From positions 22,134,001 to 22,198,000 of the forward strand of contig NW_024704749.1 of the NCBI RefSeq assembly GCF_018977255.1: a DNA stretch of 64,000 nt, written 5' to 3'. This DNA is from Callorhinchus milii. Lineage: Eukaryota. A model generated the notes under the pieces. That model was not told where the DNA came from, made no database searches, and was given only the letters and a program-made list of their open reading frames with translations. This document shows, in pieces, positions 1 to 64,000 of this stretch. Each line of letters opens with the position of its first letter. The first letter of the stretch is position 1. The position numbers were made by a program, and so were the translations under genes.

Positions 1-239
1 ATTCCATAAACTCAGGAAACATTCACTCTTAATTACTAAGATTTGACGTTAGATAATCTCAGAATTAAAGCTACAGCAGGCGTTCTGGGATAATACCACC
101 TGCCGTGTGCACTAGGCAGACTTGCTTTGCTGTTTCCACAACCGTATTGGGAGTACCGTGCTGTATGTCACTAGATTTAAACAGCTCATGAACCACCGCT
201 ACAGAATAAAGCAGGTTCTCTAGTTTTATTATTATTGTT

Positions 240-585
240 AATAATAATAATAATCCTTGCATTTGTTATAGCGCCTTATGATGCCTTCTAGACGTCTCAA
301 AGCGCTTCACAGAATATACTGTAAAGTGAATTGACTATGCTTTGTGGGCGAAACGTGGCAGCCAATTTGCACACTGCAATGTCCCACAACTAGTCGTAGA
401 TTAAGTGACCAAATTAATATTATTTTGAAAGGATTATTACCCCCGGAAAAGCGATCTGTCATTTGATTAACAACCGGGTTCCTATTTACTGCAAGGTATG
501 TGGAGGCATGTGGAGTAAGGAAACTTGCCCAACGTTTTGCCCTGCCTGGGAATCAAACTGCTCTAACCACTAAGCTACAGGATTC
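240..585 (-). mobile_element. tRNA-headed Deu-domain SINE, near full length
   Basis: (aat)n tail, ccttgcatttg..., Deu-like core (cagccaatttgcacactgcaatgtcccacaa), reverse tRNA head (ctctaaccactaagctacagga). Confidence 0.85.
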
Positions 586-635
586 CATAATAATTGTATT
601 ATATCTGATGCTTGTGAAGGATACACATTTACATC

Positions 636-1003
636 GGAGTCCTGTAGCTTAGTGGTTAGAGCACTCACCTTGCAAACAAGAGGACCTAGGTTTGATTCCT
701 GGGCAAGGCTTAGGCAAGTTTCCTTACTCCATACGCCTCTTTACCTGGCAGTAAGTAGGAATCCGATTGTTAGTCGATTGGCAGATCACTTTTCCGGGGG
801 TAATATACCCTTCAAAAAAAATAATAATCATAATTTGGTCATTCAATCCACAAGAGTTTGTGGGACACTGCTGTGCGCAATTGGCTGCTGTGTTTGACTC
901 ACAAAATATACAATAAGTTCCCTTCGCAGTATATTCTGTGAAGCGCTTTGAGACGTCTCGAAGACGTGATAAGGCGCTATATTAAATGCAAGGATTATTA
1001 TTG
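636..1003 (+). mobile_element. tRNA-headed Deu-domain SINE, full length
   Basis: Head ggagtcctgtagcttagtggttagagc...ggtttgattcc (Pol III A/B boxes), core tgtgggacactgctgtgcgcaattggctgc, L2-type tail ending gcaaggattattatt. Confidence 0.88.
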
Positions 1004-2664
1004 TTAATATTACATTGTAATCAATTCCTTTGGTCTAGAACTTATTCTTTATATGTTGACCTTATATGGAGCCCATTGTTTGTGAATCCTTGAGACTCAA
1101 AACTCCCATTTCCTGTTAACAGTAACTGGTGTGGGAAAGTCAGCCGCTGCAGTCTAACTCTTCCAGTAATGTCAGTGAGTTGCAAAGGGGCACGAATAAT
1201 GTTTTAATCGGAACAATATGACTGGTAAGTAAGTGTCTGTGGGGCACCGTGAATGTATGATGAGGGTCAGGAAATCCAAGTTCCGGTTGCTAAAATACTA
1301 GCGAGTTGGCAGACAGGAAAATAAATGTATTTTTTGATTGTGATCTTGTTGTGAAAAAAACAGCTTTAAAATGAGAGGGAAAATGACTTGAGTGAACTGA
1401 GAACAAACACATTGCTGGTTGATGAGATCGTGCTGTCGGGTTTTAGTTCATTATTTTTGCCTTTTATGTACGGATTTATGCACAGTGCGTGGAGGGTAAT
1501 TTTAATGCAATTCTAATTAACCACAAAGAAACGGTAAAAACATTTGCTGCTGATTCTCTAGGTTACAGTATGGTACGCACTGTACTGTTGAATTCCAGAC
1601 ATTTACACGCCAGAAGCTCAGTGCAGTTTGAACTACAAGCCCTTGATCCCGGTTTGGGATCAGTGAGGTGCAGTGTGTTAATGTGAGGGGTCCAGTGTTT
1701 GTGCAGTGGTTTAATGTGGGTTCCAGGTTGGGAACAGCGAACCCAAAGCTACAAGGTAAAGGCTGAGATTCACACAGAGAGTTCAGAGCTGGATTATTTC
1801 TCCCTGGCTGCTGGAGACAGAGAGCGAGCTCAGTATTGGTCACAGTTTCCTCTTGGAGAGGCCTGCGATCGTTTTGAGAAAGTGAAACACTTCTAAATCC
1901 TGACACAGAAAGGAGTAACATCCTCTCCAGCTGGCTCGGTGGCCTTAAATTCCGCAGTCAAATCTCACAAAGATTTATGTACAGTTCTGCAGCCAATTAA
2001 TCACACCACATTGAGGCATAAATTAATCATTCTAGTGACGAGTATTTGAATAGGAATTCAGCAACAACTTGCACCTCTCATGCAGGGTAAATTGCTCTTA
2101 AACCAAATTCAACACAGGATCGCAAAAATTGTTGTCTTTTCTCTGAGTTTGCATTTGGGTGTGTTTACCAGTAGTGTAACATGACTGACACTGAGATCTC
2201 TGCACTTATTGTTCTCAAAGGAAAACCCTGGGAGTTCAGAGATCACAGAATCAGTGTTTCTTAGAGACCCGAGGGGCATAATGCACAGGGACCTCAGCCT
2301 CATCCTTACTGTGAAAGCATTTACTGGCGAGCAGGAAGGCCATGCGGTAGTAAATGGTGTCTGCATCTTTTAGTGGCTTGCAATTTGTAGCCAGTCACTT
2401 TTGTTGTAAATTATGTGTGGGGGGATTTACTGTGCAGTTTTTGTGGCAATTTGGGTTTAGTGTCCTGTAAATAATTTGAACATAAATCTCTTCTTTCCCC
2501 CAAAAAGCACGCTCCGTGCAACAACCTGAAAATTCCTCTGGGCACTATCCTCTCCTAGCGTGCCTAGTGTAATGGTCTGTCTTTCACCTCCACTGTCTGA
2601 CTCCCTGTAGCTCTATTTCAGTGTCATTTGTGACCGTCAGTAAAGCGTGTTTTGCATATAATTT

Positions 2665-2812
2665 GTGAGCGTTTCGCCCCACAAAATACACAGTCAATTC
2701 ACTTAATACACAGTCCCTACACTTTACAGTGTACTCTGTGAGGTGCTTTGAAACATCTCGGAGACATGATAAGGCTCTATATCAAATGCAAGGATTATTA
2801 TTTATATTATTA
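2665..2812 (+). mobile_element. DeuSINE 3' fragment
   Basis: Matches 3' part of copy at 636-1003. Confidence 0.75.
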
Positions 2813-2929
2813 TAATCCTACAACTGTCATTTCCCTCCCCGCCCTTTGTTTTCTCCTTAAATTGTATATCTTCTTCAGGAGCTGCTAGTGGAGGAAACAC
2901 TTTTAACATATTCTACAATAATAATATCT

Positions 2930-3100
2930 AATAATAAACCTTGTGTTTGATATGGCGTCTTATCAGGTCATTTAGACGTCTCAAAGCGCTTCACAGAATA
3001 TACTGTTAAGTGGATTGACTGTATATTTTGTGGGCGAAACGTGGCAGTCAATTGCGCACAGGAGCGTCCCACAAAAAGTTGTGGATCGACTGATCAAATC
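2930..3100 (-). mobile_element. DeuSINE 3' half
   Basis: Reverse complement of SINE core and tail. Confidence 0.8.
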
Positions 3101-5159
3101 TCTTCACACCTATTATTACCTGCATTACCTTTTCGGGTTATCTTCCTCCTCCTCCTCTCCCACCCCCCTGCGCTCCACCACGAACATTAATTTCCCCTCC
3201 CCATCTCTTCCTGTTTCTTCCTGAAGCCAATTGTGGCTCAGGCAGTTTGTCCTGCAAACCACAGCTGGACTGCAAATCTGTGTAGAATTTGAGGCGCTGT
3301 ACCAATAATCACTCGGAAACTGGCAACTCCTGAACGGAGACAGTAGTTTGAATAACTTTTCTTTGCACTCACTCTTGAATTGTGTTGAATGTACATTGAC
3401 TAATTCATTTATACTGAAGACTACAATGTGCAGAGCTACTTGCGAGTTTGGTCTCGTTATTCTATGGTTTTCATCTTTAACATTCGACGCAATATTAATT
3501 TTGTGCTGTGATTTTCACGCAATGCGAATGAATTTACTATTCAGTGATTAAGTCCATCCCAATTATTTCCAGCTTTTTAAACAAATGCTGGTTCAGGAAG
3601 TGATATGCAGCCATGCTGACGGCGTGCAGGACAGTGGATTAAAAGCACTCCCGCCTCTGAATGCCCACTGCAGAAAGTAGGTCACTAGACAAGCACACAT
3701 CATTTACGGTGGTTGACCTTTCCTCAGTGTCAGGAAAGCACAGGAAAGCGCTTTTACTCTGAATGCTGCAAACTGCTGGCTGCAGCAGACAGCTTTATTT
3801 CAGATTGCTGCCAACCAGTAATGACTATTTCACATCCTGTTTACCGCACTTGTATCCGTGCTTTATGCAAACCAAATATTCGGTGTCATCTACATTTAGT
3901 TCAAGAAGCGCAGATGACAGTACCAGTGGTTTGAGTGCCAGGGATTTCTATACACTTCTATGACCGGTTGGTGACAAATCGTGTACACAGTTCAGTTGTG
4001 CTGTTCTCGTGCTGCTTTTAGTTTGTCTGTGGAGGCAGCTAGCGGTGGTTTTCCTGGCTCGTAATCCGGCAAGATCCAACTCTGGATCGGATCTGCCTTT
4101 GTCTCCACCTGAAGTAAGTAAGATGCTCAGTGCCTTGGCAGACAGAGACTATAACAATGTCATTGTGTTAGTATCACATTGATGTCGAGGCTTTTGTGCA
4201 GAGGCAAGCCCATGTGAGATTTTGGGGGTGCAACCATAATAGTAACGGTAACACAGTTACCTGATTTTTGCGCTGCCTGCCTCCGCTAGTTATTTGAGCA
4301 GCAAAGAAAACCAGAATAAACCACCTTTAACGGTATATTGTGGAAGCATGAATATCTGGACGTCATCATGGGACTTGCACAGTAGTGTCAAGGCATCTGC
4401 TCGTATGCAGAACGTCATTCGCCACAGGCGGTCTCCGGAGATGAGAAAGTCAGATAAGCTTTGCTGTCAGCTTTTGGGGACTCAGTTCCACAACGATGCG
4501 AAGTTTAACGATGTTAAAGCATCTTACTGTAGCCTCCGGTTTAGTTTAAGTTTAATGTCAGAGCAACTTCTGGTGTCTAGCTGGGACTAATGTGAGCTGC
4601 TGGTAGGCTGGGTCCCTCTGGTTTGTGTCGCAGGTGGTGAAAGACTGAACATGGCAGAAGTGTGAATGTTTCATCAAATGAGGGTGTGCTATCATTATGT
4701 ACAGGCAAATCATTTCTCGGGTTCAAATAAGGGCAGACCTTCATTCACATCCCTCTAAGAAAGGTGCACACTAGCAATATGCTCCACTAGTTTTAATTGT
4801 CTGCCTTTTCAGTTCACAGAAGCCAAGAAGAATGGTTTAAAACAGTTAGCGTTCTGTCCTTGGCACAGAGTAATTGCATTGTTACACAGCCCAGTCCCAT
4901 TGGGATTGGAGATGAACGCCACTGCTATTTTCATCAAATTACGAATGAAATTAACCTTTTTTTTCCCCCCACTCCGCGCAGCATTAACAGTACAGTGTTG
5001 ATCAAGTGATTTGAAGAGCTCAACATGTACGTAAACTGAATGGTATTTTGTCCCTTGGTGTTCTGCTGCAGTCACAGAGTGAACCGGTTTGTTTGTCCAC
5101 GGTGCGTGGCTGCCACTTGGCATTCTCTAACACACTGTTTGGCAAACTCCACCTAGATT

Positions 5160-5290
5160 GTTATAATATGAGGCAGAAGGGAATAGAGGGGATTAGGAGG
5201 GGAGGAAACTTGTGTGCAGTATAAACGCTGGCACGGACTAGTTGGGCTGAATGGCCTGATTCCATGCTGTAACATTCGATGTAGCTATGT
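5160..5290 (+). mobile_element. CR1 LINE 3' terminal fragment
   Basis: gggctgaatggcctgattccatgctgtaacattcgatg, similar to the CR1 3' end at 14220-14270. Confidence 0.6.
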
Positions 5291-5616
5291 ACTTTATGTG
5301 TGGTTTTGGCCGGTGCTTAGAGACGTGTGAATTTATGGAGGTTACCCTGGAGCGGGTGGGACTGGAGTGCCCAGCAGTAAAGTGGGGGTTACCTATTTCC
5401 TAACTGAACCCATGAGCTTTAGGTAATTAGTAACAATAAAGTTGCTGGCTGTTTTTTCCTCTACCTTTTAACTAAATATCAAATACATATGTGTGTACGG
5501 AATCTCACTGATGATGCAACTGGCACATGGCAATCTGGGCTACTGTAACCTCTCAGGATACAGACCAGACCTGTCAGTTACTGACCTCATAGTCTGTCCC
5601 CTTAGCAACATCATTA

Positions 5617-5835
5617 TAATGGTAATCCTTGCATTTGATCCTAATCACGTCTTTGCGATGTCTCAAAGCGCTTCACAGGCTACTTGTAAACTGAATTGAC
5701 TATATTTTGTGGACAAAATGCGGTAGCCAATTGCTCACAGCAGTGTCCCACAAACAGTGGTGGATTGAGTGACCAATTTATCTTTATTTTGAAGGCATTA
5801 TTACCCCCGGAAAAGCAATCCGCCATTCGACGAAC
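5617..5835 (-). mobile_element. DeuSINE partial
   Basis: Reverse complement of SINE core and tail. Confidence 0.8.
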
Positions 5836-6129
5836 AACATCCTCGTAAGAGGATAATAGTCATTGCTAACCTTTTTAACAAACACTTCTCGAGTTTTTCA
5901 GAGAATTTAGCACATGAGGGAAAACCATGTGAACCTTTTAACACCACTGAATAAACCAGAACAGCATCTGGTTAATGCAGCAAACAACTAGTCACTAGTC
6001 TCTAGAGCTTCCACATGGCAGAAAGATTTCCTCCTCCTCCTCCAAACACTGCGACTGAGCTGGAAATAGTTAATGGGAAAATCGTCTTGCTTACATTATC
6101 TTGTTTTTATTTGATTTGGAAAGAAAAAA

Positions 6130-6280
6130 CGACTGTGGGACACTGCTGTGCGCAATTGGCTGCCATGTTTTGCCCACAAAAATATACAGTCAATTCACTT
6201 ACAGTGTATCCAGTGAAATGCTTTGAGACGTCTCAAATATGTGATAAGGCGCTGTATCAAATGCAAGGATTATTATTATT
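6130..6280 (+). mobile_element. DeuSINE 3' half
   Basis: gactgtgggacactgctgtgcgcaattggctgcc...gcaaggattattattatt. Confidence 0.82.
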
Positions 6281-6554
6281 AAAAGCCCTGGATTATAAAA
6301 CTAAAGTGTGTCGCGTAGTGGGTACAATTTACCCAATTGTTGCTCTTTATGACTAGCTTTTGTTTTCAAAATGAGCCATACAGATATGTCATTTGCTTGA
6401 TTTGAAATTCAACAACCAACTGAAATGTAATGAAGCTTCAGTAATACTTTGCTGCTAATTATTTGCCAAATGAGCATCTTATTTTGCCGCATGATTCCAG
6501 TGTTGGCTGGTGAACCTATAAGGAATCGGAATGAGCCTAGTGTCTGATTAATTG

Positions 6555-6697
6555 CTCCTCTTCGACTACGTGTTTAGTCACCCTCCTATCCCTCCTGATC
6601 CCAATCCCCAGCTCGGATCCAAATCCCTCACCGTACAGCACATTGGGACATCCTCCCAACGTGAAAGGCACTGTGTAAGTGTAATTTGTTGTTGTTG
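6555..6697 (+). mobile_element. L2 LINE 3' fragment
   Basis: Similar to the 3' end of the L2 at 24663-25610; ends in (ttg)n. Confidence 0.7.
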
Positions 6698-7089
6698 CAG
6701 TATAGAGGGTGAAGGTGCCAGAAAGCTTTACTTTTGATGTTCGATTTAGGATTCAGACTGTTTAGAAGAAGGTTATTGTACAATTTGAAATTTATTCATT
6801 GTTTTCCGTTGGGAGTTGGTTTATGATGCCGTTCATTTTGTGAGTAATTAAATTGTCTTTTATCTGGGTAAATCCAGCGCCTGCTATTATTAGAATCCGG
6901 TATCCTTGTCCTATCTTGTCAAATTAATGCAGTGTCAAAATATATTGTGATTTTTTTTAAGTTAAGTTTGTATAAATCTAGCGCCTTATTGGTATAATGA
7001 ATATATCTGTTCTTTGAGAGCCCCCATAATCTGTTGTCACATTTTAAATTGGTATTCATGATACCTAAGGTAAATGCCAGGCTTTGCAA

Positions 7090-7205
7090 TTAATAATAAT
7101 AATCCTTGCATTTGATATAGCGCCTTATCGCATCTTCGAGATGTCTCAAAGCACTTCATAGGATATATTGTAAAGTGAATTGATTGTATATTTTGTGGAC
7201 AAAAT
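7090..7205 (-). mobile_element. DeuSINE tail fragment
   Basis: (aat)n ccttgcatttgatatagcgcc... Confidence 0.75.
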
Positions 7206-7796
7206 TGGGGTGAAGGCAGGCGGGCTCCGATGCTGTGTGTTGTGATGGATTGAACAGTGTGTGGGCAGCATAAGCAGTTTCAATAACACTGAAATCAATG
7301 CCTATTTGATTAGTAATTCAATTTTTACAACCAAAGTGCACAAAATCCAGATGAAATCCTGTTCTCTCCATAGACTGATATAAATTATGTAAACTAATCC
7401 TGTACTTTATTGTTCAAAGATTCACAGTGATCACCTGCTGGTCAAATTAATTGAAGTAAGTGAAATAATTACACCTGGATTTACTACAGAGCAGAGCTGT
7501 ATTGAATATTGCTACATCTATCACCCTGAGCTGCCCATCGCTGTTTGTGAAATAGAAACAAGGGAACAAAGGCAGCAAATTATCCATTTTGGAAAAGCCA
7601 AAGTTCCTGTATTGAGTCTTTGTATTGAGACCTGTGTGCTAGGATAGCCAGGGGCAGACTACGTCACCACCAAGTCCTTCCAGAAAGTGGAGACGTTGTA
7701 GGAATTCATTCTGCTTCTTCTGGCAAAAATTTCAAAATGCCCCTATTGCCGACTGGGAGTAGACAAAAGAGCAAAAGGCAGAGCGAGGTGGGTATC

Positions 7797-8138
7797 AGTG
7801 CTGTACCTTAGAGGTGAGAGTACCCTGGGTTCCATTCCCGGGGAGGGTGAAACGCTGGGCAAGTTTCCCTACTCCACGCCTATTCACCTAGCAGGAAGAA
7901 GGAACTGGTTGTTAGTCGTTTGACAGATCGCTCTCCCGAGGATAATAATCCTTTTAAAAAAAAGTAATTTGGTCACTCAATCCATGAGTGTTTGTGGACG
8001 CTGCTGTGCGCAATTGGCTGCCGTGTTTCGCCCACAAAATATACAGTCAATTCACTTTACAGTATATTCTGTGAAGAGCTTTGAGATGTCTTGAAGATGT
8101 GATAAGGCGCTGTATCAAATGCAAGGATTATTATTGTT
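7797..8138 (+). mobile_element. DeuSINE, near full length
   Basis: Partial tRNA head, core and tail as in 636-1003. Confidence 0.85.
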
Positions 8139-9079
8139 ATTCTATGACTACCCAGAGAACGTTAGACTCCAGTGACATGTAAACTAGCGGTGGGTGTGCA
8201 GATTCATTTTGTATTTAAAAACTGCCATTATCTAGACAGCACCAGATGGCCAAGAAAGGCCAAAAGACATCTGCCTTCCCCGTCATTGAAAGCCTCATCT
8301 TTGTCATTTCTTTTGTGGAGTGTAATGGTTCTGTGGTGCCTAAACATCAGGGAACGGACATGTATTAATATATTGTGTGTATGGAGATATATATATATAC
8401 ATATAGATTCACTAAGCGCAGATGTGCATGAAGAGTTAATTTAATAAACCTGTGTGAAGCATCCACAGGAGAAGCAGACCGGATATGACAGATAATGTGC
8501 TTTGGGGAATATAATGGCAAAGTGAGCCTTGCAATTTTTTTTCACCTGTTTGAAGAGATTTATTTTTGAATGCAAAGTACTGACGTGTTGGATATTTGCT
8601 TCCACATTAACTGTGACATCTGGTCGCATTATGTAAAATTATTCTGCAAATACCTTTTTCCTAATTTGATTTATGCTGCGTGATTGTTTTTGTAGGATTG
8701 TTTCATTATTTTCCTGTGTGCATTAGATACTTGAAAGGCCTCTTGGAGATGGTTAAATATTAGCTGGGCTTCACAAGCCACAAAGCTTTTAAGCAGGGCT
8801 GCTGGCTCCGAGTGGATCAGGAGATGTGATGTAGTGCAGGAGAAACAATCTGAGAAAAGGATCTTTGAATGGTGAAGAGAGAAAGCAGTAACATCTCATT
8901 TCATGAATAGTCCACTTTGGGTGAATTTCTGTTCCATCACCTTTACTATCGATCTGTAGGGTATAAAGCCAGTATAAAGAGTATTAATAATAATCCTCTT
9001 CAGGGCCACTTTGCGTGAAAGAATTGTTTATTAGTGACACAATGTAATAACAGTGGTCACACTCCATGGTGTCACTGAA

Positions 9080-9225
9080 CAACAACAACTACAAATTACC
9101 TTTGTATAGCGCCTTTCATGTCAGGAGGACGTCCCAAGGCATCCTCACCCGAGCTGGTGGTTGGGATCAGGAGGGGTGGAGGGCGGGGAGGGGCGGGACG
9201 GTGACTGAAGGCACGGTCGAAATGA
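9080..9225 (-). mobile_element. L2 LINE 3' fragment
   Basis: (aac)n then gcgcctttcatgtcaggaggacgtcccaag, the reverse L2 tail. Confidence 0.7.
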
Positions 9226-10179
9226 GATATCAAAGTGGACCCATGCAACTGTACTCGGCACCAGTAGGTGTCTGGCATCTGTCTTCCCTGTGTCCACTCC
9301 TTGCATGTGGCACATACGCACACTTCGATTCCAACAACGATTTTGGGCCAAGATAGAGATGCAAGGAAGCACTTATTATTTTACAACCCATGGGCTCAAT
9401 TTCGTTCACGTCCATTTGTCACTAAGTTAACATTAGTGCTGCAGGGTGCAGCCCTCGCTGTGAGGAGAGGAGCTGAGGGACGCCCGTTTGTGTGTGAGGA
9501 AGCTGATTTCTGGGCTCCGTGCTGCACGCACTTCTAAACATCCTTTAAATAATTGATGCCAATCATTGCTGGAAGAACTGTATGGTTTAGATGTGAACTG
9601 TGGGATATACAACACATTTCGTATTCTGGCAGCTTGTGACTGTATGTCAGAGCCATACTCCTTGCCTCCCGATGCTGCACGTTCTACACACAAAAAAACA
9701 TATTTTGCACAGACAGTGGAGACAAACAGACACTTTAAATTAATAATGATGATTCTACAGTCATGTTGGTTCTTGAGGCTAACTCTGAGCTCCCAAAGCT
9801 TGGAGTATTTATTCTTCCAATACTCAGCGTATGTGTGCGCGTGTGTGTGAGGGAACCGTACTGAAGGTCTCTGGATGGTGACCATAACTTCACCAATGGT
9901 CATTAATTTAGCTTAACATTTGTGCATCATTATATTGCTTAATGATGTTGACATGCCTGGCTTTACGTAGTTAAAATGTGTTTAATGGTGATGTTATGCA
10001 GTTGGTCACAGTTCCAGCATTATTGGTGTGTCTGTGCTTGGCAACGGTACATTTTATGTAGGTTTTCAGCTTGCTGGATTTTGCGGAGGCCTATAATAAT
10101 TTAAAACATCTTAGGTAAAGCAACACAAATGAGCTCTGGCGTTTCATGCAAGTTGCATTTTAAACTGATCCAAATAAAT

Positions 10180-10770
10180 GCTTTGGTAGGTAGATGTAGT
10201 GAGTGGTGTTCCACAGGGGTCTGTGGTGAGGCTGCTCTTATTTGCGATATAATTAAAGATCTGGACTTACGAACTGAGGGAACAATATCAACGTTTGTTG
10301 ATTCTTAATTAGGATTTGCGAATGTTTTTAAGATTGGGAAAAACTTGAGGAGAACATGGGTAAGCTAGCAGAGTGGGCAGATAGCAGCACATGCAGTTTT
10401 GTGAAGTAATACACTTTTGTAGGATTTTAAATGGATCCAGGGACCATTTACAGGCAACCGGGTCCTTAAAGGCTGCAGATAGATATAAAACCATAAAAGG
10501 GCAAACTGATTCCTTGGTTTCAGAGAATTAATAGTAATCCTTACATTTGATACATTGCCTTTCATCTCAAGGGGATGTCTCAAAGTATTTCACAGGATTT
10601 ACTAAAGGGTATTTTATAGCAAGGAGAAAATATTGAACCTGTACAGTGCATTGATCAGGTCACAGCTGGAGTATTTCCTCCAGTTTTGGACACTCATTAT
10701 AGGAGAAAGTGTAGCAGTGTAGATTCTCCACGATGTTACCAGGGTTATGAAGGGAGACTTGAGTGTCGGG
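10180..10770 (+). mobile_element. Degraded CR1 LINE reverse-transcriptase fragment
   Basis: agtggtgttccacaggggtctgtg = SGVPQGSV RT motif; later ggtcacagctggagtat...ttttggacac resembles CR1 ORF2; many stops. Confidence 0.6.
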
Positions 10771-11407
10771 CTTTATACACTGGAGACATTTTATGTAATT
10801 ACATGTGGTAGCTTTTAATTTACAGTTCCAATGCACAGGAGATTTGCACCAGCCACTTAACACTAGACTGGTTCCAACCACCTCCTCATAGCCCCAGCAA
10901 ACCCCGAGGCCAAAAGGTGGGAGTTTCTTCTCTGAAATAAATTGTTGCTATTACTACATTTCATGCAGTTATACTGGAAATTCTCAAGGAATGGAAATTA
11001 CCTGGACAAATGCGAGTAGTGCTTCCAGCCATTATATCTCTTTGCTTCTCTTATGTCCCCCCTCCCCACACACACACACACACTTCCTTTAAGCGCTCAG
11101 AAAGTTGAGGGTTCAAGTCCCAAGTTGGGTTTTCCACCTCATAGTCCGAGCTGACAGGTGACTGCATTGCTGGGGGAGTGCAGCATTGTTGGATATGTAC
11201 TTTACAGAAAACTCTGTGAAGGGCTTCGAGACTTTGATGTGATAAGGTTCTATCAAAAGCAAGGATTATTATGATTTATTATATTCCTTCTACTTACATT
11301 TTTTCTCCCTGCTCTCTCAAAATATTTTTGAAAACCTGCCTTTTCACCCATCATCTTATTCCCACCCAGAGTTTCCCATCTCCTTTTGGTTTCCACAGTT
11401 TCCTTGT

Positions 11408-11885
11408 AACAACAACAACTTGGATTTATATAGCGCCCTCCACGCTGGACGGCATCTCAGAGCGCATTACAGTAACGGATCCTGGGACGGAGCTGGGGGG
11501 AGGGGGAGGAAGGTGACCAAAGGAGCGGTCGAAAAGAAAGGTCTTCAGCAGAGACCTGAAAATGGGAAGGGAGGGAGCGAAACGAAGGGAGTGAGGAAGG
11601 GAGTTCCAGAGCCTCGGGGCATAGTGGCTGAAGACACGGCCGCCGAGGGTGGAGTGGAGGACTCGGGGGACGAGGAGGAGGCCAGACCCGGAGAAACGAA
11701 GGCAACGGGTACTGTTTTGAGAAGAGAGGAGGTCAGAGAGGTCGGGGGGTGCAGAGGAGTGCAGGGACTTGAATACAAGGGTGAGGATCTTGAAGTCGAT
11801 CCTCTCTGGGACAGGCAGCAGTGCCGTCTGGCCAGGACTGGGGGGATCGGAGAGTGGAGTTTCGTGCGGGTGAGAATGCGGGCAA
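11408..11885 (-). mobile_element. L2 LINE 3' end (subfamily A), 5'-truncated
   Basis: Minus ORF 11426..12067 contains LPVPERIDFKILTLVFKSLHSSAPPDLSDLL...LGGRVFSHYAPRLWNSLP...FRSLLKTFLF, the L2 ORF2 C-terminus; (gtt)n tail. Confidence 0.88.
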
Positions 11886-12789
11886 CAGAAAAGCTCTTTA
11901 GCTGTTTTCTGGAGATGCTGGAGCGAATTGAAGCAGCACTTAAAATTCTCCAGATCAGGTGAGTGGATGCCTTTTACAAAAGAGCACAAGCTGCCTGTTT
12001 GCGAGGGTTTGGCAGATAGTAGTTTAAGAAGCTGGAGGGAAAACCAATTAACACCCTCCACACACACACATCCATTTCTGTTTGATTAGACTCTTAGTGG
12101 AAAAAGTTTTTTAGTTTAGCGTTGCTGCAGACAATTATCGACCCAAAAGATTGGCGGTTGCTTTGCAAATTGATTAAAGTGCTGAAGTGGTTAGGAATAC
12201 CTGATGATGCTGTTTCGTTGTGATGTTGGAACGTTGATCTCATTGAAGATTCTGTGGCCAACACTGTATGGGTACGGAGGGGAATTCTGTGAGATTGTTT
12301 CTGCTTTTCAGCCCCTGACCTTGTGAGGGCTACAGGAGTGTGTCAATTAAATTAAACTCGATTTAAAAACCACAGTGAATTCTTAGCAGTTCACCTTCTG
12401 ATTATTTTTCAAACAAAGTAAACTATTGATTATAGAGGCAAACTATCTGGATCCCCCGCATCAATTCAATGCAGAGCTCCAGCAAAGTGTTCGCCTGTAC
12501 AGTAACCTTCAAACTCAGCTTGTACTTTGTCAGCCATGGATGAACTGCACTAAAGAATAAAGTGGCTTACAGAGAGTGGAGTCGATTCCCGGGCACGACT
12601 ATGGTGTGATACCTGCAGTTCATTGTTGTGATTTAGTTGCCGTCAATGTCAGATTGCTGACCAGGGGTTGGTAATGAGATGGGGAAACAGATTGAGATTC
12701 AGGAGACCGATGGTTTCTCAGACTTTTAACTGTGGTGCAAGCAGGTTCATGGCCTGTTGGGCTTTCTATTCCTTCTATTCTATTCTTTT

Positions 12790-12963
12790 TTAAAAAAATG
12801 TGGTCACTCAATCCACGACTGTTTGTAGGACACTGCTGTGCGCAATCGGCTGCCACGTTTCGCCCAGAAAAATTGGTACAGTCAATTCACTTTACAGTGT
12901 GTTCTTTGAGACGTCTCGAAGACGTGATAAGGCGCTATATCAAATGCAAGGATTATTATTATT
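12790..12963 (+). mobile_element. DeuSINE 3' half
   Basis: Core and tail match. Confidence 0.82.
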
Positions 12964-13439
12964 CTATTCCTTTGTTCGTATTTAATGAAAGCAGACGGTT
13001 CCAGTGTGTCACTGTGTGAGTTTTCCCACCTCGAAGCATCACTTTGAGCCTCAGCCTCGGGGTCACAGTACAGCTCTTGTAGGTTGATTTAACTTTCTGC
13101 TTTTTAATCAGTCAACTGGATTGCTGCCGTCAGGAATAAAATCAGCTTTCATTTAATGTGTAAATTGCTGTAAATGCAATAATAAATGTGTAAGTTTTTT
13201 TAAATGTTCACCTCATTACTTTAGTCCAAAAACAGAATCCACACTTTGAGCTGCACTGTATGTGAGAAGTAATGTTTAACGCCAGGTTTCCTTCCATTGT
13301 GTTGCCATGCGCCCTGTAACCGGACTTGAGTCAAAATTTCATTTCAAACTTTTCCCTGAAATATACCTCCTATCTCCTCCCTACCCCCCTGTTTTTATTT
13401 ATGAGCCAGAATATTTTTACAGCTCAATAACAGAACCTC

Positions 13440-14460
13440 TATGAAATTGGGAGATGGTTTTTCACCCAAAGGGGAGTGGAAATCTGGAACTCTCTGCCCC
13501 AAAAGTGATGCATTTGGGGAGGAAGAATGAGGAGAGGCAATATAAGATGATGGTACAGTCTTAAAGGAGTGAAGGAACAGAGAGACCTGGGGGTTCATGT
13601 AAGTAAATCTTTGAAGGTGGCAGGACAGGTAGATAACACTGTTAAAAAGCATACATGATACTAGGCTTTATAAATAGGGGCGTAGAATACAAAAGTCAGG
13701 AAGTTATGATGGGCCTTTATATAAAGTACTGGTTAGGCCTCAGCTATAGACTGTGTTCAGTTCTGGGAACCACACTTTAGGAAGGCATTGGAGAGGGTGC
13801 AAAAGAGATTTACCGGATGGTACCAGGAATGAGGGACTTCAGTTATGAGGAGAGGCGAGAGAAGCGAGGATTATTCTCCTTGGAGCAGAGAAGGTTAAGA
13901 GGAGACTCAATAGAAATTTTCAAAATTATGAGGGGATTCGATAGGGTGAACAAGGAGAAACTATTTCCACTGGTGGGTGGGTCGGTAACCCGAGGACACT
14001 GATTTAAAATAGTTGTTAAAAGAAACAGAGGGGAGGTGAGGAGACATTTTTTTACACAACGAGTTGTTCGGATCTGGGATGCATTGCCTGAAAGGCTGGT
14101 GGCAGTCGATTAAATAACAGCTTTAAAGAGAGAAGTAGATCATTATTTGGGGAGGACAAGTTTGCAGGGCTGTGGGGAGAGAGCGGGGGAGTGGCTCTTT
14201 TTCAAAGAGCCAGCACAGACACGATGGACCGAATGGCCTCCTTCTGTGCTGTATAATTCTGTAATTCTATGAAAAGGCTGTGGATGCTGGATCCATTCAC
14301 ATCTTCAAGACTGAGGTGGATAGATATTTGTTGGGTCAGAGTATAAGGAATATGGGGCAAAGGCGAGTAATTGGACTTGCGGTACAGATCAGGCATGATC
14401 TTATAGAATGGCAGAACCGGCTCAACGGGCTGAATGGCCTATTCCTGTTTCTATGACCCT
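13440..14460 (+). mobile_element. CR1 LINE 3' region (ORF2 C-terminus and 3'UTR) plus a second CR1 3' fragment
   Basis: ORF 13817 peptide MVPGMRDFSYEER...LFSLEQRRLRGD..IEIFKIMRGFDRV...TRGH is typical of CR1; terminal ataattctgtaattctatg at ~14255-14270; second tail ends ~14457. Confidence 0.88.
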
Positions 14461-16453
14461 GACTGGCTGCATTAGGGTCAGCCTTCCCAGCGAGACCCAT
14501 TGTGGTGCCAAACCTGAACAACAGCTGAATTTCCCCCCAGCCATCACAGTAGATTGTTACCAAAGCAGTGTTCTTTCAATAGCATGGAGATCCATTACAA
14601 TGAGGTTAGGATATGATTTTCCATATCTAATAAAATAATGGTGCGGACTCGATAGCTCAAATGGCCTGCTTCTGTTCCTAACTACTATGAGGAGATGTAA
14701 CGCTGGCACATGCCTGTCTTGCTCATAACCATCTGATGATGGGCACTGGCTGCCCGAGAATGCAAGGTCATTCTCTCAGTATCACAGCCAACTGCCGTTC
14801 ACTCGACTGAATAGCCATCGTAAGTCACTTAGTGCCTCTGGCATCTGAGTTATGGGACTTTCTCACTCATGAAAGAGCATAATCATCATCGGTCAAACAT
14901 CATCTGCTGTATTGAAACACCTAATAAAACACTGTATTTTACACATAATCTGCTCTGCCATCAAAGGAAGGACACAGAGTGAAGAGAACAAAATATTAAG
15001 AACTCATATACACCGTGGTGCTCCTGCACATCTGTAGGCTTTAAAGCCCTCTCCGGGCATACCTTGGAGCTACCAGGCTCCATCGCTTGTTCTCCCCTCT
15101 TTCCTCCTGTGGTGGGGGTCTCGATTGGTAGCCTTTACGAATCACAATACAGAATTGGAAGAGGAATTCCCATGTTACTTACCTGCTGAAGGCCTGGCAG
15201 ATCAAGCACATCTGGCTTTTAATAGCAAGAAACCCAGAGGCTGCTGAGGAGTGGAGGAGGTGTGTGCAGGTTAATGGCTGATGATTGTGGTGTCAGTTCG
15301 ATGTCCCAGCTTTAAGTCGGTGGTTATGTATATTCAGTGTTATTAATCACTCGGAGCACTGTGTGAAAGTCACAGCACTGGTTAGTTGAGTAATGATGAG
15401 GAGTGACGGTCACTCATTGTTTGAACATGTGTCACAGCCTGGCATTCATCATTCGCTCTTTAATCCCGCGCCTTTGGGACATCTTCCAGACGTAAAAGGC
15501 GCCTTACAAATGTAGTTTTGTTGTTGCTGTTGTTCTAATCTAGGTCATGTTTGCTGAGCTCTCACCTTTTCATGGTGGGGTCGGTTATTAACCCTTTGAA
15601 GCCTGGAATTTGGAATTAACCCATTCACCGCCAGGAGGTGAATTAATCATTTCGCGACAGAAATCAGGGAGTCATCCCTTAATAGCTGGTCAGGAATTAA
15701 CCCTTTTCATAAGGGATTAATCGTTTTGTTCAAACTGGCAATTACCCTTTTAAGCCTTAAAGGTCTGATTAACCCTTACGCTGCCAGGATTGGGAAAGCT
15801 TTGACTCGGCACTGCTGGTGATTTTCAGGCTGTTTTGGCTACGTCCTGCCATTGAAAGCGATTGATGTTCAGGACATTGCAGTGGCTACGTGAAGCAGAA
15901 GCGTGTGCCAGTGGTTCACATTTGCAGTGTATCAATGTGATTTTCAGGCATTTGAAATGGTTTTCTTATTGATTAGAGTCTGAGGATAAATAATAATAAT
16001 AATAAAGTACTGATTGTAGAGCTGAGGGAGCAGCGGTTTATTGCTGAGCACAGTCACAGTCTGGAAGCATGAGTTACCTGGGATTTGATCCAGACCAGTT
16101 TTACTGAAAATCTATCGTACAAAATCAATAGCACAGAGGCCCCACTATATTTGGGTAGCGTTTTCCAGGGATTAGACCAATGGCGGCGAAGGCGAGTCAC
16201 ACATCCGGCTTGAATGGAAAGATGCGATGATGCGCAGTTGGCTGTTGCGCTAAAGATGACAGATTGGAAATATTCAAATATCGTCAAATGCAGGATAGCT
16301 TTGCTTTCCCAAACCGCTTTCCCGCCTTTGTGCGGTTTTAGCTAAGGCTTCAAGTTTCATTTGAAGATCCCTCCAAGATTGTTATTAAATGTTTGGTTAG
16401 CCGTTGTCACCTATTAGGAAGTGGTTTGCTGGTATCCTGCGTTGAGTTCCGTT

Positions 16454-17168
16454 AACAACAACAACAACGCTATTTATATAGCGCCCTCCACGCCAGACGG
16501 CGTCTCAGAGCGCTTTACAGTAACGGATCCCGGGACCGAGCCGGGGGAGGGGGAGAAGGTGACCAAAAGCGCAGTTGAAAAGAAAGGTCTTCAGCCGAGA
16601 CCTGAAAATGAAGGGAGGGAGCGAGACGAAGGGAGTGAGGAAGATAGTTCCAGAGCCTCGGGGCATAGTGGCTGAAGGCACGGCCGCTAAGGGTGGAGCG
16701 GAGGACTCGGGGGATGAAGGGGAGGCCAGGCCCGGAGGAACAAAGGCAACGGGTGCTGTTTTGGGGAGAGAGGAGGTCAGAGAGGTCGGGGGGTGCAGAG
16801 GAGTGCAGGGACTTGAATACAAGGGTGAGGATCTTGAAGTCGATCCTCTCTGGGATAGGTAGTCAGTGCAGTCTGGCCAGGACTGGGGTAATCGCGGAGC
16901 GGAGTTTCGTGCGGGTGAGAATGCGGGCGGCAGAGTTTTGAATGATTTGGATGGTAGTGGATGGGAGACCGGCGAGGAGGGCGTTAGAGCAGTCCAGCCG
17001 AGAGGTGACAAAGGCATAGACCAGGGTTTCAGAGACTTTTTGGGGAGAGGTATTGGCGGAGACGGGTGATGCGTCGGAGGTGGAAGAAAACAGCGCTGGT
17101 TAGGGACCGGATGTGGGGGAAGAAGGATAATTGTGGGTCGAACCTGACGCCTGGGTTGCGTACGGGTT
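16454..17168 (-). mobile_element. L2 LINE 3' end (subfamily A), 5'-truncated
   Basis: Highly similar to 11408-11885 and extends further into the RT C-terminus; (gtt)n tail. Confidence 0.88.
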
Positions 17169-17309
17169 CGGAGAGTTACTTGTGTTTTGATGTATCGCCC
17201 AGTGAATTAAATTCAAGATCCTCACAAGTGGAGCTTGTATTTGGAGAAGCCCTGTGGAACACTGCCCTGCATGAGAGGCGCTATATAAATGCTAGTTATT
17301 GTTGTTGTT

Positions 17310-17535
17310 ATAATAATAATAATAATAATCCTTGCATTTGATATAGTGCCTTATCATGTCTTCGATACGTTTCACAGAATACACTGTAAAGTGAATTGAC
17401 TATATTTTGTGGGCGAAATGCGGCAGGCAGCCAATTGCGCACGGCAGTATCTCACACACAGTCGTGGATTGATTGACTAAATTATTATTTATAGATTTTT
17501 TTTAAGCGATCTGCCAATTGACTAACAACTGGGTT
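17310..17535 (-). mobile_element. DeuSINE partial
   Basis: Reverse core and tail, abutting a + strand L2-type tail (17250-17308). Confidence 0.8.
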
Positions 17536-18350
17536 GTTGTTATTTTAATATTAATACTTTCTGCGTGTGCCTCCTCCACTTGCGTATCCAGTGGAATAAC
17601 GTGAAGCTGGAGATTGTGAAATTGAAACCACTGATATTAATCTCTCATAAAAAAATCAAGTTTAAAACTTGCAAACATTGCAGTATGAATTCAGGGCGTC
17701 TCAGGCACAGCCTCGGATTATCGGCTGTAACCTCCGAGTGTGATGGTATATCACTAATACAACATGCCTGTGGTGAGCATGGTGTGTTTGATGTCGCCTC
17801 CCCTATGTTTGTGTTATACATTAAAGGGTTAGACTGTAAATCAGATCGCATTCCAGGGAAAGGCGATTAGATCTGTCACAAATTATTTATTTTTCGAGCG
17901 TTTTCTTTATTCTTCAGGGATTTCGAACTGGTCCGGTTTCCTTTCCAGGCAAAAAAACAGGAAAGATTCAGGACAGGCAAAAGCAACACATTCTGGTAAC
18001 TGAGCAAATGCTAGTGTTTGCACAGACTAGCACCGCCTGCAAGTCTGCGGAGCAGCCAATTAGAACCGGGTGCACTGGGTTGTCAGCTGAATGCTTTCCT
18101 TCTTCTCCTGCGTTCTTCGCTGTCCATGTATGGGAGCTGGAGCAGAGAGACCTGTTAGTTTTCCTTCTTGGCTGCTCCACGCTTATCATTCCTGATTGGA
18201 AGCCATGAGCTCTCACAGGCAGAGTTGTGCTTTTGGAGATTATCGTTTAGCCTCCAGACAGAAGCTCTCGCCTGGTGCTGCTGTTTATGTGAGTACAGTA
18301 CAACCAACCACTTTTGCTTTCAGGACAGTATCGCAGTAATTTTAAAACTA

Positions 18351-18655
18351 GTCCCTTGGCGTAGTGGTTAGTGCGCTCACCTCGCAAGCGAGAGGACCCT
18401 GGTTTGATTTCTGGGCAACTTTCCTTAATCCACACGCGGATTGCTTTCTGGTGGTAATAATCCCTTTTTAAAAAAATTTGGTCACTCAATCCATGACTGT
18501 TTGCGGGACGCTGCTGTGCGCAATTGGCTGCCGTGTTTTGTCCACAAAATGCTCAGTCAACTCACTTTAAAGTGAGGGCAAAATGCCCACAAAATGTGAA
18601 TTGTTTTGAGACGTCTCAACAACGTGATAAGGATTATTAATATTTTTTATTATTA
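18351..18655 (+). mobile_element. DeuSINE with internal deletions
   Basis: tRNA head (gtagtggttagtgcgctcacctcgcaagcgagaggaccctggtttgatt), core and degraded tail. Confidence 0.8.
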
Positions 18656-19141
18656 TTCTTATTTTAAACATTTGCTCTTCGAGTGTGTTGTGTGTGTCCT
18701 CAAGATCACTTGCGCACACCCTGCTGTTGTTGGGTGTACACCTTATAAATCAATATTGGGAGTGTTACTGGGAGTTGATGAAATTTGTCATTGTGTACAA
18801 ATAGGATCTTTCAATTTCTAACCATGGGTTGCAAAACCTGCTTGTTAAAGTGATTGTTTTCTGATTTAGAATAATGACTTCAGGATAGAAGTTCAGAGTT
18901 GATTTTCTGTCAACGAGAAACCTTTTTCAGCTTTGTCCTGTGCATTTCTACCCCTCTGTGTGTGGAGGAAGCAGCGGTAAAGCCCTTTCCCCATTTCCTT
19001 GTGCGTTTTCTTTATCTGGTGCATTTTGTGTCTGGTAACCTTCTACACAGGATTGAACTTTAACCAACAGAGACAAATTGAAAATGTGCATTTGTCTTGA
19101 TCAGCCAGGTATCTTACAATGGTGGAAACCGCTATCGTACT

Positions 19142-19335
19142 TAATAATAATAATAATCCTTGCATTTAATGCAGCGCCTTATCACGTCTTTGAGATGTCT
19201 CAAAGCGCTTCACAGAATATACTGTAAAGTGAATTGACTGTATATTTTCTGGGCGAAACTCAGCAGCCAATTGCACCTTGCAGTCTCCCACAAACAGTCG
19301 TGGATTGAGTAACCACATTATTATTATTTTTTAAG
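19142..19335 (-). mobile_element. DeuSINE 3' half
   Basis: Reverse core and tail. Confidence 0.82.
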
Positions 19336-20102
19336 CGGTCTCCAAACCAAACTACTGAGAGTTCCATATAAATATGGTTTCCGTTTGTCCAACAAGGAGT
19401 GTGCACCCTTTCCCCAGAGGAACACATCCTGTTTGCCTAATCCCAGACAGTTTATGTGCAGGTTATCAAGTGCCCAGATTTGGGAACCTCAGAGTGTGTG
19501 TGGTGGGTTATGAGCTAAAACCACCCCATTAATCACCAGCAAGCGTCCTGTGGCTTGCAGGGTTATTGGGAGGCAAGTTGGAAGAATCCCTGCCCAATGT
19601 TGCTCTGTTCCTCCTGCTGATTAGCCAGGCTCAGAGGACTGTAGACACACCTTGCTACCGAGACGCCACAGAGAATCAATTTGATTGCTACCTTCCATTG
19701 CTAAATGCAATTTGTTGTTGAGCATTGAGTCTGTGCTATAAGCCAACGTGAAACTTGAACCGCAACCTCTGACCCAGAAGGAAGAGTGCTAACAAACTGA
19801 GCCGAGCTGACAAAGTAGCAGCCTCACTTAGGCAGTAACCTTTTTGATGGCATTATTATTTTTGAAAAATGACTGGGATTTCGTTTTTCAAAAAGGTCAG
19901 ATTGGATGTAAATGAGGTAGTTGCAGAGACGATGACAGGTCTGGTGCAGAAAGAGCAAATCAGCTATTCTTCTATTTGAAGCGTGACACATAACAGATTT
20001 TCTCTTTTTTTAAACACTTTTTTTTTTAAAAAAAACTTTTTTTTTATATCACCCCACTGGCTTCCACTACCCCCAGTACATTGATTTTTCAGTCCCTTTG
20101 TC

Positions 20103-20300
20103 GAGCCCTGTGGTTTAGTGGTCAGCGCATTTGCCTCGCAAATGAGAGGATCCAGGTTCGATTCCCAGGCTGGGTGAAACCTTAGGCAAGTTTCCTTACT
20201 GCGCACGCCTCTGTTTACCCAGCAATTAGTAGAAACCCGGTTGTTAGTCGATTGGCAGATCGTTTTTCCGAGGGTAATAATTATTAGGTAATAATCCTTC
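20103..20300 (+). mobile_element. DeuSINE 5' half (tRNA head)
   Basis: gagccctgtggtttagtggtcagcgc...ggttcgattccc (intact B box); truncated before the core. Confidence 0.8.
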
Positions 20301-20939
20301 AATAATCCCACCAGCTCTATTCTTACCACCAAAACCCTTTGCTCTTCTATATCATTTCTACTGCTCAATCCTCACTCCCTCCACCCCACCATCAGTGGCC
20401 AAGCCTTTAGCCTCTATGACCCTGCTCTTTCACCCAAATCCATCAACTCCTCACCTTACCTTCAAAACCCTCTCTCTTTGGCCAAGTCTTTGGTCAAGAT
20501 CCTTAAAAGTCTCCTTCTTTCCTTCTGTTTATTGCTCCCTGTGAAGAGTTATATCAGGATTAATCTTGTAGAGACGTGGGACTCTACAGTACGATTATTG
20601 CTGTTATTTTCATGCTTGGCACTATGTTGTACAAGAGTGTGATTGGTACCACTCTTGTACCAGTTACTGCCAATTATAAGGCATTAAAACCCACTGGCTG
20701 CCCACTCCCGTTGACTGAAACTCTTAATTCATTTGAGGTTTTTTTTGTGGGTGGAAAAATGCTACCCTTCAATTGTAGCGGATGATCATTGCCCATTAAC
20801 AGCATTAATCTTGCTCAACAAGACGACCTCACTAATCAAATTAATGTTTGGGTGAGAAAAGCGTAATGAAAGTGGGCAAGTATTGCAGCTGTTTAACCAG
20901 CGCTGCCACAGTCAGCAAGTGTTCTCCTCGCTACAAACA

Positions 20940-21183
20940 ATAATAATAAATTGGTCACTAAATCCATGACTGTTTGTGGGCAATTGGCTGCCGTGTTTTG
21001 CCCACAAAATATACAGTCAATTCACTTTACAGTGTGTTCTGTGAAGCGCTTTGGGACATCCTCCCGACGTGAAAAGCGCTATATCAAATGCAAGGATTAT
21101 TATTATTACTATTCTGTGAAGCGCTTTGAGACATCTCGAAGACATGATAAGGCCCTATATCAAATGTAAGGATTATTATTATT
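20940..21183 (+). mobile_element. DeuSINE 3' half with tandemly duplicated, chimeric tail
   Basis: First tail has the L2-type loop (gggacatcctcccgacgtg); second tail has the SINE-type loop (gagacatctcgaagacatg). Confidence 0.82.
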
Positions 21184-21879
21184 AAAATTGCTCCAGATTT
21201 GAGAGCCACAGTGCAGGACTAATGCAATTACGAACCGAGAGATGAGCTGTCTTCATTTCTCAGTCAAATCGTTTCACAAGTGCCACAAGGTCTCTGGGAT
21301 TTGGTTTGACAGTAATGCTCGTGATCAAGGTCACATGGTTTTGGCAGTGAGGCCATGTCTGTAGAGCTCGCTGCGCCTGAGTAATGACACAAGGCTAGAA
21401 GGCTGCGTGTTCCTTGCCTGTGTGGATCGCAGTTCACACAGAGAGCTGGAAATGACGCACGGCTCATCGTGTTTTGCTTGAAAAAGAGGAGCATCAAAGT
21501 GTTCTGGGTCACTATCCTGCATGAGGGACACTATATAAATGCAAGTTGTTGTTGTTGTTTGCTTGGAACAAGCAGGAGAGTGGGTTTTACACTCAGTGAC
21601 TCATGTGGAGAAAAACACCAGCGCATACTTGATGGAAAAAATGGCCTGATTCCGACTTGTGGCAATTTGGCTGAGATTAACTAACTCAAACCACAATAGG
21701 GATCAGTACCTCAACAAAGCTACGGGACAGGAGTAAAACTGGATTGGAGGTTTGTAAACTGGATCGTACAATAAGGAATTAACCGTTACATTTCGTCTCA
21801 TCTAATAAGTTGCTGTGCAGAAACCAGCCTGTGTTTTTCAGCATTCCTGACCCCCTCTCTTTCTGTGTTTTTCTTACAG

Positions 21880-22033
21880 ATCACATCTAATGCCGAGGTT
21901 GAAAGAATCACGTTCTCACGAGTCTTTGCTCAGTCCCAGTAGTGCTGTGGAGGCACTAGATCTCAGCATGGAGGAACAGGTCATGATCAAACCTGTGCAC
22001 AGCAGCATCTTGGGGCAGGATTATTGTTTTGAG
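21880..22033 (+). CDS. DAB2IP: DAB2IP coding exon (PH domain part; [51 protein letters not shown])
   Basis: Pyrimidine tract + ttacag acceptor, gag|gtaagt donor; 154 nt (1+153). Peptide nearly identical to recalled vertebrate DAB2IP. Upstream exons not found in 1-21879. Confidence 0.96.
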
Positions 22034-22091
22034 GTAAGTCGAGAGGCACTGGACACAAAGCTGTCTGCAGGAAAGTCTGGGTTTGAAATCT

Positions 22092-22198
22092 GCCCAAAGA
22101 ATATACAGTCAATTCACTTTAGAGTATATTCTGTGAAGTGTTTTGGGATGTCTTGAAGACGTGATAAGGCGCTATATCAAATGCAAGAATTATTATTA
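22092..22198 (+). mobile_element. DeuSINE tail fragment just downstream of an exon donor
   Basis: atatacagtcaattcacttt...gcaagaattattatt. Confidence 0.75.
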
Positions 22199-23817
22199 TC
22201 ATCTCTTCCAGCTCTATTTGTACCACCAAAACCCTTCGCCCTTCCATATCTGTGTTTATTATTGTTATTATTATTATTATCTCACCTGGTCTTTGCCCTG
22301 TAAGTCCATTTTTTCTTAAAATATAAAATGGCACAGAATTATGGCAAATTCTTCAATTCCAGCTCAACTTCCAAACTGCAAAAAATAGTGCAGATGCTGG
22401 AAATCATCTTAAAAAGAAACAGGTCTTAGATCAGCTTAATCACGTTCAAGATGTTGCTGCCAGCTACCAGCAGTTCAGATCTCATTATCTACACAAGATA
22501 GAAATGTGTGACACATCTTTCCGTACTGTGCTTGCACCGAGCTGCTGACATGTACAAATATTCTAGATCCAACATTGCTTTGTTAGGCTCCACTGTCATT
22601 TTGTATTGGTAGGGTTTTGTATATTTATTTGGCAGCACATAGAACAAACACATTCAGGATTTATCATGTAGCTAAACTGATACGGCTACACTGAACCTGT
22701 TGTGTTGAATAGAGGTGATCTTCCACCCTCCAGTGGTAGCTGTCATTTCACCAGTTTGAAAGATTCACGGCTCCAGTTCATATTGTTTGGATGGTGAAAG
22801 AAAGCCCCAGAATTCTGTCACTCGAGATTCAGGCATCTCCTTGTCTGGATCTTAAACGTAGCTTTAAAATCGTCTTGGAACAGTGCCCACCTGCGCTGTG
22901 CCATCGAGTGTCCTCTTGCATGGCTGAGCTCTCATCCCTCTGCTTCACGCATGTGAAGTCCGCATTTTACAGCAGCTAAACTGACATTCAGCCTCACTGA
23001 ATAAAGTACATTACCATGGATGATTAGCCACTAATTGCTGCTAACTCCTGAATCCCTGTTGTTGTAGTTGTTATTGGCGCTGTGCAGAGATGTTTACCAT
23101 ATTCAGCCTTGTGAGCGCAAGGGGTTAAAGTACCTTTTGTACCCAACTGAACACGTCAGAGGCCAATAGATTCTCTGAGGACTGGAGGTTGTGGCTCTCA
23201 GGCTGTAGCTTTTGCAACCAATGTCATCTGTGAAGGCCGCTATCTAAATGCAAATTGGTGTTGTTCAACTGGGTTGGCGTCAGCCTGTGTGTGTATAACC
23301 AAGCGGGATAGAGTGGAGTAAACAAGCGGAGGGGAGCGATGACCTGTACAGCCCGACTGTAATCTGAGTATTTTTCAACAAGTACCATGTTACTTTTTTT
23401 TCTTACAGTTTCATGTGCCTGCGCTCCAATCTTCCTTTTTGAACCATCATTAGTCTTCAAGTAATTGCCCCTGGTAATTCCGGGTGATTATATCCTTAGA
23501 TCTCTGCAGTAGAGATTAACATGTGGATAAATTTGGCTTTTGGAAGGTCTGTGTTTAACAAGTCTTTTTTTTGTAATGTGGTGAGAAGCTAGAGCTAAAG
23601 CTTGTGTTGCATTAGTCACCAAGGTTGATAAACCGGTGAGGCTGCCTGCCACAGTTGGTAGCATTCTCACCTCTCAGTTGGAAGGTCATAGTTTAAGCCG
23701 CATGTCTTTGGGTCTTTGAACTGTTGTGTTTGTCCCGACAAAAGACACGGTCGCTACACTTTATAATAAACTCTGTGAAGCACTTTGAGACTTACTCCTG
23801 ACATGTAAGGCACTATG

Positions 23818-24175
23818 TGGAGTCCTGTAGCTCAGTGGTTAGAGCACTCGCTTTGCAAGCGAGAGACTTGAGTTCAATTCTCGGCAGAGGGCGAAACCTT
23901 GGGCAAGTTTCCCTACTCCACACGAATAATAATAATCCCTCCAAAAACCAAAAAACCAAAAACAATAATAAATTGGTCATTTTCAATCTGTGACTGTTTG
24001 TGGGACATTGCTGTGCGCAATTGGCTGCCGCGTTCGCCCACAAATATACAGTCAATTCACTTTACAGTGTGTTCTGTGAAGCAGTGTGTTCTGTGAAGGA
24101 TGTCCTCCCGACGTGAAAAGCGCTATATCAAATGCAAAGATTATTATTATTATATCAAATGCAAGGATTATTATG
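23818..24175 (+). mobile_element. DeuSINE, full length, with L2-type tail loop and terminal slippage duplication
   Basis: tggagtcctgtagctcagtggttagagc head; tail ggatgtcctcccgacgtgaaaagcgc; repeated tatcaaatgcaa.gattatt. Confidence 0.85.
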
Positions 24176-24662
24176 ATGAAGAATACAACAACGACAAACT
24201 ACATTTGTATAGCGCCTTTCATGTTAAGAGGGCGTCCCTGGCTGAGATTTGAAAGGGTGTCGGAGGTCCTTGGAAACAAATGGGTACAAATAGGAAATGG
24301 GTCAATGTATTTTGGTTTCAACACAGTGAGGATGCTGGGAGGAGGGTGAGTGGATATGATGTGATGAAACTTGGCAGGAACAAGAGAGGGAAGTTCAGAC
24401 CAACAATAAACTAGAGAAAAACAGGAAAGAGTGCTTCAGAGAGTGAGAGGATGTGCACAAAAGGTGAGGAGGGAAGGATCAGAATACGTTTTTTTGAACA
24501 TTCTATGAAGTTATTTTGATGCACTACAGCATCGGAGAATCTGTTCCTCCAATGGTAAGAGAGAAAATCAGTTATTTATTGGAAGCCATTAACAGAAGGG
24601 AAATTGGCTGCAACATCATATTGAGAAGCTTTCTCTTGTATTAACAAGTTTTTTTTTATAAT

Positions 24663-25610
24663 GTGATGAGAATCTCTCTATCTCTCTGCCTCCACCCTCG
24701 ACTCCAGGACCACTGCTGTCCTGACAGACTGCCTGTCAGACATCAAGTTCTGGATGAGAGCTAACTTTCTACAGTTGAACATCAGCAAGACCGAGGCTCT
24801 CCTGACTGACTCCCATCAGCACCTCCTCACCTTAGGCACTGGCAGCATCAGCATCCACGGATGCACAACCCACCTTACTAAGCCAGTCAGGAACCTTGGG
24901 ATCTTGTTTGACCCTCAACTGCCTTTCTCCCCCACATCCGTGCCATGACCTGCTCTGCCTTCCCCCACCTCCACAACACTGCCGACTCTGCCACTGCCTC
25001 ATCCCTCAGGCCGTCGAAACCCCCGTACATGCCTTCATTACATCCAGGCTCGACTATGCCAACTCCCTGCTTGTCGGCCTCCCCAACTCTTCCCTCCACA
25101 ATCTGCAGATCATCCAGAACTCTGCAGCTCGTGTCATCTCCCGCACCAGGCTCCATGACACCATCACCCCCACCCTCGTCCGGCTCCACTGGCTTCCCAT
25201 CCCTCAGGGGATCGAGTTCAAAATCCTCGTCCTCACCTTCAAGGCCCTCCACGCCTTACCCTCTCCGACCTGCTAACTCCTTATAAACCTGTCCGCTCTC
25301 TCCACTCAGCAGGCTCCGACCTGCTCCATGTTCCCCGCCATGCCCGCCCCACTGTCAGAGGTCGAGCCTTCAGCCTCTCTGCCCCAACCCTCTGGAACTC
25401 CATCCCACATTCCTTCGCTTCGCTCCCTCCTTTGCCTCCTTTAAAGCACGCCTCAAGACACTCCTCTTCGACCACACCTTCGGCCACCCTCTTTGCCTTC
25501 CACCCTCCCTGATCCCAATCCCACCCTCCAAATCGGCTCCTAATCCCTTACTGTTCAGCGTCTTGGGACATCCTCCCGACGTGAAAGGCGCTTTACAAAT
25601 GTAATTCTGT
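24663..25610 (+). mobile_element. L2 LINE 3' ~0.95 kb (subfamily B), frameshifted RT C-terminus
   Basis: Peptides WMRANFLQLNISKTEALL, VRNLGILFD, VHAFITSRLDYANSLLVGLP...LQIIQNSAARVI...HWLPIPQGIEFKILVL are L2 RT C-terminal motifs; tail gggacatcctcccgacgtgaaaggcgct. Confidence 0.9.
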
Positions 25611-28010
25611 ATTGTATAAAATAATACTTCACAAATGTTTATCTTCAGCGGGTAAATGGTATAATACTGAGCCAAACAGACCAAAAAGATGTAATGTAAG
25701 ATTCTGGTGTGTTAGCTGATCACAGTCACAGCTTTGGCATTTCCCATTAAATCTGGAGAAGGGAAAACGTGAGCACACCTGATCTCTATCCAGTGACGAC
25801 CCCCTCACCCACTGGAAGGGAATCCAAGTGGACATTGGGTGAGAACAGGATCTGGTTGGGATGTGATGGCTCCCCTTGCCTCCCCTCTTTCACTGTCTTT
25901 TTCACACGCGGTTAGTTGGGTGAGGTGCTGGAAGAATTTGTCTGCCTGTGGAACCCTAGCTCTGCACGAGACACTGAGGGGCGAGAGAAACCGAGGCAGA
26001 GAGAGGACTGCCGAGTCCTTGAGCAATAAGCACCAAATGTTCCTTGTGGGGGAGCAGAGTTATTCTTTGCCACAAGTGTCCAATTGTGTTTGAATATGCA
26101 GGATGTTATACATGTAGGCCATTGAAGCCATCGAGCCTTAATTACTTTTGATGGATGTCGGAAATATTTGCAGGCGACGGCTGGGCCATTGCTAGCTATT
26201 GCCCAGAGAATTGGATGCTATATTGGAAATCCCTCAGGAATAAAATCTTGTTTTGCCCACTCTCAGCTCTCTAATTAAAGAGGAAACTCTGCTCCCCCCC
26301 CCCCCAACAAAGAATGATCTAAAAGCAGAAGCTGATGTTTGCAGCACATATTCACATATTGTCAGGTATATCCCTATGCTAAAGCCTTCCTTTTTTTTAC
26401 GCTTTGTTTCTGTGTCGAACGGGTGAAAATTTTCTGATGTGGTTTCCCTTTTTTTTAAATCGGACTTGTCACCATGTCACTTGTGGTTTTTGAGATTGTT
26501 CAGGAAATGAGTTGAGAAACAGTGAGAGGACATTTAGATGCGGGGAGTGAATAAAGGATCCGTGGTAACCAAAGAGCTGATCTGATAAATATCTGTGTCA
26601 AGTTAAATTCAGTAGTTCACAAATGACAAAGGCTTGTGATCCATTACTTGAGAGGCTATTTATCAGGTGGCACTTCTCAATACGTGTTTGCTTGGATTTG
26701 GAAAAGAAAACATAAAGAGCATATTTGCTGTGTATATAACCCCAGAATATTTGTCCAAAGAGCTCTGTTATGTTGCTCTGCCACAGCCCTGATCTACCTG
26801 CAGCCGTGTGAACTTCTAATGAGGTGAAAGGCCGCTGCCTGGAGGAGAAGAAATGGAGAACGGTTGCAGATCAGACGAGAAAAGGTCGCTAGGGGATGTG
26901 ATTAGAATTTAAAGAACCTGTGTCACATCCCTAGTTTTAGGCAGGATCCATCTGCTTAGAATTACCCTGTGTATTGGGCAGTCAGGTCCAAGAATAGCAC
27001 TCTCAATTCTACATGAAATATTCTGTGCTTAATGTGCACATACTTGGGGTTTTCTGCTTTTCTTTCCTTGGGAAGGGTAGGGCAGGGTTACATTCCGCAG
27101 TCTTAAAATTATGAACTGGTCGGAGCAGTAAGACCACTGTTTTTTTTAAATTCTGATTGCAGAACATTTGGAAAATTCTTAATTTGGAAGATGTTACTTA
27201 AAAACAAAAAAATCTGGAAAATTGTAGGCACACTGAAGAGAGAAAGGCAGCTTTTAGGAGTGATTTGAAGGCAGGAAAGAGAACACAAGATGGAGAGATT
27301 TGTGGAAAGAGATTTTGAGAGCTGGCGTAGTGGCTGAGCGCTTGGCCACCGATGGGAGGATGGCCCACACACAATAAGATCCTGCTCAGCACAACATGCA
27401 TGTATATATGCGGTTAAAATTGTGTGATGCATACAGAGTAAGGCAGCAGCTCGGTGCTATTGCAACAATTTAGGTCAATGTGTTTTGCTTGCGAGTGATG
27501 TTACACAGCGGAGACGAAGCCCCTCCCTGGCTCCACACCACCCCTCCCTCCCTCCCTCGCTCGAGCGAGCTTTCCGTATGTGGCTTTCAGCGTTATTCCA
27601 AATGAACTGGAGTTCAGAGAAATATGAATTCCATGTTTTTTAATCTAAAATGAAGCCTGGCCCATTAATCAGCTTGACGTTTGATTACAGGATAACAGAT
27701 ATTGAAGGATTTTTTTTCTCAATAAAATAGCATCCTCTGACTATATCTCCTAAAATCTCATTCCTACTCTCGTCATCATTATGAACTAACACAAGATGCG
27801 GTGGAAATAAAAAGACCCTTGGCTATGCACTGACTAATATTCTGGTCTACTGGGGCTACGGGAGAGGGTGGGAGATTCTCATCACATTGGATGAAGGTAT
27901 TGCTAAATTGCTCGTCCCTATAGCAACCGAGCTGACCACTCACCCAGAAGCCTGATCGCATGTGAGGGACCATTTGTTGAAATAATAATGTGAAATTATC
28001 CTCAATGCAG

Positions 28011-28109
28011 GTGACCACTTCATCCGGGAGTAAGTGCTTTTCGTGCCGTTCAGCGGCAGAAAGAGACAAGTGGATGGAGAATCTACGACGTGCTGTGCAG
28101 CCAAATAAG
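28011..28109 (+). CDS. DAB2IP: DAB2IP coding exon (end of PH domain; [33 protein letters not shown])
   Basis: atgcag| acceptor, aag|gtaatg donor, 99 nt, phase 0-0; not in ORF track, translated by hand. Confidence 0.96.
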
Positions 28110-29388
28110 GTAATGCATCCGCTATCGGGGTCAGGTGCCCTTTACAGCTAGCGCTGGGCTGTCAAAGAATTTACAGCACAGAAGTTGCCCATTTCTGTTG
28201 CATCCTTGCTGGTTCTCTGAATGCCATCCATTTACTCCCACTCTCCTGCTCTTCCTTTTATTGGTCTTACACTAATACTGAATGAAAAGTACTTTGGGCT
28301 GGGCAAGCGTAGCAGGCTATTTCACTCCCTGTCTCTCCAGAGCTCTGTAGACTGCTGCCTCTAAGCTCTCTTTATCCACCCTATCCGAAATAGTCAGCAG
28401 GACACACTCACGCTATTTACGTGAGGTTTTGAACGTGTACCTAGATTACTTTGAGCAGCCGCAGCAATAGCAGAAACGGTAATTGCTACACATGATCCAC
28501 CCCATCCTTCTGCCTTTGTTGCAGCCAATTAACATTAGATGTCAAAGCATTTAGTCAACAATTCACAGACTCAGTGTAAGATGCCTGGAGGCATGAACGT
28601 GATGTGATGGCCATCTCTCGTCATAGCATCTCGTCGCTGTGCCAGGGTTGGTTAAAAATCCAGAAGCAAAGAACCTCGGTGATCGTTCCTCTCATTTACC
28701 AACACATTCAGTTGCAGGTCCTGCTACCAAAGCAGTGTGTTTGAATAATTTCCTAAGGCAAAACAGCGCATTGAAAAAGCTCAATCTAAGTGCAATCATG
28801 TTAAAATGTATAAAAGTAATTGGATCAGTGCACCTACCTTCAGGGCTTGTTTCATTCCTCTCTCAGGAGCTCTTCTCTCCTCACAGCCCGTGCTGTGGTG
28901 GGGGTTGGGCTGTAAACATGTACCCAGACTTCATCAATGTCTCTATGCCCATTGCCAACTCTCCATTCAAATCAATTTACCCTCAATGTATGCCCTGCCC
29001 TGCAAACTGTAAACATTGCCCACAGGCCTTAAAGGCAGAATCAATTAGGATGTCTAAAAAACGGCAGTGGGAAATACGAGATATGGAAATGGATCATAAG
29101 ATCGAATAAATGGACTGAATGAGCGAAATGGCTCCTTCGCTTCCCATAACCAGCTTCATTTTTAAGAGCTATTTTGAAACCTTTGAATGTATTGGAGGTG
29201 TTGATAGATGACACTGGACACATTTTGTTTAAACTTAGGATGTTTTGTGGTGTTTGGTTTGCTGCTTCTGGAAATATATCTTGAAGAAATCAATTGATTT
29301 GAACCTGAAGCAACAAATCACAAGTCTGTGTAAAATCAATCTTGTAACTTCTCTAACCTTTGTTTGTCATTTTCCCTTAACTTTGTAG

Positions 29389-29943
29389 GATAACAGCAGG
29401 CGAGTGGAAAATGTGCTCAAACTGTGGATTATCGAAGCCAAGGATGTTCCAGCCAAGAAAAAGTACTTCTGTGAACTGTGTCTGGATGACACTCTGTACG
29501 CACGGACTACCTGCAAGCTGAAAACGGACAACGTCTTCTGGGGGGAGCACTTTGAGTTCAATAACCTGCCCGCCGTCAAAAACATCACCGTGCACTTGTA
29601 CAAAGAGACCGATAAAAAGAAGAAGAAAGATAAGAACAACTACGTGGGGCTGGTCAACATCCCCATAGCCACAGTGACTGGCCGGCAGTTCCTGGAGAAG
29701 TGGTATCCTGTCAGCATGCCCAACGCCAGCAAGGGCAAGGCTCCCGCTCCAATGATCAGGATCAAATCCCGCTACCAGAGCATGAACATCCTGCCCATGG
29801 AGCTGTACAAGGAGTTTGCCGAATACGTCACCAACAACTACATGCTGCTGTGCTCCATCCTGGAGCCCGTGCTGAGCGTGAAAAACAAGGAGGAGATGGC
29901 CTGCGCGTTGGTGCACATCTTGCAAAGCACGGGAAAGGCTAAG
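29389..29943 (+). CDS. DAB2IP: DAB2IP coding exon (C2 domain and start of GAP; [19 protein letters not shown]...LQSTGKAK)
   Basis: ttgtag| acceptor, aag|gtgagc donor, 555 nt; same frame as ORF 29404..29994; includes the basic DKKKKK patch of the C2 domain. Confidence 0.97.
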
Positions 29944-31398
29944 GTGAGCGACCGACTGCATCGGGGACCGTCTAGGCCTGGTCTTGAATCGTAGTAGTTT
30001 GGGTCAATGTTTGTTGAACAAAATGGGTAATCGACGAGTTTCTGAAGCAGCGCATGGTCTTGGGCTACCGTGGGATTCTCCCACTATCAGATTATTTCCT
30101 GTCAATTTGCCGACAATTGGGAGAAGCTTGTGCTGAGTGGTTTCAATATTTACATTGGGCTTAATTAGCATTTACTTCTAAGCTATCTGTCGTCTCAGTC
30201 ATGAGTTTGGACCTTCCCTGATTGCCTAACGACTATACAGCACGAGATTTTTTTTATCGCCAGATCTTTAGGTTTTTTTCACTGAAGACCGTACAGTTAT
30301 GTGATGAGGGGCAACGATTGCACATCAAAGCAAACACCATCTCGCCCGCACTGCCTTCCCAGTGACAGGCTTCATGTGACTACGGACCTTTGTAATGTCT
30401 GGCGTGGCTCGTTCTTTGGGTTGTCAGGTGTTGGTGAGAGCGTGCAGCATTCATCTCTGAATGAGATACATATTAGACGTTGTTATCATCTCTCAAAACA
30501 GATTGAGTGAGCATGTGAAACATAGAAAAATGTCCGTGAATCTTGGTGATGAGATAATCTTAGCAAAGAGATATGATCAATACCTTTACCAGTGAGCTGC
30601 ACTGCTGGTGTTACCATCAAAGACATTTAATGGTGATTATGGTGATTGTTCCAGTTATAGCCCTCAGTAATACCCCGAGAGCTTCAAAACAGGGCAGAAC
30701 ATGAGTGTATAATCCAAAGTATATTTCGTCTCAGACAAAACTCCTATTACTCAGCACGTTATTGTTATTCATTATTTCTAACTTCTCAGCATAATAGAAC
30801 TGAGACACTGGAACACTTAGGGGTTTTTTTGGAAACATGAATTCATTTGCTAGTTGTTTTGTTGAACGTGGGTTAACTAATTGGACTGTGAACACTTTGG
30901 GATTGGAGGCCCTCCTTTCATAACAGTAAGCAATTGTGTCACAAACTGCCCTGTGCAAAATCCTGCTGACATGTTGCAATTTGTAGAGAGATAGCTGGTG
31001 TTCAGGGCTCCGCTTGTGAATGATGGGTCACAATGTTATTCTGAACAGTATCACTGTTGCTGTGTCTGCAGGGTACACTTAGAACGGTTTAATGATGGGG
31101 AAGTTACCTGGGATAAATGAGGCATTACTTATCTGCTTGCTGCGGTTTACAGCAATACTGCTGCTGATGTTGCTGTGTAAAGCTTTAGCTCACTCTCCCA
31201 TTTTGTTATCTATATGACCCTATAGAAAGAAGGGCGATTTGGTTATGGTTGATGCGGTATGGAAATAAATGGTCCTGTTTAACCTTGTGCAGTAGCCTAT
31301 ACATCAAGCACCAGGCGTTTTATCTGTGGCACTTGCCCTGCGGCTCTCCCTGTGTCATTCGCCATTCGTAGCCAACCTGAAGTGAGTTACTTCAACAT

Positions 31399-31820
31399 CG
31401 GAGTCCTGTAGCTCAGTGCTTAGAGCGCTCGTCTCGCAAGCGAGAGGACCTGGGTTTGATTCCCGGGCAGGGCGAAATGTTAGGCAAGTTTCCTTACTCC
31501 ACACACCTCTGTTTACCTAGCAGCAAATGGGAACCCTGTTGTTAGTCAATTGGCAGATCAGTTTCCAGAGGTAATAACGTCTTAAAAGAAACTTTTTTCA
31601 AAAAGAATAATTTGCTCACCCAATCCGTGATTGTTTGTGGGACAATGGGCTGCCAGGTTTTGTCAACAAAATGTACAGTCAATTCATTTTACAGTTATTA
31701 TTTATTATTATTAATGCAGTATATTCCGTGAAGGGCTTTGAGACATCTCAAAGACGCAAGGGTTAATATTCAAGTGCAAGTATAATTATTATTATATCAA
31801 GTGTAAGGATTATTATTATT
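31399..31820 (+). mobile_element. DeuSINE, full length, degenerate tail
   Basis: ggagtcctgtagctcagtgcttagagcgc head through gtaaggattattattatt. Confidence 0.85.
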
Positions 31821-34479
31821 TTCCCGGTGCGAGTATTTCTAGAAATCTGCTGGAGAGTGGGTCTTGCTCCTTGTTGTTGACTGGTGGAATGAAGTGCCCC
31901 TTAGTGCATTGAGCTGGTCTGATGTATTCACAAGCGAACACAAGAGCTGAGAGATCGGGAGGCGAATAACCAGTGATTAGGTGGAATAGTTAAATGGTTT
32001 AGACTTTGAGAGGCAAAGATATTGAGGATGGACACACATCTTCCTGCAGTACTCTCCTCTTTGATAAAAGACGCTAGATAAATCTTCTTAAGCTTGTTAT
32101 CTCCCCCCCCCCCCCCCCCCCCCACTGTGAAAATATTTGTGGTATAGTACTGGTGACATTTTGTTTTCTTAGATTTCACAATACAGGAAATGGTAGATGG
32201 GCTTAATACTGAAATAGCAATGGAGGGGCCGGGCGGACTTTAATACCGAAATAGCGATGGAGGGGATGGGTTTAATGTTGAGATAGTGATTGGTGGGGGG
32301 AGGTGAATGGGGCTTTTAAAATAGCAGTGATTTGTTAATTGGGAGCAGATTTGCAACAGGATTAAAGAATGAGGTTGTGAGCAAAACTGAGCACTTATAG
32401 CCCGAAGCCTTGCTGTAAAAATGTGATTAGATTTCACTTTCCATCTGTGTTGGTTTACAAAATTGCCTAAAATTTTATGAATTGCCGCCCGAGTGCAAAT
32501 AATAACTGCAATCAAGCATTCTGTCGCACTGAGCGGCCAGAAATGGGAGCAATAATACTCAAAGAAGCAAGACCTCATGTCTCGCACATTGTTTAAGAAG
32601 CCTTCAGCCCTGGGTTGTGATTGACCGGCTCGGCCATGGCAGGTTTGAGAGACGTTGAGTGAAAGGTTTAATTATGTTAATATCTAACCCAGTGGGAAAT
32701 GTAATTACAGGTTAACATTCGCACTAATGCCGTCACCGTAAGATGCCATGAAACAGTCTTGTCTCATCATTTCAGTGGGAAAATTATTCATTAATCTACT
32801 TAGTATGATTCTCGTGCTCAGGTTCAGCATAATTCACGTTCCGGTGAAGTCAGATAATATAGTTTCAGTGTCATACGCCTGCTTCTGCAAGTAGCTCATT
32901 TTCCTCGCTACCATTAAAAATAACACACGTTACCAGTAATTCTAACGCTCATCTACAGTAGTTCAGCAATAGAGTGGATTCGGAAAGGCTTTGGTGAAAG
33001 ACGACTGTGAGGCGGTAGCTCGATTAGGAAGTGGAGAGAATATTTGTGCGCGATAATGAAGTGCTTTCAGAGCTGGACCAAAGCGAGAGTGAGTTAGCAC
33101 AGGGGTCAGTGACTGCTAATTAAGGGGAAGTGAGCAAGCCTTCAGGGTATGAAAGGTAAAAGTACAATGGAGGGACAAGGTTAAAGTATCATTGTGGTGT
33201 CTATGAGCACTGACAGTCCAAATGTTAATTGTCTCGGTGCTAATTATCTGATAGCCAGAACCACAGGCTAATTAGATGTGGAATCTTCCATTTTATAGAG
33301 AGAGAGAGAGCATTTCCATCATCATTAGTTGCCCTTCAAAAGTACCAACAACTCATTGATGTGCAACTGGTGTAATGGAAAGTAAAAATCCCTGTGGCTT
33401 GTTTTACTAAAAAGCAAAGTTCTCATTTAGACTTCCCGCCAGTGATGTGTTTTGTGATCTTAACGTGTCACCCTTTAGTGAGACTTTCTTGACTCATGTG
33501 CCAACATACCTCTTATTTTAGAACGAGCCTGTCTCCTATTTCTTTCTTTTGTCTGCCAGATAAACAGCGGTGGCGACAGCGATATTGCCCTCGGTTTGTA
33601 CTGCTGCCAGCAAAACTCAGTTGCTAGTTTATTAACTATTAAAGAGTCAGCCACACAAGCAGCTCCTTCGTAACCTTAAGGAACAGTTTTCCCACATGCC
33701 CCAATCACAGCAGTGAGGCTCCAACGCATTCCATTCATAGGTTGGCCTAATTTATATAGTACTTGGCGAGTGAGTGTGCAAGGTGCAGTATAGACACAGC
33801 CCAAAGCTATTACAGTCATTAATTCCCCAGTTCTAAGCTCAGGAATTCTACAAATTATTTGCCGTTTTTGAAATTAGCTGGTTGTTTTTCTACACAATTA
33901 AATATAATAAGCCTAGCACAGCCATTTCTCCACAATCTAAAGATCTGAATTCAGAGACAATCCAAAGTAATCCTTCTGCATGTCCCCCGTCACAGTGTTT
34001 CTGCTGCTTCTAGGTTAAAGTCCGAGACTGTGGTGTTATTGGAGCAAATTGCAACCAGGCTGTTCATTCATCCCTGACGTTATTATATAAGTAGAGAGGA
34101 GCTCTGAGCCCCCAGCTCAATTGAAAGGAACTCCCCCTCCCACTGATTATGAAAATGGTTTCCTTGCTGTGCTGAACCAGGGCTCCTGGCCACATCTCTC
34201 GTGGGTTGTCTGGATTAGACACGTGAACTGTAGAAACATCAAATGAGAAATATCAGACAATGTTAAGGAAGCTAAAATCTTCCTCTGCTTTTGGTCAACA
34301 TCCTTTATTCCCCTTGCTTGGTGCTCTCTATTGTACATGTAAAGCACTTTTGAGGCATTCATGCATTGTGAAATGCAATGTACAAGGGCAAGTTGTAACG
34401 GCTGAACTGAAAAATTGGTCTAACAATGTTTTGCGGGACTAAGTTGCACCATAATCAAGGTTGTAAATTCACTGGGGGA

Positions 34480-34800
34480 AAAAAAGAGGAGAGGGGATCT
34501 AATAGAGAGGTCTGTGAAAATCTGAAAGGTCTTGAGAAGGTAGATTATGAAAGATTATTCACATTAGTTGGTTAATCAGTAACAAAAGGATGTAAACTCT
34601 GTATTGTCGCTGGAGTGAGATCACAGAATGCTACAAGTGGTTACTGAGCCAGAGACAATGACATTTAAAGGTAAATTTTATAAGAGTGTAAAGAGGAAGA
34701 ATGTAGAAGGATTTGGGAAATAGCAGGAAATTGGGAATGGATGGTTCCGATGGGTGTCTGCCAGGCCAACTGACTTCCTTTTGTGCTTTGATTTCAATGA
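34480..34800 (+). mobile_element. Degraded CR1 3' fragment
   Basis: gagaggggatctaatagagagg (RGDLIE) and a CR1-like 3' end. Confidence 0.55.
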
Positions 34801-35459
34801 TTTGAAGACTCACATAACACTCATCCTGTTTTCAGCTCAAACCCTGCTAGCTCGCTGTTAAGTGGCCACAGGCCTACAGAGGTAATCTGCTCAGGTCTGC
34901 CTTCTGTTTTAGTATTCCTGCCTGGAACTCATGAAACCAACACTGCTGACAGTTTTAGCCGTGCTCGATTCTGAGCCCTACAGCAGTGCTCTGAAGCGAG
35001 CAGTTTACAACTTCCCTGCTTAGTGTCCCTCAGGATTTCACTTGGCAATTTCTCTGGGTTTTTTTTCCTTCTTCGATTCAAAGCCCGCAAGTGCCTGAAG
35101 AGACTGCTTTGTGTTAGAGAGGAGCCTTGACAGGTTGCATTGCTCCATGTGCTGCTTTATGAAACCAAGGCAGACCAGATTGACACGGAGATAGATGAGG
35201 TTGCTAGTTTTCGCCACTGTAAGTCACTCTATGAAATGCCTCATCTACTGAAGAGGTTTGGTGTGCTCGACACCCCAGGCTCTGTTTGTCGGGATAGAGA
35301 TTCAGCTCCAGCAAAACCGCAGGTGAAATTCCTCATTCTGAGGAGGTGTTTGAGGAACTGAAACATCAGGTTGAGCCCAGGACATTGGAGTCATTTACGC
35401 TAAGACTGTATATAAAACAATGTTAGGAAGGATGTGATCAAATCAACTGAAGGACTTTA

Positions 35460-35705
35460 AGAACATAAGAATTTGCTGGTGAAAGAAGACCAAGGTCCAT
35501 CTAGTTCACCTTCCACCATCCTGACAGTCGCATAAATCTACCTAACTTGTTCTTGAAACAAACGACTCTTTCTGCTTCCACCGTCTATCTCCCCAGGGAG
35601 CCTGTTCCGTATGTTTACTCCTCGCTCACTGAAGTAATGTTTCCGCAGGTTTGTTCTGAATTTACCCCCCATCAATCGCAGGCCGCGTCCTCTGGTTCTA
35701 CTGTT
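35460..35705 (-). mobile_element. CR1 LINE 3' end
   Basis: Starts aagaacataagaa (reverse terminal repeat); reverse complement of the element at 39150-39715. Confidence 0.72.
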
Positions 35706-35911
35706 CATTTTTAATCTAGTGTTCTTTGTTCATCTGAACCTCTCCTGTGACCTTATCCTTAAAGCTAGTACGATCAGTTCACTGGAGAGAGAGGAGGTGA
35801 GCTCGGGCTTTGGGAAGGAGAAACTACATGCGTGTAATGATGCAATGTCCACAGGTTGCTATCATGTACTGGAATCTGCTGAGCACTGACTTTCCTCGCT
35901 TTCCTTCACAG

Positions 35912-36056
35912 GATTTCCTGACTGACCTGATGATGTCAGAGGTGGACCGGTGTGGAGATAACGAACACCTAATTTTCCGGGAGAACACTTTAGCAACCAA
36001 AGCCATCGAGGAGTATCTCAAACTGGTTGGCCAAAAATATCTACAAGATGCACTGG
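35912..36056 (+). CDS. DAB2IP: DAB2IP coding exon (RasGAP; [48 protein letters not shown])
   Basis: tcacag| acceptor, g|gtacgt donor, 145 nt; contains the arginine-finger motif FRENTLATK. Confidence 0.97.
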
Positions 36057-36407
36057 GTACGTGCTTAATGGAGAGCGGCAAAAGTAGAAGAAATAAACTT
36101 GTAGCTCCATTGTGTTTTTTCCCCTCGTCCTGCCTTCAGTCTTTGGGGCAACTGTATGTACGTTGTACGTGCCTGAGCTGCTTCTGTGTGTTGTTGCATT
36201 TTGTGTCTCTTGGGAGTATCAGGGAAGATATTGTTCGAGGCTTGGCTCGAAGAACAGAGAGAAACTATAATGTTGTTTGGTTTAAAATCTTGGGCCTGAA
36301 ATTCCACCCAGTCTTAAACTTTAAGATGATACACAGTCAGGGGGGGGAAACATCTTAACTCAATTCTTCATTTGGAAGCTGTTTTTCTTAAAAGAACCGG
36401 CTTCCAA

Positions 36408-36560
36408 ATAATAATAATAATTCTTGCATTTAGTATAGCACGTATCACTTTGTTGAGACATCTCGAAACGCTTCACAGAATATACTGTAATGTGTATCGA
36501 CTGTGTATTTATGGATGAAACATGGCAGCCAATTGTGCACAGCAATGTCCCACAAACAGC
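36408..36560 (-). mobile_element. DeuSINE 3' half
   Basis: Reverse tail and core. Confidence 0.8.
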
Positions 36561-37126
36561 GCTAGAGACCTATAGCCAGGGAGCCTCACTGGCTGACCTC
36601 AAGTGGGGAGATATTAAAGAGTTGTTATGCACGTCTCATCGAGTCTGGCTTAGATTTGAACCGTTTGCAGTGAAGTTCCGTGCAGAAGGATCTGTTGCTC
36701 TAATGGTTTAATGGTAAACGATCGGGGTATACAGTACAGTACTTACATCAATAATGTAAGAAGCTCGTTTCACTTTTTGATCTATTTTGTTTCTGGGATG
36801 TCGTGGCCGCAGATGAGCTGCTGCCGCGTTTGCCTGCAGAACATCGATCACTTCGCTTCTAATCAATCTTTGTGAAGTGCCTTTGAGATGTTTATCTTAT
36901 GTGAAAGGTCCGGTATAAATGTAAGTTGTCTTTGGCGACTGATGCTTTTGAAACTTGTTAATGAAACGTTGCTTTTCGTGTGGATGTTTGCACGCAGGCA
37001 CAGAGATTTTGTTGCCTTTTCCCCATCGGTAAAAACCAATTGCCAGTTTCACATGATGTATGGACACATAATGCAATTCATGATTAGAGAAGGGCTTGAT
37101 TGNTTTTTTTTGATCAGCTGGGTGTC

Positions 37127-37300
37127 TGACACATGACGGAAACCCATCACCATACTTAAGAGTTTCCAAAACAAATTGAGAATTCCATGTATCCCACCTC
37201 CACATGGAACGTGAGAGGTTTGTTTTTTTAAGCGCTCCGAGATGCCGTCCAGAGTGAAGGCCGTGATATAAATGCAAGTTGTTGTTAGAATGGAATGCGT

Positions 37301-37342
<42 letters not shown>

Positions 37343-37911
37343 TCTCTCTCTCTCCTCTCTCTGCCTGGAGGGACACATCCTGCTTACCTAATTCCGGAAA
37401 GTAACAGTGCTTGAAAAGGTAGATTTGGTTTCTTCACGATCAAAGTTACATCTGCAAAAAATGTAGCCGTGGGATTTGGTGTGTAATTTCTCAATTCCAC
37501 TTCCAACAGGAGAATTCATCAAAGCTCTTTACGAGTCGGATGAGAATTGCGAGGTGGATCCGAGCAAGTGCTCACCAGGGGACCTAGTGGAACACCAGAG
37601 CAACCTGAAGATGTGCTGTGAACTGGCATTTTGCAAGATCATTAACTCTTACTGGTCAGTTAGTTTCCTGTCTCTGTGCAGATTGACATCTCTAACTCTT
37701 CTGCGTTTATTGTCATGTGTACTTGTGAGAGCTTTGTTTTGACACAGGCGGAAACCCATCACTGGTGCTTAAGAGTCTCCAAACCAAACTCAGAATTCCA
37801 TGCATCCCACCTACACATGAAAATCCCAGAGATAGATTGTTGGAGTGGAATACTCACTCTCTCTCTCTCTCTCTCCCCCCCTGGAGAGACGCACCATAAT
37901 TCCGGAAAGTA
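37127..37911 (+). repeat. Pair of direct repeats (37127-37403 and 37740-37911) flanking exon 37510-37654
   Basis: Both read tgacaca..ggaaacccatcac...cttaagagt.tccaaa.caaa..gaattccatg.atcccacct.cacatg...(ct)n...ctggag.gac...taattccggaaagt. Confidence 0.8.
37510..37654 (+). CDS. DAB2IP: DAB2IP coding exon (RasGAP; [21 protein letters not shown]...CKIINSY)
   Basis: caacag| acceptor, tg|gtcagt donor, 145 nt, phases match both neighbours. Confidence 0.96.
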
Positions 37912-38189
37912 TAAGGCGAGGTTGGCGAGAGCCAAGGCTTGTGGGGTTCAGCAACAAATGTGGGCTGTTTAGACTGGAAACCTGTATGCCGATTAGCAGA
38001 TCTTTGTTATAATCGTGAACATCAATTATTCTGTTTAATCTTTGTTGTGTTTTGGCAAATTCCTCATTTTGCATAACCAGCAGTTACAGGGATTAAGCAA
38101 AATGCTGCTAAAATACTTTCCATCTGTTTCCTGTTGCTGACTCACTGGTTAGGGGTAATCCTGCCTGTAAGAAACCAAACTTGGTGGAT

Positions 38190-38370
38190 CATAATAATAA
38201 TCCTTGCATTTGATGTAACGCCTTATCACGTCTTCGAGACGTCTCAAAGTGCTTCTCAGAATACACCGTAAAGTGAATTAATTGTACATTTTGTGGGCGA
38301 AACGCAGCAGCCAATTGCGCATAGCAGCGTCCCACAAACAGTCGTGGATTGAGTGGCCAATTTATTATTG
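38190..38370 (-). mobile_element. DeuSINE 3' half
   Basis: Reverse tail and core. Confidence 0.82.
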
Positions 38371-39149
38371 GTCGTCGTCGTCCCCCACTGTCCCTCTCCT
38401 GCTCTAATGACCTTGTCATGCAGACGATGTAAGGAGCAGGGCTCCAACATGATTCGTGCCAATTCAGATGCCTTGCACGATGAACAGATGAACTAATGCT
38501 GTAGCTTCTGTGAGAAACTCATTCATTTTTCCAATCTGACCCCAACCCCTGCCCCCGCATCGCCCCAAATTCAGATCCACAGCCACCCTTTGTATAGCAC
38601 ATCTTTTGCAACAGAAAGAGTAAAGCAGATACGTTCAGTGTACGATGTAAAGCGCATCTCTCTAAAAACTAGTTGGTTTCCTCAGTGGAGACACACATCA
38701 TTGCCAACTCTTCAGCTCTGCTGGGAGGTCACCGAGACTTCCCACGGCAGCTCTCAGGTTAACGCCCTCAGCCAGCAGAGATACAATACAACATCTGTTC
38801 GTACAAAAGAACCGCCTTTTTGTGACCCTTTTTTCGATATGGGAAAAGCTGACCCTTTTAAACTCTTTCACGGTATTGTGCTCTGGGACACTACCCTGCA
38901 CGAGGGGCGCTTTATAAATCCAAGTTGTTGTCATATTGAATTATCATAAGTCAAAGACAGTTTTGCCTTTTTTTAAAGCTTCATTCTTTGTTGTGTTTTG
39001 ATGATTGACAGCTTTTGGTAAGTGTGTTTCATGTAAAAGTGCCTGAAACTGCAGCAGAATGCAATCATCAGACATTGTGGTGCTGCCTGTCAGATTAGAG
39101 TAGTGGTTCTGCCGGTTTTAAACATGGTTTAACCCCCTCTGCTTCAGAT

Positions 39150-39715
39150 GTCCAGAGGACACGGCCTGCGATTGAAGGGAGGTAAATTCAGAACAAATCT
39201 GCGGAAACACTACTTTAGTGCGTGAATGGCAAACTTATGGAACAGGCTCCCTAGGGAGACGGTGGAAGCAGAAAATGTCAATTTGTTCAAGAACAAATTA
39301 GATAGATTTCTGTTAGGAAATAATATCTTGGGATACAGTATGCAGTTTGGGACACGACATGTCAAGCAACTGCCAGGATAAATAAACAATCCTTGCATTT
39401 GATATAGTGCTTTTCACGTCTTCTAGACATCTCAAAGCGCTTCACAGAATATACTGTAAAGTGATTGACTGTATGTTTTATGGACAAAAAGCGCCAGCCA
39501 AATGCACACAGCAGCGTCCCACAAACAGTCATGGATCGAGTGGCCAAATTATTATTATATTTTTTCTTGAGGGATTATTATCAGGCGTGTGAAACTTGCC
39601 CAAGGTTTCACCCTGCCGGGAATCGAACCCAGGTCTCTCGCTTGCGAGGTGGGTAGTAGGATGGTGGAAAGCGAACTGGATGGACCTTAGTCTTCTTTCA
39701 TCTAGCAAATTTGTA
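39150..39715 (+). mobile_element. CR1 3' end interrupted by a minus-strand DeuSINE (39383-39652)
   Basis: agaggacacggcctgcgattgaaggga (RGHGLRLKG) ... resumes after the SINE with gaactggatggaccttagtcttctttc. Confidence 0.75.
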
Positions 39716-39764
39716 CGTTGTTAGATATGGCAAACTTGCTAACTTTGCAGAAATTGTTCCACAG

Positions 39765-40001
39765 TGTGTTCCCGCGGGAGCTGAAGGAGGTGTTTGCATC
39801 CTGGAGGCAGGAATGCAGTAACCGTGGCCGGCCTGACATCAGCGAGAGGCTCATCAGTGCTTCCCTCTTCCTGCGATTCCTCTGCCCGGCTGTCATGTCG
39901 CCCTCCCTCTTCAACCTTCTGCAGGAATACCCAGACGACCGCACCGCTCGCACTTTGACCCTCATTGCCAAAGTTACCCAGAACTTAGCAAACTTTGCCA
40001 A
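39765..40001 (+). CDS. DAB2IP: DAB2IP coding exon (RasGAP; [10 protein letters not shown]...FLRFLCPA...QNLANFAK)
   Basis: ccacag| acceptor, aa|gtaagt donor, 237 nt; carries the RasGAP FLR signature and KVTQNLAN motif. Confidence 0.97.
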
Positions 40002-40510
40002 GTAAGTTTTTTGGTTCCAGTTTTTGCACTGTGGCTGGTAGGCACGTAGCAACAGGAGGGGCTCATCCATCTATTAAGCGGAACATCTCATTTCTCATGT
40101 GTTCGGTTTGTTCCAGCACATCTCTTCACCAGATTAAACGGTTTATCCCTTTCATATAATGGTGAAAATGTAGCAACCATGTTACTGCACTTGGCAGTAA
40201 TTACTGCAAGGTACTTTTGAGACATTTTCACGTGTAAAAGTTGAAGAGTGAGAGCAGCTTGTGTGTGAAGTATTACGCAAGGCTGCTTTATAGTTGTGAA
40301 GCTACTCCAATGACTACGACTTGTTGGGTGTTAAAAGTGTTTTATTGCTCAATTGACTGTTAGTTTGTGGGATGTGAAATTCTCTGATTAAAGGATGGAG
40401 ACTCGAGTACTTTGAGATATTTGCATATGTGAAAGGTGTGTTTTAGATGCAAGTTGTTATACTTAATGTTGAGACCCAACAATTAAGATTTTGATCCTGT
40501 TCTCCTTCAG

Positions 40511-40712
40511 GTTTGGTAGCAAAGAGGAATACATGTCTTTCATGAATCAGTTCCTTGAACACGAGTGGACCAACATGCAGCGATTCCTACTGGAGATATC
40601 CAACCCAGAGACCATATCCAATACAGCAGGCTTTGAGGGTTACATTGACCTGGGACGAGAGCTCTCCACCCTGCATTCACTGCTTTCAGAAGTGGTTTCC
40701 CAAATGGATCAG
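40511..40712 (+). CDS. DAB2IP: DAB2IP coding exon (end of GAP; [19 protein letters not shown]...VSQMDQ)
   Basis: cttcag| acceptor, cag|gtacag donor, 202 nt. Confidence 0.96.
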
Positions 40713-41199
40713 GTACAGTTTACATTGTTAGGTGGTAGATCCCAGAAGGAAGCCATTCAGATTCATGTCTGTGTTGGTTCTCTTTGGCTCTTCACTGGAG
40801 TTCTCGAACTCTATTCCTATTCCCTGCTCTTTCCCTTTCACTTCTACATTGCTAAATGGAGAATTCGGTATAATTCCTTATGTATAAAACTGATCAAGAT
40901 GACAAGATTATTTCGCTTTGAAGGAAATTCTTCTTTAAGTCAGTGATAATGTATTTCATTAAAGGTGTCCATCAAATGATCTGCTAAGTCTGAGGGGGTC
41001 TCTTGGGGCTGAGCTGAATCCATATTATGAGCGTTATTTACCCTGAGTGCCACTATTGTAGAACTATTCCTCTCACTCTTCTGTTGATCTGGAGACTGAT
41101 AATTGGAAGAGAAGACTAGATTGAATTGGCTAAAGAAAGTCTGGTTGTAACTGCTTTTACAGCATTTCAAATGTTCAGAGCCCTAGAAAGGTGTGGGAA

Positions 41200-41650
41200 A
41201 GAGTAACATTGTTGATAAGGGAAGAGAGTTAATGGAAAAGGCTATTTGTAACCATACACTCGGGAGGTCCAAGTTAATTTGGATGGAAACTTGCAGCAGC
41301 CAAAGTGAAGGGAGTTGAGCATTGCTTCAGATCGCTCGAGTAGAAAGACAAGATAGATGAGAAACTATTGGAATAAGCAAAGAGTACGTCAGGGAAAATA
41401 AGGTAATAATTCCGGGTGATTTTAATTGCCACGGATTAAAGTTAAATGAGGATTGGGATATTTCAAACAGCAGAGGGAAATTTATGGTCTTAGCTGGTGG
41501 ATAGTTTTGGGGGCTGTCAAATGAGGTTCTGTTCCCATTAAGTTGAATGTTGTGGGACAGAAAGCAGCCAAGAATAACAGTGATACCAGGTTTCATGGAC
41601 TGTGAGGGGAGAAAATGGCATTGAGCGGAGAATGACATACAAGGTTAATA
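41200..41650 (+). mobile_element. Highly degraded CR1-like endonuclease-region fragment
   Basis: gtaataattccgggtgattttaat = VIIPGDFN, resembling the AP-endonuclease GDFN motif; purine-rich context. Confidence 0.4.
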
Positions 41651-42191
41651 TTCAGATTTACGCCAAAAGGTAAAAATAATGGGAAGCGAAACTGAACCAT
41701 TGAAACATTTCAAATGTGAAGTAAATTCAGAAACTGAAATTTCATTGAAAATTGTTCATTGTTGAAACGAGGTGAAAGATATGAGGTGGTGAGGACCAGG
41801 GGGTGTCAAATGGTAATTGCTGAAAGCAACACTCGTGTGTTTATGATGCGATACGTAATAAGATTCTCCAGTGATCAGTGTGTGTGAAAGACCCCGGTGC
41901 AGTGTAGCCCTCTCACAAAAACTCATTCCAATGAGTGAGACTCTTATTTCTGGATCCCCGCGTTGATTTGCTGTTTCCCCGTGTCTCCTCTCCCACGCAT
42001 TGTTTTTCACGTGTTTCTGATGGATGGCTGTTTATCTAATGCATTATCCATTAGTCTGCAAATTCACTGCTCTGAATCCAGCCTCGTGATCTTCAATCTG
42101 TTGCATGCTCCATAACTCTCGTTGCTCTACAAACATCTGTGCACATCAGCCAGCTGTGTGGTCAGTCACAATCAACACTTATTTTCTTCAG

Positions 42192-42373
42192 GCTACTGCA
42201 GCAAAGCTTGGACCTTTGCCTCGTATATTAAGAGATGTCAATGTGGCTCTCGCCAACCCAGGGGCTGTCTCGGTGTCAGCCATCTCTGATCCGTGCACTT
42301 CCACTCCGAATGCCACCAGCAGCAGCCTCTCCTCGGGGCTGCAGAAGATGGTCATAGACAACGACCTGAGTGG
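42192..42373 (+). CDS. DAB2IP: DAB2IP coding exon (ATAAKLGPLPRILRDV...LQKMVIDNDLSG)
   Basis: cttcag| acceptor, gg|gtgagt donor, 182 nt; KLGPLPRILRDV motif of the SynGAP/DAB2IP/RASAL2 family. Confidence 0.95.
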
Positions 42374-42544
42374 GTGAGTGTGAACATTGTCGCTCTTTAG
42401 CTCAAGCTCTTCAATGTGACATTTCTTAGTCACAGTCAAGCTTCCCACCAGAGTGCTCACCGTGCAGAAAGGAGGCTAGATTGCACAAAAAAGCATTTAG
42501 ATTGCATTGGACGCAAATCATGATACAATACAATTCAGAATTAA

Positions 42545-42670
42545 TTTTGTAAAGCGCTTTCACGTCGGGAGGACGTTCCAAGGCACTGCTGAACAGTAAG
42601 GGATTTGGATCTGAGCTGGGGTTTGGGATTAGGAAGGGTGCAGGGCAGGGAGGATAGGAGGGTGATGAAA
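42545..42670 (-). mobile_element. L2 LINE 3' fragment
   Basis: agcgctttcacgtcgggaggacgttccaagg...gggatttggatc, reverse of the subfamily B tail. Confidence 0.72.
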
Positions 42671-43764
42671 GAACATGGCATAAATTGGGCATAACATTCC
42701 CCCTGTGAGTTACTCTTTCCATACCATGTTGCTCTCTTCACCAGAGGCTCTGAGAGTCCCTGGGCTCACAGTTCCCTCCAGTCTACTCCCAACGACCTCG
42801 TCTCATCCCAATCCATCCCATCACTTGTTATATAAAATGAGATCCCACCAAACGCCGGGACTTGTTTTGACATTCCCAGTGATATTTCTCTTCCGGATCA
42901 GCTCCCGGATTCCTTAAGTTCGAAAGGGCTTGAGGAATATTGTATGGAAAGCATTCGGATAGCTATTCCTTCGTTTATTATTTATTGTACCAACTATAGT
43001 GTAATAGCAATGCCTGCCTAGACTGTCCTTGACAAGGAGTTCAGCCTGCAGCTTCGGTGCTTAATCAGCGCACAATCTATTTATTGTCTTGGCCACTCTC
43101 CTGACAGCCGGAGTTAGCATTTAATTAAATGGCTGCAATAAGTGACTTCCTCTCTTCCGACTGCTTTACTTTCAAAACTGGTTTTGCTAAGAACCATCTA
43201 CGAGTCAGCTTCCCGCAGCGAGATACCGAGCCTCAAAGGGCAGCAACGTGTCTTGTGAACGCCTTGAGCTGTTGCAAATCATTTAAAACTCTCAGTAGGC
43301 ATGCAAGGGAGAAGCAGGAACATCAGGAGAGAGAGAAAAAGAGGCCAAAACGGCCAACAAAAAGCATTAGTTAAATCTCTTTCTCTTGTACGGTATAGAA
43401 AGCCCAATTGTTTGCCCATCGTGTTTGTGCTAGCTTTCTGAAAGAATTATCCACTCCCCTGCCTTCCCCCCCAAACCCCATTTCTGCACACATTCTCAGA
43501 TTTTCATTTTTCAAATATTTCTCTGTAGATTTTATTGTGTCCAGGAGGATGGCGGGTTTTTTGCTACTTATAAGGCAGGATAGAAGGATAAAAGCTGGAT
43601 TAAAGCTGGGCTTCTCTTGCTTATTTTCTCTGTTTAGAAAGCACTTGACAAACGTATCGTAGAGGGAGTATAGTAAGACCATAACGTCTGATTCAGTCAG
43701 AGTAAAATGTGATTGTTTTACTGTTATCATTCCAATTGCTATCTTGCTTTTTTCCCCCTTTCAG

Positions 43765-44635
43765 TTTATTAGACTTTACGAGGTTACCCTCTCCTACCCC
43801 AGAAAACAAGGAGTTATTTTTTGTCACAAGGTCCTCAGCTGTGCAGTCCTCGCCCGCTCGCAGTTCCAGCTACTCTGAGACCAACGAGCCTGACCCGCAA
43901 ATGCCCAATGGCAGCAAAAGCCTTTCAATGGTCGACCTGCAGGACAATCGCAGTTTGGACAGCTCGCCCAATGCCCCCAGCGTGGGCGACCCCATGAACG
44001 ACAGCCAGGGATCCAGCGTATCCGTGCCCCCCATAATGTGGCCGACCCAACGGGCACCGCTCCCCCCACAGAGCACCGCTCCCACACTCTGCCGAAAGCC
44101 AGGACAGACAGTGGGCACTCCCAGCTCCGACAGCACGCCCCCAGCACGGCCTCATCTCCTGGCACCGTTATCCTTCCAGAATCCGGTCTATCAGATGGCT
44201 GCGGGCATCCCCCTCTCGCCCCGGGGAGTAGCGGAGCCCGCGATGGACCTCCCCACCTCTCTCAGCAGCGCCGAGGAGCTGATCCTGGCCAAGCACACCC
44301 TCCACGGCCACACCAGCATGGAGGACTTTGCCCGGCGCTCCGGGGAATTCTCGCGGAGGCAGCTCTCGCTGACGGAAAAAATGACCCAGGCCTCGGTGCC
44401 GAGACAGAGCAGCGTAGGGCCACAGCGGCGAATAGACCAGCCCCCGCCGGCAGCCAGAGGTAGGACGCCACCCGCCATGTTAATCAACCCCCCGCAGTAT
44501 CCCAGGCCCTCCAGCGGGGGCATGGCCCCAGCCTCCTCTGAGTGGCCGAGCAGTGGAGCCAAGGTGCGGCAGCAATCCTCGTCTTCCTCCAAGGGAGACA
44601 GCCCCGAGATGAAGCAGCGTGCTGTGCACAAGCAG
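43765..44635 (+). CDS. DAB2IP: DAB2IP large exon (period-like and proline-rich region; LLDFTRLPSPTPENK...RAVHKQ)
   Basis: tttcag| acceptor, cag|gtgaga donor, 871 nt; motifs PARSSSYSE, KSLSMVDLQD and PLSFQNPVY; same frame as ORF 43709..44737. Confidence 0.96.
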
Positions 44636-44713
44636 GTGAGATTCCCCCAACTGCTCGCGAGATGCACACCAGACTGTAAACCTGCAGCCGTGTACCCAGA
44701 ATCGGGCTGCGAC

Positions 44714-45010
44714 AATAATAATAATTCTTGTATTTGATAAAGCACCTTATCACATTGTTGAGACGTCTCAAAGCGCTTCACAGAATATATTGTAAAGGGG
44801 ATAGAGTGACTATTTTTTGTGGGTGAAACACATCCGCCAATTGCGCACAGCAGTGCCCCACAAACAGTCATGGATTGAGTGACCCCAATTTTTTTTTGAG
44901 GGATTGTTTCCCCCAGAAAGCAATCCGACTGCCAACTATGTTCCTACTTGCTGCGAGGTAAACAGAGGCGTCTGATGTAAGGAAACTTGCCTAAGGTCTT
45001 GCTCTGCCCA
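44714..45010 (-). mobile_element. DeuSINE partial
   Basis: Reverse tail, core and post-head region. Confidence 0.82.
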
Positions 45011-45937
45011 ATGTTCCATGCATCTTAAGCTTGGTTTAACCCAAATGCTGGTGTGCAGAGTGACAGTAACTCAGCGCCCCAACCTGTTACTAAGTAGAGC
45101 GCTTGGGACGTCCAAACAAAATAGAATGCTTTCAGAATGATCCTTCAAAGGCTCAGTTCTTCCCTCCAACACATACACGTATGGACGTTTCAAAAGGGGG
45201 CGGGAACCTGGCCTATTGCTGAGGCCAATTCCTGGGCCCTCAGCACCTGTTTGAATCTCTAGAATCTTTGTGGTACACAAGGCTTGGTTTGACTTCAGAC
45301 CGTGGCTTTACTAACCGATCCATCACTGGACCCAGCCCGCCTGCACCTTTATACTTCCCCATAAGCTTTATTATGTAGTGGGATTCACAAAGATGTTCCA
45401 GGGTCAAGGCACGCGGAGCTTAATGATCATTGCTGCCCACAGTTCTGAATGAAATTGGGCGAGTTTGCTTGTTAGCTGGCTGATATCTTACCAGCCGGTT
45501 GTGTCGGGTATTTACCCGATCCGTGAAATGAGCCGGCTTGTTTCCATGGTGATGGTGTCCCTCTGATGTTGCCTGCGGCTCTCATCTCTCTGAAGCTCGT
45601 GTGGCTGGCATGTCTGCTGGCTGCTGCGTGAGATCTGTGCTCCAGCAAAGCCACTGAAACATTCATAGATAGACCAACTCTACACTTAGCTCGTGTCGAC
45701 AGCAAGCACACATAACCAGAAGCAATTTAATGTAAAGTGGAGGTAACTGAGTTAATTGTACTTTACAAATGATGTGGGAAATGAAAATTGGTGTACCTTT
45801 TCTTTTCCAATTTACTGGTTGAGAAATGAGGTTCAGGTCGCTCACTGAGGCCCAGTGTATGATATACCGGGAGGATCACTCAACCCTGCACCAGCATCGC
45901 ACTTTAGCGACCGCACTGTGACTAGGATAATAGTAAC

Positions 45938-46320
45938 GATAATAATTCCGGCATTTGATACAGCGCCTTATCACGTCTCGGAGACGTCTCAAAGCGTTTC
46001 ACTGGATATACTGTAAAGTGTAGTGACTGTATATTTTGTGGGCGAAATGCAGCAGCCAATTGCGCACAGCAGCATCCCACAAACAGTCGTGGATTGAGTG
46101 ACTAGTAGTGGGTAGTGAGCACAGTACGCAGACCACACCTGAGCTGTGAAATTTTTCAAGCTGTTAGTCTTAACATTGTGCCAAAAAACTTAGGATTCCG
46201 CCGAATGTTACAACAATAATAATAATAATTCTTGCATTTGATATAGGGTATTATCACATTTTTAAGATGTCTCAAAGCGCGTCACAGAATATACTGTGAA
46301 GTAAATTACTGTATTTTGTC
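45938..46320 (-). mobile_element. Two DeuSINE 3' fragments (45938-46103, 46215-46320)
   Basis: Reverse tails. Confidence 0.78.
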
Positions 46321-47554
46321 ATAAATTCACCTCTTGCTGTGCTTATGGTGATTTCAAAATACCTGGCTTTCATTTTAAGGCAAAACAGGGCTTGAGACTG
46401 AGGGTGTGAGGGATTTCAGGCGCCTGATCTTCACTGGTAAATCCTGGGCTGACATTTGGAAAGGACGCAGTATCACAGGACACGCTCACACTGGGCAAGT
46501 CACTTGATCCTTTCACCATGTGACAAAGTTGACTGAGTTTATTCGTGAGGAGTTCTGTACTGATGACAGCTGTGTTAACCACCATCTATCTATCTGCTCA
46601 GTGTGGCACTAACCAAGCTTGTTTTTTTTTTAACCTGAACATTGGAAAAATTCCACAGACAGAAAATGACTAGTTTTGCACAGGAGCCACCGAAATTGCA
46701 AGCCGCCCACTCTCTTAATTAGTGGAATTATTTTTACGCAATTTGGTTGCAGGTAGGGGACTGAAGTGAAATCCTACTGTTAATATCCCCCAAAAATGAT
46801 TATCTTAGATTGCAGAATGTGACATTTAATTAGGTCCTATCTTTGAGCAGCCAGCAAATATTCACCTCCAGAGTTCAAAGAGAAGTTATTTTGATCTGGT
46901 GTTGAATGTGATTTTCCCACTCTTGAGTGTGGTCTGATTATGATTTGTCCTGAATGGGTGGATTGAATTTTAATAATAATAAAAATAATCCTTGCTTTTA
47001 ATATAGCACCCTATCACGTCATTGAGACGTCTCAAATCGCTTCATAAATTTACTGCAAAGTGGATTGACTGTATTTGTGGCCATTTTGCCACAAAACACC
47101 CTTTTACAAAGATTTATTAGGACTTGGCAACGATTGCATTCTTACCAGCTTGTTTGTGTCTACCCAGGTACTGATGGTGAAAATTCAAACTAACAATCTG
47201 ACATGTCCTCGTGAAGCTGTTACACTCAATCCAATCACCCAAATATTAGAGTTCAGGCATACAGTGGGTTACAGTACTTAATTTTGGCAAATGTGGCAGC
47301 TAATCTGCCGTTAGCAAATGGCATGTGAGTAAGTTTGTTCCCTATACACAGTTAACATAGAGATCACATTGTGGACATAGCTTGATAAACTAATCACATG
47401 GCTTCCAGTCCCAGCATGAAGCAGACTTTGTAATCAGGAATGTTCCCACAGTACATCAAGCATTGAAGTACCATGGATTATCAGAACCTCTTATCTGTTC
47501 AATAGCTTGTTCCTCAAATTCTACTGCCATCACCTTGAGTCATTGGTCAAAAAT

Positions 47555-47735
47555 TAATAATAATTTGATCACTCAATCCATGACTGTTTGTGGGACACTA
47601 CTGTGAGCAGTTGGCTACTGTGTTTCGCCCACCAAATACACAGTCAATTCACTTTACAGTGTATTCTGTGAAGCGCTTTGAGACATCTCGAAGACATGAT
47701 AAGATGCTATATCAAATGCAAGGATTATTATTATT
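47555..47735 (+). mobile_element. DeuSINE 3' half
   Basis: Core and tail match. Confidence 0.82.
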
Positions 47736-49019
47736 CGAGAAAGTCAGTCTCTTCGAATGAAGTTCACAATCACCAAGAATTTGTTATGATGGGGTTTGAC
47801 TGTCCTGTGTGGAATGAAATTGCTTCAGTGATGTTTATTGTCTCAAGACCGTTGCTGTTGGTTTAGAAACCCACCGGGGATGTAGGTGACATTGCATGAA
47901 CTATCTCTCACCAACCGCTCAGTGCTCAATATCCAACCACAGACAAGCCTGCAGTGTTCAACACGTGGAACGTTTCAGGGTTCAGATCGAAAATAATCAG
48001 GCAGTGTGTGTACAAGAGGGAGAGAAAAACATTAGCCCAGAAATACCCTTCAGCCCTTTTCCGAAGTACACACCATAAATTCTTTTGAAAGGCTATTAGG
48101 TAGATGCTTAAGAGGAGGAATATTGAAGGTTACAGGGAGAGTGGGATTACATTAGCATATGATTCAGTGCAGACTCAATGGGTTGAGTAGCCTGTTGTCT
48201 ATGCTGTAAACTGTTTCCATTCTGTGGTCTCAAAGACAGGCTGCAACATCTCGCACATAAGAGATTCCTCCCAAATTGAAACTGCAGTTTTTTCGTTTTT
48301 GGAGAGAGAGAAAAAAAGATGTGAAAGAATTCTCTGATGAGTATTTTTGCCTCTCCTTCAGAAATTTAATTTTACTCATCATAAGCTAAATATTTTGTGA
48401 AAAAAAGCTTGCATCAGCGACATCTGATCAAGTGGCAGATTGAGGAACTAAATCCGTTTGCACCCACCAGCTTGTTTTTGAGCAGTGACCATAATTAAAG
48501 CACAGTCTGTTTGCCCAGAGGGGGAACTGATGCATTTTGTAATCATTACTATAGCCATTATTAACACTGAGAGAGCCATCCTGCAGGGTCATTAAACCTG
48601 CTTGATACAGTCAGCTGAAGTTATCCCCAAAGCAAGTCAAAATCAAGCCATTTACTTTAGCAGGAACTGGAAGCTCATTGTAATATAAGTGTAATGAAGA
48701 GCTTGGAGTGTGACCAATGAAAGCATCTAACCCAGAATTGCTGTTCCTTGCAGGATTAGTAATCCTGTATCGCGCCCCATTACAATCACCAGAGGCTCTG
48801 ATTAAGGCGGGTTTTCAGTCTATTGGCTTCCGACCTTCCAAATTCCCCCATTAGCATTTTGCCATCACAGCATCAAGCTGTTTCTTAAATACATCCAGCG
48901 TTCCATCTTCAACTCCCGTTCCTGTTACTCTGCCTAGCTGTTGATTTTACCTTCTGTGTAAAGAAGTATTTCCTGGTGTGTCCTACAATTGCCCTTCACC
49001 TCCTGCATCGGGATCTAAT

Positions 49020-49500
49020 TTAATAATAATCCTTGCATTTGATATCGCCCCTTGTCATGTTGAGACGTCTCAAAGCGCTTCACAGAATATATCATATATA
49101 ATAGCATATATAATCTATATAATATAAAATATATAATAGAATAATAAATGGTTTCGTCCACAAATATACAGTCAATTCACTTTACAGCATATTCTGTGAA
49201 GCGCTTTGAGACATCTCGAAGACGTGAAAAGCGCTATATCAAATGCAAGGATTATTATTATATTGAAAAGTGGATTGATTGTGTATTTTGTGGATCGAAA
49301 CGTAGCAGCCAATTGCACACAGCAGTGTCCTACAAACACTCGTGAATTGAATGACCACATTTTTTCTTGATGAATTATTACCTCCGGAAAGCGATCTGGC
49401 AATTAACTAACAACCAGGTTTCCTACTTACTGCTAGGAAGGTGAAACAGAGGCTTGTGGAGTAAGCAATTTGCCTAAGGTTTTGTACCGCCCGCCCGGGA
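49020..49500 (-). mobile_element. DeuSINE (minus) containing a nested plus-strand SINE tail (49150-49264)
   Basis: Minus copy breaks after cacagaatat (~49090) and resumes at aaagtggattgattg (~49267). Confidence 0.75.
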
Positions 49501-50075
49501 ATTAACAAAAATCAAAACATTCCCTTGTGGAAAAATCCATGATGTGAGCCTCAGCAACAGTTTGTGGCAGAGAATTGCAGATTCCAGCCTCCCCTGTGCA
49601 TGCGTAGGGAGTAAAGTCAATTCAGTATTAATAAATATTAGTCTTTTTCATCCTTTGATTCTGGGCTTAAGGATTTGATGAGGAACTAATTCTCCACATT
49701 GCAAATGAAGCTCACGCCCATATTCCACAGGCCGCAACCCATCAATATTTAATAGAATAGAATTTGATATTAACTACTGCTCTCTGGGAAGGAAGCTGCT
49801 TCAGTTGTTTGCTGTGTGTGTAATGGCCACCGCGCCACAGTAGGCGCTGAGCTGCACACCGCTGTGCTCAGTGAATGGCGAATGAAGAAAGAGTAAATTA
49901 AACATACGGGGGTCTAATTTGCAGTATTTCTTAACGATCTTAAGGATCTCATAACAATTCTCATTGACTCGTAAGAAGCTCACCCTGGATTGTGTTCTTA
50001 GTCAATGTGCATCCAGTTTCCACCGGCCAAATTGTATTTTGTGGGCAATGGTCTGATTTAGAAATGTATTAATCA

Positions 50076-50445
50076 TAATAATAATAATCCTTGCATTTGA
50101 TAAAGCACCTTATCACTGTGTCTCAAAGTGCTTCACAGAATATACTGTAAAGTGTAGTGACTGTATATTTTGTGGGCGAAAGGCGGCAGCCAATCGTGCT
50201 CAGCAGCGTCCCACAAACAAACGTGGATTGAGTGACCAAATTATTATTCTATTTATTTATGTTGAAGGGATTATTAACCCCGGAAAAGCAATCTCCCAAT
50301 CGCCTAACAACCAGGTTCCTACTTACTGCTGGGTAAACACAGGCGTGTGGAGTAAGGAAACTTGCCCAACATTTCGCCCTGCCCGGGAATGGAACCCAGG
50401 TCCTCTCGCTTGCGGGGGTGCTCTAACCACTGAGCTACAGGACTT
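50076..50445 (-). mobile_element. DeuSINE, full length
   Basis: Reverse tail, core and tRNA head (ctctaaccactgagctacaggact). Confidence 0.88.
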
Positions 50446-50527
50446 GACTGTAAACTGAGTTGACTGTATATGTGGTGGGCGCCATGTGCTTTCTATGTTA
50501 AGTCTGTTTCTGTCGCTCGGTCGCCAG

Positions 50528-50730
50528 TACCAGCAGGAGATCGTGATGCTCCAGGACAAGCTGAGAGCCTCCAACAGGAAGCTGGAGGAGTATGAGATCC
50601 ACCTGAAGAACCAGGAGGAGCAGGCCCAAAAGATGATGCTGGAGTACCAGGCGCGGCTGGAGGAGGGTGAGGAACGTCTCCGCAGACAGCAGGAGGACAA
50701 GGACATGCAGATGAAGGGCATCATCAGCAG
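50528..50730 (+). CDS. DAB2IP: DAB2IP coding exon (coiled coil; YQQEIVMLQDKLR...MKGIISR)
   Basis: cgccag| acceptor (in-frame alternative CAGs end at 50533 and 50536), ag|gtaagc donor, 203 nt. Confidence 0.93.
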
Positions 50731-50902
50731 GTAAGCAGTCAACCCGATGGGCTACTGTAAATACAGAGCAGAGGTGAGCCGGAGACCTTGTTAACAACAT
50801 GCATTTACAGAGCACACTTCACGTACGATAACATCTCGGGGCCCTCCACAAAGGTGGCTGAGCAAGGGAGGGGGCAACTGACCGTAGGCACGGTTGAAGA
50901 GG

Positions 50903-51066
50903 CTGGAAATTGAAATAAAAACAGAAGTCGCTGGGAACACGCAGTAGTCAGGCAGCATCTATGGAGCGAGGGAAATGAGTTAACGTTTCAAGTCGATGAC
51001 CTTTCGTCAGAACTGTTCTGATGAAAGGTCATTGACCTGAAACATTAACTAATTTTCCTCTCTCCA
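50903..51066. mobile_element. Palindromic Penelope-like element remnant with two inverted minimal hammerhead motifs, nested in an L2 fragment
   Basis: Arms 50962-51013 and 51015-51066 are near-perfect reverse complements; each arm carries CTGANGA...GAAAC. Interrupts a minus-strand L2 3' fragment (50790-50902 / 51067-51145). Confidence 0.7.
50978..51014 (-). ncRNA. Minimal type I hammerhead ribozyme motif (intact core)
   Basis: Minus strand reads AGUU-CUGACGA-A-AGGUC-AUC-GACUU-GAAA-CG-UU-AACU: stem I AGUU/AACU, stem II AGGUC/GACUU, palindromic ACGU stem III, GUU cleavage triplet. Confidence 0.65.
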
Positions 51067-51319
51067 AGGGTTGCTAAGCCTGGACTTAAAGACAGATAGG
51101 AGGTGGGGGGGTGAAATGGGTAGAGGCAGAGAGTTTCAGAGGCACAGTAGCTCCTGGGTCAGAAAGTTCCACCCCACGCTAGAACTTGAACTCGTATTCC
51201 AGGCAGACGCTCCAGTGACCTGTAGCTCAGCAGTGTGTTCTCCCCAGGGTTGGCTGGGTTTCAGACTCTGTTACATGAGCAACATGCGTGAGCTGAAGCT
51301 GTCACTTTTCTCCTTCTAG

Positions 51320-51407
51320 ATTAATGGCTGTTGAGGACGAATTGAAGAAAGATCACGCTGAGATGCAGGCAGCCGTGGACTCCAAGCAGAAGATCATTGA
51401 AGCCCAG
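51320..51407 (+). CDS. DAB2IP: DAB2IP coding exon ([29 protein letters not shown])
   Basis: ttctag| acceptor, cag|gtcagc donor, 88 nt; translated by hand. Confidence 0.95.
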
Positions 51408-51509
51408 GTCAGCGACACTCTGTTTCACTCTGTACACCGTGGCATTTGTTTACAATGAAGAAGCCCTCACTCCTCCTCACACTCGCATACACACACCAAA
51501 CCTTGAGGC

Positions 51510-51790
51510 GTAGGAACAGAAGGCCATTCACACCATCGAGCCTTTTCTGCCTGTTTCTTGAATCACGGCAAATATGTAATCCTATCTTTTAATCTTATTC
51601 CCCCACCTTTTCCACACAACCCTTAATATCTTGAGTTCCCGAATTTAACTTTTAAACACCCCAATTAATCCTGCGTCTTTGGCCTTCTCGAGCAGTGTGC
51701 TCCACATTCCACCGCCATCTCTCTGGCGAGCAAATGTTTTCTGATCTCTAAATTTAAGACTCCGTCCCATTGTTCTGGATCCCTCAAACC
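51510..51790 (-). mobile_element. CR1 3' fragment
   Basis: gtaggaacagaaggccattcacaccatcgagcc... is the reverse of a CR1 3'UTR. Confidence 0.6.
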
Positions 51791-51987
51791 AGAGTGAGTT
51801 GATGAGTTATATCTGCGGGTTAGTAAAATACAGCCTGATTATTGTTTCAGTTAATGGATTTTGAAATGATCTCCCTCTTGTGCACAATTAGCTGCCACAC
51901 ACTGAATGAACAAGTTGAAGTCCCACGTGTATTTAAGATTTAAGAATTCCATTAATCTTAAAACCTGAGCTCCTGGGATATATTTGT

Positions 51988-52318
51988 GGAGCCCTGTAGC
52001 ACAGGGGTTAGAGCACTCGCCTTGCAAGCAAGAGCACCTGGGTTTGATTCCCGGTCAGGGCGAAATGTTGGGCAACTTTCCTTACGCCTCGATTGGCAGT
52101 TCGTTTTTCCGGGGGTAATAATCCCTTCAAAATAAATAAATAAATAATTTGGTCACCCAATCCACGACTGTTTGTGGGGACGCTGCTGTGCGCAATTAGC
52201 TGCCGCGTTTCGTCCACAAAATATTACAGTCAATTCACTTTACAGCATATCCTGTGAAGCGTTTTGAGACGTCTCGAAGTCGTGATAAGCTGCTTTATCG
52301 AATGCAAGGATTATTATT
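51988..52318 (+). mobile_element. DeuSINE, near full length
   Basis: tRNA head, core and tail; ends ~55 nt upstream of the last coding exon acceptor. Confidence 0.85.
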
Positions 52319-52372
52319 GTTGATGGGATATATCTGTGGCCCCCGAACCATTCAGGATGTTGTTCCCAACAG

Positions 52373-52540
52373 GAGAAGCGCATCTCCTCGCTGGACGCTG
52401 CGAATGCACGGCTGATGAGCGCCCTGACACAGCTGAAGGAGAGGTACAGCATGCAGAGCCGCAACGGCATCTCGCCCACCAACCCCACCAAACTGCAGAT
52501 CACCGAGAACGGCGAGTTCAGGAACAGCAGCAACTGCTAG
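52373..52540 (+). CDS. DAB2IP: DAB2IP last coding exon (EKRISSLDAANARLMSALTQLKERYSMQSRNGISPTNPTKLQITENGEFRNSSNC*)
   Basis: caacag| acceptor, TAG at 52538-52540; C-terminus matches recalled DAB2IP (...ENGEFRNSSNC). Confidence 0.96.
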   Translation, partial: EKRISSLDAANARLMSALTQLKERYSMQSRNGISPTNPTKLQITENGEFRNSSNC

Positions 52541-52576
52541 TGCAGAGAGACCAGCAGGGTGAGGCAGGCGCCGCAG

Positions 52577-52655
52577 AGAGCACAGCACAGAGCGCCATGC
52601 GCGGCACGGCACAGTACGGCACAGCACACTACAGCACAGCACAGAATAGGCAGCA
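52577..52655 (+). repeat. Degenerate pentanucleotide repeat (ACAGC/ACGGC)n just after the stop codon
   Basis: gcacagcacag...gcacggcacagtacggcacagcacactacagcacagcacag. Confidence 0.75.
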
Positions 52656-55600
52656 CCAGGAGCAACCGAGACATCCTCAGCCAACGACCTTGTCATCAAC
52701 AGGTGTATTTTTGTAAAAGTTCATGTGGACAAGTGGTCACCAAACAGCAGGCTAATGACCCCCCCCCCCCACCCCCCCCTCCCTCCGGCAGTTGTCAGCC
52801 TTTAATGGGGCTTTGGTTCAATATGTGATCAGGAGTCGGGTAAGATTCCCGTGACGATGCTGACTGCAGAGTGAACCTGACACTGGAGAGAGCAGAGCAG
52901 GGACCTTTGCTCATTTAAGTTGACCACTCAAACTGGGATCTGGTGACTCCCACGTAGTGGCGCAGATTGATCAGTCCCGGATCACTCCGGAGACGGTGCC
53001 TGATCACTCCTGGATCTCTCCAGAGTAGTGATAGTGGTGTCTCTCGCTGGAGGCTGATGCACTGTACTGTGAGAGCTCCTGGGCAAATGTCTCTCGGTGA
53101 GAAGTGAGGGTTCACTCTGGTCAACTTTGTACTTTCCTACATTCATTCAGTCAAATCCACTTTCAGATCTAATGCTGGGCCTGTTTCCTACAAGTGACTC
53201 GTGTTTATTCCACTATCGCACCAAGTGATGACAGTTTTCAGATCTCGACTTCCCAGACAGGTGCTGCGTTTATGTGCTGGACGAGTGAGAGAGAGAGAGA
53301 GAGCGAGGGAAGGAGAGGTGTTTTGTTTTTGTCGTTGGTTTTGGCTGCTCTTCACCTCAGTCTCTCCAGTTGCACTTTTGTCACTGCCCGACGACTTGTC
53401 CGTCAGGAACTCAACTCTCTGAATCTCGTCGAAGGAAAATGCTGCTCGTTGGTTGACGAGAGCCTGAAATGGGTCTTTCTTACCCACTGCTCCACTCCCC
53501 CAGCCGAGTCGAGTTAACTCCCGTTTTACAGAGAAACTCCTGGCTCGAGTGCTCAGAGCCGCTACACAAATGCAATAGAGGCGACCGCAGCAAAGGGAAG
53601 GCTGTAATTTTCAACAGGGTAGAGCACAGAAGAGCCAATGTTCACTTAAAGGATCCTGTTAACCTCATTGAAGTTTTCAACGGAGTGAGTGGAAGGAGCG
53701 AGCCGTGAGGTGACTTAAGTGGACATTCTCGTGCTCACTACAAGTATGGAGTACATACTTTTCAATGTATTTTTGAAATGTATTTATCTTGGTTGCTGTG
53801 ATCCTGGCTGCACAGCGCCAGGGCATATCCCTTGTGGACATTGTGTTTTTAATGTTCTTTTTACCATGATTGATGGTTCCTTCGCACCTTCTTTCTCCTG
53901 CGTTAGATGCTTCTGTGGAAACACAATAGCAGCTGGAAGCCTTTTAGGACACAAAAAAAAAGTGAAGTCAGAGTTTTAACAATACAGCACTAAAGCCATA
54001 GTGCTGTACATATAACTATGTACATTTTTCAGAGATCTTTACAAAAAGTGAGAGAGAAAAATACCATATCTACTATCGTCCCAATATTGTTACCCACGCC
54101 AGCCAATTCTTTTGCATCTGTTCCGTGTTAAATTCTACTCTATTTAATCCGACATAACCTGTATATAGTTAACATCTGTTTCTGGTACTGCTTGCCTCAA
54201 AGTCTCTGCAGAGTGGCTGCATCTTTTATGTTGTGTAAAAATGTGTGGAGGGAATATATATATATATATATTAAAAAAAACTGCCCGGGGTGGCAAAACC
54301 CACCCACTTATACAAACAAACAAAATCACTGTGTGATTGCAAATCGTGGTTCTGTAGTCCTAAAGACCATTTGTTATATAACTATTGACTTTTCAGAGTT
54401 GCAGCATCTTAAGTTGCATCATATTCGTTACACCAATGTAGGGAAGTATCACTGTTTACCAGTGACGGGGATTAAAAAGCCATCAGACTGTGGGTTCACA
54501 GGAAGAGGAGGGTTGGGTTTGTGAGCTGATTTGTGTATTGCCATGGGATTGCAACCAGGCTGCACTGTCGGCACTCTCTGTCAACGCTGGGAGTGGTTCT
54601 TCTATTAAACAAAAGAGAAGGAACCTTCACATCGCCAACAAAACACCACACAGTTTTATACTGTGTTTATACATACAGTCTGCCTTACAGAGGCCTTATT
54701 CTCCTCTTATTCTGTGGCTTTGTTTCTTGCCGAATGCGGTGTAAAACGATTCTATAATCTGTCTGGAATATGGATTTTCTTTGAAGTGCATGCAGTGTGG
54801 TGTTCGAATGGTTCCGCGAGTTGCTGTGTTTATCGATTGGGGGAAAATTGGGTTTATTCTGCGTGTCGTTAAATGATTTTTTTATATATACACATCTATA
54901 TATNAAAAAAGTTTGAAAAACACTGAAGATCCTAAAATGTAAATATATTTTTTCTGTATAAACGAAAACAACACACAGAACATGTAATTTTTCTTAGTTT
55001 ACCCTTTTACTGGGTACTTTTAGAAATACTGTACCGAACCTGGAGTAAAGCAGGTCATTTAGCCAATCTTTTCACCAAAGTTCAAAAGAACAATTTATAC
55101 TGTAACTCTCGCTTCAGAATAATAGACTGATTTACAGGTTGAGGTCTCATTCTTTTTGAAGGCCTGAGCGTCTGTGATAAATCGCTCAGAGCGATTATTC
55201 TTGGCATCGTGACCAGTGTGGCAACAGACACATTCCTAGCGTTCTTTATAACAGTGCCATAGTTTCTCTTCATGCAGAGGGTGGCACTGTGTTGACCCCC
55301 CACCACCACCCACCCACCCCCGCCCTGGGGTCTGCCAAAAACTGTGGCATTTACAATCCAGTACCCAGGACTCATGAGTTTGCAGCGAGGGTATTTAGCT
55401 TGCAGTCCATGAATTGTAAACCCCACCCCCCCTCCAAAAAAATGAACAATTCCATTTGAAATTGTTCACCAGCTTTGCAAATACATCCCGACTCAGGTTT
55501 GATGTTATGGGTTACACTCTGGGTGGGAGAGGAGCATAAATCAACCCATTGTTACTCTTTTGGGCCCTTTTTGTGGGCAATCAAACACTTAACAAGTTGC

Positions 55601-55664
55601 AAGTTTCCACATCAGGCGTTGCTCTCAACTTGTGCAAGAAACTTGTTCAAAACCTCAGCAGTTC

Positions 55665-55817
55665 CGGCATGCATCGCGCCGGCTACAGGCATGTGTCGTG
55701 CAACGCACCCGTTACAGGCATGTGTCACAAAGATTACAGGCGTGTGTCGCGCAGGTTACAGGCATGTGGTCACACAGGCGACAGTTACAGGCAGCGTCAC
55801 GTGGTGCGCTGGTTACA
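55665..55817 (+). repeat. Degenerate ~22-nt minisatellite in the 3'UTR
   Basis: About six copies of (g)ttacaggc(a/g)tgtgtc. Confidence 0.7.
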
Positions 55818-56126
55818 CTCTTCATTTTACATTTATTGGCTTCCCAACAAATCAGAACTCAAATGAACTCGATGTCACTCTCTCTGTCTTGTCCTCCGTA
55901 CTGTTGGAAGCTCGGACACCTGCAGATTAACTGGTGCCCATGGATGCTCACACCTGGGAAAGTGTTGTACGTTTTATATACCTTACACTTTTGTAAGTAA
56001 GTTTAAAGTTTTAAAGTATTTGCTGGACGCACTTCAGCTGTACTTAAAACGTGTAATAATGTACAGAGCAGTTGGTTGTGTTAAAAATACGTGGCTGTGC
56101 AATTTATGTACATTTGCAACTAGACT

Positions 56127-56132
56127 ATTAAA
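56127..56132 (+). terminator. Probable DAB2IP polyadenylation signal (ATTAAA)
   Basis: ATTAAA with several upstream TGTA (CFIm) motifs and a downstream T/GT-rich tract (ttcttgttgcggttttg). Confidence 0.6.
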
Positions 56133-57019
56133 GTTTTATTTAGCTATTTTAACCGATTTTTCCCATTTTCTTGTTGCGGTTTTGCACTTTGACACCGTAG
56201 AATTTGCACCAGAGCCTCTCCAAAATGCACCCCATTTGCGAAAGGTGCGACAAGTCCATTCTGTGCTCCAATCACCGTATCAAGTCGCCCCTTCGTGTGA
56301 TTCAAGATTCTCTTATTGAAGACTTCTGTCAAGAAAATGGTGATTTGGAGAGCTCTGGTAGCAGTGTCCAATTGCAGAATTGTCTTTTACAAACACTACA
56401 TACAGAGACTCAGCAAAAACATGAGTGATGTAAGTACAGCGGCACTCACGTGCGTACACACACGCACACACACACACGTGCGCATGCACTCACACACATT
56501 CACAAACACACCCAAAGTTCAAGGTGGAGGACGATTGATGGTGGACTTCCCGGACACTCTGTAAAGGTCAGTTCAAAGTTGTCTGTTCGATTGATTGCTG
56601 TGTGTCTGAACTACAACATTGCACTGCTGCAATCCTCAGGCTACAGATAGTAACACGTGGGGCAACCGAAGATCATGTTCTGTCTCGCGAATGAGCCTAT
56701 AAACTCCTGCTATTTCCACTTGGAAAATTTCCGCACACACATTGCCAACGTCCCAGGTTTGAACCTCTCCTGGGTATTACCTTGGCTGGGCTCAGGCAGC
56801 CAGCACTCCAGTGCAGCTTTCTTGGCCTTGTTACTGAATTCCTACCGGCTGCTCAACATCAGGAGCTCGTTACACTGACTCACATCCGCTGGATTTTGCT
56901 TTGGATTATTTTGGGGATTCTAATGATATATCGGTGCATTGGCTTTTGACCATTCGACACTCTCGGACAGTGAATGGTGAAGCACTCCTAGTTTATCGTG
57001 TCCTGGGAGTACCGTCCCA

Positions 57020-57285
57020 TTTCACCCACACAATATACAGTCAATTCACTCAACAGTATATTCTGTGAAACGCTTTGAGACGTCTCAACAACGTGATAAC
57101 GCACTGTATCACCCACAAAGTGTTTAGTGAATCCACGACTGTGGGACATTGCTTTGCACAATTGGCTGCCGTGTTTCTCCCACAGAATATACAGTCAATT
57201 CACTTTACAGTATATCCCGTGAAGCGCTTTGAGACATCTTGAAGACGTGATAAGGCGCTGTATCAAATGCAAGGACTATTATCGT
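57020..57285 (+). mobile_element. Two tandem DeuSINE 3' fragments
   Basis: atatacagtcaattcact... occurs twice, each followed by a tail. Confidence 0.78.
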
Positions 57286-58149
57286 ATTTAAGCTGTCTTT
57301 GTCAGTCGCACTCACTGGCTGTTGGAATGAAATGCCCAAAATCTGAAGCAACGGGCAAGAACAAGAACATTAACAATACTGGAATATGGTTTTATTTAAA
57401 CAAAACAAAAGGCATTTGTAAATGAGAATTCCTCTGTTAGCTTCCTGCCGCATCTGACTGCCCACGTTTTGGGAAAAGTCACTGGTTTCTCACATAACAT
57501 CTGCCTGACGACTGTTTCGGAAATGATGGTCCACTTCTGAGCGCAGCTGAGCATTGGCAGCTTACATTCCTCTGACTTGAGAGATGTGGAACATCTGTGA
57601 ATTGAGATCTTCCAACTTTCCCCAGCCAGTGAAATGCTTTTAACTCTGTCCCGTCTGCGCTCAGCTTTGCTGGCAATCTGTGTGTTGTTTTTTTTATTTA
57701 TCGACACTCAGCTGATGGGACTATCACTGACAAAGAACCTGGAGTTCTTGCCCTTTCCTTCCTCATCTTCAGATCGTGCCTGAAGAGCTTCCTCTCTGAC
57801 TGTGCCTATGGTCACCTCCCCCATCTCAGCTTTGTGCTCCATCTCTATCAAGCGCTCTGGGACCCTACCCTGCGTGAGGGGCACTGTGTAAATGCAAGTT
57901 ATTGTTTGCTTACGGGAGGAAAAGACCTAAACAATCCAACAAAAGGTTTGGGGAAAAGAAAAGGAAGCGATTATGGTGACTTGTGGTCATCATCATCATC
58001 ATCATCATCCTTGCACTTGATAGAGCGTCTTTCCCATTGTGGGGTTAGGGAATCAAAAGTGCGTCACAGGATACAGTATAAGGTGTAGTGACTGTTTATT
58101 TTGTGGAGTCACGGTTGATAGTGTTTGTGGTTGCTTGGTAAGTTCTCCG

Positions 58150-58602
58150 AGACGCTGCCCCGCGTGGCAGGTGCTATATATTCAAATTCAAGATCCTCAT
58201 CCTCACCTACAAGGCCATTCACGGCCTTGCTCCCTCCTATCTCTCCAACCTACTATCCCCCCACGTACCTGCCCGTACCCTCCGTTCCTCTGGCTCCGGT
58301 CTGCTCCACATCCCCCGCCCCAACCGCCCTACCATCGGTGGTCGGGCCTTCAGCCTCTCAGCCCCTAAGGCTCTGGAACTCTATCCCCAGTGCCTTTGCC
58401 GCTTCCTCCCTTTCCTCCTTCAAGGCCGGTCTCAAAACCTTTCTCTTCAACCGAGCCTTCAGCTCCCCTCTCGACTCTCTTACCCCCTCCTCGCTCCCTC
58501 CCCTCACCCTGACCATTTCCCCCCAATGCTCGGGTCCCGACCCAACTGTCCAGTGCCTTGGGACGTCATCCTGACATGAAAGGCGCTCTATAAATGCAAT
58601 CT
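58150..58602 (+). mobile_element. L2 LINE 3' end
   Basis: FKILILTYKAIHGLAPSYL-like segment and LRLWNSIP...FKAGLKTFLFNRAF; tail gggacgtcatcctgacatgaaaggcgct. Confidence 0.82.
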
Positions 58603-59944
58603 TGTATATAAGTACAAGATGTTGTTTTTGGTTGTGCCCATGATAGCGGTCAGTTATCGATGTGTGTATCTGTATATGAGCTGTATAACTTGGCAGGTGT
58701 GCAAGTATCCCTCCAGCGCAAGTGACTAGGAATTCCTGAACCCGGATAACATAACTCAGTCACCAGATACTTCCAGCCCCGAACCCTTAACTCTTGACCC
58801 TTGTGAGTAGCCCTTTTCATGCAGAAGCGTGGATCAGGATTAATATCGAGTTGATTGTACATTGAAAGCCATCTCATCCCAATCCCGTGGTCTAATTCAC
58901 TTCAGAGTCCAGCGCCTTGGGACGTCCTCCCGACGTGAAAGGCGCTATTAAACATAATTTGTTTATGCTGTTTTTTAAATAACTTATTTTGGCGGGTATG
59001 ATTGCCACCTACAAAATACAGTCACTACACCCCTTACAGTAAATCGTGTGAAGCGCTTTGAGCTATCCTCTCGGATCAAATGCAAGGATTATAAAAATTA
59101 TTAGTGTAGTTAAGAATTTGGTAGGAATTCTTCTTAAACCTGAGAATATTATGGCTTTTAAGGCTTCATCAGACGCATATTATCCTGAATAGCGACGTGA
59201 CTGGAGTTCAGGATCAATACTCCTGATATCCTGAGGCAGTCCATTATCAATAATTTAACTTACCAATTTGTCCATCAATCATTCGATTGATCAATTAGGG
59301 TTCTGTTCTTAAAATTAATTTTAAAAAAAATCTCACCGCTGTTCGTGCTGTTTCATTTGGGCAATTTATTCCGCTGACGTGCACACACGACGGGGAGCAA
59401 TATTAATCTGTTCCTCTGAAATTCGTATTAATCCTGGAGGTTTGATTAGCCTTGTTGGAGAGGGCGACCTTGTATGTGTGTGTGTGCTACACAGGAGGAA
59501 GCAAGAATCTCTGCCTCTAACTCTCTGAAGGCCACAGTCAAACACTGCAAATGACTGAGAAATAACTACATCTAAATTTCATGCTTCTTTCAGACACAGT
59601 TTGGGTAATATAACTTCCCCCCCCCCCGTAATAATTAATATTAATACAGGCAGCAATGTATCGCCTTGTGGCATTCTTTTAGCAAAGAAAGCAACCGTGG
59701 GTTATTAATTCTGACTGGGTTTTGCTGAGCTTCGGTAATTTCGAACTAATAATTTTGCATAATATCCCGTTAAAGCCCCAAATTGTCTCAAAAGTTTTGC
59801 GTTTTGAAGACTACGACGGGAGTAATTACAAGTCGCTGCTGGTGATAGCAGAATCCAATAAGGCGGTGAAGCAGACCGCATCGCATTGGCTGCTCCTGCT
59901 TTTTGCTAACCACAGCAAGTGTGACCAACTCGCGCTTAGATCTA

Positions 59945-60270
59945 ACAGCAGCAGCAACTTGCATTTATATAGCCCTTTACACAGGGCAGGGTCTCAAAGC
60001 GCTTAACAGTGGCGGAGCCTGACGCCAAACCCCGGGGGGGGAGGTGGGTGACTGTAAGTGCGGTCGAAAAGGAAGTCGTGATCCAAAAAGGGGAAAGAGG
60101 CCGAGGTGGAGGGATTGAGGGAGAGTTCCAAAACGTTGGGGCGAAGTGATTGAAAGCACGGCCGCCGATGTTGGAGGGGGCGACAGATGAAAAGGAGGCC
60201 AGAGGCAGCCGAGCCGAGGCAGCGGGTGGTGGAGTGGGGAGAAAGCGGGTCGGAGAGGTGAGGGGGTGGG
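59945..60270 (-). mobile_element. L2 LINE 3' end (third tail type)
   Basis: Minus ORF includes IGGRAFNHFAPTFWNS; tail gagaccctgccctgtgtaaagggctatataaatgcaagttg. Confidence 0.72.
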
Positions 60271-61952
60271 TGGGTGGGCGTGAAGTGTCCGGGTTACTGA
60301 GAAAACTCCCATTGTTTTTGCACTGAGGCTTTGGCTGTGAGAGGTCGAAATGTGACACCAGAGTGATATCTCTCGCGTCGATGATGAATGGCGGCGAGGC
60401 CAGGACACAATGCAGCAACAATGCTCGGCTCGTGCCCGTTGCCTCGAGCAAAACAGGAGGGACGCAGAACCCTCGCAGAGCAGCGTGGCTCCGATTTGCT
60501 CCCGGCTACGTTGCATCTGCAATGACTGGAGCTCCGGTGCAGGAAGAATTCCGGCAAAACCGATTTCCTCTCGCTCGCTTGCTCGCTCGGGAACAATCAA
60601 TGACATCGCTCCTGCAGTCGTTTGCTCATTTTATTCTCAATAGTTATTAAAAAAAAATTTGCGAAAGAGGTGGACCTTGAAATGTTGCATAAGGAGAGGA
60701 AACTGTGTAAAAGGCACAATTTATTAGCCGTCTGCTGTCAGCATTTAGGCGATACAGGAGCTGGAAGAGAGACGGCTTTCTGAGAGTTCTCAGAAAGGAC
60801 CACCAGAGACTCAGGTAACTTCCCTTTGGCTTATGAAACGCAACACTGAATAGAGAAAAGGCCAGTGCAGTGCCCAGCCGTGGTCATTCAGCTCCCACAG
60901 GAGCCATTTCCATACCACACCACGTGATTGGAGTTGATCAGCCATAATCTCATTGAATGCAGAACAGTCTCAAGCGGCTGAATGGCGAGCATCCGTGTTT
61001 ATGTGAGTGTGTGTGTGTGTGTTCCGTATGTGAATGTTTATGTGTACGAGGGGTGTGTATGTGTGTATTTATGGAGGGATAAGTCAACAATAATAATCAT
61101 TACATTTGATATTTCGCCTGATCATGTCGTTGAGACATCTCAAAGCGCTTCACAGGATACGATACACAAGTCAATTGTATTTCAGGTGCGTCAGTCTGAA
61201 ATAAAATGTTAAGAAAATGCTCTTTGGAAATGGAGAGCTCTTGCTGGGAGGTGACAACACGTATAGTCTCGTGCACTCGCGGTTAGATTAGCCCCTGCAG
61301 CAAAGTTCAGCTTCAGAGCACAGAAGTTTATGTGTTCTCTGATTCCCACACTGTCCGTACGGCTCGCTTTACGCTTCGGGATTTTTTTTTTACGAAACTG
61401 ATTTCCCTGGAGTCGTAGTGGGCTTTCAAGCGGTTTAAAAACTTGTTTACTATTTCACAGGCTTCCGGATCGGGTGCATCCATCAAATATTTATTGGGGT
61501 TACGTCAGTGATAAGCGACCGGAAAATATACAAACAAATCAAGACCTCGGAGGGTGTTGGAAATGACGCCAGTGCCTCTGTTAATGAACGTAAGTAAGAT
61601 TTATTTTGTATCAAGGTAGTAAAACCAGCTTTAGCTTCAGGTTGCTGGCTTTCGGCCTGTTGTTTGAGTCCCACTGTTTACCGAAACGATAACCTCTCCA
61701 GCGCTCAGCGTCCGTCCTCTCATCGGCACTCCCACCGACTGAGATTGGGAACTCTGCAATTGACGCAGGAACCAGCTACTGCACCAGGGAACTATCATTT
61801 CGGGTGAAGCACCATTTGGGAAGCGATAAGATAGATATTGGCTGTTGTGTGCCCGGGGGCTGTGGTGAACCACCTCGTCCATATTAAATAGCATTTTCCG
61901 GTCCCAAAATACTGATTATTATATTGACTTAAAATTATATTGGACCTGATTT

Positions 61953-62004
61953 TTTATTAGCAGAAGGGCACATTTTACTTTATTAAAAATCATTCATATT
62001 TATT
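61953..62004 (-). terminator. Cluster of three AATAAA hexamers, candidate TTLL11 polyadenylation signals
   Basis: tttatt on + strand at 61953, 61979 and 61999, ~1.4 kb past the TTLL11 stop; further copies at 61490 and 61600. Confidence 0.45.
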
Positions 62005-62354
62005 TTCATGTATAAAATGACTTTAATTCTGACCAGTGAGTGCAGGACTCGGGAATCCTCACACAAAGCATTCTCCATCTCTCCCTCCTTTCCATTTTCA
62101 GCTTAGCATTTGGATAAAGAAGTGACAGGAATATGTGCAGGTCAAACAAATGGCAGAGTTCCTCCTCTTTACCATCGGTAATGGTCTCCTGTTTCCTTCT
62201 AGCGGGAGAATTCCACCTGTTCCCACTCACTTCCCACTCCCGCATTACCTTTCCCAACAGACAAGTGTTCAGATTGTGCCTTTGCTATAAATCCTGCTGT
62301 TTACAGAACTACACCAGCAGACCAGGGGAATGGGTTACAGTCTTGAGTGCTATA

Positions 62355-62512
62355 TATACACACACCCACCCTCCAACCTCACACACTCACATTCATATAC
62401 AATCCACACACACACACACATCCCCGTACACACACACTCTACTTCACAAACACACACACACACACAGACATACATCCATATACAACCCCGGCCCCTGCCC
62501 CACACACACATT
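62355..62512 (+). repeat. Interrupted (CA)n microsatellite region
   Basis: Multiple cacacaca runs. Confidence 0.85.
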
Positions 62513-63425
62513 CAGTGAAATAAGAGAGTGAAGTGTACAGTGACATTGTACATTGCCACACCAGTGAAATGAACTAATCATTCAGTGCAGACTGTTCACC
62601 CTCCCCCCCTACAGTCTGTGAGAAATTGACAGGGGATCAGGGTCGCTCTGTGTCAGACACAGGCTGTAAATCAAATGCCTGGCGAAAAGGTGACCCTCTC
62701 AAACCCTGAGCTTGTCATTGTGAAGAGGGTGTGTGTGTCTGTGCGGGAGCAGTGGCAGGGGGTTGAGAGGCAGTGTAATACATGGAGCAGGAATAAGTCT
62801 CCTACGAGGGAGGGTGTGTGTGTGTGTGTGAACAGTTTTCATCTGACACGTCACCAATCAAATGACAAATGGCCCACTCTTCCTGCTGCGATTGATCCAT
62901 TTTTCAATCTGGGAATCTGTCTGTACCGAAAGTACGTGAGAAAAAGGCATTTATGTCCTAAATCTGTTCGACAGATGACAAAAGGCTCACTTGGTATTTG
63001 CTCTGTGCCCGAACCACACCGAACATGAGGGAGTGTGCCACTGCCAGGGTCTGCTTACCCACTGCCTACCCACCCTCTCCACCGACCCCTCTCCCTCCCC
63101 CTCCAGCAGGTGTTGGTTGGTCAGGAAACGAGCCCCCAAAAAATCTGATCGAGAGCGGAGAGAGAAAACGTCAGCCACGAACCAGCAGAATTTTTCATGA
63201 CCTCAAGATTTAGGGCGGTTTGGGCGGGAATTTATGGAATTTTAGCACCTACTCCAGATGTTCCCAATCCCGGTTAATCGGAAGGCTCGGTCACATCCGG
63301 AAAGAGAGCGAGTGGCTTGGGGTGGGGCACTTTGAGCAGCCGTCAGCGGGAATTTGGTTAAAAAAATCTTACAGGGAAGGCGATAGATCCAGGGGGAGAG
63401 GGAGAGAGAGGCAGCGAGTGCATTG

Positions 63426-63742
63426 TTACAAAATACCTTGCGAGCTTAGGCCGTTTACAAATTGTCTGTTCCTCGCTGGAGGTAAAGGCGATGCTGGCGC
63501 GGTTTTGGTCGTGCCGCGGTTGATTGGCGAGCGGATGGCAGGGTCTGAGCGCGCTCCCTCAGGGTGGCTTGTGACCGGCTCGGTGATCCCGCACACAGAC
63601 CCCAGACGCTTCTCGTCCGTGGCTTCCAGCTGAGCCTGGCAAAAGTCAACCAGTGCCTGTACCTGAGCACACAGCGGCAACGACCTGTACTTCCTCTCCG
63701 CCAGGTACAGAAAGGCATCCATGAAAGCCTGTAAACACATAC
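63426..63742 (-). CDS. TTLL11: TTLL11 (tubulin polyglutamylase) last coding exon (GMCLQAFMDAFLYLAERKYRSLPLCAQVQALVDFC...DEKRL...)
   Basis: Minus-strand ttgcag|gt acceptor, 317 nt to TAA. Peptide resembles recalled TTLL11 C-terminus (GMCLQAFVEAFFFLAQRKF...LDEKRL). Convergent to DAB2IP as in mammals. Confidence 0.9.
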
Positions 63743-64000
63743 CTGCAACAGCACAGCATCCATCACCTACACAGCATCAGCTCACTCACCCCACTCATCC
63801 CCTCATATCCCTGCCCCAGCAATACAGCCTCGCGTTTATATGAGATTCCAGTCTCAGCGACCTTTCCTCATCGGACTCATCAGGACACTGAAGATTAATG
63901 ATCTGAGGATTAGACCTTGCTACATTTATTTATATTTATATTTATATCAAAACTTCTGCCATTTGACGGAAGAACTATATCCTCTCACAATAATAATTCT

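Follow-up and report, generated by a model that had tools for sequence, protein, structure and literature searches.

Hammerhead ribozymes occur in vertebrate introns as the amniote motifs HH9 and HH10, which are canonical in form and ultraconserved. A smaller form, the min-HHR, was described by Cervera and De la Pena (2014) in the pseudo-LTRs of metazoan Penelope-like elements (PMC4209133). Counted by eye from Fig. S3 of that report, the published examples number 56, and in 41 of them helix III lacks a loop; among these loopless forms, 40 have a palindrome at positions 15.2-16.2 and 15 read C-G-U-U. The first base of helix II is G in 51 of the 56 examples, A in 3, and U in 2, and the G10.1-C11.1 pair belongs to the >80% consensus without being obligatory, G10.1 being missing in 5 of the 56. 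The motifs reported there are mostly solitary, with opposite-strand pairs lying ~100-700 bp apart in Schistosoma mansoni. Min-HHRs are expected to fold poorly as monomers, and in the in vitro assays of that report monomers were uncleaved and dimers were cleaved weakly (PMC4209133); dimer cleavage is also covered in a review (PMC6765202).

The shape of the insertions has been described as well. Craig et al. (2021) reported that an inverted, 5'-truncated copy adjoining the 5' end, together with a 30-40-bp tail at one end, is common for these elements (PMC8557442), while Arkhipova et al. (2013) described head-to-head inverted repeats with palindromes at the junctions, read as products of self-priming, and target duplications of 8-10 bp or none (PMC3846280). 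According to Schostak et al. (2008), the most frequent form of Penelope is one with inverted terminal repeats that vary in size. For the anole element Poseidon PAc, Frangieh et al. (2024) placed the hammerhead cut at +26 and the start of reverse transcription 85-92 nt downstream of it, at +111-118; the template is mainly RNA that has not been cut, and cleavage requires the protein of the element (PMC11167929). Non-LTR retrozymes, which are small, non-coding, hammerhead-bearing repeats related to Penelope-like elements, form head-to-tail tandems that can dimerize and circularize, and are also reported from a chondrichthyan genome (PMC7229834; bioRxiv 2026.07.22.740005).

Here we describe a 164-bp head-to-head duplication found in a 64-kb stretch of elephant shark DNA, the whole of which is called the window below. 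This duplication is probably the 3' stub, dead on arrival, of a Penelope-like retroelement, the new DNA copy of which folded back during insertion.

Host Gene and Insertion Site

The gene in the window is DAB2IP of the elephant shark Callorhinchus milii and lies on the plus strand. One of its exons matched UniRef protein P0116 with 100% identity and coverage, the top shark and ray matches reaching 69%, and C2, RasGAP, and DAB2P_C domains were detected by Pfam in ORFs of the window. The insertion interrupts an old LINE relic within a DAB2IP intron, the splice junction of which is consistent with P0116, a 100% match on another DAB2IP exon. The features of the site, in window positions, are the following.

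50731..51319, plus strand: DAB2IP intron of 589 nt, with GT at 50731 and AG at 51319
50783..50902, minus strand: 3' part of the interrupted LINE relic, from the LINE alignment; we take the relic to be L2-like
50900..50902, plus strand, and again 51067-51069: possible weak 3-bp target-site duplication, AGG, the longest exact flanking repeat at most 5 nt from the unit ends
50903..51066, minus strand: whole insertion of 164 bp, in which a forward 3' stub is joined head to head to an inverted partial copy, seen as a single gap against five of six LINE ends; its ends are good to ~2 nt
51067..51152, minus strand: 5' part of the interrupted LINE relic, from the LINE alignment

The flanks of the 164-bp unit align with consecutive parts of LINE 3' ends found elsewhere in the window. 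In a multiple alignment, five of the six related window LINE 3' ends bridge the unit as one gap of ~165 nt, the sixth being aligned on one side only. The target duplication amounts to 3 bp at most, and the LINE alignment is compatible equally with 3 bp or none. A sequence-only reading of this DNA had placed the unit in an L2 fragment of a 589-nt intron; both the insertion and the GT-AG intron hold, while the L2-like label is our own presumption from a translated motif, Pfam having assigned no family to the LINE-relic ORFs of the window.

The tRNA-like heads of a repeated SINE-like element were recognized by Rfam at 23825-23887, 31403-31474, and 51991-52062, and copies of this element at ~50070-50445 and 51990-52320 are mutually inverted across the 589-nt intron and both flanking exons. 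Of the 24 sequencing runs listed, 4, all from a single study, contained a share of 0.66-0.83 of the words in an exon-containing stretch of 821 bp. Two other organisms showed small shares of these words, and no RNA run was listed as containing them.

Palindrome and Hammerhead Motifs

The greater part of the unit is a palindrome, the sole long palindrome with a short loop within the 64-kb window. Its parts are the following.

50962..51066, strand not applicable: palindrome of 105 bp with two 52-nt arms and its center at 51014, from an inverted-repeat search and fold statistics
50903..51014, minus strand: forward copy of 112 nt, comprising the hammerhead motif and then 79 nt to the unit end, the putative pLTR 3' end of a Penelope-like element, from the descriptor, the arm comparison, and the geometry relative to the published anole element (PMC11167929)
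50903..50961, minus strand: one-sided, tail-like extension of 59 nt outside the palindrome; the arm match stops at 50962/51066 and the LINE match resumes at ~50902
50978..51014, minus strand: intact minimal type I hammerhead motif, with core 51010-51004, extra A 51003, helix II 51002-50990, GAAA 50989-50986, palindromic tetramer ACGU, and predicted cut 50982/50981, from the descriptor and folding
51015..51049, plus strand: mirror hammerhead motif on the sense strand of the gene, with core 51018-51024, helix I of 3 bp, tetramer ACAU (A at 51044), and predicted cut 51046/51047, from the descriptor and folding

The two arms (50962-51013 and 51015-51066) are separated by a 1-nt spacer and are 87% complementary, matching at 45 of 52 positions. 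The palindrome folds at -66 kcal/mol, with z = -12 (plus strand) and z = -14 (minus strand), and 0 of 200 shuffles were equally stable. The palindrome that the sequence-only reading had called near-perfect is thus real, though the adjective is slightly generous for arms that differ at 7 of 52 positions. The extension outside it places AATAAA on the sense strand of the gene (50914-50919, plus strand), and its minus strand (50903-50925) is a pyrimidine tract ending in CAG directly at the unit end.

Both arms carry a CUGANGA core, GAAA, a UH cut site, and an extra unpaired A between positions 9 and 10.1. On the minus strand C3 lies at 51010, helix I has 4 bp and helix II has 5 bp, including one G.U; on the plus strand C3 lies at 51018, helix I has 3 bp and helix II has 5 bp. 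The 5' end of each motif is at the palindrome center, so that the arms stand head to head. The palindrome at 15.2-16.2 is kept on the minus arm (ACGU) and lost on the plus arm (ACAU). At 10.1-11.1 both arms have A-U instead of the usual G-C, a departure that the earlier reading had left unflagged and that we file, on its sequence, as a minority min-HHR variant.

We searched with a min-HHR descriptor that called for the core, one extra base, helix II of 4-8 bp, GAAA-N-N-U-H, and helix I of at least 3 bp. Its two matches in the window are the two arms, which represent one duplicated motif and not independent occurrences, and it had no match on either strand of 6.4 Mb of order-3 Markov sequence. 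The other core-like motifs of the window (13 of 15) fail the descriptor, among them one at 63883 (minus strand) that resembles a hammerhead. The claim of two inverted minimal type I hammerhead motifs, one per arm, is thereby confirmed. A scan with the Rfam hammerhead models, by comparison, gave no hammerhead match at the gathering score, nor at E <= 10. Those models describe canonical forms with a full helix III. The amniote HH9 and HH10 share with this locus a hammerhead motif in a vertebrate intron, but they are canonical and conserved, whereas the motif here is minimal, has no Rfam match, lies in what appears to be a mobile-element stub, and is predicted to be masked.

The plus-arm helix II (51026-51038, plus strand) is also an exact pair of inverted nuclear-receptor half-sites with one base between them, presumably of the IR-1 type, and is the sole exact instance in the window. 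This pair probably arises incidentally from a stem of 5 bp that carries a loop of 3 nt.

The closest match to these motifs is the min-HHR of Penelope-like elements, as the sequence-only reading had proposed. The core, the extra base after A9, the loopless palindromic helix III, and the UH all fit the published consensus, as do the type I form, the short helix I, and the C-G-U-U cut context of the minus arm (PMC4209133). Opposite-strand pairs are reported in S. mansoni as well, but the cores here are 7 nt apart as against ~100-700 bp there. The A10.1-U11.1 pair differs from the published motifs, which usually have G-C and start helix II with A in 3 of 56 cases, and cartilaginous fish are absent among those 56 examples (PMC4209133).

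Searches for Related Sequences

None of 56 window ORFs (from 59 listed, at least 110 aa) matched a reverse transcriptase or GIY-YIG family in Pfam, nor would such an ORF be expected in a stub of 164 bp. Stops interrupt the reading frame that crosses the motif, and this frame has no protein relative. The translated unit had no match at E <= 1 among 2 candidate proteins and matched 0 of 234 fetched proteins. Its sole match in 1.84 billion representatives was rejected as an artefact: a repetitive protein of 4202 aa was matched in nine stretches, none of them above 6.1 bits.

At the nucleotide level, blastn and nhmmer found no second copy of the unit within the 64-kb window. A 16-nt match to the unit 3' end at 22389-22404 (E = 7.9) is either a tiny fragment of the family or chance. 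Pattern scans in viral contigs, metagenome contigs, and prokaryote genomes, together with blastn in plasmids, gave 0 copies; these collections hold no vertebrate genomes and so are uninformative on copy number. An abundant repeat of sharks and rays has a similar hammerhead-plus-tail layout and serves as a lead only. A search of the supplement of PMC11167929 gave no match, and neither this locus nor a hammerhead family of Callorhinchus was the subject of any paper met in literature searches, which stood apart from the repeat libraries (Repbase, Dfam) and from the supplementary tables of bioRxiv 2026.07.22.740005, where the family may be listed.

Arm Differences and Predicted Folding

The seven arm differences include a G-to-A change at 51044, opposite 50984, and the observation in the sequence-only reading that this change breaks ACGU was correct. 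Four of the seven fall at CpG sites of the minus arm (three transitions and one transversion), the minus arm having four CpGs and the plus arm 0. Two of the three CpG transitions are at positions that are free to vary (N7 and loop II), and another arm difference weakens helix II of the minus arm. By chance all four CpG-site differences would fall on one arm in ~1 of 8 cases, with which a bias is compatible, and it would take a family consensus to fix the ancestral base at each difference. Since the G-to-A change is one of the four CpG-site differences, its sequence context favors CpG decay over selection as its source. The arm differences as a whole show the pattern of neutral decay, and selection is unneeded to explain them.

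In a modeled dimer the G-to-A change costs two of the four helix III pairs, with the fold at +3.4 versus -2.2 kcal/mol, and because of this loss it would matter in an unmasked tandem. At this locus, each transcript strand has one hammerhead, so that no cis dimer is possible, and in the pre-mRNA the complementary arm is transcribed before the hammerhead arm. Constrained folding of the full unit placed the hammerhead fold 37.6 (plus) and 39.0 (minus) kcal/mol above the free ensemble, values that are secondary-structure estimates only; the masking of the ribozyme by the long hairpin, which the earlier reading had supposed, is thus predicted on both strands. In single arms the hammerhead was disfavored by 4.4 and 4.8 kcal/mol, and single arms alone are predicted not to fold as hammerheads. 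Given the lack of a cis dimer partner and a hairpin that outcompetes the ribozyme fold by ~38 kcal/mol, the models make cleavage of the pre-mRNA unlikely, with or without the G-to-A change.

Origin of the Insertion

The history that we infer from the shape of the insertion begins with a reverse transcriptase of the element that would have started near the RNA 3' end, copied 112 nt of uncut template through the hammerhead, and stopped at the 5' strand of helix I. The new DNA end would then have folded back, primed its own synthesis, and recopied 52 nt, and the product would have been joined into the old LINE relic in the DAB2IP intron with a duplication of at most 3 bp. The arms would have diverged thereafter by their seven differences, four of them at CpG sites, and in the present state transcripts of the locus are predicted to form a long hairpin with one hammerhead only and to undergo no self-cleavage. 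At this one locus the fold-back point is position 51014, on the edge of helix I and 4 nt ahead of the hammerhead core.

This layout resembles the described insertions of endonuclease-bearing Penelope-like elements in its head-to-head inverted repeat, the adjacent inverted copy being 5'-truncated, and in its junction palindrome and its one-sided extension (PMC8557442, PMC3846280); its target duplication is of at most 3 bp, where 8-10 bp or none is described (PMC3846280). It differs from them in that no ORF is left, the unit measures 164 bp, and the extension is 59 nt rather than the described 30-40-bp tail. As compared by geometry and not by sequence, the hammerhead also sits near the 3' end much as in Poseidon PAc, with the predicted cut 79 nt from the unit end as against 85-92 nt (PMC11167929). 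A copy running through the ribozyme is what an uncut template would give, and uncut RNA is the main template in Poseidon and presumably was the template here; the PAc ORF, by contrast, starts in stem II, where the motif frame of our unit has stops and no protein relative. Non-LTR retrozymes share the small, non-coding, hammerhead-bearing, and Penelope-related character of the unit, but theirs are head-to-tail tandems, a hallmark absent here in that no direct repeat was found in the unit, which has one head-to-head opposite-strand pair (PMC7229834; bioRxiv 2026.07.22.740005). Because the layout matches the described insertion product of endonuclease-bearing Penelope-like elements, a dead 3' stub is likely, rather than a new fold-back family, and the locus is likely another example of a kind whose pattern is already described.

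The sequence-only reading had instead proposed a non-autonomous fold-back element, that is, a mini-element moved as a whole palindromic unit by a Penelope-like element acting in trans, its hairpin silencing the ribozyme. The unit is indeed a clean insertion, and cis-acting pLTR sequences can drive integration in trans (PMC3846280). The arms, however, do not bound the unit, which extends 59 nt further on one side, a clear target-site duplication was not found, a second copy is absent from the 64 kb, and described elements give the same shape one insertion at a time (PMC8557442, PMC3846280), so that a distinct element of this kind is not borne out and we regard it as improbable. Still less probable is its extension to a cartilaginous-fish family of self-masking fold-back ribozyme mini-elements in which fold-back falls exactly on the hammerhead 5' edge (4 nt ahead of the core in our unit), the palindromic unit itself is mobilized again, and intronic sense arms are selectively disabled. 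A similar hairpin could arise from a DNA-transposon foldback or MITE, or by inverted duplication at the site, the motif then only resembling a hammerhead and having no tie to Penelope-like elements. Such an origin would agree with the absence of an Rfam hammerhead match, with the absence of an ORF link in the window ORFs and the translated unit, and with single arms that do not adopt the hammerhead fold; but poor monomer folding is expected of min-HHRs (PMC4209133), the terminal inverted repeats that are a hallmark of MITEs and foldback elements are absent at the unit ends, the descriptor found nothing in simulated sequence, and the core, extra base, palindrome, and helices are mutually consistent, all of which leaves this origin with hardly any probability.

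Two further proposals concern the fate of the unit within DAB2IP. Selection against pre-mRNA cutting, an addition to the stub interpretation that the sequence-only reading had offered beside CpG decay, would have disabled the sense-strand arm through the G-to-A change. In its favor, the change breaks the dimer palindrome at the modeled cost given above, the palindrome is kept in all but one of the loopless published examples (PMC4209133), and Xenopus introns are depleted of tandem retrozymes (bioRxiv 2026.07.22.740005). Such selection has little to act on, however, because the sense-strand motif is masked and without a cis dimer partner, and in vitro a min-HHR is cut weakly as a dimer and stays uncut as a monomer (PMC4209133). 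The change is moreover a CpG transition like two others of the plus arm at unconstrained positions, so that of the two proposals CpG decay fits better and selection is very improbable. The host could also have co-opted the hairpin for DAB2IP in a microRNA-like, editing, or splicing role, which would suit its high stability in the pre-mRNA and its place in the intron, at 231 nt from the donor and 253 nt from the acceptor site. On the other side, Rfam microRNA matches are far under their gathering scores, two arm motifs were not found in the elephant shark genome supplement (PMC3964593), and the arm differences resemble neutral decay, and we give co-option next to no weight. The matches to microRNA and 23S-methyl models in Rfam were rejected as generic hairpin scores under threshold.

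Implications

A probable dead Penelope-like 3' stub at a single locus is of little weight in itself, and what it adds is that the minimal hammerheads of such elements gain an example from a holocephalan, no earlier example from a cartilaginous fish having been found in the literature examined. If fold-back points were found to cluster at the hammerhead 5' edge genome-wide, this would tie the fold of the ribozyme to the unexplained inverted structures of these elements. In addition, a genome-wide comparison of how fast sense and antisense intronic copies lose the dimer palindrome would directly address whether host RNA is ever cut by these weak ribozymes.
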